A stretch of 32,000 nt of DNA. Source: Candidatus Hermodarchaeota archaeon (GTDB lineage: Archaea; Asgardarchaeota; Heimdallarchaeia; Hodarchaeales; Hodarchaeaceae). Positions within the stretch are counted from its first letter, which is position 1. Each line of letters begins with the position of its first letter. The stretch is from NCBI GenBank assembly GCA_048886185.1, contig JBHLKY010000010.1:168526-200525 (forward strand). The letters are read 5' to 3'. The position numbers and the translations under genes are program-made. A model generated the notes under the pieces. It searched no databases. It was not told the origin of the DNA and saw nothing but the letters and a program-made list of their open reading frames with translations. Positions 1-32,000 of the stretch are shown here, one piece after another.

Positions 1-79
1 GTCTCACGAAGATTGATTGTATAAAGTGCTGAAATTTGGAGTGTTAATCTTAGTAAAAGTCTGTTCAAGTGTAGCTTTG

Positions 80-1285
80 TTATATTATTGTATTTCTCTT
101 CACCCAAGAGGAAAGCCACTTCTGAGCTAATTTATGCAAAGATTTGTTACTTTTGTGAACACAAGTGACCAGACCAGGTTCAGATCTACCTGGATGGATG
201 AGCATAGCAAAAATACATGAATTGCAAGAGATGCACTCTGTCGTTGGCCCACCTCGTCCTTCTAACCAGCGTTTTGGTAAATCAGGTTCACGTATTATTG
301 GTCGAGACAAAGCAATGAATTCTACTTTTCCTTGTTTAACAATCTCCTCCAATCGTTCAATGTTTCGATTTCCACCAACTAAAATAACAGGAATATCTAG
401 GTCTAGTTTCTTTGTATATTTCAGGAAATAGCTTTGATTATCGATACTGTTTATCTGTGTATGAGATTCGGGTGCAGGGACAAGCCGAAAGCCTAACTCA
501 TCTTCATTTCTAAACAAACACTCCCACATACCTCCACTTATTTCAATAGCGTTAACACCTGTTTGTTCAATCTTTCGTGCTAGTTTAGGAAATGTTTCAA
601 TACTTATTCCACCTTCAAGGTAATCTGTACAATTCATCTTGATCAGGATGGGAAAATCGCTGACAGATTGTCTAGCTTTGGTTACAATCTCTTGGATGAT
701 CCTTACTCTATTCGATGTTGAACCTCCATAAGCATCATTTCGGCGATTTGTATAAGGTGAAAGGAAACGACTCAATAATCCACCATGTGCTGAATGAAGT
801 TGCACACCATCGAACCCAGTTTTTTTCATATCAATTATAGCTTCAACAAAAGAATTGATAATATCACTAATTTCATCCAGAGAAAGATATCTAAGTTTTC
901 TTTTTGAGTAAGGTGAGCTTATCACAGAAGGTCGACCTGTTAGATTTCCATTCTCAAGCTGAGCTACTATCTTACAATCTTGTTGAGACTTATGTACAAT
1001 TTCAGGTAATTTTTCAATTTCATCTACCCTAAGGTCAAAATAGTTAATTATCCACTTTTTAGAATCAATATTCGCTAGTTGTTCTTGAAAGACAGGAAAT
1101 CCCCCTGTTATAATCAGGCCTACCCCTCCAAGAGCAATTTCTTGATAAAGATTGAGAACCTCGGTGTTCATCTTACGACTTCTCAAGATGGACGGATCCC
1201 AAGTCGCTGAACGAACTAGACGGTTTTTTAATTTTAATGAACCTATTTTCCCTTCTGAAAATATTGTGTAATTCGCCCGTCTCAT
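80..1285 (-). CDS. NADH:flavin oxidoreductase, Old Yellow Enzyme family
   Basis: LKLKNRLVRSAT N-terminus, GFDGVQLHSAHG, FLSPYTNRRNDAYGGS, IALSRPIIREPDLP, and C-terminal CISCNSC...C; ATCACC (minus-strand GGTGAT RBS) upstream of the ATG. Confidence 0.93.
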   Translation of the reverse strand: MRRANYTIFSEGKIGSLKLKNRLVRSATWDPSILRSRKMNTEVLNLYQEIALGGVGLIITGGFPVFQEQLANIDSKKWIINYFDLRVDEIEKLPEIVHKSQQDCKIVAQLENGNLTGRPSVISSPYSKRKLRYLSLDEISDIINSFVEAIIDMKKTGFDGVQLHSAHGGLLSRFLSPYTNRRNDAYGGSTSNRVRIIQEIVTKARQSVSDFPILIKMNCTDYLEGGISIETFPKLARKIEQTGVNAIEISGGMWECLFRNEDELGFRLVPAPESHTQINSIDNQSYFLKYTKKLDLDIPVILVGGNRNIERLEEIVKQGKVEFIALSRPIIREPDLPKRWLEGRGGPTTECISCNSCIFAMLIHPGRSEPGLVTCVHKSNKSLHKLAQKWLSSWVKRNTII

Positions 1286-1552
1286 ATGAAAATCACCAAA
1301 AGAAAGTCAAAGTACTGTACAGCACATTAACAAGTGAGAAATGACGATTCTTAAGAATCTCCTATTAGGCAAGGGTAGGAAAAAGGTAGCCATTTGAAGG
1401 TATGTAGAGATAATTAAAGCTCCTATTACTTAATATAAACGAATATAATGTATTTTCAGTGAAACCAGGAAAAACACATATAATAACCAAATTCTAAAGA
1501 ATTAGGGTGATTCACTTACCCCGAAATAGAAAGTTGGCTTCTTTTCTCCCAG

Positions 1553-1900
1553 TTATGGCTTAGTAGTTTTTACTTCAGATTGAGGTAGTTTCCTTCTGGT
1601 GATTTTAAGAACAACACCAGCCGATGTGGGGTCAGGACAACGAATGAACTCTGTGGTCACTCCTTCAGAATTAATCTTTTTTTCATAAATTGTACCTGAA
1701 TAATCCCAAGGAAGCAAACCATCATATTCCAACACACGAATCATTGTGTTTGCACTATCTAAAAGCCATGAACAGATATTGGCTTTGTCTTCAGGATAAA
1801 TAAACTTTTGACCGACTTTATGATAAGGACAACCACTTTCAAAGATCTCTAGTTCAAATGAGTATTTTCTTCTAGCCATTTGGATTACTCTCCTATTCAT
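1553..1900 (-). CDS. TIGR04076-like small Cys protein (probable start 1879, MARRKYS)
   Basis: GCPYHKVGQKF, ICSWLLDS and CPDP...VVLKITR match the family pattern recalled from memory. Confidence 0.75.
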   Translation of the reverse strand: MNRRVIQMARRKYSFELEIFESGCPYHKVGQKFIYPEDKANICSWLLDSANTMIRVLEYDGLLPWDYSGTIYEKKINSEGVTTEFIRCPDPTSAGVVLKITRRKLPQSEVKTTKP

Positions 1901-2017
1901 CTTGTTGAAATAATTCCAAAAAAATCATTAATTCAGCTATATATAATGTGTATAAATGTAATTATATTGGCAATGTTCCTAGATTCTTTTCTTGTCAATT
2001 GATTTTATTGGAAAGGA

Positions 2018-2497
2018 TTATGAACCAAGGATGTTCCCTATTTCTCTTCCTATTGCCTTAAATGAGGCATCAACGTCAGAATCAAGTGGTCCTTCTCTAC
2101 CAAAAACAATGGCTGACTGGCGTGGTTTGATAATTCTCATCTTCATCTTTTTCATCCTTCCTTCAATTCTTCTCGCAGCACTATTTTCAAGAATTAACCA
2201 TCTCTTTTTGTTTAATCGAGAGGGATTTCTGGTATCAAAGCTGAAACCTTTCACCTCCCGTAAATTAACAGATTTAAGTTTCTTCAGGAATTCTTTCATT
2301 GCCTTAGATAACCCTATCATATGAGTAGGTCCACCAATGGCAAGAAAATTATAACTTGATATCTGATTAAGCTTGACCTCATCAATACCAAGGCAGTCTG
2401 TTGTGACACCAGCTTCTTCTATTCCAGAAGCTAAACTCATAGCGACTTCCTTAGTATTTCCAAAAAGAGAATGGTATAAAATTAGCGCACGTACCAT
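2018..2497 (-). CDS. Flavodoxin-like protein
   Basis: ALILYHSLFGNTKEVA FMN-binding loop, IGGPTH, GFSFDTR. Start moved from the track's TTG (2509) to ATG 2497 because GGTGA lies 5 nt upstream of it. Confidence 0.88.
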   Translation of the reverse strand: MVRALILYHSLFGNTKEVAMSLASGIEEAGVTTDCLGIDEVKLNQISSYNFLAIGGPTHMIGLSKAMKEFLKKLKSVNLREVKGFSFDTRNPSRLNKKRWLILENSAARRIEGRMKKMKMRIIKPRQSAIVFGREGPLDSDVDASFKAIGREIGNILGS

Positions 2498-2517
2498 AAA
2501 TATCACCAATTTATCAC

Positions 2518-3198
2518 TTAAGTAACCAAGCTCTGCGGCTCAAATTTACCAATAGTTTTCGAGGCCTTTCTTCTGTTCCGAATTTCTTGGGAAATTATCA
2601 GAAAAAGAGACCCAAATGATAAGGGAGAAAATACACACACCCAGAATAAGTTCCATGATTTAGCATGGAATGGTAAGCCAATCAACAAACCAAATAGTAC
2701 AAGCCATTGGAACCAATATAGGAAGATTGCAATTAAATTATCTTTTCGAGGATACAATGGCCAATTGATAAACCAGAAGGAGTACTCAATCGTCCATAAA
2801 AGGCCGAAGATAAATAATAAAAAAAGACAATAGATTGATTTTTGAATTACAATTAAACTATGCATGAAGATTAACCCTACTACAATTGTGAAAAGCCCAC
2901 TGTGGAAAATCAGACTGGGAGTATAATATTTGAAAAAAAGCTTTGAAAAAGTATCTGATGTTAATCCTAATCTGTTGATTAGAAAATAGAAGTAGTTTAC
3001 CAATATTGGAATCTCTACAATAATAAATAGAGGGAAAATGATCCGTCCTAATCCCCGGCCTTCAAGATGAGGGGTAATGAAAATAGGAACAAGATATCCA
3101 ATAAGTAATACCAGTGTTATTAATATCCCCAAACTTATCAGCATCGCTTTCTTTACAGAATCATTTATTTTAATCATAGAATAGCTTGTATTATACAT
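2518..3198 (-). CDS. Hypothetical multi-pass membrane protein
   Basis: 226 aa with about 6 hydrophobic segments; tightly packed between flavin genes; GGAGG RBS upstream. Confidence 0.75.
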   Translation of the reverse strand: MYNTSYSMIKINDSVKKAMLISLGILITLVLLIGYLVPIFITPHLEGRGLGRIIFPLFIIVEIPILVNYFYFLINRLGLTSDTFSKLFFKYYTPSLIFHSGLFTIVVGLIFMHSLIVIQKSIYCLFLLFIFGLLWTIEYSFWFINWPLYPRKDNLIAIFLYWFQWLVLFGLLIGLPFHAKSWNLFWVCVFSPLSFGSLFLIISQEIRNRRKASKTIGKFEPQSLVT

Positions 3199-3219
3199 TT
3201 ATTTTCCTCCATTCGGATT

Positions 3220-3987
3220 TCAGCTATAAATATTCAGAATAATTCTCCCCAGAAAGCTAGCAATGATTCTTTTCATCCAATTGGCCTTTATATCAATGAA
3301 AAATTTCTGTTTTGGATTTAAGAAACCATTCCCTGCCCAATAGTCATAATCTAAAGTATCCTTATATGAATGGTCTCTATTAGCACTCTGTTGAACTTTA
3401 AATACAGCTAAGGATAGCAAAGACGGCGATCTAAACCGTTCTTTATCAATAGCAGCAAAAAACTTAGTGGCTGCTTTTTTAATTTGTTTTTGATCTTTTG
3501 TTAAATCAGGTGAACCTTTTACAGAAGGGATCTTCAGCCCTAACGCCCCTACATGATGAAATCCCCAAGCAAAAGTTGCAGCCCCAAGAGAATCTCGAGC
3601 ATGCTTGTTACCTGCAGCATAAGTTGTAGTTATGATGAATGAGCATTTTGTGAAAAAAGCTGGACGATGGCTTACATACGCCATACGATCAATGAGTGTT
3701 TTCATTTCTCCTGAAACATCAGACATAAAGACAGGACTCGCAAAAATAACACCATCCACTTTTTTTATTTTATCTACAATTGACAATAAGTCATCTTTTT
3801 GGGGACACGAGAATTCTCCTTTGTCAAAGCAAGTACGACATCCCAAACAGAATTTCAAGTTATAATCTCTGAGAAATAAATACTCCTCGTCCACTTGGCC
3901 GAGTTTTTTCATTTCTTGAATCAAAGCAAAACTAGTGTGATACGTATTACCGTTCTTTCTAGCACCTAAAATAATTAAAATTTTCAT
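3220..3987 (-). CDS. Flavodoxin-fold NAD(P)H-dependent FMN reductase / iron-sulfur flavoprotein-like
   Basis: ILIILGARKNGNT, CLGCRTC...C motif, DGVIFASPVFMSDVSGEMKTLIDR. Confidence 0.88.
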   Translation of the reverse strand: MKILIILGARKNGNTYHTSFALIQEMKKLGQVDEEYLFLRDYNLKFCLGCRTCFDKGEFSCPQKDDLLSIVDKIKKVDGVIFASPVFMSDVSGEMKTLIDRMAYVSHRPAFFTKCSFIITTTYAAGNKHARDSLGAATFAWGFHHVGALGLKIPSVKGSPDLTKDQKQIKKAATKFFAAIDKERFRSPSLLSLAVFKVQQSANRDHSYKDTLDYDYWAGNGFLNPKQKFFIDIKANWMKRIIASFLGRIILNIYS

Positions 3988-4028
3988 GATTTTGTTCCAA
4001 CCTCGTCAAAAAGGCTAGAATACAGTAT

Positions 4029-4688
4029 CTAATCGTCATAATGCTTCAATCCCTTGTCAATAATGTTGAATAAAACATCTAAATATTCACGAGATCCTCT
4101 CACCAATAATTCCCTGATGGCTGAATCAAGCGTACTAAGAGCCATTAAAACAGAAAAAGGATCTAATTTTGACGAAACTCCGGCATTTTTCATTGTTTCC
4201 AGAACTACATTTGCCATAAGTTTCTCAATTTTCAATTGGTAGTTCCTAAACTCTTTTTCACTCTCAGTCAATGGTTGATTTGTCTCTTCCTTTTCGATCA
4301 TTCTTCTGATAGCCATGCTTAATCGACTTGGATCAAATAGTCCTGCATAATCAGGATATTCATCAACAAAGATAACATAGGCATCTCCAAGAGATCGTAG
4401 TTCAAATTTGGTTTCAGGTTGATTCAGAGTGCGTTCAAATATAAGGTATAGTTTTTCAAAGGCTTTAGAGGCAACAGCAATAAAAAGATCATCCTTAGAA
4501 TCAAAATAGTTGTAGATAGTTGCCTTACTATACCCCGCTTCAGTTGCAATCTTGTCAACCATGGTTTCTGCATATCCTTGATTTATAAAATATTTTTCAG
4601 CAATTTTAATAATCGCATCTCGACGATATTTCCGTTCTTGTTCCAATCTTCGTTTTTTAGGAGAAATTGATCGTTTATTAGTACTCAT
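4029..4688 (-). CDS. TetR/AcrR-family transcriptional regulator
   Basis: GYAETMVDKIATEAGYSKATIYNYFDSKDDLF HTH signature; start set at MSTNKR (4688), which has GGAG 7 nt upstream. Confidence 0.93.
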   Translation of the reverse strand: MSTNKRSISPKKRRLEQERKYRRDAIIKIAEKYFINQGYAETMVDKIATEAGYSKATIYNYFDSKDDLFIAVASKAFEKLYLIFERTLNQPETKFELRSLGDAYVIFVDEYPDYAGLFDPSRLSMAIRRMIEKEETNQPLTESEKEFRNYQLKIEKLMANVVLETMKNAGVSSKLDPFSVLMALSTLDSAIRELLVRGSREYLDVLFNIIDKGLKHYDD

Positions 4689-4734
4689 AACACTTCTCCA
4701 ACAGATTGATTTCATTACTTTATTAAGATATTGT

Positions 4735-4777
4735 ACTCAAGTCTAATTGACTTGAATATAGTCAATTAGACTCAAGT
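4735..4777. promoter_or_regulatory. Probable TetR operator overlapping the tetR promoter
   Basis: Perfect 12-bp inverted repeat GTCTAATTGACT(4741-4752)-N7-AGTCAATTAGAC(4760-4771), flanked by ACTCAAGT direct repeats (4735, 4770); minus-strand TTTATA box just upstream. Confidence 0.75.
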
Positions 4778-5218
4778 ATAAATATCTTATTATAGAGGTA
4801 GATAATGGAAATAGTGGGCTACTGATGTTGTGACAGATGTACATCTCTAGGTAATCCAAGAATGATGAGTATTGAATTTTTCTTTAGTTTATACGATGAT
4901 GAAATTAAGAAATCATTTTAAAAATCCATTTTAATCAGATTTAGCTTCCAATAGTAAATTAACACCATTTTAAAAGTACAATAATTATATTGGAGATTTG
5001 CAACCAGCATTGTTATTAATTATGAATCACTATATGGGACAACAGAACTCCATGAAGAATAAATTACACAAGGAGAAACGGTTTTGAATTAACTTGGTGA
5101 ATTTATTAATATATGATTTAGTCTTCCCAGTTATCGCTATTATACCCAACAGTTTTTTTCTCATCTGTTGGTATTCAATGTAAAAGAAACCTGCTAAAGA
5201 TGCATAAAAGATTGAGTA

Positions 5219-6223
5219 TTAATGTCTACGCCGAATTAAGATCAAAACAAGAATGGACAGAAATAAGAAATATAAAGGAGTTCCTATAGTTCTTTGAGGT
5301 AATGTGACTTGAGAAGAAGTTAAAGACGATACAGAGGTCATGATATCTGAAGTAGTTGCAGTTAATCCCAATCCATTTGTGATATGTGAGAATAAATCAC
5401 TAATCGGAGTATATTCTTCTTTCCCTTTTGCTAATTCTTCTTCGAGGTTTAGCTTGACTACATTAGTGTAATTAAAATTTTGATAAATATAGATGTCTCG
5501 AAGGACAAGATCAAAAATATTACTATATTTTGTCGCGTATGTTCCTTCTTGATGAGTTGCGTCGAGAATATCTCGCAAAATCTCCAAAGTGAGGTTATCC
5601 TCGTGATCAATACTATCTAACATTTCGGAAGCAATTGGATAACGCCAACAAGGGGTCCAACCATTCCTAGGATATCCTACATTGAAATTCGTTGAAACAA
5701 GAAAACCATCACCCACATTCTTTCGAGTGAAGTTGAGTTCACCGTCAGTTCCAGGGCTTATGACAACTGCATTCCCCAAGGCATCTGCAAGATGAACTTG
5801 GTAGGCCATTGAAGTTCCCCAGTTGAATTCTTTTGCAAGCTGAAGAACCTCTGAAATGTCTGCACATTCATCAATGATTTGTTTGACAATCCATTCCTGA
5901 GAGTATGGGAGTTCAGGGTGATTATTTAATGGCATTTCCGGTAATGCATTGGCATCAAAACACAACCCCTTCTCATTCATACCTCCTTGAGGAAAATAAT
6001 TACCAAAACCAAGAAATACTCCCCCATATTTTCCTTCTTTTGGCTGTTCAAACCAGATATATGTATCTGGGTCATACCAGTCCTCATTATTGCCAAAAAA
6101 TGCTTTATTTCCCTTTGATACAGTAAAAATTGTACATGCTGATATTGATCTGGTAGTACTAGCGAGGATACAGAATAATGCCAATAACAAAGCGAAAGAT
6201 AGCGATTTTCTTAGCCAAATCAT
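5219..6223 (-). CDS. Secreted, C-terminally anchored Ntn-hydrolase (choloylglycine hydrolase / peptidase C45-like)
   Basis: Signal peptide followed by ACTIF (candidate N-terminal Cys nucleophile), GNNEDW, GGMNEKGL, STNF; S/T-rich linker, TM helix and RRRH tail. Confidence 0.82.
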   Translation of the reverse strand: MIWLRKSLSFALLLALFCILASTTRSISACTIFTVSKGNKAFFGNNEDWYDPDTYIWFEQPKEGKYGGVFLGFGNYFPQGGMNEKGLCFDANALPEMPLNNHPELPYSQEWIVKQIIDECADISEVLQLAKEFNWGTSMAYQVHLADALGNAVVISPGTDGELNFTRKNVGDGFLVSTNFNVGYPRNGWTPCWRYPIASEMLDSIDHEDNLTLEILRDILDATHQEGTYATKYSNIFDLVLRDIYIYQNFNYTNVVKLNLEEELAKGKEEYTPISDLFSHITNGLGLTATTSDIMTSVSSLTSSQVTLPQRTIGTPLYFLFLSILVLILIRRRH

Positions 6224-6419
6224 TTGGATGAAAGTTCTAGAGAAAGGATAATTTTTAAATTGTGATTAATGCAACGAAAAAATCCAAGCTGAATCCTCTT
6301 CAATAAACAATACAATCTATAAGAAGAATAAGCGAAATATAATAGTTCTAAAAGTAGGAGATGATTTTTATCTAATCAATGGTCAAAAACTTAAATCTAT
6401 GGATGATAATGTGTTTTTT

Positions 6420-7328
6420 CTAGATTCTTCCCAACAACAGAAGGCGAGCTAAACCAAGAAGGATCATTCCCATAACTAGAGTAGTAATTCTTCGTGTCTG
6501 CTCAATATTATCTTCTGGATTTTTGGCAAGAAGATACAGAACTAAGATAAGTAAGGCTGCTGTTAAAAGTATGATTCCAAGATAAATAGGATCATTTCCT
6601 AAAAAAATGAGAAAGGAGGAAGCAACAATCCAAGCAATAAAATAGCCAACTATAAGCACACGAACCGTTGTATCGGTTCCTAATTGAGATGGAATGGTTT
6701 TCACTCCTTGTACTAGATCTCCCTGAATATCTCCAAGATCTTTGTGGATTTCAAATACTAAAGCTGATATGAATACAAGAACTTGGGTTATTATAAAAAT
6801 AAGATCAATAGAAGGGGATGAGTTCACAGCAAGAGCACCAGTAATCAATGCTAAAGATAAACTCAGAGCTACTACAAAATTTTTCATAAGATAAGAGTTA
6901 TTATAGAACTTTAACCATGTAGAATATGCAATAGCAAGGACTATTCCAATAAATCCTATGAACAAAGCCTGTAGTTTAAAAAAGTATAATCCTATCAGAA
7001 TTGCAAGAATAGTCTCGATAATCGCAGCAAAAAGTGCAAAACGTGGTTCAACTGTTTCTTGTGGTAGTGGACGCCAAGGTTTGGAAATCTTGTCCGTTTC
7101 AATATCTTTGTAATCATTAAAAGTATCCATAGCACCTAGTAAGAGAATTCCACCAATAATTCCCATAATTATTTGAGTGAAGGATGGATAAACACGAAGA
7201 CCAAGTACCATTCCCAAGACACCAGTGCTGCCGATAATAACTCCATCTACAGGTCTGGCTAATAGTATTAGACCGTAAATAGATCGAAAAAAAGTATGAA
7301 TCTCTGTTCTGAGAGTTGAGCTGCTCAT
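6420..7328 (-). CDS. UbiA-family prenyltransferase, likely digeranylgeranylglyceryl phosphate synthase
   Basis: NDYKDIETDKISKPWRPLP and EIHKDLGDIQGD...GVKTIP Asp-rich motifs; about 8 TM segments. Confidence 0.85.
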   Translation of the reverse strand: MSSSTLRTEIHTFFRSIYGLILLARPVDGVIIGSTGVLGMVLGLRVYPSFTQIIMGIIGGILLLGAMDTFNDYKDIETDKISKPWRPLPQETVEPRFALFAAIIETILAILIGLYFFKLQALFIGFIGIVLAIAYSTWLKFYNNSYLMKNFVVALSLSLALITGALAVNSSPSIDLIFIITQVLVFISALVFEIHKDLGDIQGDLVQGVKTIPSQLGTDTTVRVLIVGYFIAWIVASSFLIFLGNDPIYLGIILLTAALLILVLYLLAKNPEDNIEQTRRITTLVMGMILLGLARLLLLGRI

Positions 7329-7561
7329 TTCCCGATCAGTTATCCCAAAAATAAAATCGAATATTAGAATGTATTTTCAAAACCTGACTATAGCTTCAAA
7401 AAATACTTTTTAGTATTGAGAAAAAGATATCTTCAAAAATAAAAAAAGGAAGAAGTATTCCCCCCCTAGGCGATTTGGGAAGTATTAGAATCTGAAAATT
7501 TTCTTTTATTGACCAAACTCTTATCAAATTCAGCGAGTTTCGAATTTAATTTGATAATTAT

Positions 7562-7675
7562 TAATATTCACCAAACTGTTACAAATTAAACCACACCAGA
7601 CCCAAATAAGGATATTAACTATCCAGTCCAGAGCGTTAGATACCCTTCAAAATTTTCTTTCTTAACATCGTCCAT
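7562..7675 (-). pseudogene. 5' remnant of an MFS (MefA/DHA3-like) transporter
   Basis: In-frame translation MDDVKKENFEGYLTLWTG*LISLFGSGVV*FVTVW*IL matches the lwxGQxxSxxGSxxxQF TM1 pattern; GGTGA RBS upstream; stops at 7619-7621, 7586-7588, 7568-7570. Confidence 0.65.
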
Positions 7676-7835
7676 TTCGTTCACCGTACCCTAACTCTTG
7701 AAATCTTCTTCTTTTTCTATGGATCCAATTATCCAAATCAGGTGAATTCGGATTCTTTCTTCGTTCTTTCCAGTAACAGATGTCAAAATATTTAGTATTT
7801 TCCTCTAAGGATCTTAATAATTCTTTCTTTTTCAT
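7662..7835 (-). CDS. 57-aa basic hypothetical protein (not in ORF track)
   Basis: ATG 7835 to TAA 7662: MKKKELLRSLEENTKYFDICYWKERRKNPNSPDLDNWIHRKRRRFQELGYGERNGRC; overlaps the start of the MFS remnant by 14 nt; RBS weak. Confidence 0.35.
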   Translation of the reverse strand: MKKKELLRSLEENTKYFDICYWKERRKNPNSPDLDNWIHRKRRRFQELGYGERNGRC

Positions 7836-7874
7836 TTTTCTAACCTTTTAACATTTTTTTAGTTTAGATGTATT

Positions 7875-7917
7875 GTGCAATTGGTTGCATGCAACATGCA
7901 CTCAATTTCACAATGCA
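7875..7917. promoter_or_regulatory. Candidate operator in a divergent promoter
   Basis: Perfect palindrome GTTGCATGCAAC (7884-7895) plus further TGCA units, next to a TATATA box upstream of the wHTH gene. Confidence 0.5.
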
Positions 7918-7970
7918 TATATAATACTTTCGAATAAGTCTAAATAAACACAATTTCAGGAATAAGTAAA

Positions 7971-8594
7971 ATGGCTGGAACAAAAAATGATAAAGAGATT
8001 GAGGATCTTCGTAAATCTCTCCAAAGTCTTTTTCAAACAGAAACTAGAGCATTAATAGCTTGGAATTTAATAATCTATAAAGAATTAACCGTTAAACAAT
8101 TTGTGAAGCTTATGAACAAAGACGCGTCCACTATTACAAGAAATCTCAGCAAAATGTTGGATTTAAATTTGGTTCAGATTTCGAAAACAGAAACAAACCG
8201 AAATTTCAACTTAAATTATTGGAGACTAAATCCTGAAATTCCAATTCACAAATTTGGAGATTTTGAAACAGCAATTAAGAATGCATTACTACGGACCGAT
8301 TTAATTTTTATGAAAACAGCATTACTAGCAATTCAACGTAATTTGGAGAATATTCTCAACTATAAGACAAGGAAGATCGCTAAATTTATTCAGAATCTGT
8401 TCTCTGGAAAGGAGTTCATTTCAGTGGGGATGATGGATGAAGAAACTGGTGCTCTCTTTCGAAAAGAACTCAATGAATTCATCTTTAAATTTCAAGAAGA
8501 TAATAAAATTAACTTACTACCAATCGATAAAATTGGTCCTGGTAGTTATTTTACATTTCTTTTAGCTAGTCAGTTTCCCTCACTAAAAGAATAA
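7971..8594 (+). CDS. Winged-helix (ArsR/MarR-like) transcriptional regulator
   Basis: ELTVKQFVKLMNKDASTITRNLSKMLDLNLVQ HTH followed by a wing ending YWRLN; AGGA upstream. Confidence 0.82.
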   Translation: MAGTKNDKEIEDLRKSLQSLFQTETRALIAWNLIIYKELTVKQFVKLMNKDASTITRNLSKMLDLNLVQISKTETNRNFNLNYWRLNPEIPIHKFGDFETAIKNALLRTDLIFMKTALLAIQRNLENILNYKTRKIAKFIQNLFSGKEFISVGMMDEETGALFRKELNEFIFKFQEDNKINLLPIDKIGPGSYFTFLLASQFPSLKE

Positions 8595-8615
8595 AGCTGA
8601 TAAGTTTGCTTCAAA

Positions 8616-9764
8616 TCAGGGATTTTGGAAACGATCTAATAAGTTGAAAGCAGCTAAAATGTTTTCTGGAGGGACATCAGCGAGAATATTATGAGCCATG
8701 GCGAAAATATAACCAGTATTATCACTAGCAAGGGTATTGAGGATTCTTTTAACTTCCTCTTCAACCTCTGAGGGTGACCCTCTAGGTAGGACTTCCTGAA
8801 TATCAACTCCACCATGGAAACAGAGTTTAGATCCATATTTTTGTTTTAAAATAGCGTGATCCATTCTTCGGGTAGGCTGAACGGGATTGAGAATATCAAA
8901 GCCAATTTCAATCAGATCAGGAATAATTTCTGTAACTGAACCACAGGAGTGAAGTTGTACTTTTAGATGAGGAAAATTCCTTTTTATAGCTTGAATTAAT
9001 GAGTTAACCCTAGGTTTAACTAATTCTTGCCACATTTCCGGATGTAGTAAAAGCCGCTCTTGGGTACCATAATCATCACCGTACATCGCAATCGATACCC
9101 ACTCTCCTATTTCATTTAACCAATTTTCCCAAATTTCTAACTGGTTTGTTAGGTTCTGATCTAAGAGCTCTTCAATAATCTCTCTATTTGCATATAGATC
9201 AGAAAGAAATGTAGCAAAGCCTCTGAGGCCGATTGTTTGTTCAAGTATACCACCAGACATTGGATCAGCAATCACCGCATAGCCTTTTTTCCAGAAGTTC
9301 CTAGCTTTCTTTTCACACCCTTTAAACCATTCTTCATTAGGGGAAGGTAATTCAAACTCTTTTATTTCTTTCAAAGAGGCTTCTGCAAGGGGATAAGAGA
9401 CCATTTCATAATACAAGATATTATGTTTTGAAGTTCCTATAGGTTGATATTTTATACCGTATGCATTATAGAATGAAGCTATCTTACCATCACTTGTGAG
9501 TTCTTCTCGCTTAGGAGGTTCCATTCTAATATGACGAGTATCCACCTTCAGCTTTGTTAATACTCTTTCATCTATGACTGCTAATTGCTGAATTAAATCT
9601 GAAAAATAAATGTCATGATGTGGTATCTTCCAAAAATCTAATAATTTTTCATACGCAATGGTTGAGATCCCACTTACAGGGCCACCAAGGTCTCGTGGAA
9701 TACGGTCAATTTCACGATGTAAAATAGAATTTTCTATTCGCTCTCTTGAAATCACTTGAATCAC
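8616..9764 (-). CDS. Uroporphyrinogen decarboxylase / MtaA-CmuA superfamily protein
   Basis: REIDRIPRDLGG, GDDYGTQ, LHSCGS, GFDILNPVQP, FHGGVDIQ, GYIFAMAHNI..VPPENI. Confidence 0.9.
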   Translation of the reverse strand: MIQVISRERIENSILHREIDRIPRDLGGPVSGISTIAYEKLLDFWKIPHHDIYFSDLIQQLAVIDERVLTKLKVDTRHIRMEPPKREELTSDGKIASFYNAYGIKYQPIGTSKHNILYYEMVSYPLAEASLKEIKEFELPSPNEEWFKGCEKKARNFWKKGYAVIADPMSGGILEQTIGLRGFATFLSDLYANREIIEELLDQNLTNQLEIWENWLNEIGEWVSIAMYGDDYGTQERLLLHPEMWQELVKPRVNSLIQAIKRNFPHLKVQLHSCGSVTEIIPDLIEIGFDILNPVQPTRRMDHAILKQKYGSKLCFHGGVDIQEVLPRGSPSEVEEEVKRILNTLASDNTGYIFAMAHNILADVPPENILAAFNLLDRFQNP

Positions 9765-9776
9765 CTGTGAAAGGTA

Positions 9777-10091
9777 CTAAAAGCCTTTTCCATAAAATTT
9801 CTTAAGATTAAAATGGAGATTGATAATAGATTGGTCGGGTAATTAAATGATCATTCAATCATAAAAGTTCTGGTTATCAGTTAATAATTCTTTTCTGACT
9901 AATTGCCATTCCACTCCCTTCTTGCCGAAGCAGTTCTGAATATACAGATAGTCTCTATTGATTCCCTCAAAATGATCTTTTGTGTTAGTTATGATTATAG
10001 GATATTCAATTGATTTTCCTTCATTTGCAGAATAAGATACCTTTTCGATTAGTCTCAAGTTTGAAGGTAATGGATTGAGAAACCGGAACAT
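9777..10091 (-). pseudogene. Small hypothetical protein with two in-frame stops
   Basis: The track ORF ends at TGA 9855, but the frame continues FYD*MII*LPDQSIINLHFNLKKFYGKGF to TAG 9777. This completes a recalled pattern (G.S.E..I.I...GI..EY.Y...FG..G..W....L....YD...I.L.D....F.I..FYGK); family name unknown to me. Confidence 0.6.
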
Positions 10092-10278
10092 AATTATTTT
10101 CCTTTTCAACTCTTCTCAGTGCATGATAGCTATAACCTAATAATCCAAGAATTAGATTAACTATAAGTCAATTCCTTTTCGGATAATAACAATTTGGTTC
10201 AAGTATCTCCAAAACAATTCATTAATTGGGAATATTTTATAATTAGAAAAATAATCTAATATGAGCAGGAGATAACAA

Positions 10279-13200
10279 TTGTTTGCCAGAAAGAACTCTT
10301 TTTTTGGGTGTAATCTTAATCTAGCAACACTTCATAGTGAAATAACGCAATTACAATCAAAATTAATTGCTGTATTTTTACTAGGTCTTTTTAGCTTCTC
10401 TATTTTCTCTCTTTTCTTTAATGATGTTGCCTTAGAAGAAAAAGAACTAAACTACCAAAATTTATTTTCTTTCAGTAATAGAAAAAAGTTACTAACTTCT
10501 CATATTCTGCCATCTGAAACATTATCAAATCCTGATAAACAATCCAATTCAAGCATGCGTCAAGATTATCTCATTGACATTGATAAAATGAAAAAAGTCC
10601 AAATAGAAAAGTTGGATAAGAATGAAAATCGAATTACTGATGATTTAGAGAAAAAAATAACAAAAAGATCTTGTAAAGGCAATCGAATCTCAGTAATAGT
10701 TTCTACAAAGACTAATGAGTTTCAAGACACAGTATTACTTTTTGAAAACTTCGGAGGGGTAGTCCAATACATTTGGGATCAACCTGAAAATACTGTCTAT
10801 GGTTTTAGCGGAGAGATAGATATTTCGAGGTTAAAAGCATTTTCTGAGCAAGTAAAATCAAGTATAGAATTAATAGAAGAAGATTTACCAGCCATAAGAA
10901 ATTCTGATGTAGCTACCCATCTTGCAATGATAAGAACACACGTATGGGATAATTTGAATTATACAGGCGATCCTAATATGGCAATAGCAGTTCTAGATAC
11001 TGGTATTGATGATTCACACTTAGCTTTTTCACCTGGATATGAAGATCAGAATTGGAGTAAAAAGATAGTTGGGTGGTATGATGCAACTGAAGATGGATCA
11101 ACGACACCAGAGGATTATGTTGGACATGGGTCTCATGTTTCTGGGATAGTTGCTGCAAATGAATATAATAATAGCTATGACAACGGAAGGATTGCTACTA
11201 CTTGGAGTTATAGTTACAATCCAGGAGGAATTGCTTCAGGTGCATTTACGTATGTTATTTGGGTAAATAGAACAGGTACAATAGATATAAGCTATGTTTG
11301 GCGGGGAACACTATCTGCAGAAGGTACAGAACTCAAATTATATGCTCCAAACGGCACATTGGTAGCAAATGACACCTCTGGTAACTCGAATATGACTTTA
11401 AGTCATACTGTCTCATCATCGGAAGATTTCGGTTATTGGGAAGTCGGGCTTGGCGTAAGTTGTGGAGTCAGTGGAGGAATGCTAGATTTAGCAGGTGTAA
11501 ATAAATATCCATATCCTGATCCTAAGGATGATCATAGCCGTTTTGCAGGTGTGGCACCAGATGTGAAGCTTGTGGGAGTTAAAATATTCGATCAGACTGG
11601 TTTTGGTACATCAGATGATGTAATCGAAGCATTTAACTGGATTAAAAGTAATAAAGCTACTTACCATATAGCTATTGCATCTGGATCCTTTGGTTTTTCT
11701 GAAACAGTTGTTTCTGTTGATTCTGCAGCAGCAGCTTTAGTGAATTCAGGAGTTACAGTAGTTCTTTCGGCAGGTAATGACGGCCAAGGAAAAAATTCAA
11801 TTTTCAGTCCAGGACAGGTTAATGGAGTAATTACTGTAGCAGCATTAGATGATTATGATAGAATAACAGCATATTCTTCAGAAGGCCCTGGAGAGATGTC
11901 AAATACTTCGAAACCTGACATCGTTGCTCCTGGAGGTGAAAGAACTCAAGGTGCTATACTTCAAGTTGATAGTAATGATGCAGATTCAAAAAATCATACT
12001 TGGAGCGATAAAATTTCAAATGATTTCACTAATATTCAAGGGACATCAATGGCTTGCCCATTTGTTTCTGGGTCATTAGCCTTATTAATACAAGCTATGG
12101 GAGGATATGATTATTGGAAGAACAGTTATGGTTCAGCGACTAATCCGTTTAAAGTAAAGCAATTGCTTCTCATGACTGGAAATGAAATATATCTAGATAA
12201 TAGAGGGAGAAAAGATGTTGTGGAGGGGTATGGAAGGCTGAATATTTATGCAGCCATTGAAGCAATCGAAAATACATATGAAATTGGGACAAAAGTAAGT
12301 GGTACATTATCCCAAGAAATTGGAAAACGTAAAGTTTGGGCACAAAATGTAACTTTAACTGCAGGGATAAACTATACATTGGCGTTAATCGTTCCTAATG
12401 GTGCAGATTTTGATCTATTTATATATGAACCAGATCCAAATCAATTTGGTGAGCCAATATTAGCTGCAAGATCAGCAAACTTTGAATTTGGAGCAGATGA
12501 ATATATTACTTACACTCCAAACACAAGTGGAATATATTACTTAGTGATAAAGACATCATTTACAAATAAGGGTTCAGGTACCTTCTACTTGACATCAACA
12601 TCAGGAAGTGGTTTTCCAGTTGCTTCCTTTGTGTCTCCAATTGAAAATGAGAAGCTAACAGGACAATATAGAATTCTGATTGATGCAGAAGATTCGGATC
12701 TAAGAGCAGTTTATTGTAAAATTGCAGATGATTCTTGGATAAATACTACTTTTACAGGAACATATTATGAGTATGAGTATAATACTACTGCTTTACCTGA
12801 CGGTAATATCTCCTTTGTAGCAAAAGTAGTGGATTCTCAAGGACATATAACATTTACTTCAATAAGTAATACTTATACAGATAATTTCAATCAACCAATA
12901 CTATTAGTTGATGATGATATAGGAGAGATTCATGAGAAATATTACGAGAGAACATTAAAAAGATTATCACTCTATGAAGGTATAGGGTTCGACTATTACT
13001 CCGTTCAAACTTCAGGAAGTCCATCAGCGAATAAATTGAAAGAATATCAGCTTGTTATTTGGTTCACTTCTAATGACTCCTCAACAACACTAACAACAAT
13101 TGATCAAAGTAACCTTCAGTCTTACCTTGATAATGGGGGATATTTATGGATTTCTGGGCAAGATATTGGTTATGACATTAATACAACATCATTCTATGGT

Positions 13201-14829
13201 AATTATCTCCATGCAGTTCATCAAGCACGTAGTGTGACAGATAATAGATACATTTCAGGAGTAAGTGGCGAAATTTTTGAAGGAAAAAGGTATTTTATAG
13301 GAGCTGGAGCAGGAAGTGGCCAATATGACTATCCGAGTGATATTGATGCGAATACTGGAGCAGCAGTAATATTGAACTATTATGATAATTCTAGCTATGG
13401 TGCTGCAATAAAATATAACGGAACACACAAAGTAATATATTGTGCATTCAATTGGGAGGCAATGGATGACGAAATTGACAGAATGGATAGTTTGAATAGA
13501 TCAATAAACTGGTTTGCTCTTGATGAAAGACCAACAAGTGTTTTAATTAGTAGTCCAACAAATGGAACGACAACTAATAGAAATCCAACTTTTTCGTGGA
13601 TTGGAATTGATGATTATGGAATAGAAAAGTATGCTATATTTCGAGAGGGAATCTACCTCACAACAACATCAGAAACAAGTATAACATTAAATGATCAACC
13701 AGAAGGATGGCATAGTTATAAAATTGTGGCTTTTGATGAGAAAAATCAAAGTAATACTTATAGACTAACCCTCTTTATAGACAGGACACCACCATTAGTT
13801 TGTATGGTTTCTCCCCTCAATATCACCTATTCATTATTATCTGTTCCGATTTATGCCACCAATCTAAGTACAGTTCACAAAGCATGGTATCGTTATATGA
13901 GCGGCTTTTGGTCAATAAACTATTCGATGATATATGATTCAAATAATGCTAGATGGGAAGCAGAAACACCTACATGGGGCGATGGAGGTTACTTAATACA
14001 AGTCTTTTTCAATGATAGTGTAGGAAATGAAGCTTTTAGGCAGGAATGGTTCAGTATTGATACAACTGGCCCAACGGTGACCATTATTAGTCCAAGTAAC
14101 ACAACATACAAAACTACTCTAATAATAATTCTTGCTACAAACTCCACAATCGTTCATAAGGCCTGGTACAGGTATCGAAGCCTTTCTTGGTCGTCCAATT
14201 ATTCTCTGAATTATAATCCTAGCGCGGGAAGATGGGAAAACCTAGGTATAACATTGATTGATGGCAATTACCGAATTCAGATTTATTTCAATGATAGTGT
14301 AGGGAATGAAGCTTTTAGCGAAGAATATTTCAGTGTAGATACCACTGCTCCTATCGTGATTCTTAATTCACCTAATAATACAACTTATATTCAAAATAGT
14401 GTCATGTTGGACTATTTTGTTTCTGATGGTGTTGTTACTATTTATCTTGATGGAATAGCCAATACAACAGCAATTTCCAGTGGATCGTCGCTCTCCAACC
14501 TATCTGTAGGGAGTCATAATATTACCATTATTGCTATAGATACTGTGGGTCATATTGCTAGAGCTTCCATTATATTAACAGTGGAAAGTTTTATTCCTCC
14601 TACAACTACTACAACAATTCCTATCACTATTAGTCCAACAACTCCTCCTGCAACCCAAACCCTACCGATTTCCAGTTTTACACCTTTCTCTTCTCTTACA
14701 CCTACTACTGAAACAGAATTTGCAGCTGAACGAGGTTCAGGGTTCTTATTAATAGAAGTTCTTATCGTAGTGGTCTTAATAGGCATTTCAATAAAGAAAT
14801 CGAGATTATGGAGTAAGAAAGACAGATAA
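10279..14829 (+). CDS. Large membrane-anchored subtilisin-like serine protease (peptidase S8)
   Basis: IAVLDTGID (Asp), GHGSHVSGI (His), SAGNDG (oxyanion Asn), QGTSMACP (Ser); N-terminal hydrophobic helix and propeptide; PPC/Ig-like domains; T/P/S linker, TM, basic tail. TTG start has AGGAG 8 nt upstream. Confidence 0.95.
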   Translation: MFARKNSFFGCNLNLATLHSEITQLQSKLIAVFLLGLFSFSIFSLFFNDVALEEKELNYQNLFSFSNRKKLLTSHILPSETLSNPDKQSNSSMRQDYLIDIDKMKKVQIEKLDKNENRITDDLEKKITKRSCKGNRISVIVSTKTNEFQDTVLLFENFGGVVQYIWDQPENTVYGFSGEIDISRLKAFSEQVKSSIELIEEDLPAIRNSDVATHLAMIRTHVWDNLNYTGDPNMAIAVLDTGIDDSHLAFSPGYEDQNWSKKIVGWYDATEDGSTTPEDYVGHGSHVSGIVAANEYNNSYDNGRIATTWSYSYNPGGIASGAFTYVIWVNRTGTIDISYVWRGTLSAEGTELKLYAPNGTLVANDTSGNSNMTLSHTVSSSEDFGYWEVGLGVSCGVSGGMLDLAGVNKYPYPDPKDDHSRFAGVAPDVKLVGVKIFDQTGFGTSDDVIEAFNWIKSNKATYHIAIASGSFGFSETVVSVDSAAAALVNSGVTVVLSAGNDGQGKNSIFSPGQVNGVITVAALDDYDRITAYSSEGPGEMSNTSKPDIVAPGGERTQGAILQVDSNDADSKNHTWSDKISNDFTNIQGTSMACPFVSGSLALLIQAMGGYDYWKNSYGSATNPFKVKQLLLMTGNEIYLDNRGRKDVVEGYGRLNIYAAIEAIENTYEIGTKVSGTLSQEIGKRKVWAQNVTLTAGINYTLALIVPNGADFDLFIYEPDPNQFGEPILAARSANFEFGADEYITYTPNTSGIYYLVIKTSFTNKGSGTFYLTSTSGSGFPVASFVSPIENEKLTGQYRILIDAEDSDLRAVYCKIADDSWINTTFTGTYYEYEYNTTALPDGNISFVAKVVDSQGHITFTSISNTYTDNFNQPILLVDDDIGEIHEKYYERTLKRLSLYEGIGFDYYSVQTSGSPSANKLKEYQLVIWFTSNDSSTTLTTIDQSNLQSYLDNGGYLWISGQDIGYDINTTSFYGNYLHAVHQARSVTDNRYISGVSGEIFEGKRYFIGAGAGSGQYDYPSDIDANTGAAVILNYYDNSSYGAAIKYNGTHKVIYCAFNWEAMDDEIDRMDSLNRSINWFALDERPTSVLISSPTNGTTTNRNPTFSWIGIDDYGIEKYAIFREGIYLTTTSETSITLNDQPEGWHSYKIVAFDEKNQSNTYRLTLFIDRTPPLVCMVSPLNITYSLLSVPIYATNLSTVHKAWYRYMSGFWSINYSMIYDSNNARWEAETPTWGDGGYLIQVFFNDSVGNEAFRQEWFSIDTTGPTVTIISPSNTTYKTTLIIILATNSTIVHKAWYRYRSLSWSSNYSLNYNPSAGRWENLGITLIDGNYRIQIYFNDSVGNEAFSEEYFSVDTTAPIVILNSPNNTTYIQNSVMLDYFVSDGVVTIYLDGIANTTAISSGSSLSNLSVGSHNITIIAIDTVGHIARASIILTVESFIPPTTTTTIPITISPTTPPATQTLPISSFTPFSSLTPTTETEFAAERGSGFLLIEVLIVVVLIGISIKKSRLWSKKDR
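13780..14337 (+). repeat. Tandem 279-nt (93-aa) Ig-like domain repeat within the S8 gene
   Basis: D(R/T)T(P/G)P starts at 13780 and 14059, with a third DTTAP at 14338; TTCAATGATAGTGTAGG(A/G)AATGAAGCTTTT recurs at 14008 and 14287. Confidence 0.9.
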
Positions 14830-16011
14830 TCGTTAATTTAGAATATTATCCGATAATCTTATTTTGGTTAAAAACTGCTTGTTACTTGAGTGTATGTGGA
14901 AGGTCCAGAAAAAGCCACTAGAATACTTTTCCGAAGAATTCTGTGAGATTAGAATATAAACTGATTATAAATTGATCAGAATGTTGAGTTGTTACTCGAT
15001 CACAAATAATCTATTTCTCATTCAGCAATTCTTGTTTGATTAATTCCCTTTCCACTCCCCTTCTATCAAATCTACTTCAAAAAAGTATGGGGCCTGTCGA
15101 CTGACTTCCGTTAGCAGTTCGAATATTGTGGTTGTTATACACAAAAAACTCATTTCGGTTATTAAGCTGACTATCTGTTCTGTGGTTTAAGTTTGACCAC
15201 TTGAATTCACAAAAAAGCGAAACATCAATTTTTGTTATCTTCTTACATTTCAATCCAATGAATGCCATCTATACTATAATTTTAAGATACAATTTAATCT
15301 TGTCACTTTATCCACTAAAACAAGGGAATTCTCAAATTTTTAGACCAATAACATTCCATTCAGAAATCTTGACATCTTCTAAACACAACTGAAATTCGTA
15401 TGTTTAACTGATATTTGTATTAATAGCTGATCTAAGAGGTTATAAATATACAATCTAAGACAAATTTCCTCTGAAACAATCATCGAATTAATAATTCAAA
15501 GATTTTCGTTCTAAAAATCTCTGTATATTATTAATTGACTCCCGATAGTAAATACAAAATAAAGGAAATCCAACCTTTATCCTCTCATCATAGGCTTATT
15601 TTCCCACATCTCATCGTAATTCAGACATTATATTCTTATAAAAACTCTTGGAGGAATATATTTTAAATATCATAAGAATAAAGGTGATAGAATACCAAAA
15701 GCCTTAAATAGTTGAATTCTGAAAATATATCTTGAAAACAAGCATGAATAATTATATTAAAATGAGTTTACACAAGAGATCATTCTAATGATGATGTAGT
15801 AGAACTAGAAAAAAACATCATTGCTATTCCCTTCAACATGAAATTAAGAGAAACAATCTAAGAGGTATAGGAACTCAAAGTATTCGTCTTTATATGTGTT
15901 GGGAACAGTATTAGAGATATTTGAGCTCATGAATGCTCTTTTATTTCATTCTATTATCTTATCTCATGAATTGAGTGATCTATATCTTTTATATATCAAA
16001 GGAGCTTATTT

Positions 16012-16539
16012 ATGTTTTCTGTCAAAGAAACTATTCAAGATTTTTCATCTTTTAATTATTGGGATATTAATGTCGAATTCCAAATTAATAATCGATCTCA
16101 CATTTTTAATATGCATAGCATTGATCAGGTGTTTATGGGAGAGGATATTTCATTAAAAAGAGCCATAGACCAAAAAATAACATTAAGATGTTTTATAGAT
16201 ATTGGTGAAGTATATATTGAAAATTTTAACATGGTTGGGAGTGTATCGCTAACATGGCTGCCCAAAGAAAATGAATGTTATATAGGGACTATTTGGATTG
16301 AACCAGAATTTCGTGGAAATGGACTTGCTACATATATCTTGAATGAGATAATCAGGTTTGCTGATGAAGAAGGAATTGTTTTAGCTCTTCATGCTATGCC
16401 CTTTATTAATCCTCAAAGAAAACCAACTGATAAAGAGATTTCTAGGTTAAAAGCCTATTATCGTGGATTCGGATTTAAAGAAAACTCTAAAACAAAAGGA
16501 ACAGGTTTTGACTGTTCAATGGAACGCTTACCGAATTAA
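16012..16539 (+). CDS. GNAT-family N-acetyltransferase
   Basis: IGTIWIEPEFRGNGLATYILNEI acetyl-CoA motif A; YYRGFGF. Confidence 0.85.
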   Translation: MFSVKETIQDFSSFNYWDINVEFQINNRSHIFNMHSIDQVFMGEDISLKRAIDQKITLRCFIDIGEVYIENFNMVGSVSLTWLPKENECYIGTIWIEPEFRGNGLATYILNEIIRFADEEGIVLALHAMPFINPQRKPTDKEISRLKAYYRGFGFKENSKTKGTGFDCSMERLPN

Positions 16540-16866
16540 GCACCATTATCCAAATGAAAAGTATTCCTTAAGCATATCTCAATATAAAAAATATTGCGAA
16601 AAGCACTTTATTTCTTTCTTCTAGCCCTTAATATCACGAAAAGTGTTAAGATTAGTATTGAGCTCAGGATGAATCCTGATGTATTAGTTGAGCTATTGTA
16701 GTGAGTGAAATAGTTAAAGAACTAATAAAGAACATGTCGTTGAATTAAAAACTAACATAGTCTCTGGAGTATGTATTCTCTTTTATTTTTCCAAGATCGC
16801 ACAAAAAAAGAAACACACTCTAAAAAAAATTGTGTTCCCCCAATTTTAGTAAAAAATCCTTAACAA

Positions 16867-17295
16867 TTACTTTAAGAGGAGGTGGAGTAATAATCCAAGA
16901 GTTAGAAACATCCAAGTATTAGCTATTAGCTTGAAGAATGGAAATGGTGTCTTTGTTAAAAACACTAACAAGTCTAAAACGAAAGAAAACACAAGGACTC
17001 CTAGAACAAAAGCTAATCCTGGTTCAAATCCCAAAATACTCTCTTGAAGAAGAACCTGTTTATATCCCCAAGTAAAAATAGGGCCAATTATTAATCCTGA
17101 CCCAATCACTATGAGGATCGGCATAAGGTACTTCATGAGAAGCATAAACATTTTAGAATTGATGAATTCATCATCAGGATCCTCTTGCTGCATATTCTGT
17201 ACTAGGGGTTCTGCAATAAAGAATAAACCTCCAGCTAGACCGATTCCAAATAGTATTCCAGTTATAATTGATTGAAAATTCCATATTAATATCAT
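16867..17295 (-). CDS. Hypothetical membrane protein
   Basis: 142 aa with about 4 TM segments; GGAG upstream of the ATG. Confidence 0.7.
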   Translation of the reverse strand: MILIWNFQSIITGILFGIGLAGGLFFIAEPLVQNMQQEDPDDEFINSKMFMLLMKYLMPILIVIGSGLIIGPIFTWGYKQVLLQESILGFEPGLAFVLGVLVFSFVLDLLVFLTKTPFPFFKLIANTWMFLTLGLLLHLLLK

Positions 17296-17465
17296 TTAAT
17301 CATCTCCGTATGTTAAAAGCATGATAGTTTAATAGTAATTAATAAAAGAAGTTTTGGCAAATTCTTATTGCAAAAATAGGGAAAGTTCTAAGAACAAAAT
17401 ATCAAAACTTGCATTCTTTTCTTCATTATCAAATAATCTACAAACTCTATATAGGATTAGATGAC

Positions 17466-18431
17466 ATGGATAGCCTTGATAAGCTCATTTTGCAAGTACT
17501 TTCAAATAATTGCAGAATATCATACTCCGAACTGGCACGAAAGGCCAAAGTCTCCCCTAATACAATTAAAAACCGCATCCAAAATTTGATCAATCAAAAA
17601 ATCATATTAGGATTTACTATCCAATTCAATCCAGCTCTTTTGAAGTTTAGTACAGCAATTATCTCCTTTCAATTTTCAAATCAAATTTCAGAGGAAACAA
17701 TTAATCGGATTGGTAATTATTCATTAGTTTCTGCGGTCGGTGTGTCCTTAAATTCTGGTTTTGTAGTAGCTTTGTATCAAAGTAATGAAGAATTGGCCCA
17801 GTTTAGTGATCACTTGCATTCTCTTGGTAATTTAACTGATCTCGAAATCTTACCTATCCTATTACCATTAACAGTTGATACAACTAAACCGAAGGATAGA
17901 CTTGAGAGTTTACAACCAATTGATTGGTTACTTCTTTATCACCTACGTGTGAACGGGAGGATGTCATTAAGTAAATTAGCAAAAAAAACCCATCTTAGTG
18001 TTAAAACAATCAAAAAAAGACTAAATTCACTGAATAAACGAAAAATGATTCATACAACTATTTTAATGAATCCTGGAGCGATTTCAAAAGGATTAATGGT
18101 AATTTTCGTCTTAGAACTTCCCAAAATTACTAGAGAAGTTCGACATTCAATAGAAAAGATGATTCGCAATGTCCACGAGGATAATTTTTGGGTTTCGTGG
18201 CAGGTGGTTGATAGACCTATAATCCTGATTGGTTTCCAAGTTGCAAATGTTCATGAAGTAAAAATAATTCAAGAGGATATTTTAAAACTTATACCAGAAT
18301 GTGTAATGAGAAAACATATGATTGGCGGAGACATGAAGTATTTTCCTGATGTTACTGATCAATTGCTTGAAGATAAAAGAAATCAAGGATGGTTTTCATC
18401 AGAACTTTGGGAACGAGAGTTAAATTCCTAA
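17466..18431 (+). CDS. Tandem (double) Lrp/AsnC-family regulator
   Basis: Two HTH_AsnC signatures (LDKLILQVLSNNCRISYSELARK...; IDWLLLYHLRVNGRMSLSKLAKK...); start set at MDSLD. Confidence 0.88.
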   Translation: MDSLDKLILQVLSNNCRISYSELARKAKVSPNTIKNRIQNLINQKIILGFTIQFNPALLKFSTAIISFQFSNQISEETINRIGNYSLVSAVGVSLNSGFVVALYQSNEELAQFSDHLHSLGNLTDLEILPILLPLTVDTTKPKDRLESLQPIDWLLLYHLRVNGRMSLSKLAKKTHLSVKTIKKRLNSLNKRKMIHTTILMNPGAISKGLMVIFVLELPKITREVRHSIEKMIRNVHEDNFWVSWQVVDRPIILIGFQVANVHEVKIIQEDILKLIPECVMRKHMIGGDMKYFPDVTDQLLEDKRNQGWFSSELWERELNS

Positions 18432-18704
18432 CTTGGATGATTAGAGGATGGAGATCTATAAATATTCAAAAAAAATTGGTTTAATTAAAGAAAGGAACCA
18501 CAATGGCAGTAAAAGAAGAATAGAGAGACATTACTAATCCCAGACAAGCTGGATGCGAAAAAAATTGATCCATTAGGAATTTCGATATAGAATAGGTCTA
18601 GAATTGAAGGAAATAAATTTGTTAAATTTAGTAGGATTCTAGGGTTAGTTCAAAATATTACGAGAATTTCAATCTAGAAGATTAGATTGCATATTCTTGA
18701 GTAA

Positions 18705-19040
18705 TTAGTCAATATCATATTTTGAAGCTAGTTTCACGATAAGGAATATAACAAACGCTATTATGACGAATGTAATCAATTCTCCAAGAAAATGGCCTAT
18801 TAGAAAGTCAGCATTGCCAATTGAAAAAACAATCTCATTCCAAGGGACATCCGATCCCGGAATGAATTCAAAAATAGGCATAATAAGATCATTCACTAAT
18901 GCCTGAACAAGGGCACCTAAATAAATACCCATAATGAAAGCTACCGCCAATCCCAAAACTTTATAATTCTTGAGAAATTCTTTAAATTCTCCTAAAAGAT
19001 TTTTTGGTTTTTCTTTTTTTTCTTCAGACTCACTTGTCAT
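18705..19040 (-). CDS. mscL: Large-conductance mechanosensitive channel
   Basis: EFKEFLKNYKVLGLAVAFIMG...LVNDLIMP, GHFLGELITFVIIAFVIFLIVK; GAGGTGA RBS. Confidence 0.93.
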   Translation of the reverse strand: MTSESEEKKEKPKNLLGEFKEFLKNYKVLGLAVAFIMGIYLGALVQALVNDLIMPIFEFIPGSDVPWNEIVFSIGNADFLIGHFLGELITFVIIAFVIFLIVKLASKYDID

Positions 19041-19432
19041 TTTATCACCTCAAATAAACAGAATAAGTAGTAATTATTAAATTATATTAAATTTTCTAAC
19101 TTCTTAGGAGGATACAATAATTTAATAATCTTTGAATTACAGCAAAAAGAATCAGAATTGTTCTTTTACTAACTTAATGGCAATAAGAGGAAGATGAGTA
19201 TGTAATTCTTATGATGAGCTAGAATTCAAAGATTTTACAGAAGACCTTCTGAAGCTTAGATTCCCCTTTTCATTGGATAAATGTTGAAACTGGCTAACAG
19301 AGTGCGTTGACGAAGATATGGGCTGTTTACCTCATATTATATATTATCAGCATGAATTTCATACATCAAGAACATATAAAATAATATTTTTGCATTCATG
19401 AGTCACTCGCTGAAAATAGATAGGAATGAAAA

Positions 19433-21160
19433 TTATAGAAATCCCCCAAGAGTGAATGTATCTGCAATGATCCATGCGATGATTAAAGTATTAAAGAGAG
19501 CTCCTGATCCAGTGGAACGAGTTAATCTATAAAACCATTCTGTAAAAATTGAAGGAATTAAGATAACAGGAATAATACCCCATAAAAACTCTAGAATGAG
19601 TCCTAAAAATCCTGGTACAATTTTTTGGTTAAACAGGAATAATGGAGCATAGAGTATTATGAGGATAAATATAAAAGGGGCTATTTTTACGCCTACAATC
19701 TTGAAAAATGTTAATATTGACGATTTTATATCTTCTCCCTCTCGATTATGAAAATATTCATAGAAGAATAAACCATCAGCATAAAAATTGAATATTAAGA
19801 ATGGTACGAATATAAAAAAGATGAATAAACGTGAGATAGGTAATAAATCTCCAAATAGCGGAGTTAGAATCTGAAAATTTATCCTAAAGACTGTTTTTAT
19901 GGAAATACTAGTAAAATAAATTATAACGATTAAAAATGTTACAATTAGTATCTCTCGTCTGTTAAGCGAGATTTTAACTTTTTCTTTTATATTTGGGACA
20001 ATTTTAGTAAGTTTAGGAAGAAAATATCTAATCAATATCAGCCCTAACACTCCCCATATGAATAACCACCAGACAAGTGAAGTTCCAAATAGTAAGGGCG
20101 GGAAAGGAATGAAAAAACCAATCATCATCATAGGTAGAAATAGAACGGCCCCGAGACAGCTCCAAAGAAGCAATATCTTCCAGTTTTCATGAAACAATTC
20201 ATCCTTCTTTTTGAGGTCTCTTTGGGGAACATCAAAGAAAGCATTTAATATTACAGAAAAGCTACAAATAAATCCGATAAACGCAATAAAACCACCAATA
20301 ATCGCAAGGTCCCTTATAATAAAAAGAAAGTCTGAGGAAGATAGTTGAACATGAGTTGGAGGATTGAGAGTACGCCCCATCCATTGGATAATTTCAGAAA
20401 CAATTAGAGGATCGAATGTTTCTGCAAGATGTATAGTCGATGTTAAGACAAGCTTACGAGCAGTATTTGTAGAGAAACTGCCATACTGAACATTTGGCTC
20501 TACCATCCCATCAGTACTAAACACAGGGGCTAAAGTCTCTCTTATTGAAGGTATATCAAATAGAATATCTTGAGTACCTATAGCAATTAGGAGATTTTTT
20601 GGAAAAGTTGCATTAATTACCCCATAAGCCACATCCTCAACCATCTCTCCTAATCCCCCACCAATTAAAACTGTAGCACTGATATTACCATGACTGATAC
20701 TTGTAGCACGTACTGCCCCTGCTCCAAGACTGTGACCAGCAAGACCTATAGCTGAGCTATTCACGTAAGGGCGGGATTCTAAATATCGGACTGCTGCTAA
20801 AATTCCCAAAGTCGCATCATTAGTAGAGCCAAAAGATCCTCCTGAATTACCATGACCTATTTCATCAACTGCCAAAGATATAATCCCTCTACGACTGAGC
20901 TCCAAAGCAATTCCAGTTACATATTCCTTGGAGCTCCCAATTCCATGTGTTAGAATTACCGCGGGATAAGGAGTCATTGGAGAAACACTTTTTGGCTTAT
21001 ATATTATCCCACTAAGTCGAATTCCATTATGGGGTATTGAAACTGGTTCGACATCTACAGTCCCAAAATTTGAATTCAAGAAACCAGCAGTACCAACACC
21101 AATTAATGAGATAAGTAAGAAAAATATTGAAACTAACAATGCTTTTCGATTAAAGGGCAT
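19433..21160 (-). CDS. Alpha/beta hydrolase with a multi-TM C-terminal domain
   Basis: PAVILTHG, GHGNS, GHSLG nucleophile elbow, GTQD, HLAE; N-terminal signal/TM helix and about 7-8 C-terminal TM helices. Confidence 0.85.
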   Translation of the reverse strand: MPFNRKALLVSIFFLLISLIGVGTAGFLNSNFGTVDVEPVSIPHNGIRLSGIIYKPKSVSPMTPYPAVILTHGIGSSKEYVTGIALELSRRGIISLAVDEIGHGNSGGSFGSTNDATLGILAAVRYLESRPYVNSSAIGLAGHSLGAGAVRATSISHGNISATVLIGGGLGEMVEDVAYGVINATFPKNLLIAIGTQDILFDIPSIRETLAPVFSTDGMVEPNVQYGSFSTNTARKLVLTSTIHLAETFDPLIVSEIIQWMGRTLNPPTHVQLSSSDFLFIIRDLAIIGGFIAFIGFICSFSVILNAFFDVPQRDLKKKDELFHENWKILLLWSCLGAVLFLPMMMIGFFIPFPPLLFGTSLVWWLFIWGVLGLILIRYFLPKLTKIVPNIKEKVKISLNRREILIVTFLIVIIYFTSISIKTVFRINFQILTPLFGDLLPISRLFIFFIFVPFLIFNFYADGLFFYEYFHNREGEDIKSSILTFFKIVGVKIAPFIFILIILYAPLFLFNQKIVPGFLGLILEFLWGIIPVILIPSIFTEWFYRLTRSTGSGALFNTLIIAWIIADTFTLGGFL

Positions 21161-21466
21161 TGTAAAGACTCCTGATTCATGTATAAGTTATTGACATCAT
21201 TAGAAAATCATCTACGAATTATTTTGCATATCGATATAATTATTCTGGATTGTTTTATTTGCCTAAACAAATTTGTAATAGTTAATTTAAACCTAAATAA
21301 GTAATTTCTGTTAATGAGAAAAAAAATAACTTTTAACAACACAATATACCATTTAAGAATAAAAATATATAATCTAAAATTTTTCAATCTAACTGCACTT
21401 AACTGATTCTAGATGACATAAACAAAATTCATAATAATTAAGAGAAATTTTTTCTTTGGTAAATCA

Positions 21467-22693
21467 ATGATACATAAAGGTGCAAACTTCTTGAGTTTTA
21501 AGAGAATTAATACTCGTTCTAATGAACTTTCATCTTTAACTCTTGCTTTTAAAGCTCATAGAAGTCGATTTAAGAGATCATTTCAAATGATTCTTGATCG
21601 GAAGAGTCCTATAGAATTAAAACAATATCCAGATGAATTTCTCAATGCATTCAACAACATAAAATCTCCAGGAGTTGCATTAAAGCATTATTATAGGCTA
21701 ATTTTGTTGTTATTCCTAGCTAAGGATGACTTCACAGATCTGAATAAGAATGAAATAGATATAATATTCAAGGAGGTCGGAGTTGAATTATCCATCGATG
21801 TGTGGAAAAAATTAACAGGGCATTTAAGCAATGATTCTGATAATCTTCTGTACAAAATAAGGTTGGGGAAAGACACCAGATTATTATTTTCCTCTAATAA
21901 AGATTTAATTAAGATAATGACGAGATTATTAACAAATTCTCAATCTATTGAACCTCCTCATGACTATTCATTAGCCATATTTAGTAAATCAGCTCCTAAG
22001 GATAAAAATAACGTTGATTATTGTTTAGATTTTTCTAATTACTTCAAAGAAGGTTTACCATCTGAAGATCAATGGTTAATTATAGAGGACGAATTAACAA
22101 CTACAATTGAAACAATTTATGAAACTCACTTTGAAACAACACTTTTATTAAAAGAGTGTAAGCCTCATCCCTCTCTCTCTTTCATTCTAGGACATTCAGC
22201 TAATTATTTTGAGGGTTTGAAGTTATATATGTATCAGAATGGTCAATATTGGAAATACGAAAAGATAAATGAGAATATTCGTGCCTCTAATCACTGGAAT
22301 ATTTCTACAAAATATAGAAAACCTTTAAATGATGATGAAATTAATGTTTTAATAAGTGTAAGCGATCCAATTATACGATATGCCGAGAAGTATCTTCAAA
22401 AAGATAGAGAGGATACCAAATTCACTGTTCACTTTTCAATTAAACCTGAACCACAAGTAAACAGCATCACCGATCAAGATGATGCACTGAGAAAAGTTGA
22501 TGCTATTTACACGTATCTAACGCGACTTAAAACGAAGATCCCTTATATTAAGGTTCATTTATTTATTTGGGCCCAAGCTGCTTTCATTTCATTACTTGGA
22601 ATGAGACTTTCCTCTGTTGCCCTTGTTCAACTATATGAATTTGATCAAAAAACAGGAAATTTTGAACCTAGCCTATTACTAGATCGTTATTAA
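21467..22693 (+). CDS. SAVED-domain protein with an unassigned (winged-helix-like) N-terminal domain
   Basis: Residues ~166-406 show SAVED hallmarks: LDFSNYF, W, HPSLSFILG, YQNGQYW, VLISVS..I, VHLFIWAQAAFISLLG..L, VQLYEFDQKTGNFEPSLLL. Start uncertain (21467 or 21587). Confidence 0.82.
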   Translation: MIHKGANFLSFKRINTRSNELSSLTLAFKAHRSRFKRSFQMILDRKSPIELKQYPDEFLNAFNNIKSPGVALKHYYRLILLLFLAKDDFTDLNKNEIDIIFKEVGVELSIDVWKKLTGHLSNDSDNLLYKIRLGKDTRLLFSSNKDLIKIMTRLLTNSQSIEPPHDYSLAIFSKSAPKDKNNVDYCLDFSNYFKEGLPSEDQWLIIEDELTTTIETIYETHFETTLLLKECKPHPSLSFILGHSANYFEGLKLYMYQNGQYWKYEKINENIRASNHWNISTKYRKPLNDDEINVLISVSDPIIRYAEKYLQKDREDTKFTVHFSIKPEPQVNSITDQDDALRKVDAIYTYLTRLKTKIPYIKVHLFIWAQAAFISLLGMRLSSVALVQLYEFDQKTGNFEPSLLLDRY

Positions 22694-22847
22694 CAATAAC
22701 TATCAATCAAAATCAATACAATCTTTTTTAGTATTCATTCTAGGCATCTATTTTTTTTTACATGAACTATAACACATATGCCTTAGATAAGGAGATTCTC
22801 ATGATTAAATGCCTATAAATGACATAAAAAAGCTTTCTATTTTTTTT

Positions 22848-22980
22848 GCACTGTATCGCACTTTATTGAACTTGAAATATCTGCTTTATTTTTCTCTATA
22901 AAGAAATTTAACAAAATACTTCTTTGTTTAAAGTATAGAAAGGGTTTTTTCTATAGTACTAAAATTGCACATGTTCGCAC
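22848..22980 (+). promoter_or_regulatory. Pair of GCAC-N6-GCAC direct-repeat boxes (copy A)
   Basis: GCACTGTATCGCAC at 22848-22861 and GCACATGTTCGCAC at 22967-22980, 119 bp apart; both conserved in copy B. Confidence 0.65.
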
Positions 22981-23028
22981 CACTTATTTAAAACCATAAA
23001 ACTTAAATATATTTCTGAATAAGATATA

Positions 23029-23054
23029 TATTGACCTGGAATCATTGGTCAATA
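23029..23054. promoter_or_regulatory. TTGACC-N10-GGTCAA palindrome about 25 nt downstream of a TTAAATA box (copy A)
   Basis: TATTGACC/GGTCAATA arms; same core and spacing in copy B. Confidence 0.65.
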
Positions 23055-23080
23055 CCATTAGATTAATAAAGGTGATAAAC

Positions 23081-23146
23081 ATGGCAGATAAAGAGAAGAA
23101 AACAAAAACAAAAAAACCACGAGCTAAAAAAACAAAGAAGAAATAA
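23081..23146 (+). CDS. 21-aa Lys-rich micropeptide MADKEKKTKTKKPRAKKTKKK (copy A)
   Basis: AAGGTGA RBS 5 nt before the ATG; near-identical paralog at 31325-31387. Confidence 0.75.
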   Translation: MADKEKKTKTKKPRAKKTKKK

Positions 23147-23202
23147 TTTAGCTAAAGAATAGGTGATTTTTAAAATAATTTTTTTTTAAAAGGGTGATTG
23201 AT

Positions 23203-23322
23203 ATGAGAAAGGGACCAAAAAAGAAGCCAATCTATGAAGAAGAAGAAGAGGAAGAAGACTGGGAGGACGAGGACGACGATTGGGACGATGAAGACGAAGA
23301 TTGGGATGAAGAGGATAATTAA
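23203..23322 (+). CDS. 39-aa basic-head / acidic Trp-repeat micropeptide MRKGPKKKPIYEEEEEEEDWEDEDDDWDDEDEDWDEEDN (copy A)
   Basis: GGGTGA RBS 6 nt before the ATG; paralog at 31159-31272 with synonymous changes and only in-frame indels. Confidence 0.8.
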   Translation: MRKGPKKKPIYEEEEEEEDWEDEDDDWDDEDEDWDEEDN

Positions 23323-23341
23323 TCGTTTTAAAATTTTACTT

Positions 23342-23379
23342 GAGGTGAAATTTCCCCTTTATTAGGGGAACTCCACCTC
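23342..23379 (+). terminator. 3' hairpin of module copy A (terminator/stability element)
   Basis: GAGGTG/CACCTC outer stem and TTCCCCT/AGGGGAA inner stem with a TTATT loop, between convergent genes. Confidence 0.6.
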
Positions 23380-23403
23380 TATTTCTTAAATACATACACT
23401 AGC

Positions 23404-24246
23404 TTATAAATGGTCTTCAAGCCATTCCTTCAAATCTATTAAAACTTGGTTACGACCAGGTTGTGGTTCGTTATAAACTTCGTGATATAATCCTTCATAA
23501 TATTTTAGCTGTTTATCAGAAACCGTTATGTATGAAAACAGCTTTACCGGGTCAAGAGTGAGTTTGTCAAGTTTTCCGGATTGAACAAGGATAGGGAGTT
23601 GGATTTTTGATAATGATTCAGGAAGCTTTTTGCTGACCTTCAGATATTCTGCTCCAAGACGATAAGTTACAAATGTAAATACTAATGGATCGTTCTTGTA
23701 GGCTTCAACGACTTTAGGATCACTAGAAATATCGTCAGCTAAGTTAGTATTGACCTTTCCTTTCGGTCTAATTTTTGACAATAGTCCTGAGAGTAGGACT
23801 ACTAATGGATTAACCTTACTTGTGGCAGGATAGCCAAATCCTGAGAAAATAACTCCTTTTAGCTCCTTGGAATATTTAATTGCATACTCAATAGCAATTA
23901 TAACACCCATTGAGTGACCTAACAAGAAAAGCGGAACATTTACCTGTTCTTCCTTGATAAGATGAGTAAATTTCTTTGCATCCTGAGAATAGTCGTTAAA
24001 ACTATTCACATAACCCCTTATGCCCTCTGATTTTCCATGGCCCCGTAGATCATTACAGTAGACAATAAAATTATTTGGTACCAAGGAATTTACCACGTTC
24101 ATGTATCGAGAACTATGTTCTGCTAATCCATGCACAATCTGAAGAATAGCTTTCGGTTTTCCATCTGGTTCCCATACTTGATAATATAAATTGAGGCCAT
24201 CATCAGTTGTAAAATGATCGTCTCTATGTTTCATGATTCTTCCCAT
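23404..24246 (-). CDS. Lysophospholipase / monoacylglycerol lipase-like alpha/beta hydrolase
   Basis: IVHGLAEHSSRY, DLRGHGKS, GHSMG, GKLD, YHEVYNE. Confidence 0.92.
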   Translation of the reverse strand: MGRIMKHRDDHFTTDDGLNLYYQVWEPDGKPKAILQIVHGLAEHSSRYMNVVNSLVPNNFIVYCNDLRGHGKSEGIRGYVNSFNDYSQDAKKFTHLIKEEQVNVPLFLLGHSMGVIIAIEYAIKYSKELKGVIFSGFGYPATSKVNPLVVLLSGLLSKIRPKGKVNTNLADDISSDPKVVEAYKNDPLVFTFVTYRLGAEYLKVSKKLPESLSKIQLPILVQSGKLDKLTLDPVKLFSYITVSDKQLKYYEGLYHEVYNEPQPGRNQVLIDLKEWLEDHL

Positions 24247-24671
24247 ATCCTGCTTTTCAAAATAATTGAAAAAACAATTGGTATAATTATTTACTCTCTG
24301 ATTTTCCCCTTAGTATATTTTTCTTAATCTTGTTAAAATACTTTCAATCGACCCCTAAGTTTCCCTAATTGTGAAATTTCTGCTATTTTTTATCTTTCTT
24401 AAAGGAAAATAAGAAATGATTACAGTAAATAGAATTCTCCAAAATAAATATGGGGGAAATAAAGCTCATCAGATTTGACGTTCCTTCATACCTTTTTATT
24501 TTTGGAAAATGCTAGAGATCAGGATTTTATCAGAATTTTTGATATTAATTAGTCTGTAAAATATTCTGAAAGTATTAGAGATGATATTTCGAATATTGAG
24601 AATTAAAAGATGGAGTTAACTCTTTTGTAAAACTATATAAATACCTAAATTGTAGCGAACTAGATCTTAAC

Positions 24672-25496
24672 ATGCAATCTGATATGTTTAATTTTCCTGT
24701 AGAAATAAAAAAGCTTGATTGGCCATTTAATTCTAATTTTAATGAAAATGAGGTTCGACAACTGCTTAATGAATTTGGAGGAACTGCACAATATCAAGTG
24801 AAGGAAGCTCATTTTAATTTCTATGAATTTTCTCGTATAAGCTTAAGCCTCAGTCAACCTGCTATTGTACTCTTTCTACCAGAAAAAGGTTATTATTCTA
24901 TTAAACCATTTGCTTACCCTCCAGCAATCACCCTTTCTTTGAAAAAACCTCCAATAAACTTAGCAAATTATCATCGAATGAGAATTCAACACTTAATCCA
25001 TTCTCTTGGAGAGCATTTCCCCGAAACAGAAATGTTAGAATCAAAATCTGGAGATCTTCTAATAATTTTTCAAAAATTCTTATTTTATCCAATCTGTCAG
25101 TTCAACACGATTCAACAAATCAGCCAATTAATCGAAATTCTTTGGTTAGCATCTAGAGCCAGGATATTACTCGATTATAATCAAAGCCATTGGCTAGTCT
25201 CAGAAGTGGAATACATCTACTATGTGGACACAGATTACATCGGACACTCATATATTGACCTTGATAGGTGTCTTTTTGAAAATTTGAATCAATCACTCGC
25301 TTTTTTTACATCAGAAAATGTTGGTTTACTACCTCTAGCCATTGATAATTTTTCTGAAAGTGATGAAACTCAAACGCGTTTTGTCAATAGATTAAAAAAA
25401 GCTCTAAAGAAATTAATAGAAAACTGGGATATTGGAAAGTTGTCGGAAGAGAATAAACGGAAATTAGAAGTGTTTAACAAGATTGTTCAGGCCTAA
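24672..25496 (+). CDS. Hypothetical protein, possibly a divergent protein-kinase-like fold
   Basis: 274-aa ORF; LLDYNQSHWLV...YYVDTD loosely matches the DxxxxN(ilv)...iD kinase motifs. Confidence 0.6.
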   Translation: MQSDMFNFPVEIKKLDWPFNSNFNENEVRQLLNEFGGTAQYQVKEAHFNFYEFSRISLSLSQPAIVLFLPEKGYYSIKPFAYPPAITLSLKKPPINLANYHRMRIQHLIHSLGEHFPETEMLESKSGDLLIIFQKFLFYPICQFNTIQQISQLIEILWLASRARILLDYNQSHWLVSEVEYIYYVDTDYIGHSYIDLDRCLFENLNQSLAFFTSENVGLLPLAIDNFSESDETQTRFVNRLKKALKKLIENWDIGKLSEENKRKLEVFNKIVQA

Positions 25497-25800
25497 CATT
25501 TTTAGTGTCAATAGCGAGTAATTGAGCTCAATTATTCTTTAGTTTATTTATTGAAGTAAAAGGAAGACGCACAGAACTGTCTGCATTTTTAATCATCTAG
25601 TTCCTTAAGCTTTTAAGAATAGTATAATATATATAATTTCTCTTAATCCTGTATTATTGAAATTTTAGTCTTTTCTTTTCCAAAATTTACCATTTGTTCT
25701 TCCCTGTGAACTTTACAGCTGTGAACATTTTATTGTTTTCATAATCTTTTAAAGATAGGATCTCATTGGCTATATACCCCTTATTATGATCTCACTATGA

Positions 25801-26358
25801 ATGTTGGTTAATCAAATGCTTGATACGAATGAAACTGTAGGAGTCCACTTGGAAGGATTTGCCTTTGGAATGACTGATGGGATTATATGCTTTCTTGGAA
25901 TAATTATCGGAGTAGCTCAGGCAACACGGGATCCTAAGATGGTTATAATTGCTGGTATAGTTGGTGGTATTGCGGATGCTTTTGGTAACTCCATAGGTTT
26001 CCTTATCTCCCAGATAACTGAACAAAGTATTCAAATGCATCAAAAAGAGGATTTAGGACAAGAAGTTCGGATTCATAGTCAAGGAGAAGTAATATTTAGT
26101 GGCATATTCTCTTTTATTGCGACAATCATAACCTTAGTATTGCTTATCGGACCATATTTCTTCATCGATGATTTCTATCTAGCTATGTTTGTTACATTTA
26201 TTTTAGGAGTATTGTCACTATTCCTCTTAGGTAGGTATGTGGCTAAGATTAGCAAGAAAGATCAGTTAAAAATGGGTTTATTATATGCAATAATAGGGAT
26301 AACAGGTGCAATTTTCGCTTTTATGATTGGAAGTTTGTTAAATCAGATTATTCAATAA
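25801..26358 (+). CDS. VIT1/CCC1-family metal (Fe/Mn) transporter
   Basis: FGMTDGII, AGIVGGIADAFGNSIGFLISQITE; about 5 TM segments. Confidence 0.85.
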   Translation: MLVNQMLDTNETVGVHLEGFAFGMTDGIICFLGIIIGVAQATRDPKMVIIAGIVGGIADAFGNSIGFLISQITEQSIQMHQKEDLGQEVRIHSQGEVIFSGIFSFIATIITLVLLIGPYFFIDDFYLAMFVTFILGVLSLFLLGRYVAKISKKDQLKMGLLYAIIGITGAIFAFMIGSLLNQIIQ

Positions 26359-26672
26359 TCTTAAACGGTTTAATCTGAAGTTTTATAAAATAAGGATTAA
26401 AATTACCAAAAAATTAACTAAAAGCTTCAATAGGATCTATATTATGTAAGGTAATTGTACCGTCGTAATTTAAAAAAGTCAATATTTCTATAATATCCAT
26501 GACCCTTTCCTCAGATTGAGGTGCTTTTGATTCCTTTTTCATTTGATCGTCATTTAGAACATGGATTTCTTTCTTTATAAATTTAATTAAATGGAATTCA
26601 GAAAAAATTCACTTGACAGATATTGACACATTAAGATAACAATAAGAAGTAAGCAAGATTTTAAAGATTCAA

Positions 26673-27962
26673 GTGTTGAGAGTGAATAAAATACGGTTAA
26701 AAAACGCGTTATCAGTTTTTATTTTCCTTATTTTTATATTTAAAGTGTCTGGTTATTTAGGTTCCCCCGTATATAATGTTATAATGAATAATTCCTATTC
26801 AGGTTTTAGAGGTGTTAATTTAGGTAATTTTTTAGAAGCACCAAATGAAGGAGATTGGAGTAATGGGTTATTAATTCAAGAAAAACACTTTAATCGGATA
26901 AAATCGGCAGGATTCAACCTTGTGCGTATTCCTATTCGTTGGAATGCTCATGCTTTGGATATTTCTCCTTATACTATTGATGGTTCCTTTTTTGATAGAG
27001 TTGATTGGGTAATTAATCAAGGTATTTTAAGAAATTTGTCTATTATAATCAATATTCATCATTATAATGAGTTAATGGCTGACCCTGAAGGCCATAAGGA
27101 TCGTTTCCTTAGCTTATGGCAACAAGTTTCCCATCATTATCAGAATTATTCCAATGCATTGATTTTTGAAGTTTTAAATGAGCCTCATGATAATTTGAAT
27201 AATTCCCTATGGAATCAATACCTAAAAGAAGTGATTGGTGTTATTCGTCAAACAAACCCCGCTAGAACACTGATAATAGGTCCCACAAATTGGAATAATC
27301 TTTGGGCACTAAATGACCTTATACTTCCTCAAAACGACTCCAACATAGTAGTCACTTTTCATTTTTATTCTCCTTTTGAATTTACACACCAAGGAGCTGA
27401 ATGGGTTTCAGGAAGTAACGAATGGTTAGGAACCAATTGGACTAGATCTCAACCTGAAATGGATGCCATTAATTATGAATTTGACATTGCAATAAATTGG
27501 GCTAGAGTAAATAACAAGAGCTTATTTTTGGGTGAATTCGGAGCATATCAATACGCTTACATAAATGGGCGTATTGAATGGACAAGCTTTGTACGTGCAA
27601 AGGCTGAATCATGCCCTGAAATGTGGGGTTGGGCCTACTGGGAGTTTTGTTCTGGTTTTGGAATCATGGATAGTAGTCTAAGTTACTGGTACATTGGATT
27701 AGTGGGCGCTCTGCTTCCAGATAGTCCTTTGATTGTGACTACTACGACTTATTTCTCCTCTGCAGCACCTAGTTCGCTTCCTATAGAGTCTAATACTAGT
27801 CATAAATCATCTAAAACAAGTGTTGAAGCTGATCATACATCCACCTCTCAATCTAATATTTCGTCAGGGTCTACTACCCTGGAAATACTACCTATTCTTG
27901 TTTTAAACTTCATTCTCACCATATTTTATACAAAAAGAAGAACTAAAAATCAAAGGAAGTAA
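26673..27962 (+). CDS. Glycoside hydrolase family 5 (endoglucanase/mannanase-like), C-terminally anchored
   Basis: RGVNLGN, VRIPIRW, INIHHY, LNEP (acid/base), HFYSPFEFTHQGAEW, LGEFG (nucleophile), WAYWEF; S/T linker, TM, basic tail. Confidence 0.95.
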   Translation: MLRVNKIRLKNALSVFIFLIFIFKVSGYLGSPVYNVIMNNSYSGFRGVNLGNFLEAPNEGDWSNGLLIQEKHFNRIKSAGFNLVRIPIRWNAHALDISPYTIDGSFFDRVDWVINQGILRNLSIIINIHHYNELMADPEGHKDRFLSLWQQVSHHYQNYSNALIFEVLNEPHDNLNNSLWNQYLKEVIGVIRQTNPARTLIIGPTNWNNLWALNDLILPQNDSNIVVTFHFYSPFEFTHQGAEWVSGSNEWLGTNWTRSQPEMDAINYEFDIAINWARVNNKSLFLGEFGAYQYAYINGRIEWTSFVRAKAESCPEMWGWAYWEFCSGFGIMDSSLSYWYIGLVGALLPDSPLIVTTTTYFSSAAPSSLPIESNTSHKSSKTSVEADHTSTSQSNISSGSTTLEILPILVLNFILTIFYTKRRTKNQRK

Positions 27963-28026
27963 ATATCCACTTAAATGGATTATTTATCGAATAGGGCTCT
28001 CAGAAGGGAGTACAATGAATTTATTG

Positions 28027-28260
28027 TTATTGCTTATAATCTAAACTCTTTATATATATAATAGTTCCTGTTGTAAAAAACGCTACACCAAGTAAGCCAA
28101 AAAAATTGGTACTAGCCAAAGCGCCAATTGTTTCAGAACTGATTGCTTCAGTCATATACATAAAACTAATCAAAAAAACTATTAAACCAATAACCCAACC
28201 GATTATTCCAATAATTTTTAAAATATATTTCTCATTTTCGATTACAGGCACTTTTTCCAC
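28027..28260 (-). CDS. Small two-TM hypothetical membrane protein
   Basis: 77 aa, GTG start, two hydrophobic helices. Confidence 0.55.
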   Translation of the reverse strand: MEKVPVIENEKYILKIIGIIGWVIGLIVFLISFMYMTEAISSETIGALASTNFFGLLGVAFFTTGTIIYIKSLDYKQ

Positions 28261-28586
28261 CCAAGATCAGATATAATACAGAGTGGATATTATAATCCAA
28301 TGGATTTTGTGAATTTACTAGTTCTTAAATTTTTTTATGAATTCACTGTGATTGGGATTTGGCCCCAAATCTCTTCTTTTTTTCTAAAAAAAATAGATTA
28401 CACTTAAATACAGGCAAGAAAAACCTTATGTAGAACCAAAATCTGCTTTTAAGAAGTAAAAATGTCGAATGGAACAGTCTGATGTCTCCTTTTTTTGAGA
28501 GTCTTAAGAATTGAAATCGTTAGCTAGTTTTGCTTTTTTTTGGTTGTAATTGAGGTTCTATTCGTATATAAAAAGAAGTGTAAAAA

Positions 28587-29093
28587 ATGTCAAGTTATAG
28601 TTCAGAAGAAACACATGACGTGAAAATCGAAAGCGTTAAACCCTTTGAAAAACGCCTAAATGTCGTTTTTATGGTTACAGAGAGAGGTGAAGAACGTGAG
28701 ATCAATAAACGAACGGGTGAAACGCATAGAGTGTGTGATTTCACTGTTGCAGATGAAACAGGGATTATCACTCTAACTCTTTGGAATGAAGATATTGATG
28801 TATTGAAAGAAGAAAATGTCTATAAATTATCAAATGGTTTTGCTAATGTATTTCAAAATTCCCTTAGACTATCAAAAGGAAAATTTGGAAGCATCGCTGA
28901 AGATTCGACTGTTTTTGAGGAAATAAACACAGACAATGATCGTTCCGCAGCACATGTAGATGATCCCCGTAGACAATCATACGGAAATAGAGGAGGAAGT
29001 TATCGATCCCAACAGTCATACGGATCATATGGAAGTGGACGTTCCTCTGGAGGATATGACAAACAGCGGTCTAATCGGCGTACTCGTTGGTAA
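28587..29093 (+). CDS. Single OB-fold single-stranded DNA-binding protein (archaeal SSB/RPA type)
   Basis: VADETGIITLTLWN, VYKLSNGFANVFQNSLRLSKGKFG; low-complexity R/G/S/Y tail. Confidence 0.9.
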   Translation: MSSYSSEETHDVKIESVKPFEKRLNVVFMVTERGEEREINKRTGETHRVCDFTVADETGIITLTLWNEDIDVLKEENVYKLSNGFANVFQNSLRLSKGKFGSIAEDSTVFEEINTDNDRSAAHVDDPRRQSYGNRGGSYRSQQSYGSYGSGRSSGGYDKQRSNRRTRW

Positions 29094-30219
29094 AAAGGAT
29101 CGATTTTAAATAGATTCAATAATTTAAATTTCAGTTCACTAATCAATGGATGTGTTCTTCGCGCCTAACAACAACCTGAAGCAGAGAAGGAACGGTAGGC
29201 TAGAAGAACATTCCTCCACACTTTTAATGGAGATCAATTGCATGTACTTTGAGAGACTTCAAATTCATTCATGAATTAAAAAAAATTTTGAAATATAGAA
29301 ATCTTTTCTCAACCCAACAGACGATTTATGATATGTATGGATTCATGGGAATGAGAGAAATGGCCAAAACTGCATGTTGTGCTGATATTAAAAGAAGGAT
29401 TTTTGGTTACAAGATTTAAGAATCCAGAACGGAAAATTAAGCCTGTCATTATTCTACACAACTATCAGCAAATCTTTTTTGGGAGGAATTCTGTAAAATA
29501 GAATCAGAAAATTCTATTTTAATCCTAGTAATTCAGTTAATTGATCAAGATAATTTATCATTCCATGTATAGCTCCTACTAGATAAAGAGATTTTGTGTG
29601 TGGAACAAGATAGATATCAAGATAAACCATAAAACACCTATGAGAACCCAAAGAAGCATCAATTGATGATCAATGAAGTGTTTCAAGACAAAGTAAATAG
29701 TGACAGTCAGAATCCCAACGGGTGTATTCATTCTTTCAACAACGCGGATTTGAAGGTACCCCCGAAAACCAATTTCTTACCAGAAACCATTTAACATTGC
29801 TTAGGTTAAAAAAAACTCTGATTATTGAAACTTGTATTTTTAAATTTTTGTATTCAATCAGAACACAAGTAAAAACATACGGAGGGTATCAATTACACAC
29901 AGAAGAATCTGAGATTCAAGTAACATCATTTGAGTTTGGACTTGTTACTCAATTCATTCTCATTAACTGAGAAATGTATCACAGGTTTTAATATTAATTA
30001 ACGGAAGAGGATGATTGATTCCTACAAAATGAATTCTCCAACATGTGGATGGAGGAGCCACAGATCGTCCGATCTAACGCCCCTCCACTACATTTTGCGA
30101 TTGGAAAGCGTAATTATCTTTTTAGAGATTTCTAAAATATTTTCTGGAGATCATTCATTTAAAATCTTCGTTAAGGGATGGATTAACACTAATAATTAGA
30201 AAATAGACAACTTCAAATT

Positions 30220-30615
30220 ATGATTACTATATTGACTCAACAATTGAGATCATTAGAAAAAATCCCTGCAGACGAGTTTGATGATCATATCCATTCATTA
30301 AATATCCCCTACCAACAATTCTCTTTTATTGATAAAGACTCTCTTTCTGCATTTAATTCTAAGTACAAAGAAATTAAGGACTTATTATTCAAGTCACATG
30401 AAAAACACGAAACAATAGAAGATATAATTAGAAACTCTATTCATTTAGCCATCTTTGGGGCTTTTTCGATGGATTAGGAAGGTAATGTTAATATTCCACA
30501 CAAACTTGGATTCAAAGAATCCTCCAAGAGGGATACAGTTGCAGATTGTCTAATTTGCATGATTGTCCATATGAAAAATTTTTTGAACTATAAATTGCAA
30601 AAGTTCCGCAAGTAG
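30220..30615 (+). pseudogene. Unidentified gene fragment with an internal TAG
   Basis: 85-aa track ORF; the same frame stays open for 45 further codons after TAG 30475-30477. Confidence 0.35.
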
Positions 30616-30645
30616 TGAAAATATCCTTCAAAGGTGAATGTATAA

Positions 30646-31071
30646 ATGGAAGAATCTCGTTCTCATGCCGTTATTGTGTCTAATGTTCATCGTGAATTTC
30701 GAATTGGTGAGATTACTGTTCATGCGCTTCGGGGGACTAATATGGAAGTCTCTGAAGGCGAATTTGTTATCGTGCTAGATCCAAGTGGATCTGGAAAATC
30801 AACATTGTTAAATCAAATTGGAGGGATAGACTCCCCAACTAAATGTAGTGTGAAGATCCATGGGGAGAATATAACAGACTGGCGTGGAGGGAAACTATCT
30901 GAATATCGTCGTAATAAGGTTGGTTGGATTTTTCAATTTTTTAATCTTATTCCTTCTTTAAGAGCATGGGAAAATGTCGCACTCGCTTTAGAGTTCAAAG
31001 GTGATCGAAAAGAGATATATAAGTTTTATAAAAAGAGAGATATTATGTACAAAAAAAAGGCCCTTATGTAA
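30646..31071 (+). pseudogene. Truncated LolD/MacB-type ABC transporter ATPase
   Basis: Walker A altered to DPSGSGKST; Q-loop FQFFNLIP..AWENV present; similarity ends near 31010, before the signature motif and Walker B. Confidence 0.85.
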
Positions 31072-31078
31072 TTAATAG

Positions 31079-31128
31079 AGGTGATTTTCCCTTAGTTAAC
31101 CCTAGCAAAGGGAAAGGGAAAATCACCT
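31079..31128 (-). terminator. 3' hairpin of module copy B
   Basis: Perfect 15-bp stem AGGTGATTTTCCCTT (31079-31093) / AAGGGAAAATCACCT (31114-31128) with a 20-nt loop. Confidence 0.7.
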
Positions 31129-31158
31129 TTGAAATTATTTCAATTTAGCAAAAAGAAG

Positions 31159-31272
31159 CTAATTATCCTCGTCATCCCAATCGTCGTCGTCTTCCCAATC
31201 CTCTTCTTCTTCTTCTTCTTCTTCATAGATTGGTTTCTTAGGAGGAACTTTCTTCTTTGGAGCGTATTTCAT
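31159..31272 (-). CDS. 37-aa basic-head / acidic Trp-repeat micropeptide MKYAPKKKVPPKKPIYEEEEEEEEDWEDDDDWDDEDN (copy B)
   Basis: AAGGTGA RBS 5 nt before the ATG; paralog of 23203-23322. Confidence 0.8.
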   Translation of the reverse strand: MKYAPKKKVPPKKPIYEEEEEEEEDWEDDDDWDDEDN

Positions 31273-31324
31273 ATTTTTCACCTTTTTCTAAATGTTTTTG
31301 ATAAAGATTTTCCTTGTAATTAGA

Positions 31325-31387
31325 CTATTTCTTTGTTTTTTTAGCTCGTGGTTTTTTTGTTTTTGCTTTCTTCTCTTTTTCTGCCAT
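31325..31387 (-). CDS. 20-aa Lys-rich micropeptide MAEKEKKAKTKKPRAKKTKK (copy B)
   Basis: AAGGTGA RBS 5 nt before the ATG; paralog of 23081-23146. Confidence 0.75.
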   Translation of the reverse strand: MAEKEKKAKTKKPRAKKTKK

Positions 31388-31418
31388 GTTTTTCACCTTT
31401 ATTGTTCATTTTGTGGTG

Positions 31419-31440
31419 TTGACCAATGGTTTATGGTCAA
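31419..31440. promoter_or_regulatory. TTGACC-N10-GGTCAA palindrome (copy B)
   Basis: TTGACC 31419-31424 and GGTCAA 31435-31440; minus-strand TTTAAATA box just upstream. Confidence 0.65.
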
Positions 31441-31490
31441 TGTAATACAATTTCAGATGTTTATTTAAACCTTATGGATTTAAGTGAAGG

Positions 31491-31622
31491 GTGCGGACGT
31501 GTGCGATCATAACAAAACAAAATACGTTAATATAATACTTTAAATGAAAGATAAAGTTATTAAATGACTTTTCAGAGAAAAATCACACAGTCTTCATTGT
31601 TCAGTGAAGTGCGGTACTGTGC
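31491..31622 (-). promoter_or_regulatory. Pair of GCAC-N6-GCAC boxes (copy B)
   Basis: Minus strand GCACACGTCCGCAC (31491-31504) and GCACAGTACCGCAC (31609-31622), 118 bp apart. Confidence 0.65.
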
Positions 31623-31803
31623 AAAAAGTATAACAGATTATTTCTTAACCTATTTTGTCATATTTAAGCATTGAATTATGAAAATCTATTGATCTAAGGT
31701 ATAAGTATAATAATCCATTTAAAAAACATCATCAATCACAAAGTCTAGGATGGATTTAGTTTTCATTCATTACCTAGTTTGACCTAAAGATAACATTCAT
31801 TAG

Positions 31804-32000
31804 ATGGTGATAGAACTGAGGAACAATTTAAAAAAAATTGATATTATCATCCATGATGGAAGAGAAGAACCTATTGAACTTGGACAAATGATAGATTTTG
31901 AAAAGAATGTTTATGAAAGGTTTTACGAACCCGCTCGTGAGTACGATACGACACATCAAATCGAAAAACTCGGCCCAGTTCTTATCGATTTTACCAATGT
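31804..32000 (+). CDS. Partial hypothetical protein running off the window end
   Basis: ATG 31804, open for 65 codons: MVIELRNNLKKIDIIIHDGREEPIELGQMIDFEKNVYERFYEPAREYDTTHQIEKLGPVLIDFTN. Confidence 0.55.
   Translation, partial: MVIELRNNLKKIDIIIHDGREEPIELGQMIDFEKNVYERFYEPAREYDTTHQIEKLGPVLIDFTN

Follow-up and report, generated by a model that had tools for sequence, protein, structure and literature searches.

A winged-helix-SAVED protein as a candidate ligand-gated regulator of microprotein cassettes in an Asgard archaeon

The SAVED proteins characterized so far are, to our knowledge, all enzymes or pores: acting downstream of a CD-NTase or Cas10, they serve as effectors that kill the cell or arrest it. 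What does a SAVED protein do if its N-terminus resembles a DNA-binding domain instead? We considered this question for a gene from a Candidatus Hermodarchaeota archaeon (assembly GCA_048886185.1). The window that we analyzed is a stretch of 32,000 nucleotides (contig JBHLKY010000010.1, positions 168,526 to 200,525), and all positions below are counted from its first letter. A sequence-only reading had proposed that the product of this gene, which we will call the wH-SAVED protein, is an orphan and a candidate cyclic-oligonucleotide-responsive transcription factor. At the level that sequence analysis and structure prediction can reach, our results support a SAVED-type regulator. The gene and its parts are:

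21360..21375, + strand: A/T-rich TATA-like box 5' of the wH-SAVED gene (upstream-region alignment)
21467..22693, + strand: wH-SAVED gene, an open reading frame of 408 codons from an ATG
21491, + strand: alternative TTG start of the gene, which yields 400 amino acids, as in most homologues
21497..21661, + strand: long helix (residues 11-43) and short helix (residues 56-65) before the winged helix (AF2)
21680..21931, + strand: winged-helix core (AF2, Foldseek against the PDB, VIA-align, ESM Atlas)
21926..22684, + strand: complete SAVED domain, residues 154-406 (Pfam, NCBIfam, PADLOC, PDB profile search, Foldseek)
22751..22759, + strand: run of nine T's 3' of the stop codon (sequence)

In most homologues, the start codon is 8 codons downstream of the ATG in the window. 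The TATA-like box is kept among the loci of close homologues and is probably a promoter element of the wH-SAVED gene. The run of T's might be an archaeal terminator, judging from its sequence. When we searched positions 21100-23500 against Rfam, nothing was above the threshold, and the only sub-threshold match was to a snoRNA, inside the open reading frame.

The C-terminal part of the protein is a SAVED domain, as the sequence-only reading had it: it matches both SAVED profiles and SAVED structures. Residues 154-406 align to positions 8-260 (of 261) of NCBIfam NF033611 (E = 1.7e-27, 96.6 bits versus a cut-off of 33), and residues 234-403 match Pfam PF18145 (E = 7.5e-18, 65.4 bits versus a cut-off of 26.2). 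PADLOC's models for SAVED effectors match the protein as well, and they align only from about residue 154 on. In a PDB profile search, the wH-SAVED protein matched Cap4 (6vm5/6vm6). An AF2 model of the full-length protein, built from 12 sequences, has a pLDDT of about 52-82 per 10-residue block in the SAVED part (mostly 64-80), and both the model and its Foldseek matches have the SAVED fold, with two fused CARF-like lobes. The best structural match for this model was Cap4 (7yib/6vm6; E = 2e-11, probability 1.0); Cap5, CalpL, SAVED-CHAT, and a viral SAVED ring nuclease (9r8s) ranked behind it. The domain is acidic (pI 5.6), and it may bind a cyclic oligonucleotide.

The N-terminal domain was left unmodeled in the full-length prediction (pLDDT below 50), but when residues 9-165 were modeled alone, from 13 sequences, AF2 gave a winged-helix topology with a pLDDT of 87.7 and a pTM of 0.83. 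(Protein numbering is the model's numbering plus 8.) The elements are H1 (residues 72-87), a short strand, H2 (94-103), H3 (110-117), a hairpin (128-133 and 136-141), and another helix (145-155). This corresponds to the order H1-S1-H2-H3-S2-wing-S3, which also appears in matches from three structure libraries, and it bears out the sequence-only reading of residues 70-156 or so as three helices and a beta-hairpin. The helices at residues 11-43 and 56-65, which precede the winged helix in the model, could be a dimerization or linker element.

When we compared the N-terminal domain to the PDB with Foldseek, nearly all of the matches were winged-helix DNA-binding proteins (probability at most 0.96, E about 0.1). 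These included STIV F93, several members of the ArsR family (SqrR, BigR, SmtB, CzrA, and HlyU), LmrR (a PadR protein), RTP, and MarR proteins. VIA-align gave Z scores of 5-6.5 for the winged-helix domain of ORC2, which was the top match, and for PagR, PadR, ArsR, and SmtB. A search of structures in the ESM Atlas led to regulators of the ArsR, Fur, BlaI, and WYL types. In these three structure searches, no catalytic domain or nuclease aligned to the N-terminal domain; the nuclease entries in the VIA-align list are FAN1 and SdaI, at ranks 23 and 50 (Z = 4.6-4.9). So, the absence of a catalytic effector from the N-terminus, which had been noted from motifs, extends to the predicted fold. Given the middling structural scores, we describe the domain as a predicted winged helix by fold, and we do not assign it to a family.

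Sequence comparisons did not link this domain to any known family. Three N-terminal fragments (from residues 1-165) and 13 aligned domains had no significant match in Pfam, and a PDB profile search with the domain had no significant match either. We treated two weak Pfam hints, Myb_DNA-binding (E = 0.0018, from one distant member) and ELL (E = 0.05), as noise. Using hhalign, we found no relationship between the N-terminal domain and an ArsR-like protein from the source genome (probability 0.6%) or two neighboring proteins of an uncharacterized kind. Among 1.84 billion representative proteins, the domain occurs in just three clusters, all of them SAVED fusions of 400 amino acids, which indicates that it is lineage-specific and is never found apart from SAVED.

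Would this domain bind DNA? It is basic (pI 9.7, charge +8), and it has invariant positions in H3 and in the wing. In H3, the putative recognition helix, W113, K114, K115, and T117 are invariant, even in homologues that are just 39-41% identical. In the wing, G134 is invariant in all homologues, and K135, D136, and R138 are invariant among the 12 closer ones. Winged helices also mediate protein-protein contacts. From the predicted fold and these residues, we infer that the winged helix of the wH-SAVED protein binds DNA.

The gene seems to be a working one. We found about 15 homologues in protein databases, each of about 400 amino acids and all from Asgard metagenome-assembled genomes (labeled as Hodarchaeota, Promethearchaeota, Heimdallarchaeota, or Thorarchaeota), and these labels confirm that the window is of Asgard origin. 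Twelve of these are 62-84% identical to the wH-SAVED protein, and two more are 39-41% identical. Both domains are equally conserved, and there are no frameshifts, which argues for a functional gene; by these sequence comparisons, the entire protein is under strong purifying selection. The gene's distribution is patchy: it is present in 6 of the 22 genomes of the genus. (In one of these six, the gene is truncated by the end of a contig; the other five have the complete gene.) The source genome (a 4.84 Mb assembly, 96% complete) has just one SAVED gene.

Next to the gene, about 700 nt on its 3' side are conserved across loci. We will refer to this region as the cassette. A second, paralogous cassette lies near the end of the window, without an adjacent SAVED gene. 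The cassettes contain:

22848..22871, + strand: site A, GCAC-N6-GCAC-N6-GAAC, three tandem repeats with a 10-bp period (cassette alignment)
22967..22980, + strand: site B, GCAC-N6-GCAC, which follows site A by 119 nt and lies 21 nt ahead of the TATA box
23002..23011, + strand: TATA-like box, TTTAAATA in most loci (conserved block)
23031..23052, + strand: palindrome TTGACC-N10-GGTCAA, near the expected transcription start, with arms that co-vary between loci
23082..23147, + strand: sORF1, a conserved open reading frame of 21 amino acids, lysine-rich, net charge about +9.5, with GGTGA in front
23203..23322, + strand: sORF2, a conserved open reading frame of 39 amino acids, net charge about -19.5, with GGTGA in front
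23342..23379, + strand: G+C-rich inverted repeat (hairpin), terminator-like, that closes the cassette (sequence and cross-locus comparison)
31078..31700, - strand: the second cassette, 71% identical over 452 nt
31599-31622, - strand: site A' of the second cassette
31491-31504, - strand: site B' of the second cassette
31419-31440, - strand: palindrome of the second cassette
31325-31387, - strand: sORF1'
31159-31272, - strand: sORF2'
31078-31128, - strand: hairpin of the second cassette

Judging from its sequence, the box at 23002..23011 is probably the TATA element of the cassette. The product of sORF2 would be basic at its N-terminus, and the poly-Glu/Asp tail behind it would carry Asp-Trp motifs. 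The lengths, starts, stops, and motifs of the two small open reading frames (KKPRAK in sORF1; KKPIYEEE...DW) are maintained across loci, and they show synonymous changes, which argues that both are translated. Together, the gene and its cassette span only about 2.1 kb.

The linkage between the gene and the cassette is strict. At all nine wH-SAVED loci, the gene is followed by the same cassette architecture, and the flanking protein genes are different at every locus. The description of the gene as an orphan is therefore half right: no protein-coding partner is shared among the nine loci, but the conserved cassette is always present downstream. At 8 of the 9 loci, including that of a 40% identical homologue (P0016), we found both of the exact GCAC-N6-GCAC double sites, 109-119 nt apart. 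At the remaining locus (P0017), the sites are GAAC/GCAC variants, phased at 10 bp like the others and spaced 109 nt apart. When we aligned 12 distinct cassettes, full invariance 5' of sORF1 was limited to the GCAC half-sites and to bases within the TATA box. Of the 12, 11 also keep GAAC as the third repeat of site A, and the spacers between repeats vary. This comparison of synteny across Asgard genomes yields a candidate target for the regulator: a conserved promoter with phased direct repeats, in front of two micro-ORFs.

GCAC-N6-GCAC occurs four times in the window, as compared to 0.10 times expected. In the 4.84-Mb source genome, the triple repeat occurs five times, with two of these at the cassettes; the micro-ORF peptides are confined to the two cassettes. 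When we scanned 400 genomes of the phylum for the double site, the pattern matched the five genomes of the genus with a complete wH-SAVED gene, and it also matched three genomes with higher G+C content, but for the family that holds two of those three, a reversed control pattern has matches too.

Our favored explanation, which we consider somewhat probable, is that wH-SAVED is a one-component, ligand-gated transcription factor that controls the microprotein cassettes, as an analogue of Csa3 with a SAVED sensor. The C-terminal SAVED domain would sense a nucleotide-derived signal, most likely a cyclic oligonucleotide or an oligonucleotide with a 2',3'-cyclic phosphate. Binding of the ligand would lead to head-to-tail self-association, as in other SAVED proteins, and this would align the N-terminal winged helices in one orientation. 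The aligned winged helices could then occupy the tandem G(C/A)AC repeats, which are one helical turn apart and upstream of the TATA box, at the adjacent cassette and also at the second copy 8 kb away. Occupancy would act as a switch on the cassette's transcription. The payload of the module would be its two microproteins, one a polycationic 21-mer and the other a basic/acidic 39-mer. Archaeal activators usually bind upstream of the TATA box. Because the repeats are in this position, activation would be favored.

The geometry of the repeats could fit this explanation in two ways. The winged helices of OmpR and PhoB bind direct repeats with a period of 10-11 bp in a head-to-tail arrangement, and by analogy, repeats that lie upstream of the TATA box and face the same side of the DNA may fit head-to-tail arrays of winged helices. 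The same geometry may also fit a ligand-bridged, head-to-tail assembly of SAVED domains; according to their entry titles, the Foldseek matches include filament structures of CalpL and SAVED-CHAT. Separately, we considered autoregulation through the same repeats, and we rejected it because the region 5' of the wH-SAVED gene does not contain GCAC-N6-GCAC.

Alternatively, the operator could be the palindrome and not the repeats. In that case, wH-SAVED would be a transcription factor that sits on the palindrome, at the transcription start, and represses the cassette, and a different host factor would read the G(C/A)AC repeats. The palindrome is found just twice in the source genome, both times at the cassettes (0.16 occurrences expected), and it sits where archaeal repressors act. 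Also, palindromes are the usual targets of the symmetric dimers that winged-helix proteins of the MarR, ArsR, and PadR types form, and the long N-terminal helix in the AF2 model is of a kind that is used in symmetric dimerization. However, the arms of the palindrome differ between loci (TTGACC/GGTCAA, TTGGCT/AGCCAA, TGGCC/GGCCA, or GATTGTC/GACAATC), while the recognition helix is invariant. As far as the sequences go, the co-variation of the arms fits an operator that co-evolves with its reader, but a hairpin formed by the 5' end of the RNA would account for it as well. Since the recognition helix and the repeats are both invariant and the palindrome is variable, we think that the G(C/A)AC repeats are the more likely target, and that repression through the palindrome is unlikely.

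If wH-SAVED responds to a nucleotide signal, where does the signal come from? Our Pfam scans of the window's larger open reading frames found no CD-NTase, Cas10, or other defense gene, in agreement with what had been read from the sequence. (These open reading frames encode hydrolases, MscL, an AsnC-type regulator, VIT1, a GH5 cellulase, an S8 protease, and so on.) We then broadened the search to genomes. Using profiles, we found no SMODS CD-NTase (by the cut-off), Cas10 palm2, GGDEF, DAC, mCpol, RAMP, or Cas1 in the source genome, and so the genome-wide check for CD-NTase, Cas10, and DAC that the sequence-only reading called for came back empty. A DncV-like model had no match in the source genome, but the control search was likewise silent. 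In the five other genomes that carry the gene, there were no SMODS matches above the cut-off and no Cas10, and RAMP had a single match, in one of the five (G018). mCpol was absent from all 22 genomes of the genus.

The source genome does encode six generic Pol-beta nucleotidyltransferases, and we profiled two of them across the genus. We rejected both as sources of the signal: one is a core gene (21 of 22 genomes), with a distribution unlike that of wH-SAVED, and the other is present in 11 of 22 genomes and is missing from two of the wH-SAVED carriers. Some 34 kb upstream lies a JAB-E1-E2-E2 operon, which we considered as a partner of the kind found in type II CBASS. We rejected this link too, since 13 of the 22 genomes have the operon but two carriers lack it. 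As we did not find a known synthase for a SAVED ligand in the source genome, the sensor might be idle.

This raises another alternative, that wH-SAVED is an effector, left over or rewired, from a CBASS or type III system that has been lost. In that case, it would be non-functional or would respond only to an invader's signal, and its winged helix would be an adaptor that recruits another protein. A leftover could account for the lack of a recognizable cyclase, the presence of the gene in a minority of the genus, its variable genomic context, and the similarity of its SAVED domain to that of Cap4. On the other hand, both domains are conserved to the same extent in the 12 closer homologues and in the two distant ones, with no frameshifts, and no locus has a conserved protein partner for an adaptor to recruit. 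We consider this explanation quite improbable.

The least likely of the alternatives, to our minds, is that wH-SAVED is a signal sink or a ring nuclease (with cyclic oligonucleotides bound or cleaved, as by the CARF-wHTH protein Crn1 or the viral SAVED ring nuclease), with a structural winged helix and the cassette as an unrelated neighbor: CARF-wHTH ring nucleases do exist, 9r8s is among the structural matches, and without a cyclase there is no pathway to relay, but a cell that apparently cannot produce the signal would have no obvious use for degrading it, we found no relatives of wH-SAVED in our search of viral contigs, and neither the strict co-inheritance with a phased-repeat promoter nor the invariant basic recognition helix would be explained.

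If wH-SAVED is a ligand-gated regulator, then its SAVED sensor might work outside of CBASS and CRISPR altogether. The signal might come from an unrecognized host enzyme, from RNA damage, or from an invading virus, and the output would be transcription of the microprotein pair rather than cell killing. (By a signal of RNA damage, we mean linear oligoadenylates with a cyclic phosphate.) If so, the CARF/SAVED superfamily would have gained a new output logic, in the form of a compact and portable module of sensor, promoter, and payload. We view this broader scenario as a tentative possibility.

How does wH-SAVED compare to known systems? Its closest functional counterpart may be Csa3, a CARF-wHTH protein that is the cA4-responsive transcription factor of type I-A and type III CRISPR loci. 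Both proteins fuse a sensor from the CARF/SAVED superfamily to a winged helix, and Csa3 presumably converts a cyclic-oligoadenylate signal into a transcriptional response. In a 2022 review, Csa3 was the only characterized cOA-responsive regulator (PMC9704534). There are several differences. The sensor of Csa3 is a dimerizing CARF domain, while wH-SAVED has a SAVED domain, which is a fused pseudo-dimer; the order of the domains is CARF-wHTH in Csa3 and is reversed in wH-SAVED; Csa3 is linked to CRISPR, while we did not find Cas10, RAMP, or Cas1 in the source genome; and Csa3 targets cas genes, while the candidate target of wH-SAVED is direct repeats and a micro-ORF cassette. So, wH-SAVED is an analogue of Csa3 and not a member of its family.

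By both sequence profile and fold, the most similar SAVED domain is that of Cap4, and the two proteins share a C-terminal HLF..A..F...LG motif. However, Cap4 has a DUF4297 PD-(D/E)xK nuclease where wH-SAVED has a winged-helix domain of about 150 amino acids, and for wH-SAVED, there is no identifiable CD-NTase nearby or in the source genome. Also, against the NCBIfam equivalog for Cap4, wH-SAVED scores just 18.8 bits (the cut-off is 160). wH-SAVED is not Cap4, and it is not part of any recognizable CBASS or type III system.

Two other comparisons bear on the mechanism. In OmpR and PhoB, association of the signal domains leads to head-to-tail oligomers on tandem repeats with a period of about 10-11 bp, which is the model that we propose for wH-SAVED. 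There is no sequence relationship, and OmpR and PhoB combine a phospho-receiver with the bacterial transcription machinery, while wH-SAVED would combine SAVED with the archaeal machinery. TIR-SAVED, CalpL (Lon-SAVED), and SAVED-CHAT share the SAVED fold, and by analogy, we would expect the ligand-bridged head-to-tail assembly in wH-SAVED too. Their outputs are enzymatic (an NADase or proteases), while wH-SAVED has a non-catalytic domain of a DNA-binding type. In a literature search, which had incomplete coverage, we did not find a description of a SAVED-HTH fusion or of SAVED proteins in Asgard archaea.

If our favored explanation is correct, then a SAVED sensor has been recruited for gene regulation, as the CARF domain was in Csa3. 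With a candidate operator known to single-base precision and a module of just 2.1 kb or so, this explanation can be tested directly in vitro, and if it holds, the module would be a candidate for a ligand-inducible switch. The two conserved microproteins come from the archaeal lineage that is closest to eukaryotes. More broadly, a sensor that comes with a promoter and payload of its own, in genomes where we did not find the known cyclases, raises the question of which nucleotide signal is used in these archaea.

We examined the genes around the SAVED gene and its cassettes. About 11-15 kb before the start of the window lies an operon, and two further genes lie inside the window or just past its end:

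L046:1932-5016 (G000:C10:153931-157015), minus strand: operon for a JAB-like protein, ThiF/E1 and two E2-like proteins
window 10279-14829, plus strand: S8 subtilase of 1516 aa with several bacterial Ig-like domains
L032:3113-3982 (G000:C10:202112-202981), plus strand: RING-finger (Prok-RING_1 / zf-RING_2) and zinc-ribbon protein of 289 aa, ~2 kb past the window end

No CD-NTase adjoins the operon at L046. The operon was found in 13 of the 22 genomes of the genus, and its distribution across these 22 genomes does not follow that of the SAVED gene. The SAVED-gene loci examined show a single defence-like neighbour. It belongs to the locus of P0016, a distant homologue, and sits 2.4 kb 3' of the SAVED gene there:

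L006:5761-6402, plus strand: HEPN_RiboL-PSP gene

The acidic part of sORF2 has weak DNA matches in many genomes, and the reason is the tail of a 301-aa ORF outside the window. This tail is acidic, carries Asp-Trp motifs and much resembles sORF2:

G000:C9, around 117957, plus strand: ORF of 301 aa, whose C-terminus reads like PCNA

The cassette is present in duplicate in two carrier genomes, G015 (locus L036) and G014 (L035/L043). In G015, both copies are in tandem, directly 3' of the SAVED gene. The polylysine ORF of the second copy has diverged, and with our ORF filter, the acidic ORF was not found in that copy.

G015:C1:425630-426814, minus strand: duplicated cassette locus L036

An ORF near the window's second, inverted cassette has a counterpart in G018, another genome of the genus:

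window 30220-30477, plus strand: 85-aa ORF near the second cassette
G018:C39:236689-236946: its counterpart (79% identical)

In G018 the counterpart is ~800 nt 3' of the cassette that is linked to the SAVED gene, and its orientation relative to the cassette is opposite to that in the window. The comparison points to an inversion between the two inverted cassettes.

Beside the second cassette, next to its hairpin at 31078, lies:

window 30646-31071, plus strand: ABC-transporter ATPase ORF of only 141 aa

Its Pfam match ends at position 96 of the 137 in the profile, and its DNA similarity to paralogous ABC genes (for example 79% for G000:C12:133290-133631) stops near window position 31015. It looks like an ABC gene that was truncated at a rearrangement junction, which hints that the cassette moves or recombines.

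Follow-up and report, generated by a model that had tools for sequence, protein, structure and literature searches.

Conserved pairs of oppositely charged micro-ORFs beside a SAVED gene in a genus of Hodarchaeales

We describe two inverted cassettes in a 32,000-nt stretch of Candidatus Hermodarchaeota archaeon DNA (the window), each encoding a short polycation and a short polyanion, which, by comparison with related sequences, are very probably a real coding pair. A functional link between the cassette and a SAVED-domain sensor gene is reasonably probable, and the best model, which we advance tentatively, is a signal-induced pair of disordered polyelectrolyte peptides. The module is patchily distributed within a single genus of Hodarchaeales, the closest archaeal relatives of eukaryotes.

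Two inverted cassettes and their conservation

The cassettes lie at 22735–23400 on the + strand (A) and at 31745–31060 on the − strand (B). Their repeat arms, 22838–23392 and 31065–31632, showed 71–96% complementarity in blocks, and the arm alignment reached approximately 22735–23400 versus 31745–31060. This alignment confirmed the inverted duplicate of oppositely charged micro-ORFs proposed in the first-pass annotation; the four ORFs were as described there (polycations of 20–21 aa, polyanions of 37–39 aa), and the GGTGA reported before all four ATGs was present, exactly 5 nt upstream in each. The features are as follows.

21467–22693, +: SAVED-domain sensor gene, 400–408 aa (PF18145, NCBIfam SAVED, PADLOC, Foldseek)
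22735–23400, +: cassette A, probable whole expression unit (repeat alignment, cassette comparison)
22848–22861, +: box 1 of cassette A, GCAC-N6-GCAC with a conserved GAAC after it (genome motif count, 12-cassette comparison)
22967–22980, +: box 2 of cassette A, 119 nt past box 1 and about 22 nt 5′ of the TATA-like box
23002–23009, +: TATA-like box of cassette A, reading CTTAAATA (cassette comparison)
23031–23052, +: 5′ leader hairpin of cassette A, TTGACC-N10-GGTCAA (single-sequence folding, compensatory changes)
23081–23146, +: polycation ORF A, 21 aa, net charge +10, core motif KKPRAK (ribosome-binding site 23071–23075)
23203–23322, +: polyanion ORF A, 39 aa, net charge −19 (ribosome-binding site 23193–23197)
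23342–23379, +: 3′ hairpin of cassette A, GAGGTG...CACCTC arms enclosing TTCCCC/GGGGAA (cassette comparison, folding)
31060–31745, −: cassette B, probable whole unit, without a SAVED gene of its own (repeat alignment, cassette comparison)
31609–31622, −: box 1 of cassette B (genome motif count)
31491–31504, −: box 2 of cassette B, 118 nt past box 1
31462–31469, −: TATA-like box of cassette B, reading TTTAAATA (cassette comparison)
31419–31440, −: 5′ leader hairpin of cassette B (folding, compensatory changes)
31325–31387, −: polycation ORF B, 20 aa, net charge +9 (ORF reading, cassette comparison)
31159–31272, −: polyanion ORF B, 37 aa, net charge −12 (ORF reading, cassette comparison)
31079–31128, −: 3′ hairpin of cassette B (folding)

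The comparison set comprised 12 cassettes from five genomes of the same genus and six metagenome contigs. All 12 retained both frames, start codons, ribosome-binding sites, the two boxes, the TATA-like box and both hairpins, which extended to several genomes and contigs the earlier observation that promoter-like elements and the 3′ hairpin were kept in copies A and B. The acidic frame was the only frame open in all 12 cassettes; together with the integrity of both frames throughout, this argues that the ORFs are not chance occurrences, and they did not prove to be frameshifted fragments of one larger gene. Variable sites in the acidic ORF were concentrated at third codon positions (21/15/57 by position; 57 of 93 at the third, p = 3e-8). 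The bias was marginal in the basic ORF (14/9/20, p = 0.05), whose +1 frame was likewise open in 11 cassettes. Mean pairwise identity was 0.83 and 0.77 for the ORFs versus 0.59 for the diverged spacer between them (0.59–0.63 for spacer and flanks), and every indel within the ORFs was in frame, in line with the earlier remark on multiples of three (A and B differ in length by 3, 15 and 21 nt).

Across the set, the polycation is lysine-rich, with 20–23 aa and a net charge of +8 to +11, and the polyanion has 32–47 aa and a net charge of −9 to −19. The latter combines a short basic head, PKKKxxPKKP[IV]Y, with a long poly-Glu tail that carries one to four (D/E)W repeats; in polyanion A, the basic head is followed by PIY, a Glu run and three (D/E)W units. 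The acidic partner had a pLDDT below 50 in complex prediction. None of the four peptides matched Pfam, even at E = 10, or NCBIfam; PADLOC, run on the copy-A acidic peptide, gave no match, and neither peptide type had a match in PDB. When 1.8 billion representative proteins were searched with a profile, a single relative emerged, and our literature search found no paper on this gene pair. A hint of expression came from a single 162-nt contig of a relative (90% identical), which covers 23076–23215, from ORF 1 into ORF 2, and derives from a metatranscriptomic library that may also contain DNA.

Gene callers mostly overlook this pair. The claim that it had been missed by the ORF track holds only in part for public data: some acidic homologues had been called as hypothetical genes of 32–45 aa. 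In the public annotation of the six metagenome contigs, the basic ORF was called in none, except that a 43-aa call in L044 (4550–4681) spans it and is possibly an extended form. Likewise, the operon is indeed present in two copies but does not appear recently duplicated: A and B are only 71% identical overall. Because this divergence matches that of orthologues from other species, sequence distance points to old paralogues or separate acquisitions. In the source sample, contig breaks fall within a 75-nt, 96%-identical core, so the pairing of upstream half with downstream half is taken solely from the genome assembly. The old age of the paralogues, the linkage to SAVED and the paired GCAC boxes were absent from the first-pass annotation.

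Regulatory elements and the SAVED gene

The motif GCAC-N5-CGCAC occurs four times in the 4.84-Mb genome, always within cassettes A and B. The half-sites of both boxes were kept in the 12 cassettes, with a variable inner 6 nt and a single A-for-G exception in box 1 of L044 and L046; the spacing from box 1 to box 2 was constant at 118–119 nt in all 12. The TATA-like box, which we infer to be an archaeal promoter, reads TTTAAATA in 11 cassettes and CTTAAATA in cassette A. Archaeal activators usually bind upstream of the TATA box, where the GCAC boxes stand. The 5′ leader hairpin folded in 11 of 12 single-sequence predictions, with compensatory double changes at two pairs and G-U pairs in two sequences. 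Each cassette terminates in the 3′ hairpin; the next gene is convergent at copy A, and the downstream gene varies among contigs. The cassettes are self-contained and probably inducible expression units. No GCAC box was found 5′ of the SAVED gene itself.

The SAVED domain occupies residues 154–406 of the sensor protein (PF18145, E = 7.5e-18; NCBIfam NF033611, 1.7e-27), and Foldseek matched it to Cap4, Cap5 and CalpL at E = 2e-11. PADLOC profiles align to the SAVED part, and one of them, a SAVED-nuclease profile, extends back to residue 87; apart from this overlap, neither Pfam nor PADLOC matched residues 1–150. About 180 aa at the N-terminus make up a helical domain to which no fold could be assigned (pLDDT 43). 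This N-terminus matched no HTH family and no PDB sequence, and residues 94–141 show a helix-helix-hairpin-like sequence pattern only, so that a DNA-binding role for this region would be a guess. We recognised no nuclease, HNH, TIR, Lon or transmembrane effector domain on the protein.

A SAVED orthologue of 400–408 aa lies directly upstream of 10 of the 12 cassettes, and a cassette follows each SAVED homologue with readable downstream DNA (four genomes and six contigs, with L042 as an additional, partial case). Beside cassette B, no SAVED remnant was found. In a search of 400 Asgard genomes, the SAVED family and the KKP[IV]YEEEE motif were confined to the same 5–6 of 22 genomes of one genus. 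These patterns make a functional link between cassette and sensor reasonably probable, but the adjacency could reflect hitch-hiking instead. Genes flanking the module vary among contigs; an MNT/HepT toxin-antitoxin pair adjoins one module. A domain search of neighbouring genes did not indicate a defence island in the window. Searches of this genome, which is 96% complete, for SMODS (PF18144), Cmr2 (TIGR02577) and Csm1 (TIGR02578) returned no CD-NTase or Cas10.

Proteins in which SAVED or CARF is fused to a DNA-binding domain and controls downstream effector genes are a predicted class, of which Csa3 has been characterised (PMC9704534). Csa3, a CARF-wHTH protein, is a cOA-responsive transcription factor of type I-A/III CRISPR loci (PMC9704534, PMC8699464). 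It resembles the present arrangement in that the gene for a cyclic-oligonucleotide sensor domain stands beside a promoter with conserved repeated boxes, and in the proposed switching on of neighbouring genes by a signal. However, the sensor domain here is SAVED rather than CARF and is C-terminal, the other domain has no recognisable HTH, Cas10 and CD-NTase were not found in the genome, and the putative targets are micro-protein genes, not cas genes. The Csa3 analogy makes the SAVED protein our first, if doubtful, candidate for a factor binding the GCAC boxes.

Related pairs and the PCNA tail

Independent pairs of basic and acidic micro-ORFs, under different promoters and with either gene first, were detected in G012, G006, G003, G014 and G008:C6. 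Some such pairs in the genus occur without SAVED, which implies that the basic function of the peptides does not need it. At a third locus in the genome of the window, the basic ORF is intact and the acidic ORF has decayed. In addition, stand-alone acidic-Trp micro-proteins were found in three other Asgard families.

Among proteins of at least 60 aa in this genome, only PCNA has an acidic stretch that contains two or more [DE]W[DE] units. Its C-terminal tail shares a Y-acidic-(D/E)W-repeat pattern with the acidic peptide. Within the genus, each of the 21 PCNA genes found encodes the acidic tail, one subgroup having Tyr instead of Trp, and both sampled sister genera of the order lack it; presence of the cassette did not track tail type. 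The common acidic-Trp motif offers a concrete handle on this unexplained genus-wide PCNA extension.

Models for the peptide pair and comparison with known systems

Both functional hypotheses of the first-pass annotation, a polyelectrolyte pair like histone H1 and prothymosin and a toxin/antidote pair, would fit these observations. In the model that we tentatively favour, one short mRNA per cassette would carry two intrinsically disordered micro-proteins, as part of an accessory two-part module with the SAVED sensor as upstream half and the micro-ORF cassette as downstream half. A dedicated DNA-binding factor would sit on both GCAC boxes, and the cassette would be turned on upon a cyclic (oligo)nucleotide signal. 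Both peptides would then be co-produced and function as a polyelectrolyte pair; that they act on each other is plausible rather than probable. The polycation may bind nucleic acids or acidic-aromatic tails, and the acidic peptide may bind, buffer or deliver the polycation via Trp-Lys cation-pi contacts or, alternatively, compete with the look-alike acidic-Trp tail of PCNA.

Instead of such a switch, the cassette might encode a charge-neutralising toxin and antidote, the killing or arrest arm of SAVED-triggered abortive infection, with a harmful polycation that coats nucleic acids, ribosomes or membranes and a polyanion that restrains it until a signal or differential decay. SAVED proteins usually drive abortive-infection effectors (PMC9704534), and the side-by-side, same-strand arrangement of two small genes, each with a ribosome-binding site, a patchy spread, variable flanks, repeated duplication and, in one case, a neighbouring MNT/HepT pair would all suit this reading. 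We nevertheless regard it as unlikely: no toxin-antitoxin or defence family was matched (four peptides in Pfam and NCBIfam, the copy-A acidic peptide in PADLOC), the polycation lacks the hydrophobic or amphipathic face typical of membrane-active peptides, the surroundings are not a defence island, and the intact basic ORF beside a decayed acidic one at the third locus is hard to square with a toxic polycation. There is a slim chance that the acidic peptide mimics the PCNA tail in free form, competing for tail binders and tuning replication or repair, with the polycation as helper or second competitor. The unique match to PCNA among larger proteins of the genome and the retention of the tail in the genus but not in the two sister genera favour this; however, the likeness is of low complexity and possibly convergent, no tail partner is known, the cassette occurs independently of tail type, and other Asgard families also have acidic-Trp micro-proteins.

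The pairs without SAVED, and the stand-alone acidic-Trp micro-proteins of the three other families, would also fit general nucleoid-, ribosome- or condensate-associated polyelectrolytes that have no functional tie to SAVED and are merely co-transferred with it. Adjacency to SAVED in every readable case, despite otherwise differing flanks, and a dedicated two-box region found nowhere else in the genome make this rather improbable. Finally, the conserved unit might act as RNA or DNA (as a structured small RNA, as a mobile repeat, or as a leader whose upstream ORFs are regulatory), with the peptides as by-products. The conservation of the 5′ and 3′ hairpins, in which some changes are compensatory, high nucleotide conservation of the basic ORF and multiplication of the cassette are consistent with this idea, which is nonetheless highly improbable given the third-position bias and conserved amino-acid motifs, the freely diverging spacer and loops, the lack of an Rfam match or of a same-strand downstream gene to regulate (the next gene in this genome being convergent), and the lack of terminal inverted repeats or of transposase domains among neighbours. 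Leader-peptide or attenuator upstream ORFs were rejected on the basis of the 3′ hairpin end, the convergent next gene and the varying downstream gene. A MITE or IS-type mobile element was likewise rejected; apart from the two cassettes there are no long inverted repeats, and the neighbours carry no transposase domain.

If the favoured signal-induced pair is real, it would be, to our knowledge, the first case of a SAVED-type sensor linked not with a nuclease, protease, NADase or pore but with polyelectrolyte peptides encoded by genes. Extreme-charge disordered partners have so far been studied mainly in eukaryotic chromatin proteins; such interactions would then be used as dedicated modules in Asgard archaea. 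In its most far-reaching and improbable form, the model would have a cyclic-nucleotide alarm sensor of Hodarchaeales controlling a disordered micro-protein pair instead of an enzyme, with the acidic member imitating the PCNA tail: a signal-induced polyelectrolyte switch on replication or chromatin, and a prokaryotic forerunner of prothymosin/H1-, DSS1- or W-acidic-motif-type regulation. Since the peptides are short enough for synthesis, their binding, coacervation and effects on DNA are directly testable.

Several known systems resemble parts of this arrangement. In both sequence and fold, the SAVED domain at the C-terminus shows a clear relationship to those of CBASS Cap4/Cap5 and CalpL, but here the protein has no effector domain, neither the locus nor the rest of the genome has a cyclase, and the conserved micro-operon follows instead. 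Prothymosin-alpha and linker histone H1 form a eukaryotic disordered polyelectrolyte complex. The likeness lies in disordered partners of extreme opposite charge, an H1-tail-like polycation rich in Lys, Pro, Ala and Thr, and a polyanion with Glu/Asp runs; however, there is no sequence homology, the peptides here are 5–10 times smaller and encoded as a bicistronic micro-operon, and the acidic member of the putative pair additionally bears a basic head and Trp at regular intervals. DSS1/Sem1 (PF05160), which mimics DNA and binds several complexes, is also small, very acidic and disordered, with conserved Trp within acidic stretches. Membership in this family was rejected: PF05160 matched no peptide, and its best hit in a six-frame genome search (E = 0.34) lay inside an unrelated 693-aa ORF. 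The peptides are also about half as long as DSS1, with no evidence for proteasome-lid or BRCA2-type partners. Trp within Asp/Glu runs further recalls the W-acidic motifs of eukaryotes, such as the WASP/cortactin A motif for Arp2/3 and the cargo motifs of kinesin light chain; this likeness is one of composition only, and the motif here is repeated one to four times in a free micro-protein.

Two inverted cassettes and their small ORFs

The first-pass annotation had described two inverted copies, each encoding a polycation followed by a polyanion, and this arrangement was recovered here. A repeat search of the window paired the inverted-repeat blocks 22838-23392 and 31065-31632 (complementarity 71-96%), and pairwise alignment stretched the similarity to approximately 22735-23400 (+; cassette A) versus 31745-31060 (-; cassette B). 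Each cassette contained a basic, lysine-rich ORF (ORF 1) and an acidic, Glu-rich ORF (ORF 2):

23081-23146, + strand: basic ORF of cassette A, 21 aa, net charge +10
23203-23322, + strand: acidic ORF of cassette A, 39 aa, net charge -19
31387-31325, - strand: basic ORF of cassette B, 20 aa, net charge +9
31272-31159, - strand: acidic ORF of cassette B, 37 aa, net charge -12

As noted earlier, GGTGA precedes all four ATGs (at a distance of 5 nt in each case) and indels are multiples of three, the length differences between the copies being 3, 15 and 21 nt.

Over the core, the two copies were 71% identical, which rules out an assembly duplicate. Except for a 75-nt block over ORF 1 that was 96% identical between them, A and B were no nearer to each other than either was to the cassettes of other species; thus, they are old paralogs or separate acquisitions. 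Contigs from the source sample end inside the shared 75-nt block, so the pairing of cassette halves depends on the assembly of the source genome (4.84 Mb, 96% complete, 35% G+C). In that genome, G000, the window occupies C10:168526-200525, and the names under which close protein homologs are deposited place it in Hodarchaeales (Asgard). One further gene ends at the 3′ edge of cassette B:

30646-31071, + strand: truncated ABC-transporter ATPase gene, residues 34-145 of ~341

The missing part of this gene was absent from the window, and the preceding 1.5 kb (29100-30640) contained no ORF of at least 100 aa; this region therefore looks like decaying DNA.

Coding evidence and layout across 12 cassettes

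DNA and protein searches of relatives, together with contigs encoding homologs of the upstream SAVED gene, yielded 12 cassettes: A and B, those of genomes G008 and G019, a tandem pair in G001 (the same pair is present in G016) and those of six metagenome or MAG contigs (L041 and L043-L047). Both ORFs, whose conservation in other genomes had been proposed as a check, were kept in all 12. The basic ORF is 20-23 aa long with a KKPRAK core, and the acidic ORF (32-47 aa) consists of PKKKxxPKKP[IV]Y, a Glu run and then 1-4 (D/E)W units. A ribosome-binding site was found at equal distance before every ORF; 22 of the 24 sites read GGTGA and the other two GGCGA. Counted by codon position, variation amounted to 21/15/57 in the acidic ORF (binomial p = 3e-8); for the basic ORF the counts were 14/9/20 (p = 0.05). 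The acidic frame alone was open in all 12 cassettes. Mean pairwise identity was 0.83 and 0.77 in the ORFs versus 0.59 in the spacer, which had been described as diverged, and 0.60-0.63 in the flanks. The acidic ORF is almost certainly a gene and the basic ORF very probably one. In addition, a metatranscriptomic library yielded a 162-nt contig of a relative, 90% identical, that spans 23076-23215, i.e., ORF 1 into ORF 2, a weak hint that both are carried on one transcript. Parts of the cassette were also covered, from relatives, in sequencing runs X5 and X6; another run, X1, may represent the source sample.

Two other origins of these frames were rejected. Fragments of a larger gene, which the first-pass annotation had named as a refuting outcome if frameshifted, are ruled out by starts, stops and ribosome-binding sites that were in place in 12/12 cassettes. 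An antisense ORF is likewise ruled out, as the antisense frames of copy B (58-64 aa) had no counterpart in copy A.

The promoter elements and 3′ hairpin previously reported for both copies proved common to the 12 cassettes. Each has two GCAC-N6-GCAC boxes spaced by 118-119 nt, in which the half-sites are kept and the inner six bases vary; the exception is an A-for-G change in box 1 of contigs L044 and L046. In the 4.84 Mb of the source genome, GCAC-N5-CGCAC occurred four times, always within cassettes A and B. The TATA-like TTTAAATA box begins ~22 nt after the end of box 2 and, since the boxes lie 5′ of this element, we suggest that a factor binding them would be an activator. A 5′ hairpin of 5-6 bp (TTGACC...GGTCAA) follows ~25-30 nt past the TTTAAATA box; its stem shows compensatory double changes in two cassettes, and two have G-U pairs. 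Ribosome-binding site 1 and ORF 1 are next, separated by a 46-124 nt spacer of low conservation from ribosome-binding site 2 and ORF 2; a strong 3′ hairpin, whose arms resemble GGTGAT and ATCACC, closes the cassette. Rfam and tRNA scans of the window gave no match.

The 3′ hairpin (23342-23379 and 31079-31128 in the window) recurs in all 12 cassettes. Its 5′ arm resembles a perfect ribosome-binding site, GAGGTGAT, and its 3′ arm the 16S rRNA 3′ end, ATCACCTC. In the most divergent cassette, on contig L041, a 124-nt spacer (5658-5781) contains an additional strong hairpin, and the acidic ORF has a single Trp and terminates in an Asp run plus Tyr.

Relatives of the peptides and the PCNA tail

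No match to the peptides was found in Pfam, NCBIfam, PADLOC or PDB, and the DSS1_SEM1 profile did not match them. With an acidic-peptide profile, both a word-indexed protein search and an exhaustive HMMER search over 1.8e9 representatives, each limited by low complexity, detected P0001 alone. This sequence, from a 717-nt ENA contig, is a 64-aa read-through variant with an acidic-peptide-like start that continues beyond the usual stop position. The same profile found nothing usable among PDB sequences, and none of 599 matches from a pattern search of genome contigs was confirmed by tblastn. We found no literature account of such a peptide pair, nor of SAVED proteins in Asgard archaea.

Further pairs of basic and acidic micro-ORFs, lacking SAVED and GCAC boxes and having other promoters, were detected in the genus:

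L034:8027-8350, L035:879-1207, L097:1263-1569 and L036:6010-6310, strand not given: further pairs, set of genomes G003, G014, G008 (contig C6) and G006
C10:158147-158470 (L039:8148-8470), strand not given: third source-genome locus, an intact 22-aa polycation ORF, then an acidic Trp ORF interrupted by two in-frame stops

The basic ORF comes first in G012 and G006 (starting with TTG in the latter); the acidic ORF comes first in G003, G014 and G008:C6, with the basic ORF ~110 nt later. G012 carries an intact orthologous pair of the third locus (L037, about 3200-2945, -). The third locus lies just 5′ of a TFS/RPB9-like zinc-ribbon gene. Stand-alone ultra-acidic micro-ORFs of 36-68 aa with DWDD(D/E)D were present in three other Asgard families (L093, L098-L103, L105 and L106), and no polycation ORF was found beside them in nine loci.

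Among source-genome proteins of at least 60 aa, an acidic stretch holding at least two [DE]W[DE] units was present in PCNA only:

G000:C9:117111-118010 (L003:688-1587), strand not given: PCNA gene of the source genome, adjoining the RFC small subunit gene

The C-terminal tail of this PCNA is acidic, 30-40 aa long, and contains Tyr plus (D/E)W repeats. Each of the 21 PCNA genes detected in the genus encodes this tail (with Tyr for Trp in one subgroup); in the order, the two sister genera sampled lack it.

The SAVED gene and possible roles of the cassette

A gene for a cyclic-nucleotide sensor domain lies just 5′ of cassette A:

21467-22693, + strand: SAVED-domain gene (Pfam, 7.5e-18; NCBIfam, 1.7e-27)

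In PADLOC its product matched Cap4-type effectors over their SAVED part, and Foldseek matched Cap4, Cap5 and CalpL at 2e-11. The first ~180 residues are helical and without family match; AlphaFold2, run on the protein and on the N-domain alone, gave this domain a pLDDT below 50, and neither its profile against PDB sequences nor an ESM Atlas search by features returned a usable match. SAVED orthologs (62-84% identical) are directly 5′ of the cassette and co-oriented wherever downstream DNA is available, and beyond this pair the neighbor genes vary between contigs. Among 400 Asgard genomes, the family was confined to one genus, where 6 of 22 genomes had it; the KKP[IV]YEEEE coding pattern was limited to five of these six, and its reversed control had no match. 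Both boxes are retained in copy B, and also in the second copy of the G001/G016 tandem, neither of which has its own SAVED gene. In the source genome, which has one SAVED gene, SAVED remnants were not found beside copy B, nor GCAC boxes 5′ of the SAVED gene; searches of this 96% complete genome also found neither an SMODS-type cyclase nor Cas10.

These comparisons show that the cassette is conserved and separately regulated, that its two genes encode disordered micro-proteins of opposite charge, and that it is evolutionarily bound to a SAVED sensor. A review predicts a class of proteins in which SAVED or CARF is fused to a DNA-binding domain and governs effector genes lying downstream; Csa3 is the studied case (PMC9704534). 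The cassette may be activated via the two boxes by a factor that responds to a signal, for which the SAVED protein is a candidate; the peptides would then work as a polyelectrolyte pair, both with one another and with nucleic acids or acidic-aromatic tails. When the SAVED protein and the acidic peptide were modeled as a complex, the result (score 0.09, mark 0.32) spoke neither for nor against binding.

There are four rival explanations. One is a toxin/antidote pair; against it, the remaining window genes are of ordinary metabolism and transport, with no defense island. The acidic peptide might be a mimic of the PCNA tail, with which it shares (D/E)W units. Housekeeping polyelectrolytes, tied to SAVED by co-transfer only, might be suggested by the micro-ORF pairs lacking SAVED; the constant SAVED-cassette order speaks against this. 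Finally, the cassette could be an RNA-level element, for which the paired changes in the 5′ hairpin speak and against which the codon-position counts do. A polyelectrolyte pair under signal-dependent control is the reading proposed here.

Two other genes of the window were noted. The one at 17409-18431 (+), 3 kb 5′ of the SAVED gene, encodes 340 aa with two winged-helix domains of AsnC/MarR type and is not conserved beside the module in other genomes. Between the cassettes, the OB-fold product of 28587-29093 (+) is SSB/RPA-like and has a C-terminal tail rich in Gly, Ser, Tyr and Arg.

Follow-up and report, generated by a model that had tools for sequence, protein, structure and literature searches.

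An acidic tryptophan micro-protein of Hodarchaeales resembles the C-terminal tail of PCNA and belongs to an accessory module with a SAVED-domain gene

The window, by which we mean the whole stretch of 32,000 nucleotides analysed here, carries two copies of a real gene for an acidic micro-protein whose tryptophans and C-terminal tip are conserved, whose motif recurs in this genome only in PCNA, and which is part of a module that is conserved but patchy in its occurrence. We tentatively favour the explanation that the micro-protein is a disordered polyanion with aromatic anchors, which by analogy with other acidic stretches would act as a mimic of the PCNA tail or of DNA and bind a Lys-rich partner.

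Two cassettes for an acidic micro-protein

The two genes, the small basic ORFs that precede them and the elements around them are located in the window as follows.

23203-23322, plus strand: acidic DW micro-protein, copy A, 39 amino acids plus stop (ATG at 23203, TAA at 23320-23322)
31272-31159, minus strand: acidic DW micro-protein, copy B, 37 amino acids plus stop, with KKPIY, 8 Glu, two DW units and the tip DWDDEDN
23081-23146, plus strand: Lys-rich ORF of 21 amino acids, first in cassette A, with a conserved KKPRAKK core; found before the acidic ORF in every cassette-type locus
31325-31387, minus strand: Lys-rich ORF of 20 amino acids in cassette B, led by GGTGA
22848-22980, plus strand: leader of cassette A, with two GCAC-N6-GCAC boxes (22848-22861 and 22967-22980) 119 nt apart
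31541-31672, minus strand: leader of cassette B, with a pair of GCAC boxes 118 nt apart (C10:200147-200016 in the genome)
23002-23011, plus strand: TATA-like box with a TTAAATA core, TTTAAATA in 4 of 5 aligned leaders and CTTAAATA in copy A
23029-23054, plus strand: palindrome TTGACC-N-GGTCAA at the expected transcript start, folding energy -9 kcal/mol
23342-23379, plus strand: terminator-like 3' hairpin after the acidic ORF (-20.4 kcal/mol, z-score -4.7; none of 200 shuffled sequences folds as stably)

Copy A begins with a basic N-terminal segment that contains GPKKK and KKPIY (residues 6-11 read KKKPIY) and continues through seven Glu and three DW units to the tip DWDEEDN. The initial annotation had described a KKPIY followed by poly-Glu, with seven Glu in copy A and eight in copy B, three DW units in the one and two in the other, and a common end EDN; translation of both ORFs confirmed this description in all its parts. 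The tryptophans of copy A (residues 20, 27 and 34) are spaced by exactly 7 amino acids and correspond to a repeat with a 21-nt period in the DNA (3.4 copies, 23245-23315, 78% matches, score 86 in Tandem Repeats Finder), whereas those of copy B (residues 26 and 32) are spaced by 6. The micro-protein is intrinsically disordered, being composed of a short Lys/Pro-rich N-terminus and a polyanionic, Trp-studded C-terminal part.

Each copy is part of a unit of about 600 nt that occurs twice, with an overall identity of 78%, and is arranged, in this order, as a conserved leader, a GGTGA-led Lys-rich ORF of 20-21 amino acids, a GGTGA-led acidic ORF and a 3' hairpin. The GGTGA ribosome-binding site upstream of the copy A ATG is 6 nt away from it. 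There are only 13 GCAC-N6-GCAC boxes in the whole genome, and nowhere outside the two cassettes do two of them stand 118-119 nt apart. The palindrome is conserved in its pairing even where its sequence is not: in the aligned leader of genome G072 both arms are altered in a compensatory manner (TTGGCT...AGCCAA). It could be a 5' hairpin or an operator.

A decayed third cassette is present in the same genome (G000:C10:158147-158460), about 10 kb before the start of the window. It consists of a 22-aa Lys-rich ORF followed by an acidic frame that contains a ..QDWENQDQWDDEDN.. stretch and is interrupted by two in-frame stops (TAA and TAG), a sequence which suggests birth and death among members of the acidic family. 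Elsewhere in the genome a lone Lys-rich ORF of 21 amino acids (G000:C20:37420-37482) has a GGTGA ribosome-binding site and a perfect hairpin formed from AGGAGGTG/CACCTCCT, and no acidic ORF comes after it. Between the two cassette copies, at 28587-29093 of the window, lies the gene for an SSB-like protein with a single OB-fold and a basic, Gly/Ser/Tyr/Arg-rich (RGG-like) C-terminal tail that ends in Trp. No Rfam family was found over the window, and a tRNA scan of it gave none.

The acidic ORF is a coding gene

We regard the acidic ORF as a real coding gene because it is preceded by a GGTGA ribosome-binding site, because the insertions and deletions that separate copy A from copy B inside the ORFs are all multiples of three, and because codon position 3 carries 65% of the substitutions in a codon alignment of 14 cassette-type homologues (421, 268 and 1260 substitutions at positions 1, 2 and 3 of the acidic frame, respectively). 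The sequence is of low complexity, and it might be argued that the ORF is non-functional, either as a GAA/GAT repeat that is open by chance or as the shadow of a shifted frame (23234-23365, plus strand) whose Lys/Arg/Thr/Gly-rich translation would be the real product. The shifted frame begins at an ATG that arises where TAT meets GAA, and most homologous loci keep this frame open. However, its products vary both in length (23-43 aa) and in sequence and its internal ATG, unlike the acidic ATG, has no ribosome-binding site before it, so that we judge it to be a by-product of the GAA repeats. This, together with the third-position bias of substitutions in the acidic frame and with the conserved position of the stop codon and of the C-terminal tip, makes it very improbable that the acidic ORF is without function.

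A metatranscriptome library of a relative contains a contig or insert of about 140 nt that is 90% identical to the window, covers 23076-23215 and thus links the basic ORF with the first part of the acidic one. It hints at a bicistronic RNA of basic and acidic ORF in that relative, DNA carry-over being possible in this library.

Conservation and distribution of the family

We assembled a set of 20 distinct acidic micro-proteins by searching at the DNA level and with a profile and by inspecting the DNA that follows SAVED orthologues; all of them come from one GTDB genus of the Hodarchaeales or from metagenome contigs with close SAVED orthologues. They are 37-45 amino acids long, and before the Trp they contain only a Lys/Pro-rich segment and a poly-Glu run. 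In the family alignment the start (Met, two residues, then G/A-P-K-K-K), the poly-Glu run and the tip [DE]W[DE]4[DN] are kept. Invariance of the Trp residues across homologues had been named at the outset as the point to check: W20 and W27 are each retained in at least 90% of the 20 members, every member has at least one Trp, and the lack of conservation that would have refuted the idea was not seen. Most members have two to four Trp, spaced by 5-7 residues; one has a single Trp with no further aromatic residue after it, and another a single Trp and a C-terminal Tyr. Of the earlier idea of a stand-alone multivalent motif, the first part thus stands, as the family is one of real, conserved, free Trp-repeat proteins, but multivalency is not essential, because two members have only one Trp.

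The subtype with KKP(I/V)Y, which includes copies A and B, is always preceded by a Lys-rich ORF with the KKPRAKK core. Other acidic subtypes, in genomes G057, G068, G074 and G076, are without an upstream Lys-rich ORF, and in the divergent member from G072 (L055) KKP(I/V)Y is missing and the Lys-rich ORF is present upstream.

The family profile found nothing in 61 other genomes of the class, and the DNA pattern of KKPIY followed by poly-Glu was absent from all 377 other genomes sampled from the phylum outside the genus as well as from the viral collection searched. Among 1.84 billion representative proteins the profile matched only one, itself a family member whose end is a read-through, and a word-index protein search with the peptide gave no scored match. 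Where contigs from DNA runs matched a small part of the stretch, the match was mostly to unrelated acidic repeats. A phage-like contig of 44.8 kb in IMG/VR (L085) encodes at 6014-6538 (minus strand) a protein of 174 amino acids, the C-terminal half of which is made up of a long run of acidic units each ending in Trp; its gene is flanked by a helicase-like gene on one side and by a 459-aa ORF without assigned function on the other. This protein bears the same kind of motif and is unrelated by descent to the micro-proteins.

The acidic-aromatic tail of PCNA

The one other place in which the motif is found in this genome is the replication clamp.

G000:C9:117150-118010 (L003:727-1584): PCNA, the sole PCNA gene, with a disordered acidic tail of about 35 residues that contains two Trp

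When the 4.84-Mb genome was scanned in six frames for acidic DW repeats, three ORFs came up, namely the two micro-ORFs and the C-terminal tail of PCNA. In a count that started from acidity, 11 of 17,988 ORFs of at least 30 amino acids had a 16-aa window with at least 11 Asp/Glu. Trp was present only in the same three, which argues that the motif of the micro-protein is more than a matter of chance. A search of the whole genome for C-termini with an aromatic residue at position -6 and acidic residues behind it matched, apart from PCNA and the two micro-ORFs, only an ArsR-like protein. The latter is a winged-helix protein of 240 amino acids (G000:C23:62150-62869, minus strand), whose C-terminus has KVPIY and then an acidic tract with Phe at -6.

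In the AlphaFold model of PCNA the clamp is confidently predicted (mean pLDDT 85) and the residues from about 253 onwards are disordered (pLDDT 35-47). Each of the 21 PCNAs obtained from the genus has an acidic-aromatic tail, which ends mostly like EDWDEDEE; one clade of the genus has Tyr in place of Trp and the end DEYDDEED. Shorter tails of the Tyr type occur in two genomes of another family of Heimdallarchaeia, and no such tail was present in six other Asgard genomes from five families. The relatives of this PCNA are from Hodarchaeota or Heimdallarchaeota, and the initial guess of an Asgard genome is thereby borne out. Hence the acidic-aromatic motif is a disordered tail peculiar to the replication clamp of this lineage, with no look-alikes other than the micro-proteins.

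How far does the likeness go? In the same organisms both have runs of Asp/Glu with one to three Trp (or Tyr) every 5-9 residues, and both have an aromatic residue at -6, with an acidic tract before it and five Asp/Glu after it, the last of which is Asn in the micro-protein. The PCNA tail differs in that it extends from a folded clamp and lacks a basic segment at its N-terminus, whereas the micro-protein is free-standing, accessory and patchy in distribution. Since the sequence is of low complexity and the likeness is one of composition and position, common descent of the two is not demonstrable. The micro-protein may have arisen when the 3' end of the PCNA gene was duplicated; between the two, 80 nt are 72% identical, a level that GAA/GAT repeats reach on their own. 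Nor is there fine co-variation, as genomes G070 and G071 have a divergent PCNA tail yet canonical DW micro-proteins; in the clade with Tyr-type PCNA tails no micro-protein was detectable. Literature searches returned nothing relevant on an acidic tail of PCNA in Asgard archaea, nor on SAVED in Asgard archaea.

An accessory module with an orphan SAVED gene

Directly upstream of cassette A lies the first gene of the module.

21491-22693, plus strand: SAVED-domain protein, 400 amino acids; open frame from 21467

The genome has no other SAVED gene, and orthologues of this one, at 64-87% identity, occur solely in metagenome-assembled genomes of Hodarchaeota-like type. The N-terminal 170 or so residues of the protein are helical and gave no credible match, neither in Pfam at E-values up to 10 nor in an Atlas feature search, and the AlphaFold model (mean pLDDT 47) was unusable for a fold search. 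PADLOC, applied to both micro-ORFs and two neighbours, recognized the SAVED domain only. Neither the SAVED protein nor the 274-aa neighbour of copy A is related to the divergent neighbour of copy B (259 aa).

The module runs from the SAVED gene through two GCAC-N6-GCAC boxes about 119 nt apart, the TATA-like box and the Lys-rich ORF to the acidic ORF, which comes last. This order is the same in all ten readable loci (those of genomes G000, G074, G072 and G071 and six metagenome contigs), the flanking genes being different, and one of the metagenome loci, L142, has a single exact GCAC box. SAVED was found in 6 of the 22 genomes of the genus, five of which are the genomes with the KKP(I/V)Y cassette subtype; in the sixth, G075, the gene is cut by the end of the contig and the downstream DNA is unread. 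Moreover, the SAVED proteins of G000 and G071 are 70% identical but their PCNAs only 53%, which hints at an accessory, transferable unit.

SAVED effectors of CBASS and of type III CRISPR systems (Cap4-like; PDB 6vm5, 6vm6) have a clear SAVED domain and an accessory character in common with this module. The module differs from these systems in that neither a cyclase or Cas10 nor a recognisable effector domain was found, its partners being two charged micro-ORFs; searches of the 96%-complete genome for a SMODS cyclase (PF18144), Cmr2 (TIGR02577) and Csm1 (TIGR02578) gave no match.

Histones as candidate partners

The genome has about ten histone-fold genes, one of which encodes a Lys/Ala/Pro-rich N-terminal tail of about 20 residues (G000:C12:134939-135202, minus strand). 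Orthologues of this tailed histone (L099-L112) are found in many genomes of the genus, with tails of 14-27 residues. These tails have counterparts, in composition and in the Met-Ala/Pro-Lys-Lys-Lys start, in the basic micro-ORFs and at the N-terminus of the acidic micro-protein, a likeness that makes histones, or histone tails, reasonable candidate partners and no more. A complex prediction for two tailed histones with the acidic peptide returned a score of 0.00, which is no verdict and counts neither way. A second type of histone has a short MAKRPKRKAG tail, and a protein of 365 amino acids (G000:C5:119180-120274, minus strand) has a histone fold at its N-terminus and a C-terminal tail that is strongly enriched in Lys/Arg. 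About 750 nt separate a histone gene from a gene for an acidic micro-protein in G072.

Comparison with known systems

Trp within acidic residues is a feature that the micro-protein has in common with the 'A' motif of WASP, WAVE and cortactin and with the W-acidic motif bound by kinesin light chains, and like the Arp2/3-binding 'A' motif it has a conserved Trp in an acidic stretch near the C-terminus. The initial annotation had seen in it an ancestral form of these motifs. Yet the micro-protein has no WH2, connector helix or other actin-binding repeat and no Pfam domain match, and the residue before the DW unit, that is two before the Trp, is Asp, Glu or Lys wherever present in the family alignment and never the Leu/Met of kinesin light-chain ligands. 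Kinesins are not known from archaea. The genome contains an ARPC4-like gene above the Pfam cut-off (G000:C8:129807-130094) and a single actin-family gene (C2:134554-135660, E-value 1.8e-132), which leaves none for Arp2 or Arp3, so that a full Arp2/3 complex may be lacking. Neither part of the proposal is supported: PCNA is the only other bearer of the motif, and an accessory gene restricted to one genus is too young to be ancestral. Hence, despite the presence of an Asgard actin and an ARPC4-like gene and of Trp in an acidic tract, we deem an ancestral, eukaryote-like motif for partners resembling Arp2/3 or kinesin light chains extremely unlikely. With the ARPC4-like gene and the one actin, a cytoskeletal partner is conceivable.

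DSS1/Sem1 (PF05160) is likewise small, disordered and acidic, has a conserved Trp and binds basic grooves of several partners. These include the proteasome lid, BRCA2 and TREX-2, and towards RPA it mimics DNA. It differs from the micro-protein in its length of about 70 residues, its two acidic blocks and its C-terminal helix. The Pfam family DSS1_SEM1 gave no match at E-values up to 10 with a first alignment of 14 members, and the family profile found no Protein Data Bank chain at E-values up to 10.

Bacterial SSB and gp2.5 and gp4 of phage T7 carry a polyanionic C-terminal tail whose terminal aromatic residue docks on basic patches of the replisome and which mimics DNA. There the tail belongs to a folded protein and the aromatic residue is the last one, whereas the micro-protein stands alone and has its Trp at -6.

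The closest working analogy, in our opinion, is with a disordered acidic stretch that screens a DNA-binding surface by means of aromatic anchors, as in APLF. The acidic domain of APLF has Y476 and W485, nine residues apart, both of which are needed to screen the DNA-binding surface of histones, and it competes with DNA (PMC6101569). It is, however, eukaryotic and part of a large protein, and has no sequence relationship to the micro-protein. Acidic domains of the APLF type are characterised by at least two aromatic anchors about 9-14 residues apart; most micro-proteins have two to four Trp at a spacing of 5-7 residues, and two members have one Trp each, in one of them together with a C-terminal Tyr.

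What might the micro-protein do?

In the explanation that we favour, the C-terminal part of the micro-protein, a free-standing look-alike of the Hodarchaeales PCNA tail, would act as a mimic of nucleic acid or of that tail, with carboxylates in place of phosphates and Trp side chains as anchors. It would occupy Lys/Arg-rich surfaces and thereby compete with DNA or PCNA, candidate surfaces being the Lys-rich N-terminal tails or the DNA-binding faces of histones, the co-encoded Lys-rich 21-mer and a reader of the PCNA tail. Both the mimicry and the binding partner are what we infer here, and they come close to the fallback idea, voiced at the outset, of a simple DNA mimic. The peptide would be made from a bicistronic micro-operon, the Lys-rich peptide first, with a dedicated promoter bearing the twin GCAC boxes. 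The adjacent orphan SAVED-domain protein probably controls this micro-operon; such control, which we infer, is plausible but, since the N-terminal domain of the protein matches no family, a guess. The whole unit would then be an accessory and possibly conflict-related module, and its patchy accessory distribution argues against a core role of the micro-protein in replication.

The main rival is a pairing of charges, in which the Lys-rich polycation is the active partner, possibly toxic and condensing nucleic acids, and the acidic peptide is its antidote, chaperone or coacervate partner, on the model of prothymosin-alpha and histone H1 or of antitoxin and toxin. In the KKP(I/V)Y subtype the two ORFs are indeed always adjacent and in the same order, their products have opposite net charges, one contig from the RNA library spans both, and the module is accessory and patchy, as conflict systems are. 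But the acidic subtypes of G057, G068, G074 and G076 do without an upstream basic ORF, a lone basic ORF exists elsewhere in the genome, and opposite charge would leave the near-invariant Trp and the fixed C-terminal tip unexplained. We therefore consider charge pairing doubtful, though worth keeping in mind. The linkage to SAVED invites a different thought, namely that the acidic peptide, or the pair of peptides, is a ligand or regulator of the SAVED protein that replaces or competes with a cyclic oligonucleotide. Acidic ORF and SAVED gene are strictly linked in all ten readable loci, the genome has one SAVED gene and no detectable SMODS cyclase, Cmr2 or Csm1 at 96% completeness, and aromatic rings and carboxylates could imitate bases and phosphates. 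Such a ligand would be without precedent, however, and copy B and other subtypes are distant from any SAVED gene, while G057, G068 and G076 have the acidic family and no SAVED gene at all, so that this proposal appears unlikely to us.

Likeness to DSS1/Sem1 in size and composition (small, acidic, Trp within Asp/Glu) would fit a mimic of single-stranded DNA directed at an OB-fold or other basic grooves, as in RPA or SSB, and an SSB-like OB-fold gene does lie between the two copies. The neighbourhood of this gene is not conserved in other genomes, though, and a family confined to one genus that matches neither DSS1_SEM1 nor any Protein Data Bank chain makes a DSS1-like role decidedly unlikely.

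Implications

Hodarchaeales have been reported as the archaea closest to eukaryotes. In the literature that we searched there was no description of a long acidic-aromatic tail on PCNA, of free micro-protein copies of it or of their linkage with an orphan SAVED gene and a polycation resembling a histone tail. It is conceivable, if rather unlikely, that SAVED protein, Lys-rich peptide and acidic Trp peptide together represent a novel type of module for conflict or dormancy in archaea, one without an enzymatic effector, or that the acidic peptide is a ligand of SAVED. In the conflict or dormancy version the SAVED protein would sense a signal and bring about the production of two disordered micro-peptides, one imitating the N-terminal tail of a histone and the other the C-terminal tail of PCNA, which would jam or retune the replication-coupled handling of chromatin. 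Were such a module real, PCNA of Hodarchaeales would itself carry a tail that handles histones, and archaea would have an equivalent of the connection between PCNA and the histone chaperone CAF-1.

Should the tail and its free copies bind histones or a replisome partner, archaea would possess signalling by disordered short motifs at the replication fork, a mode of signalling thought to be typical of eukaryotes, and they would also possess a defence-like module whose outputs are peptides and not enzymes.
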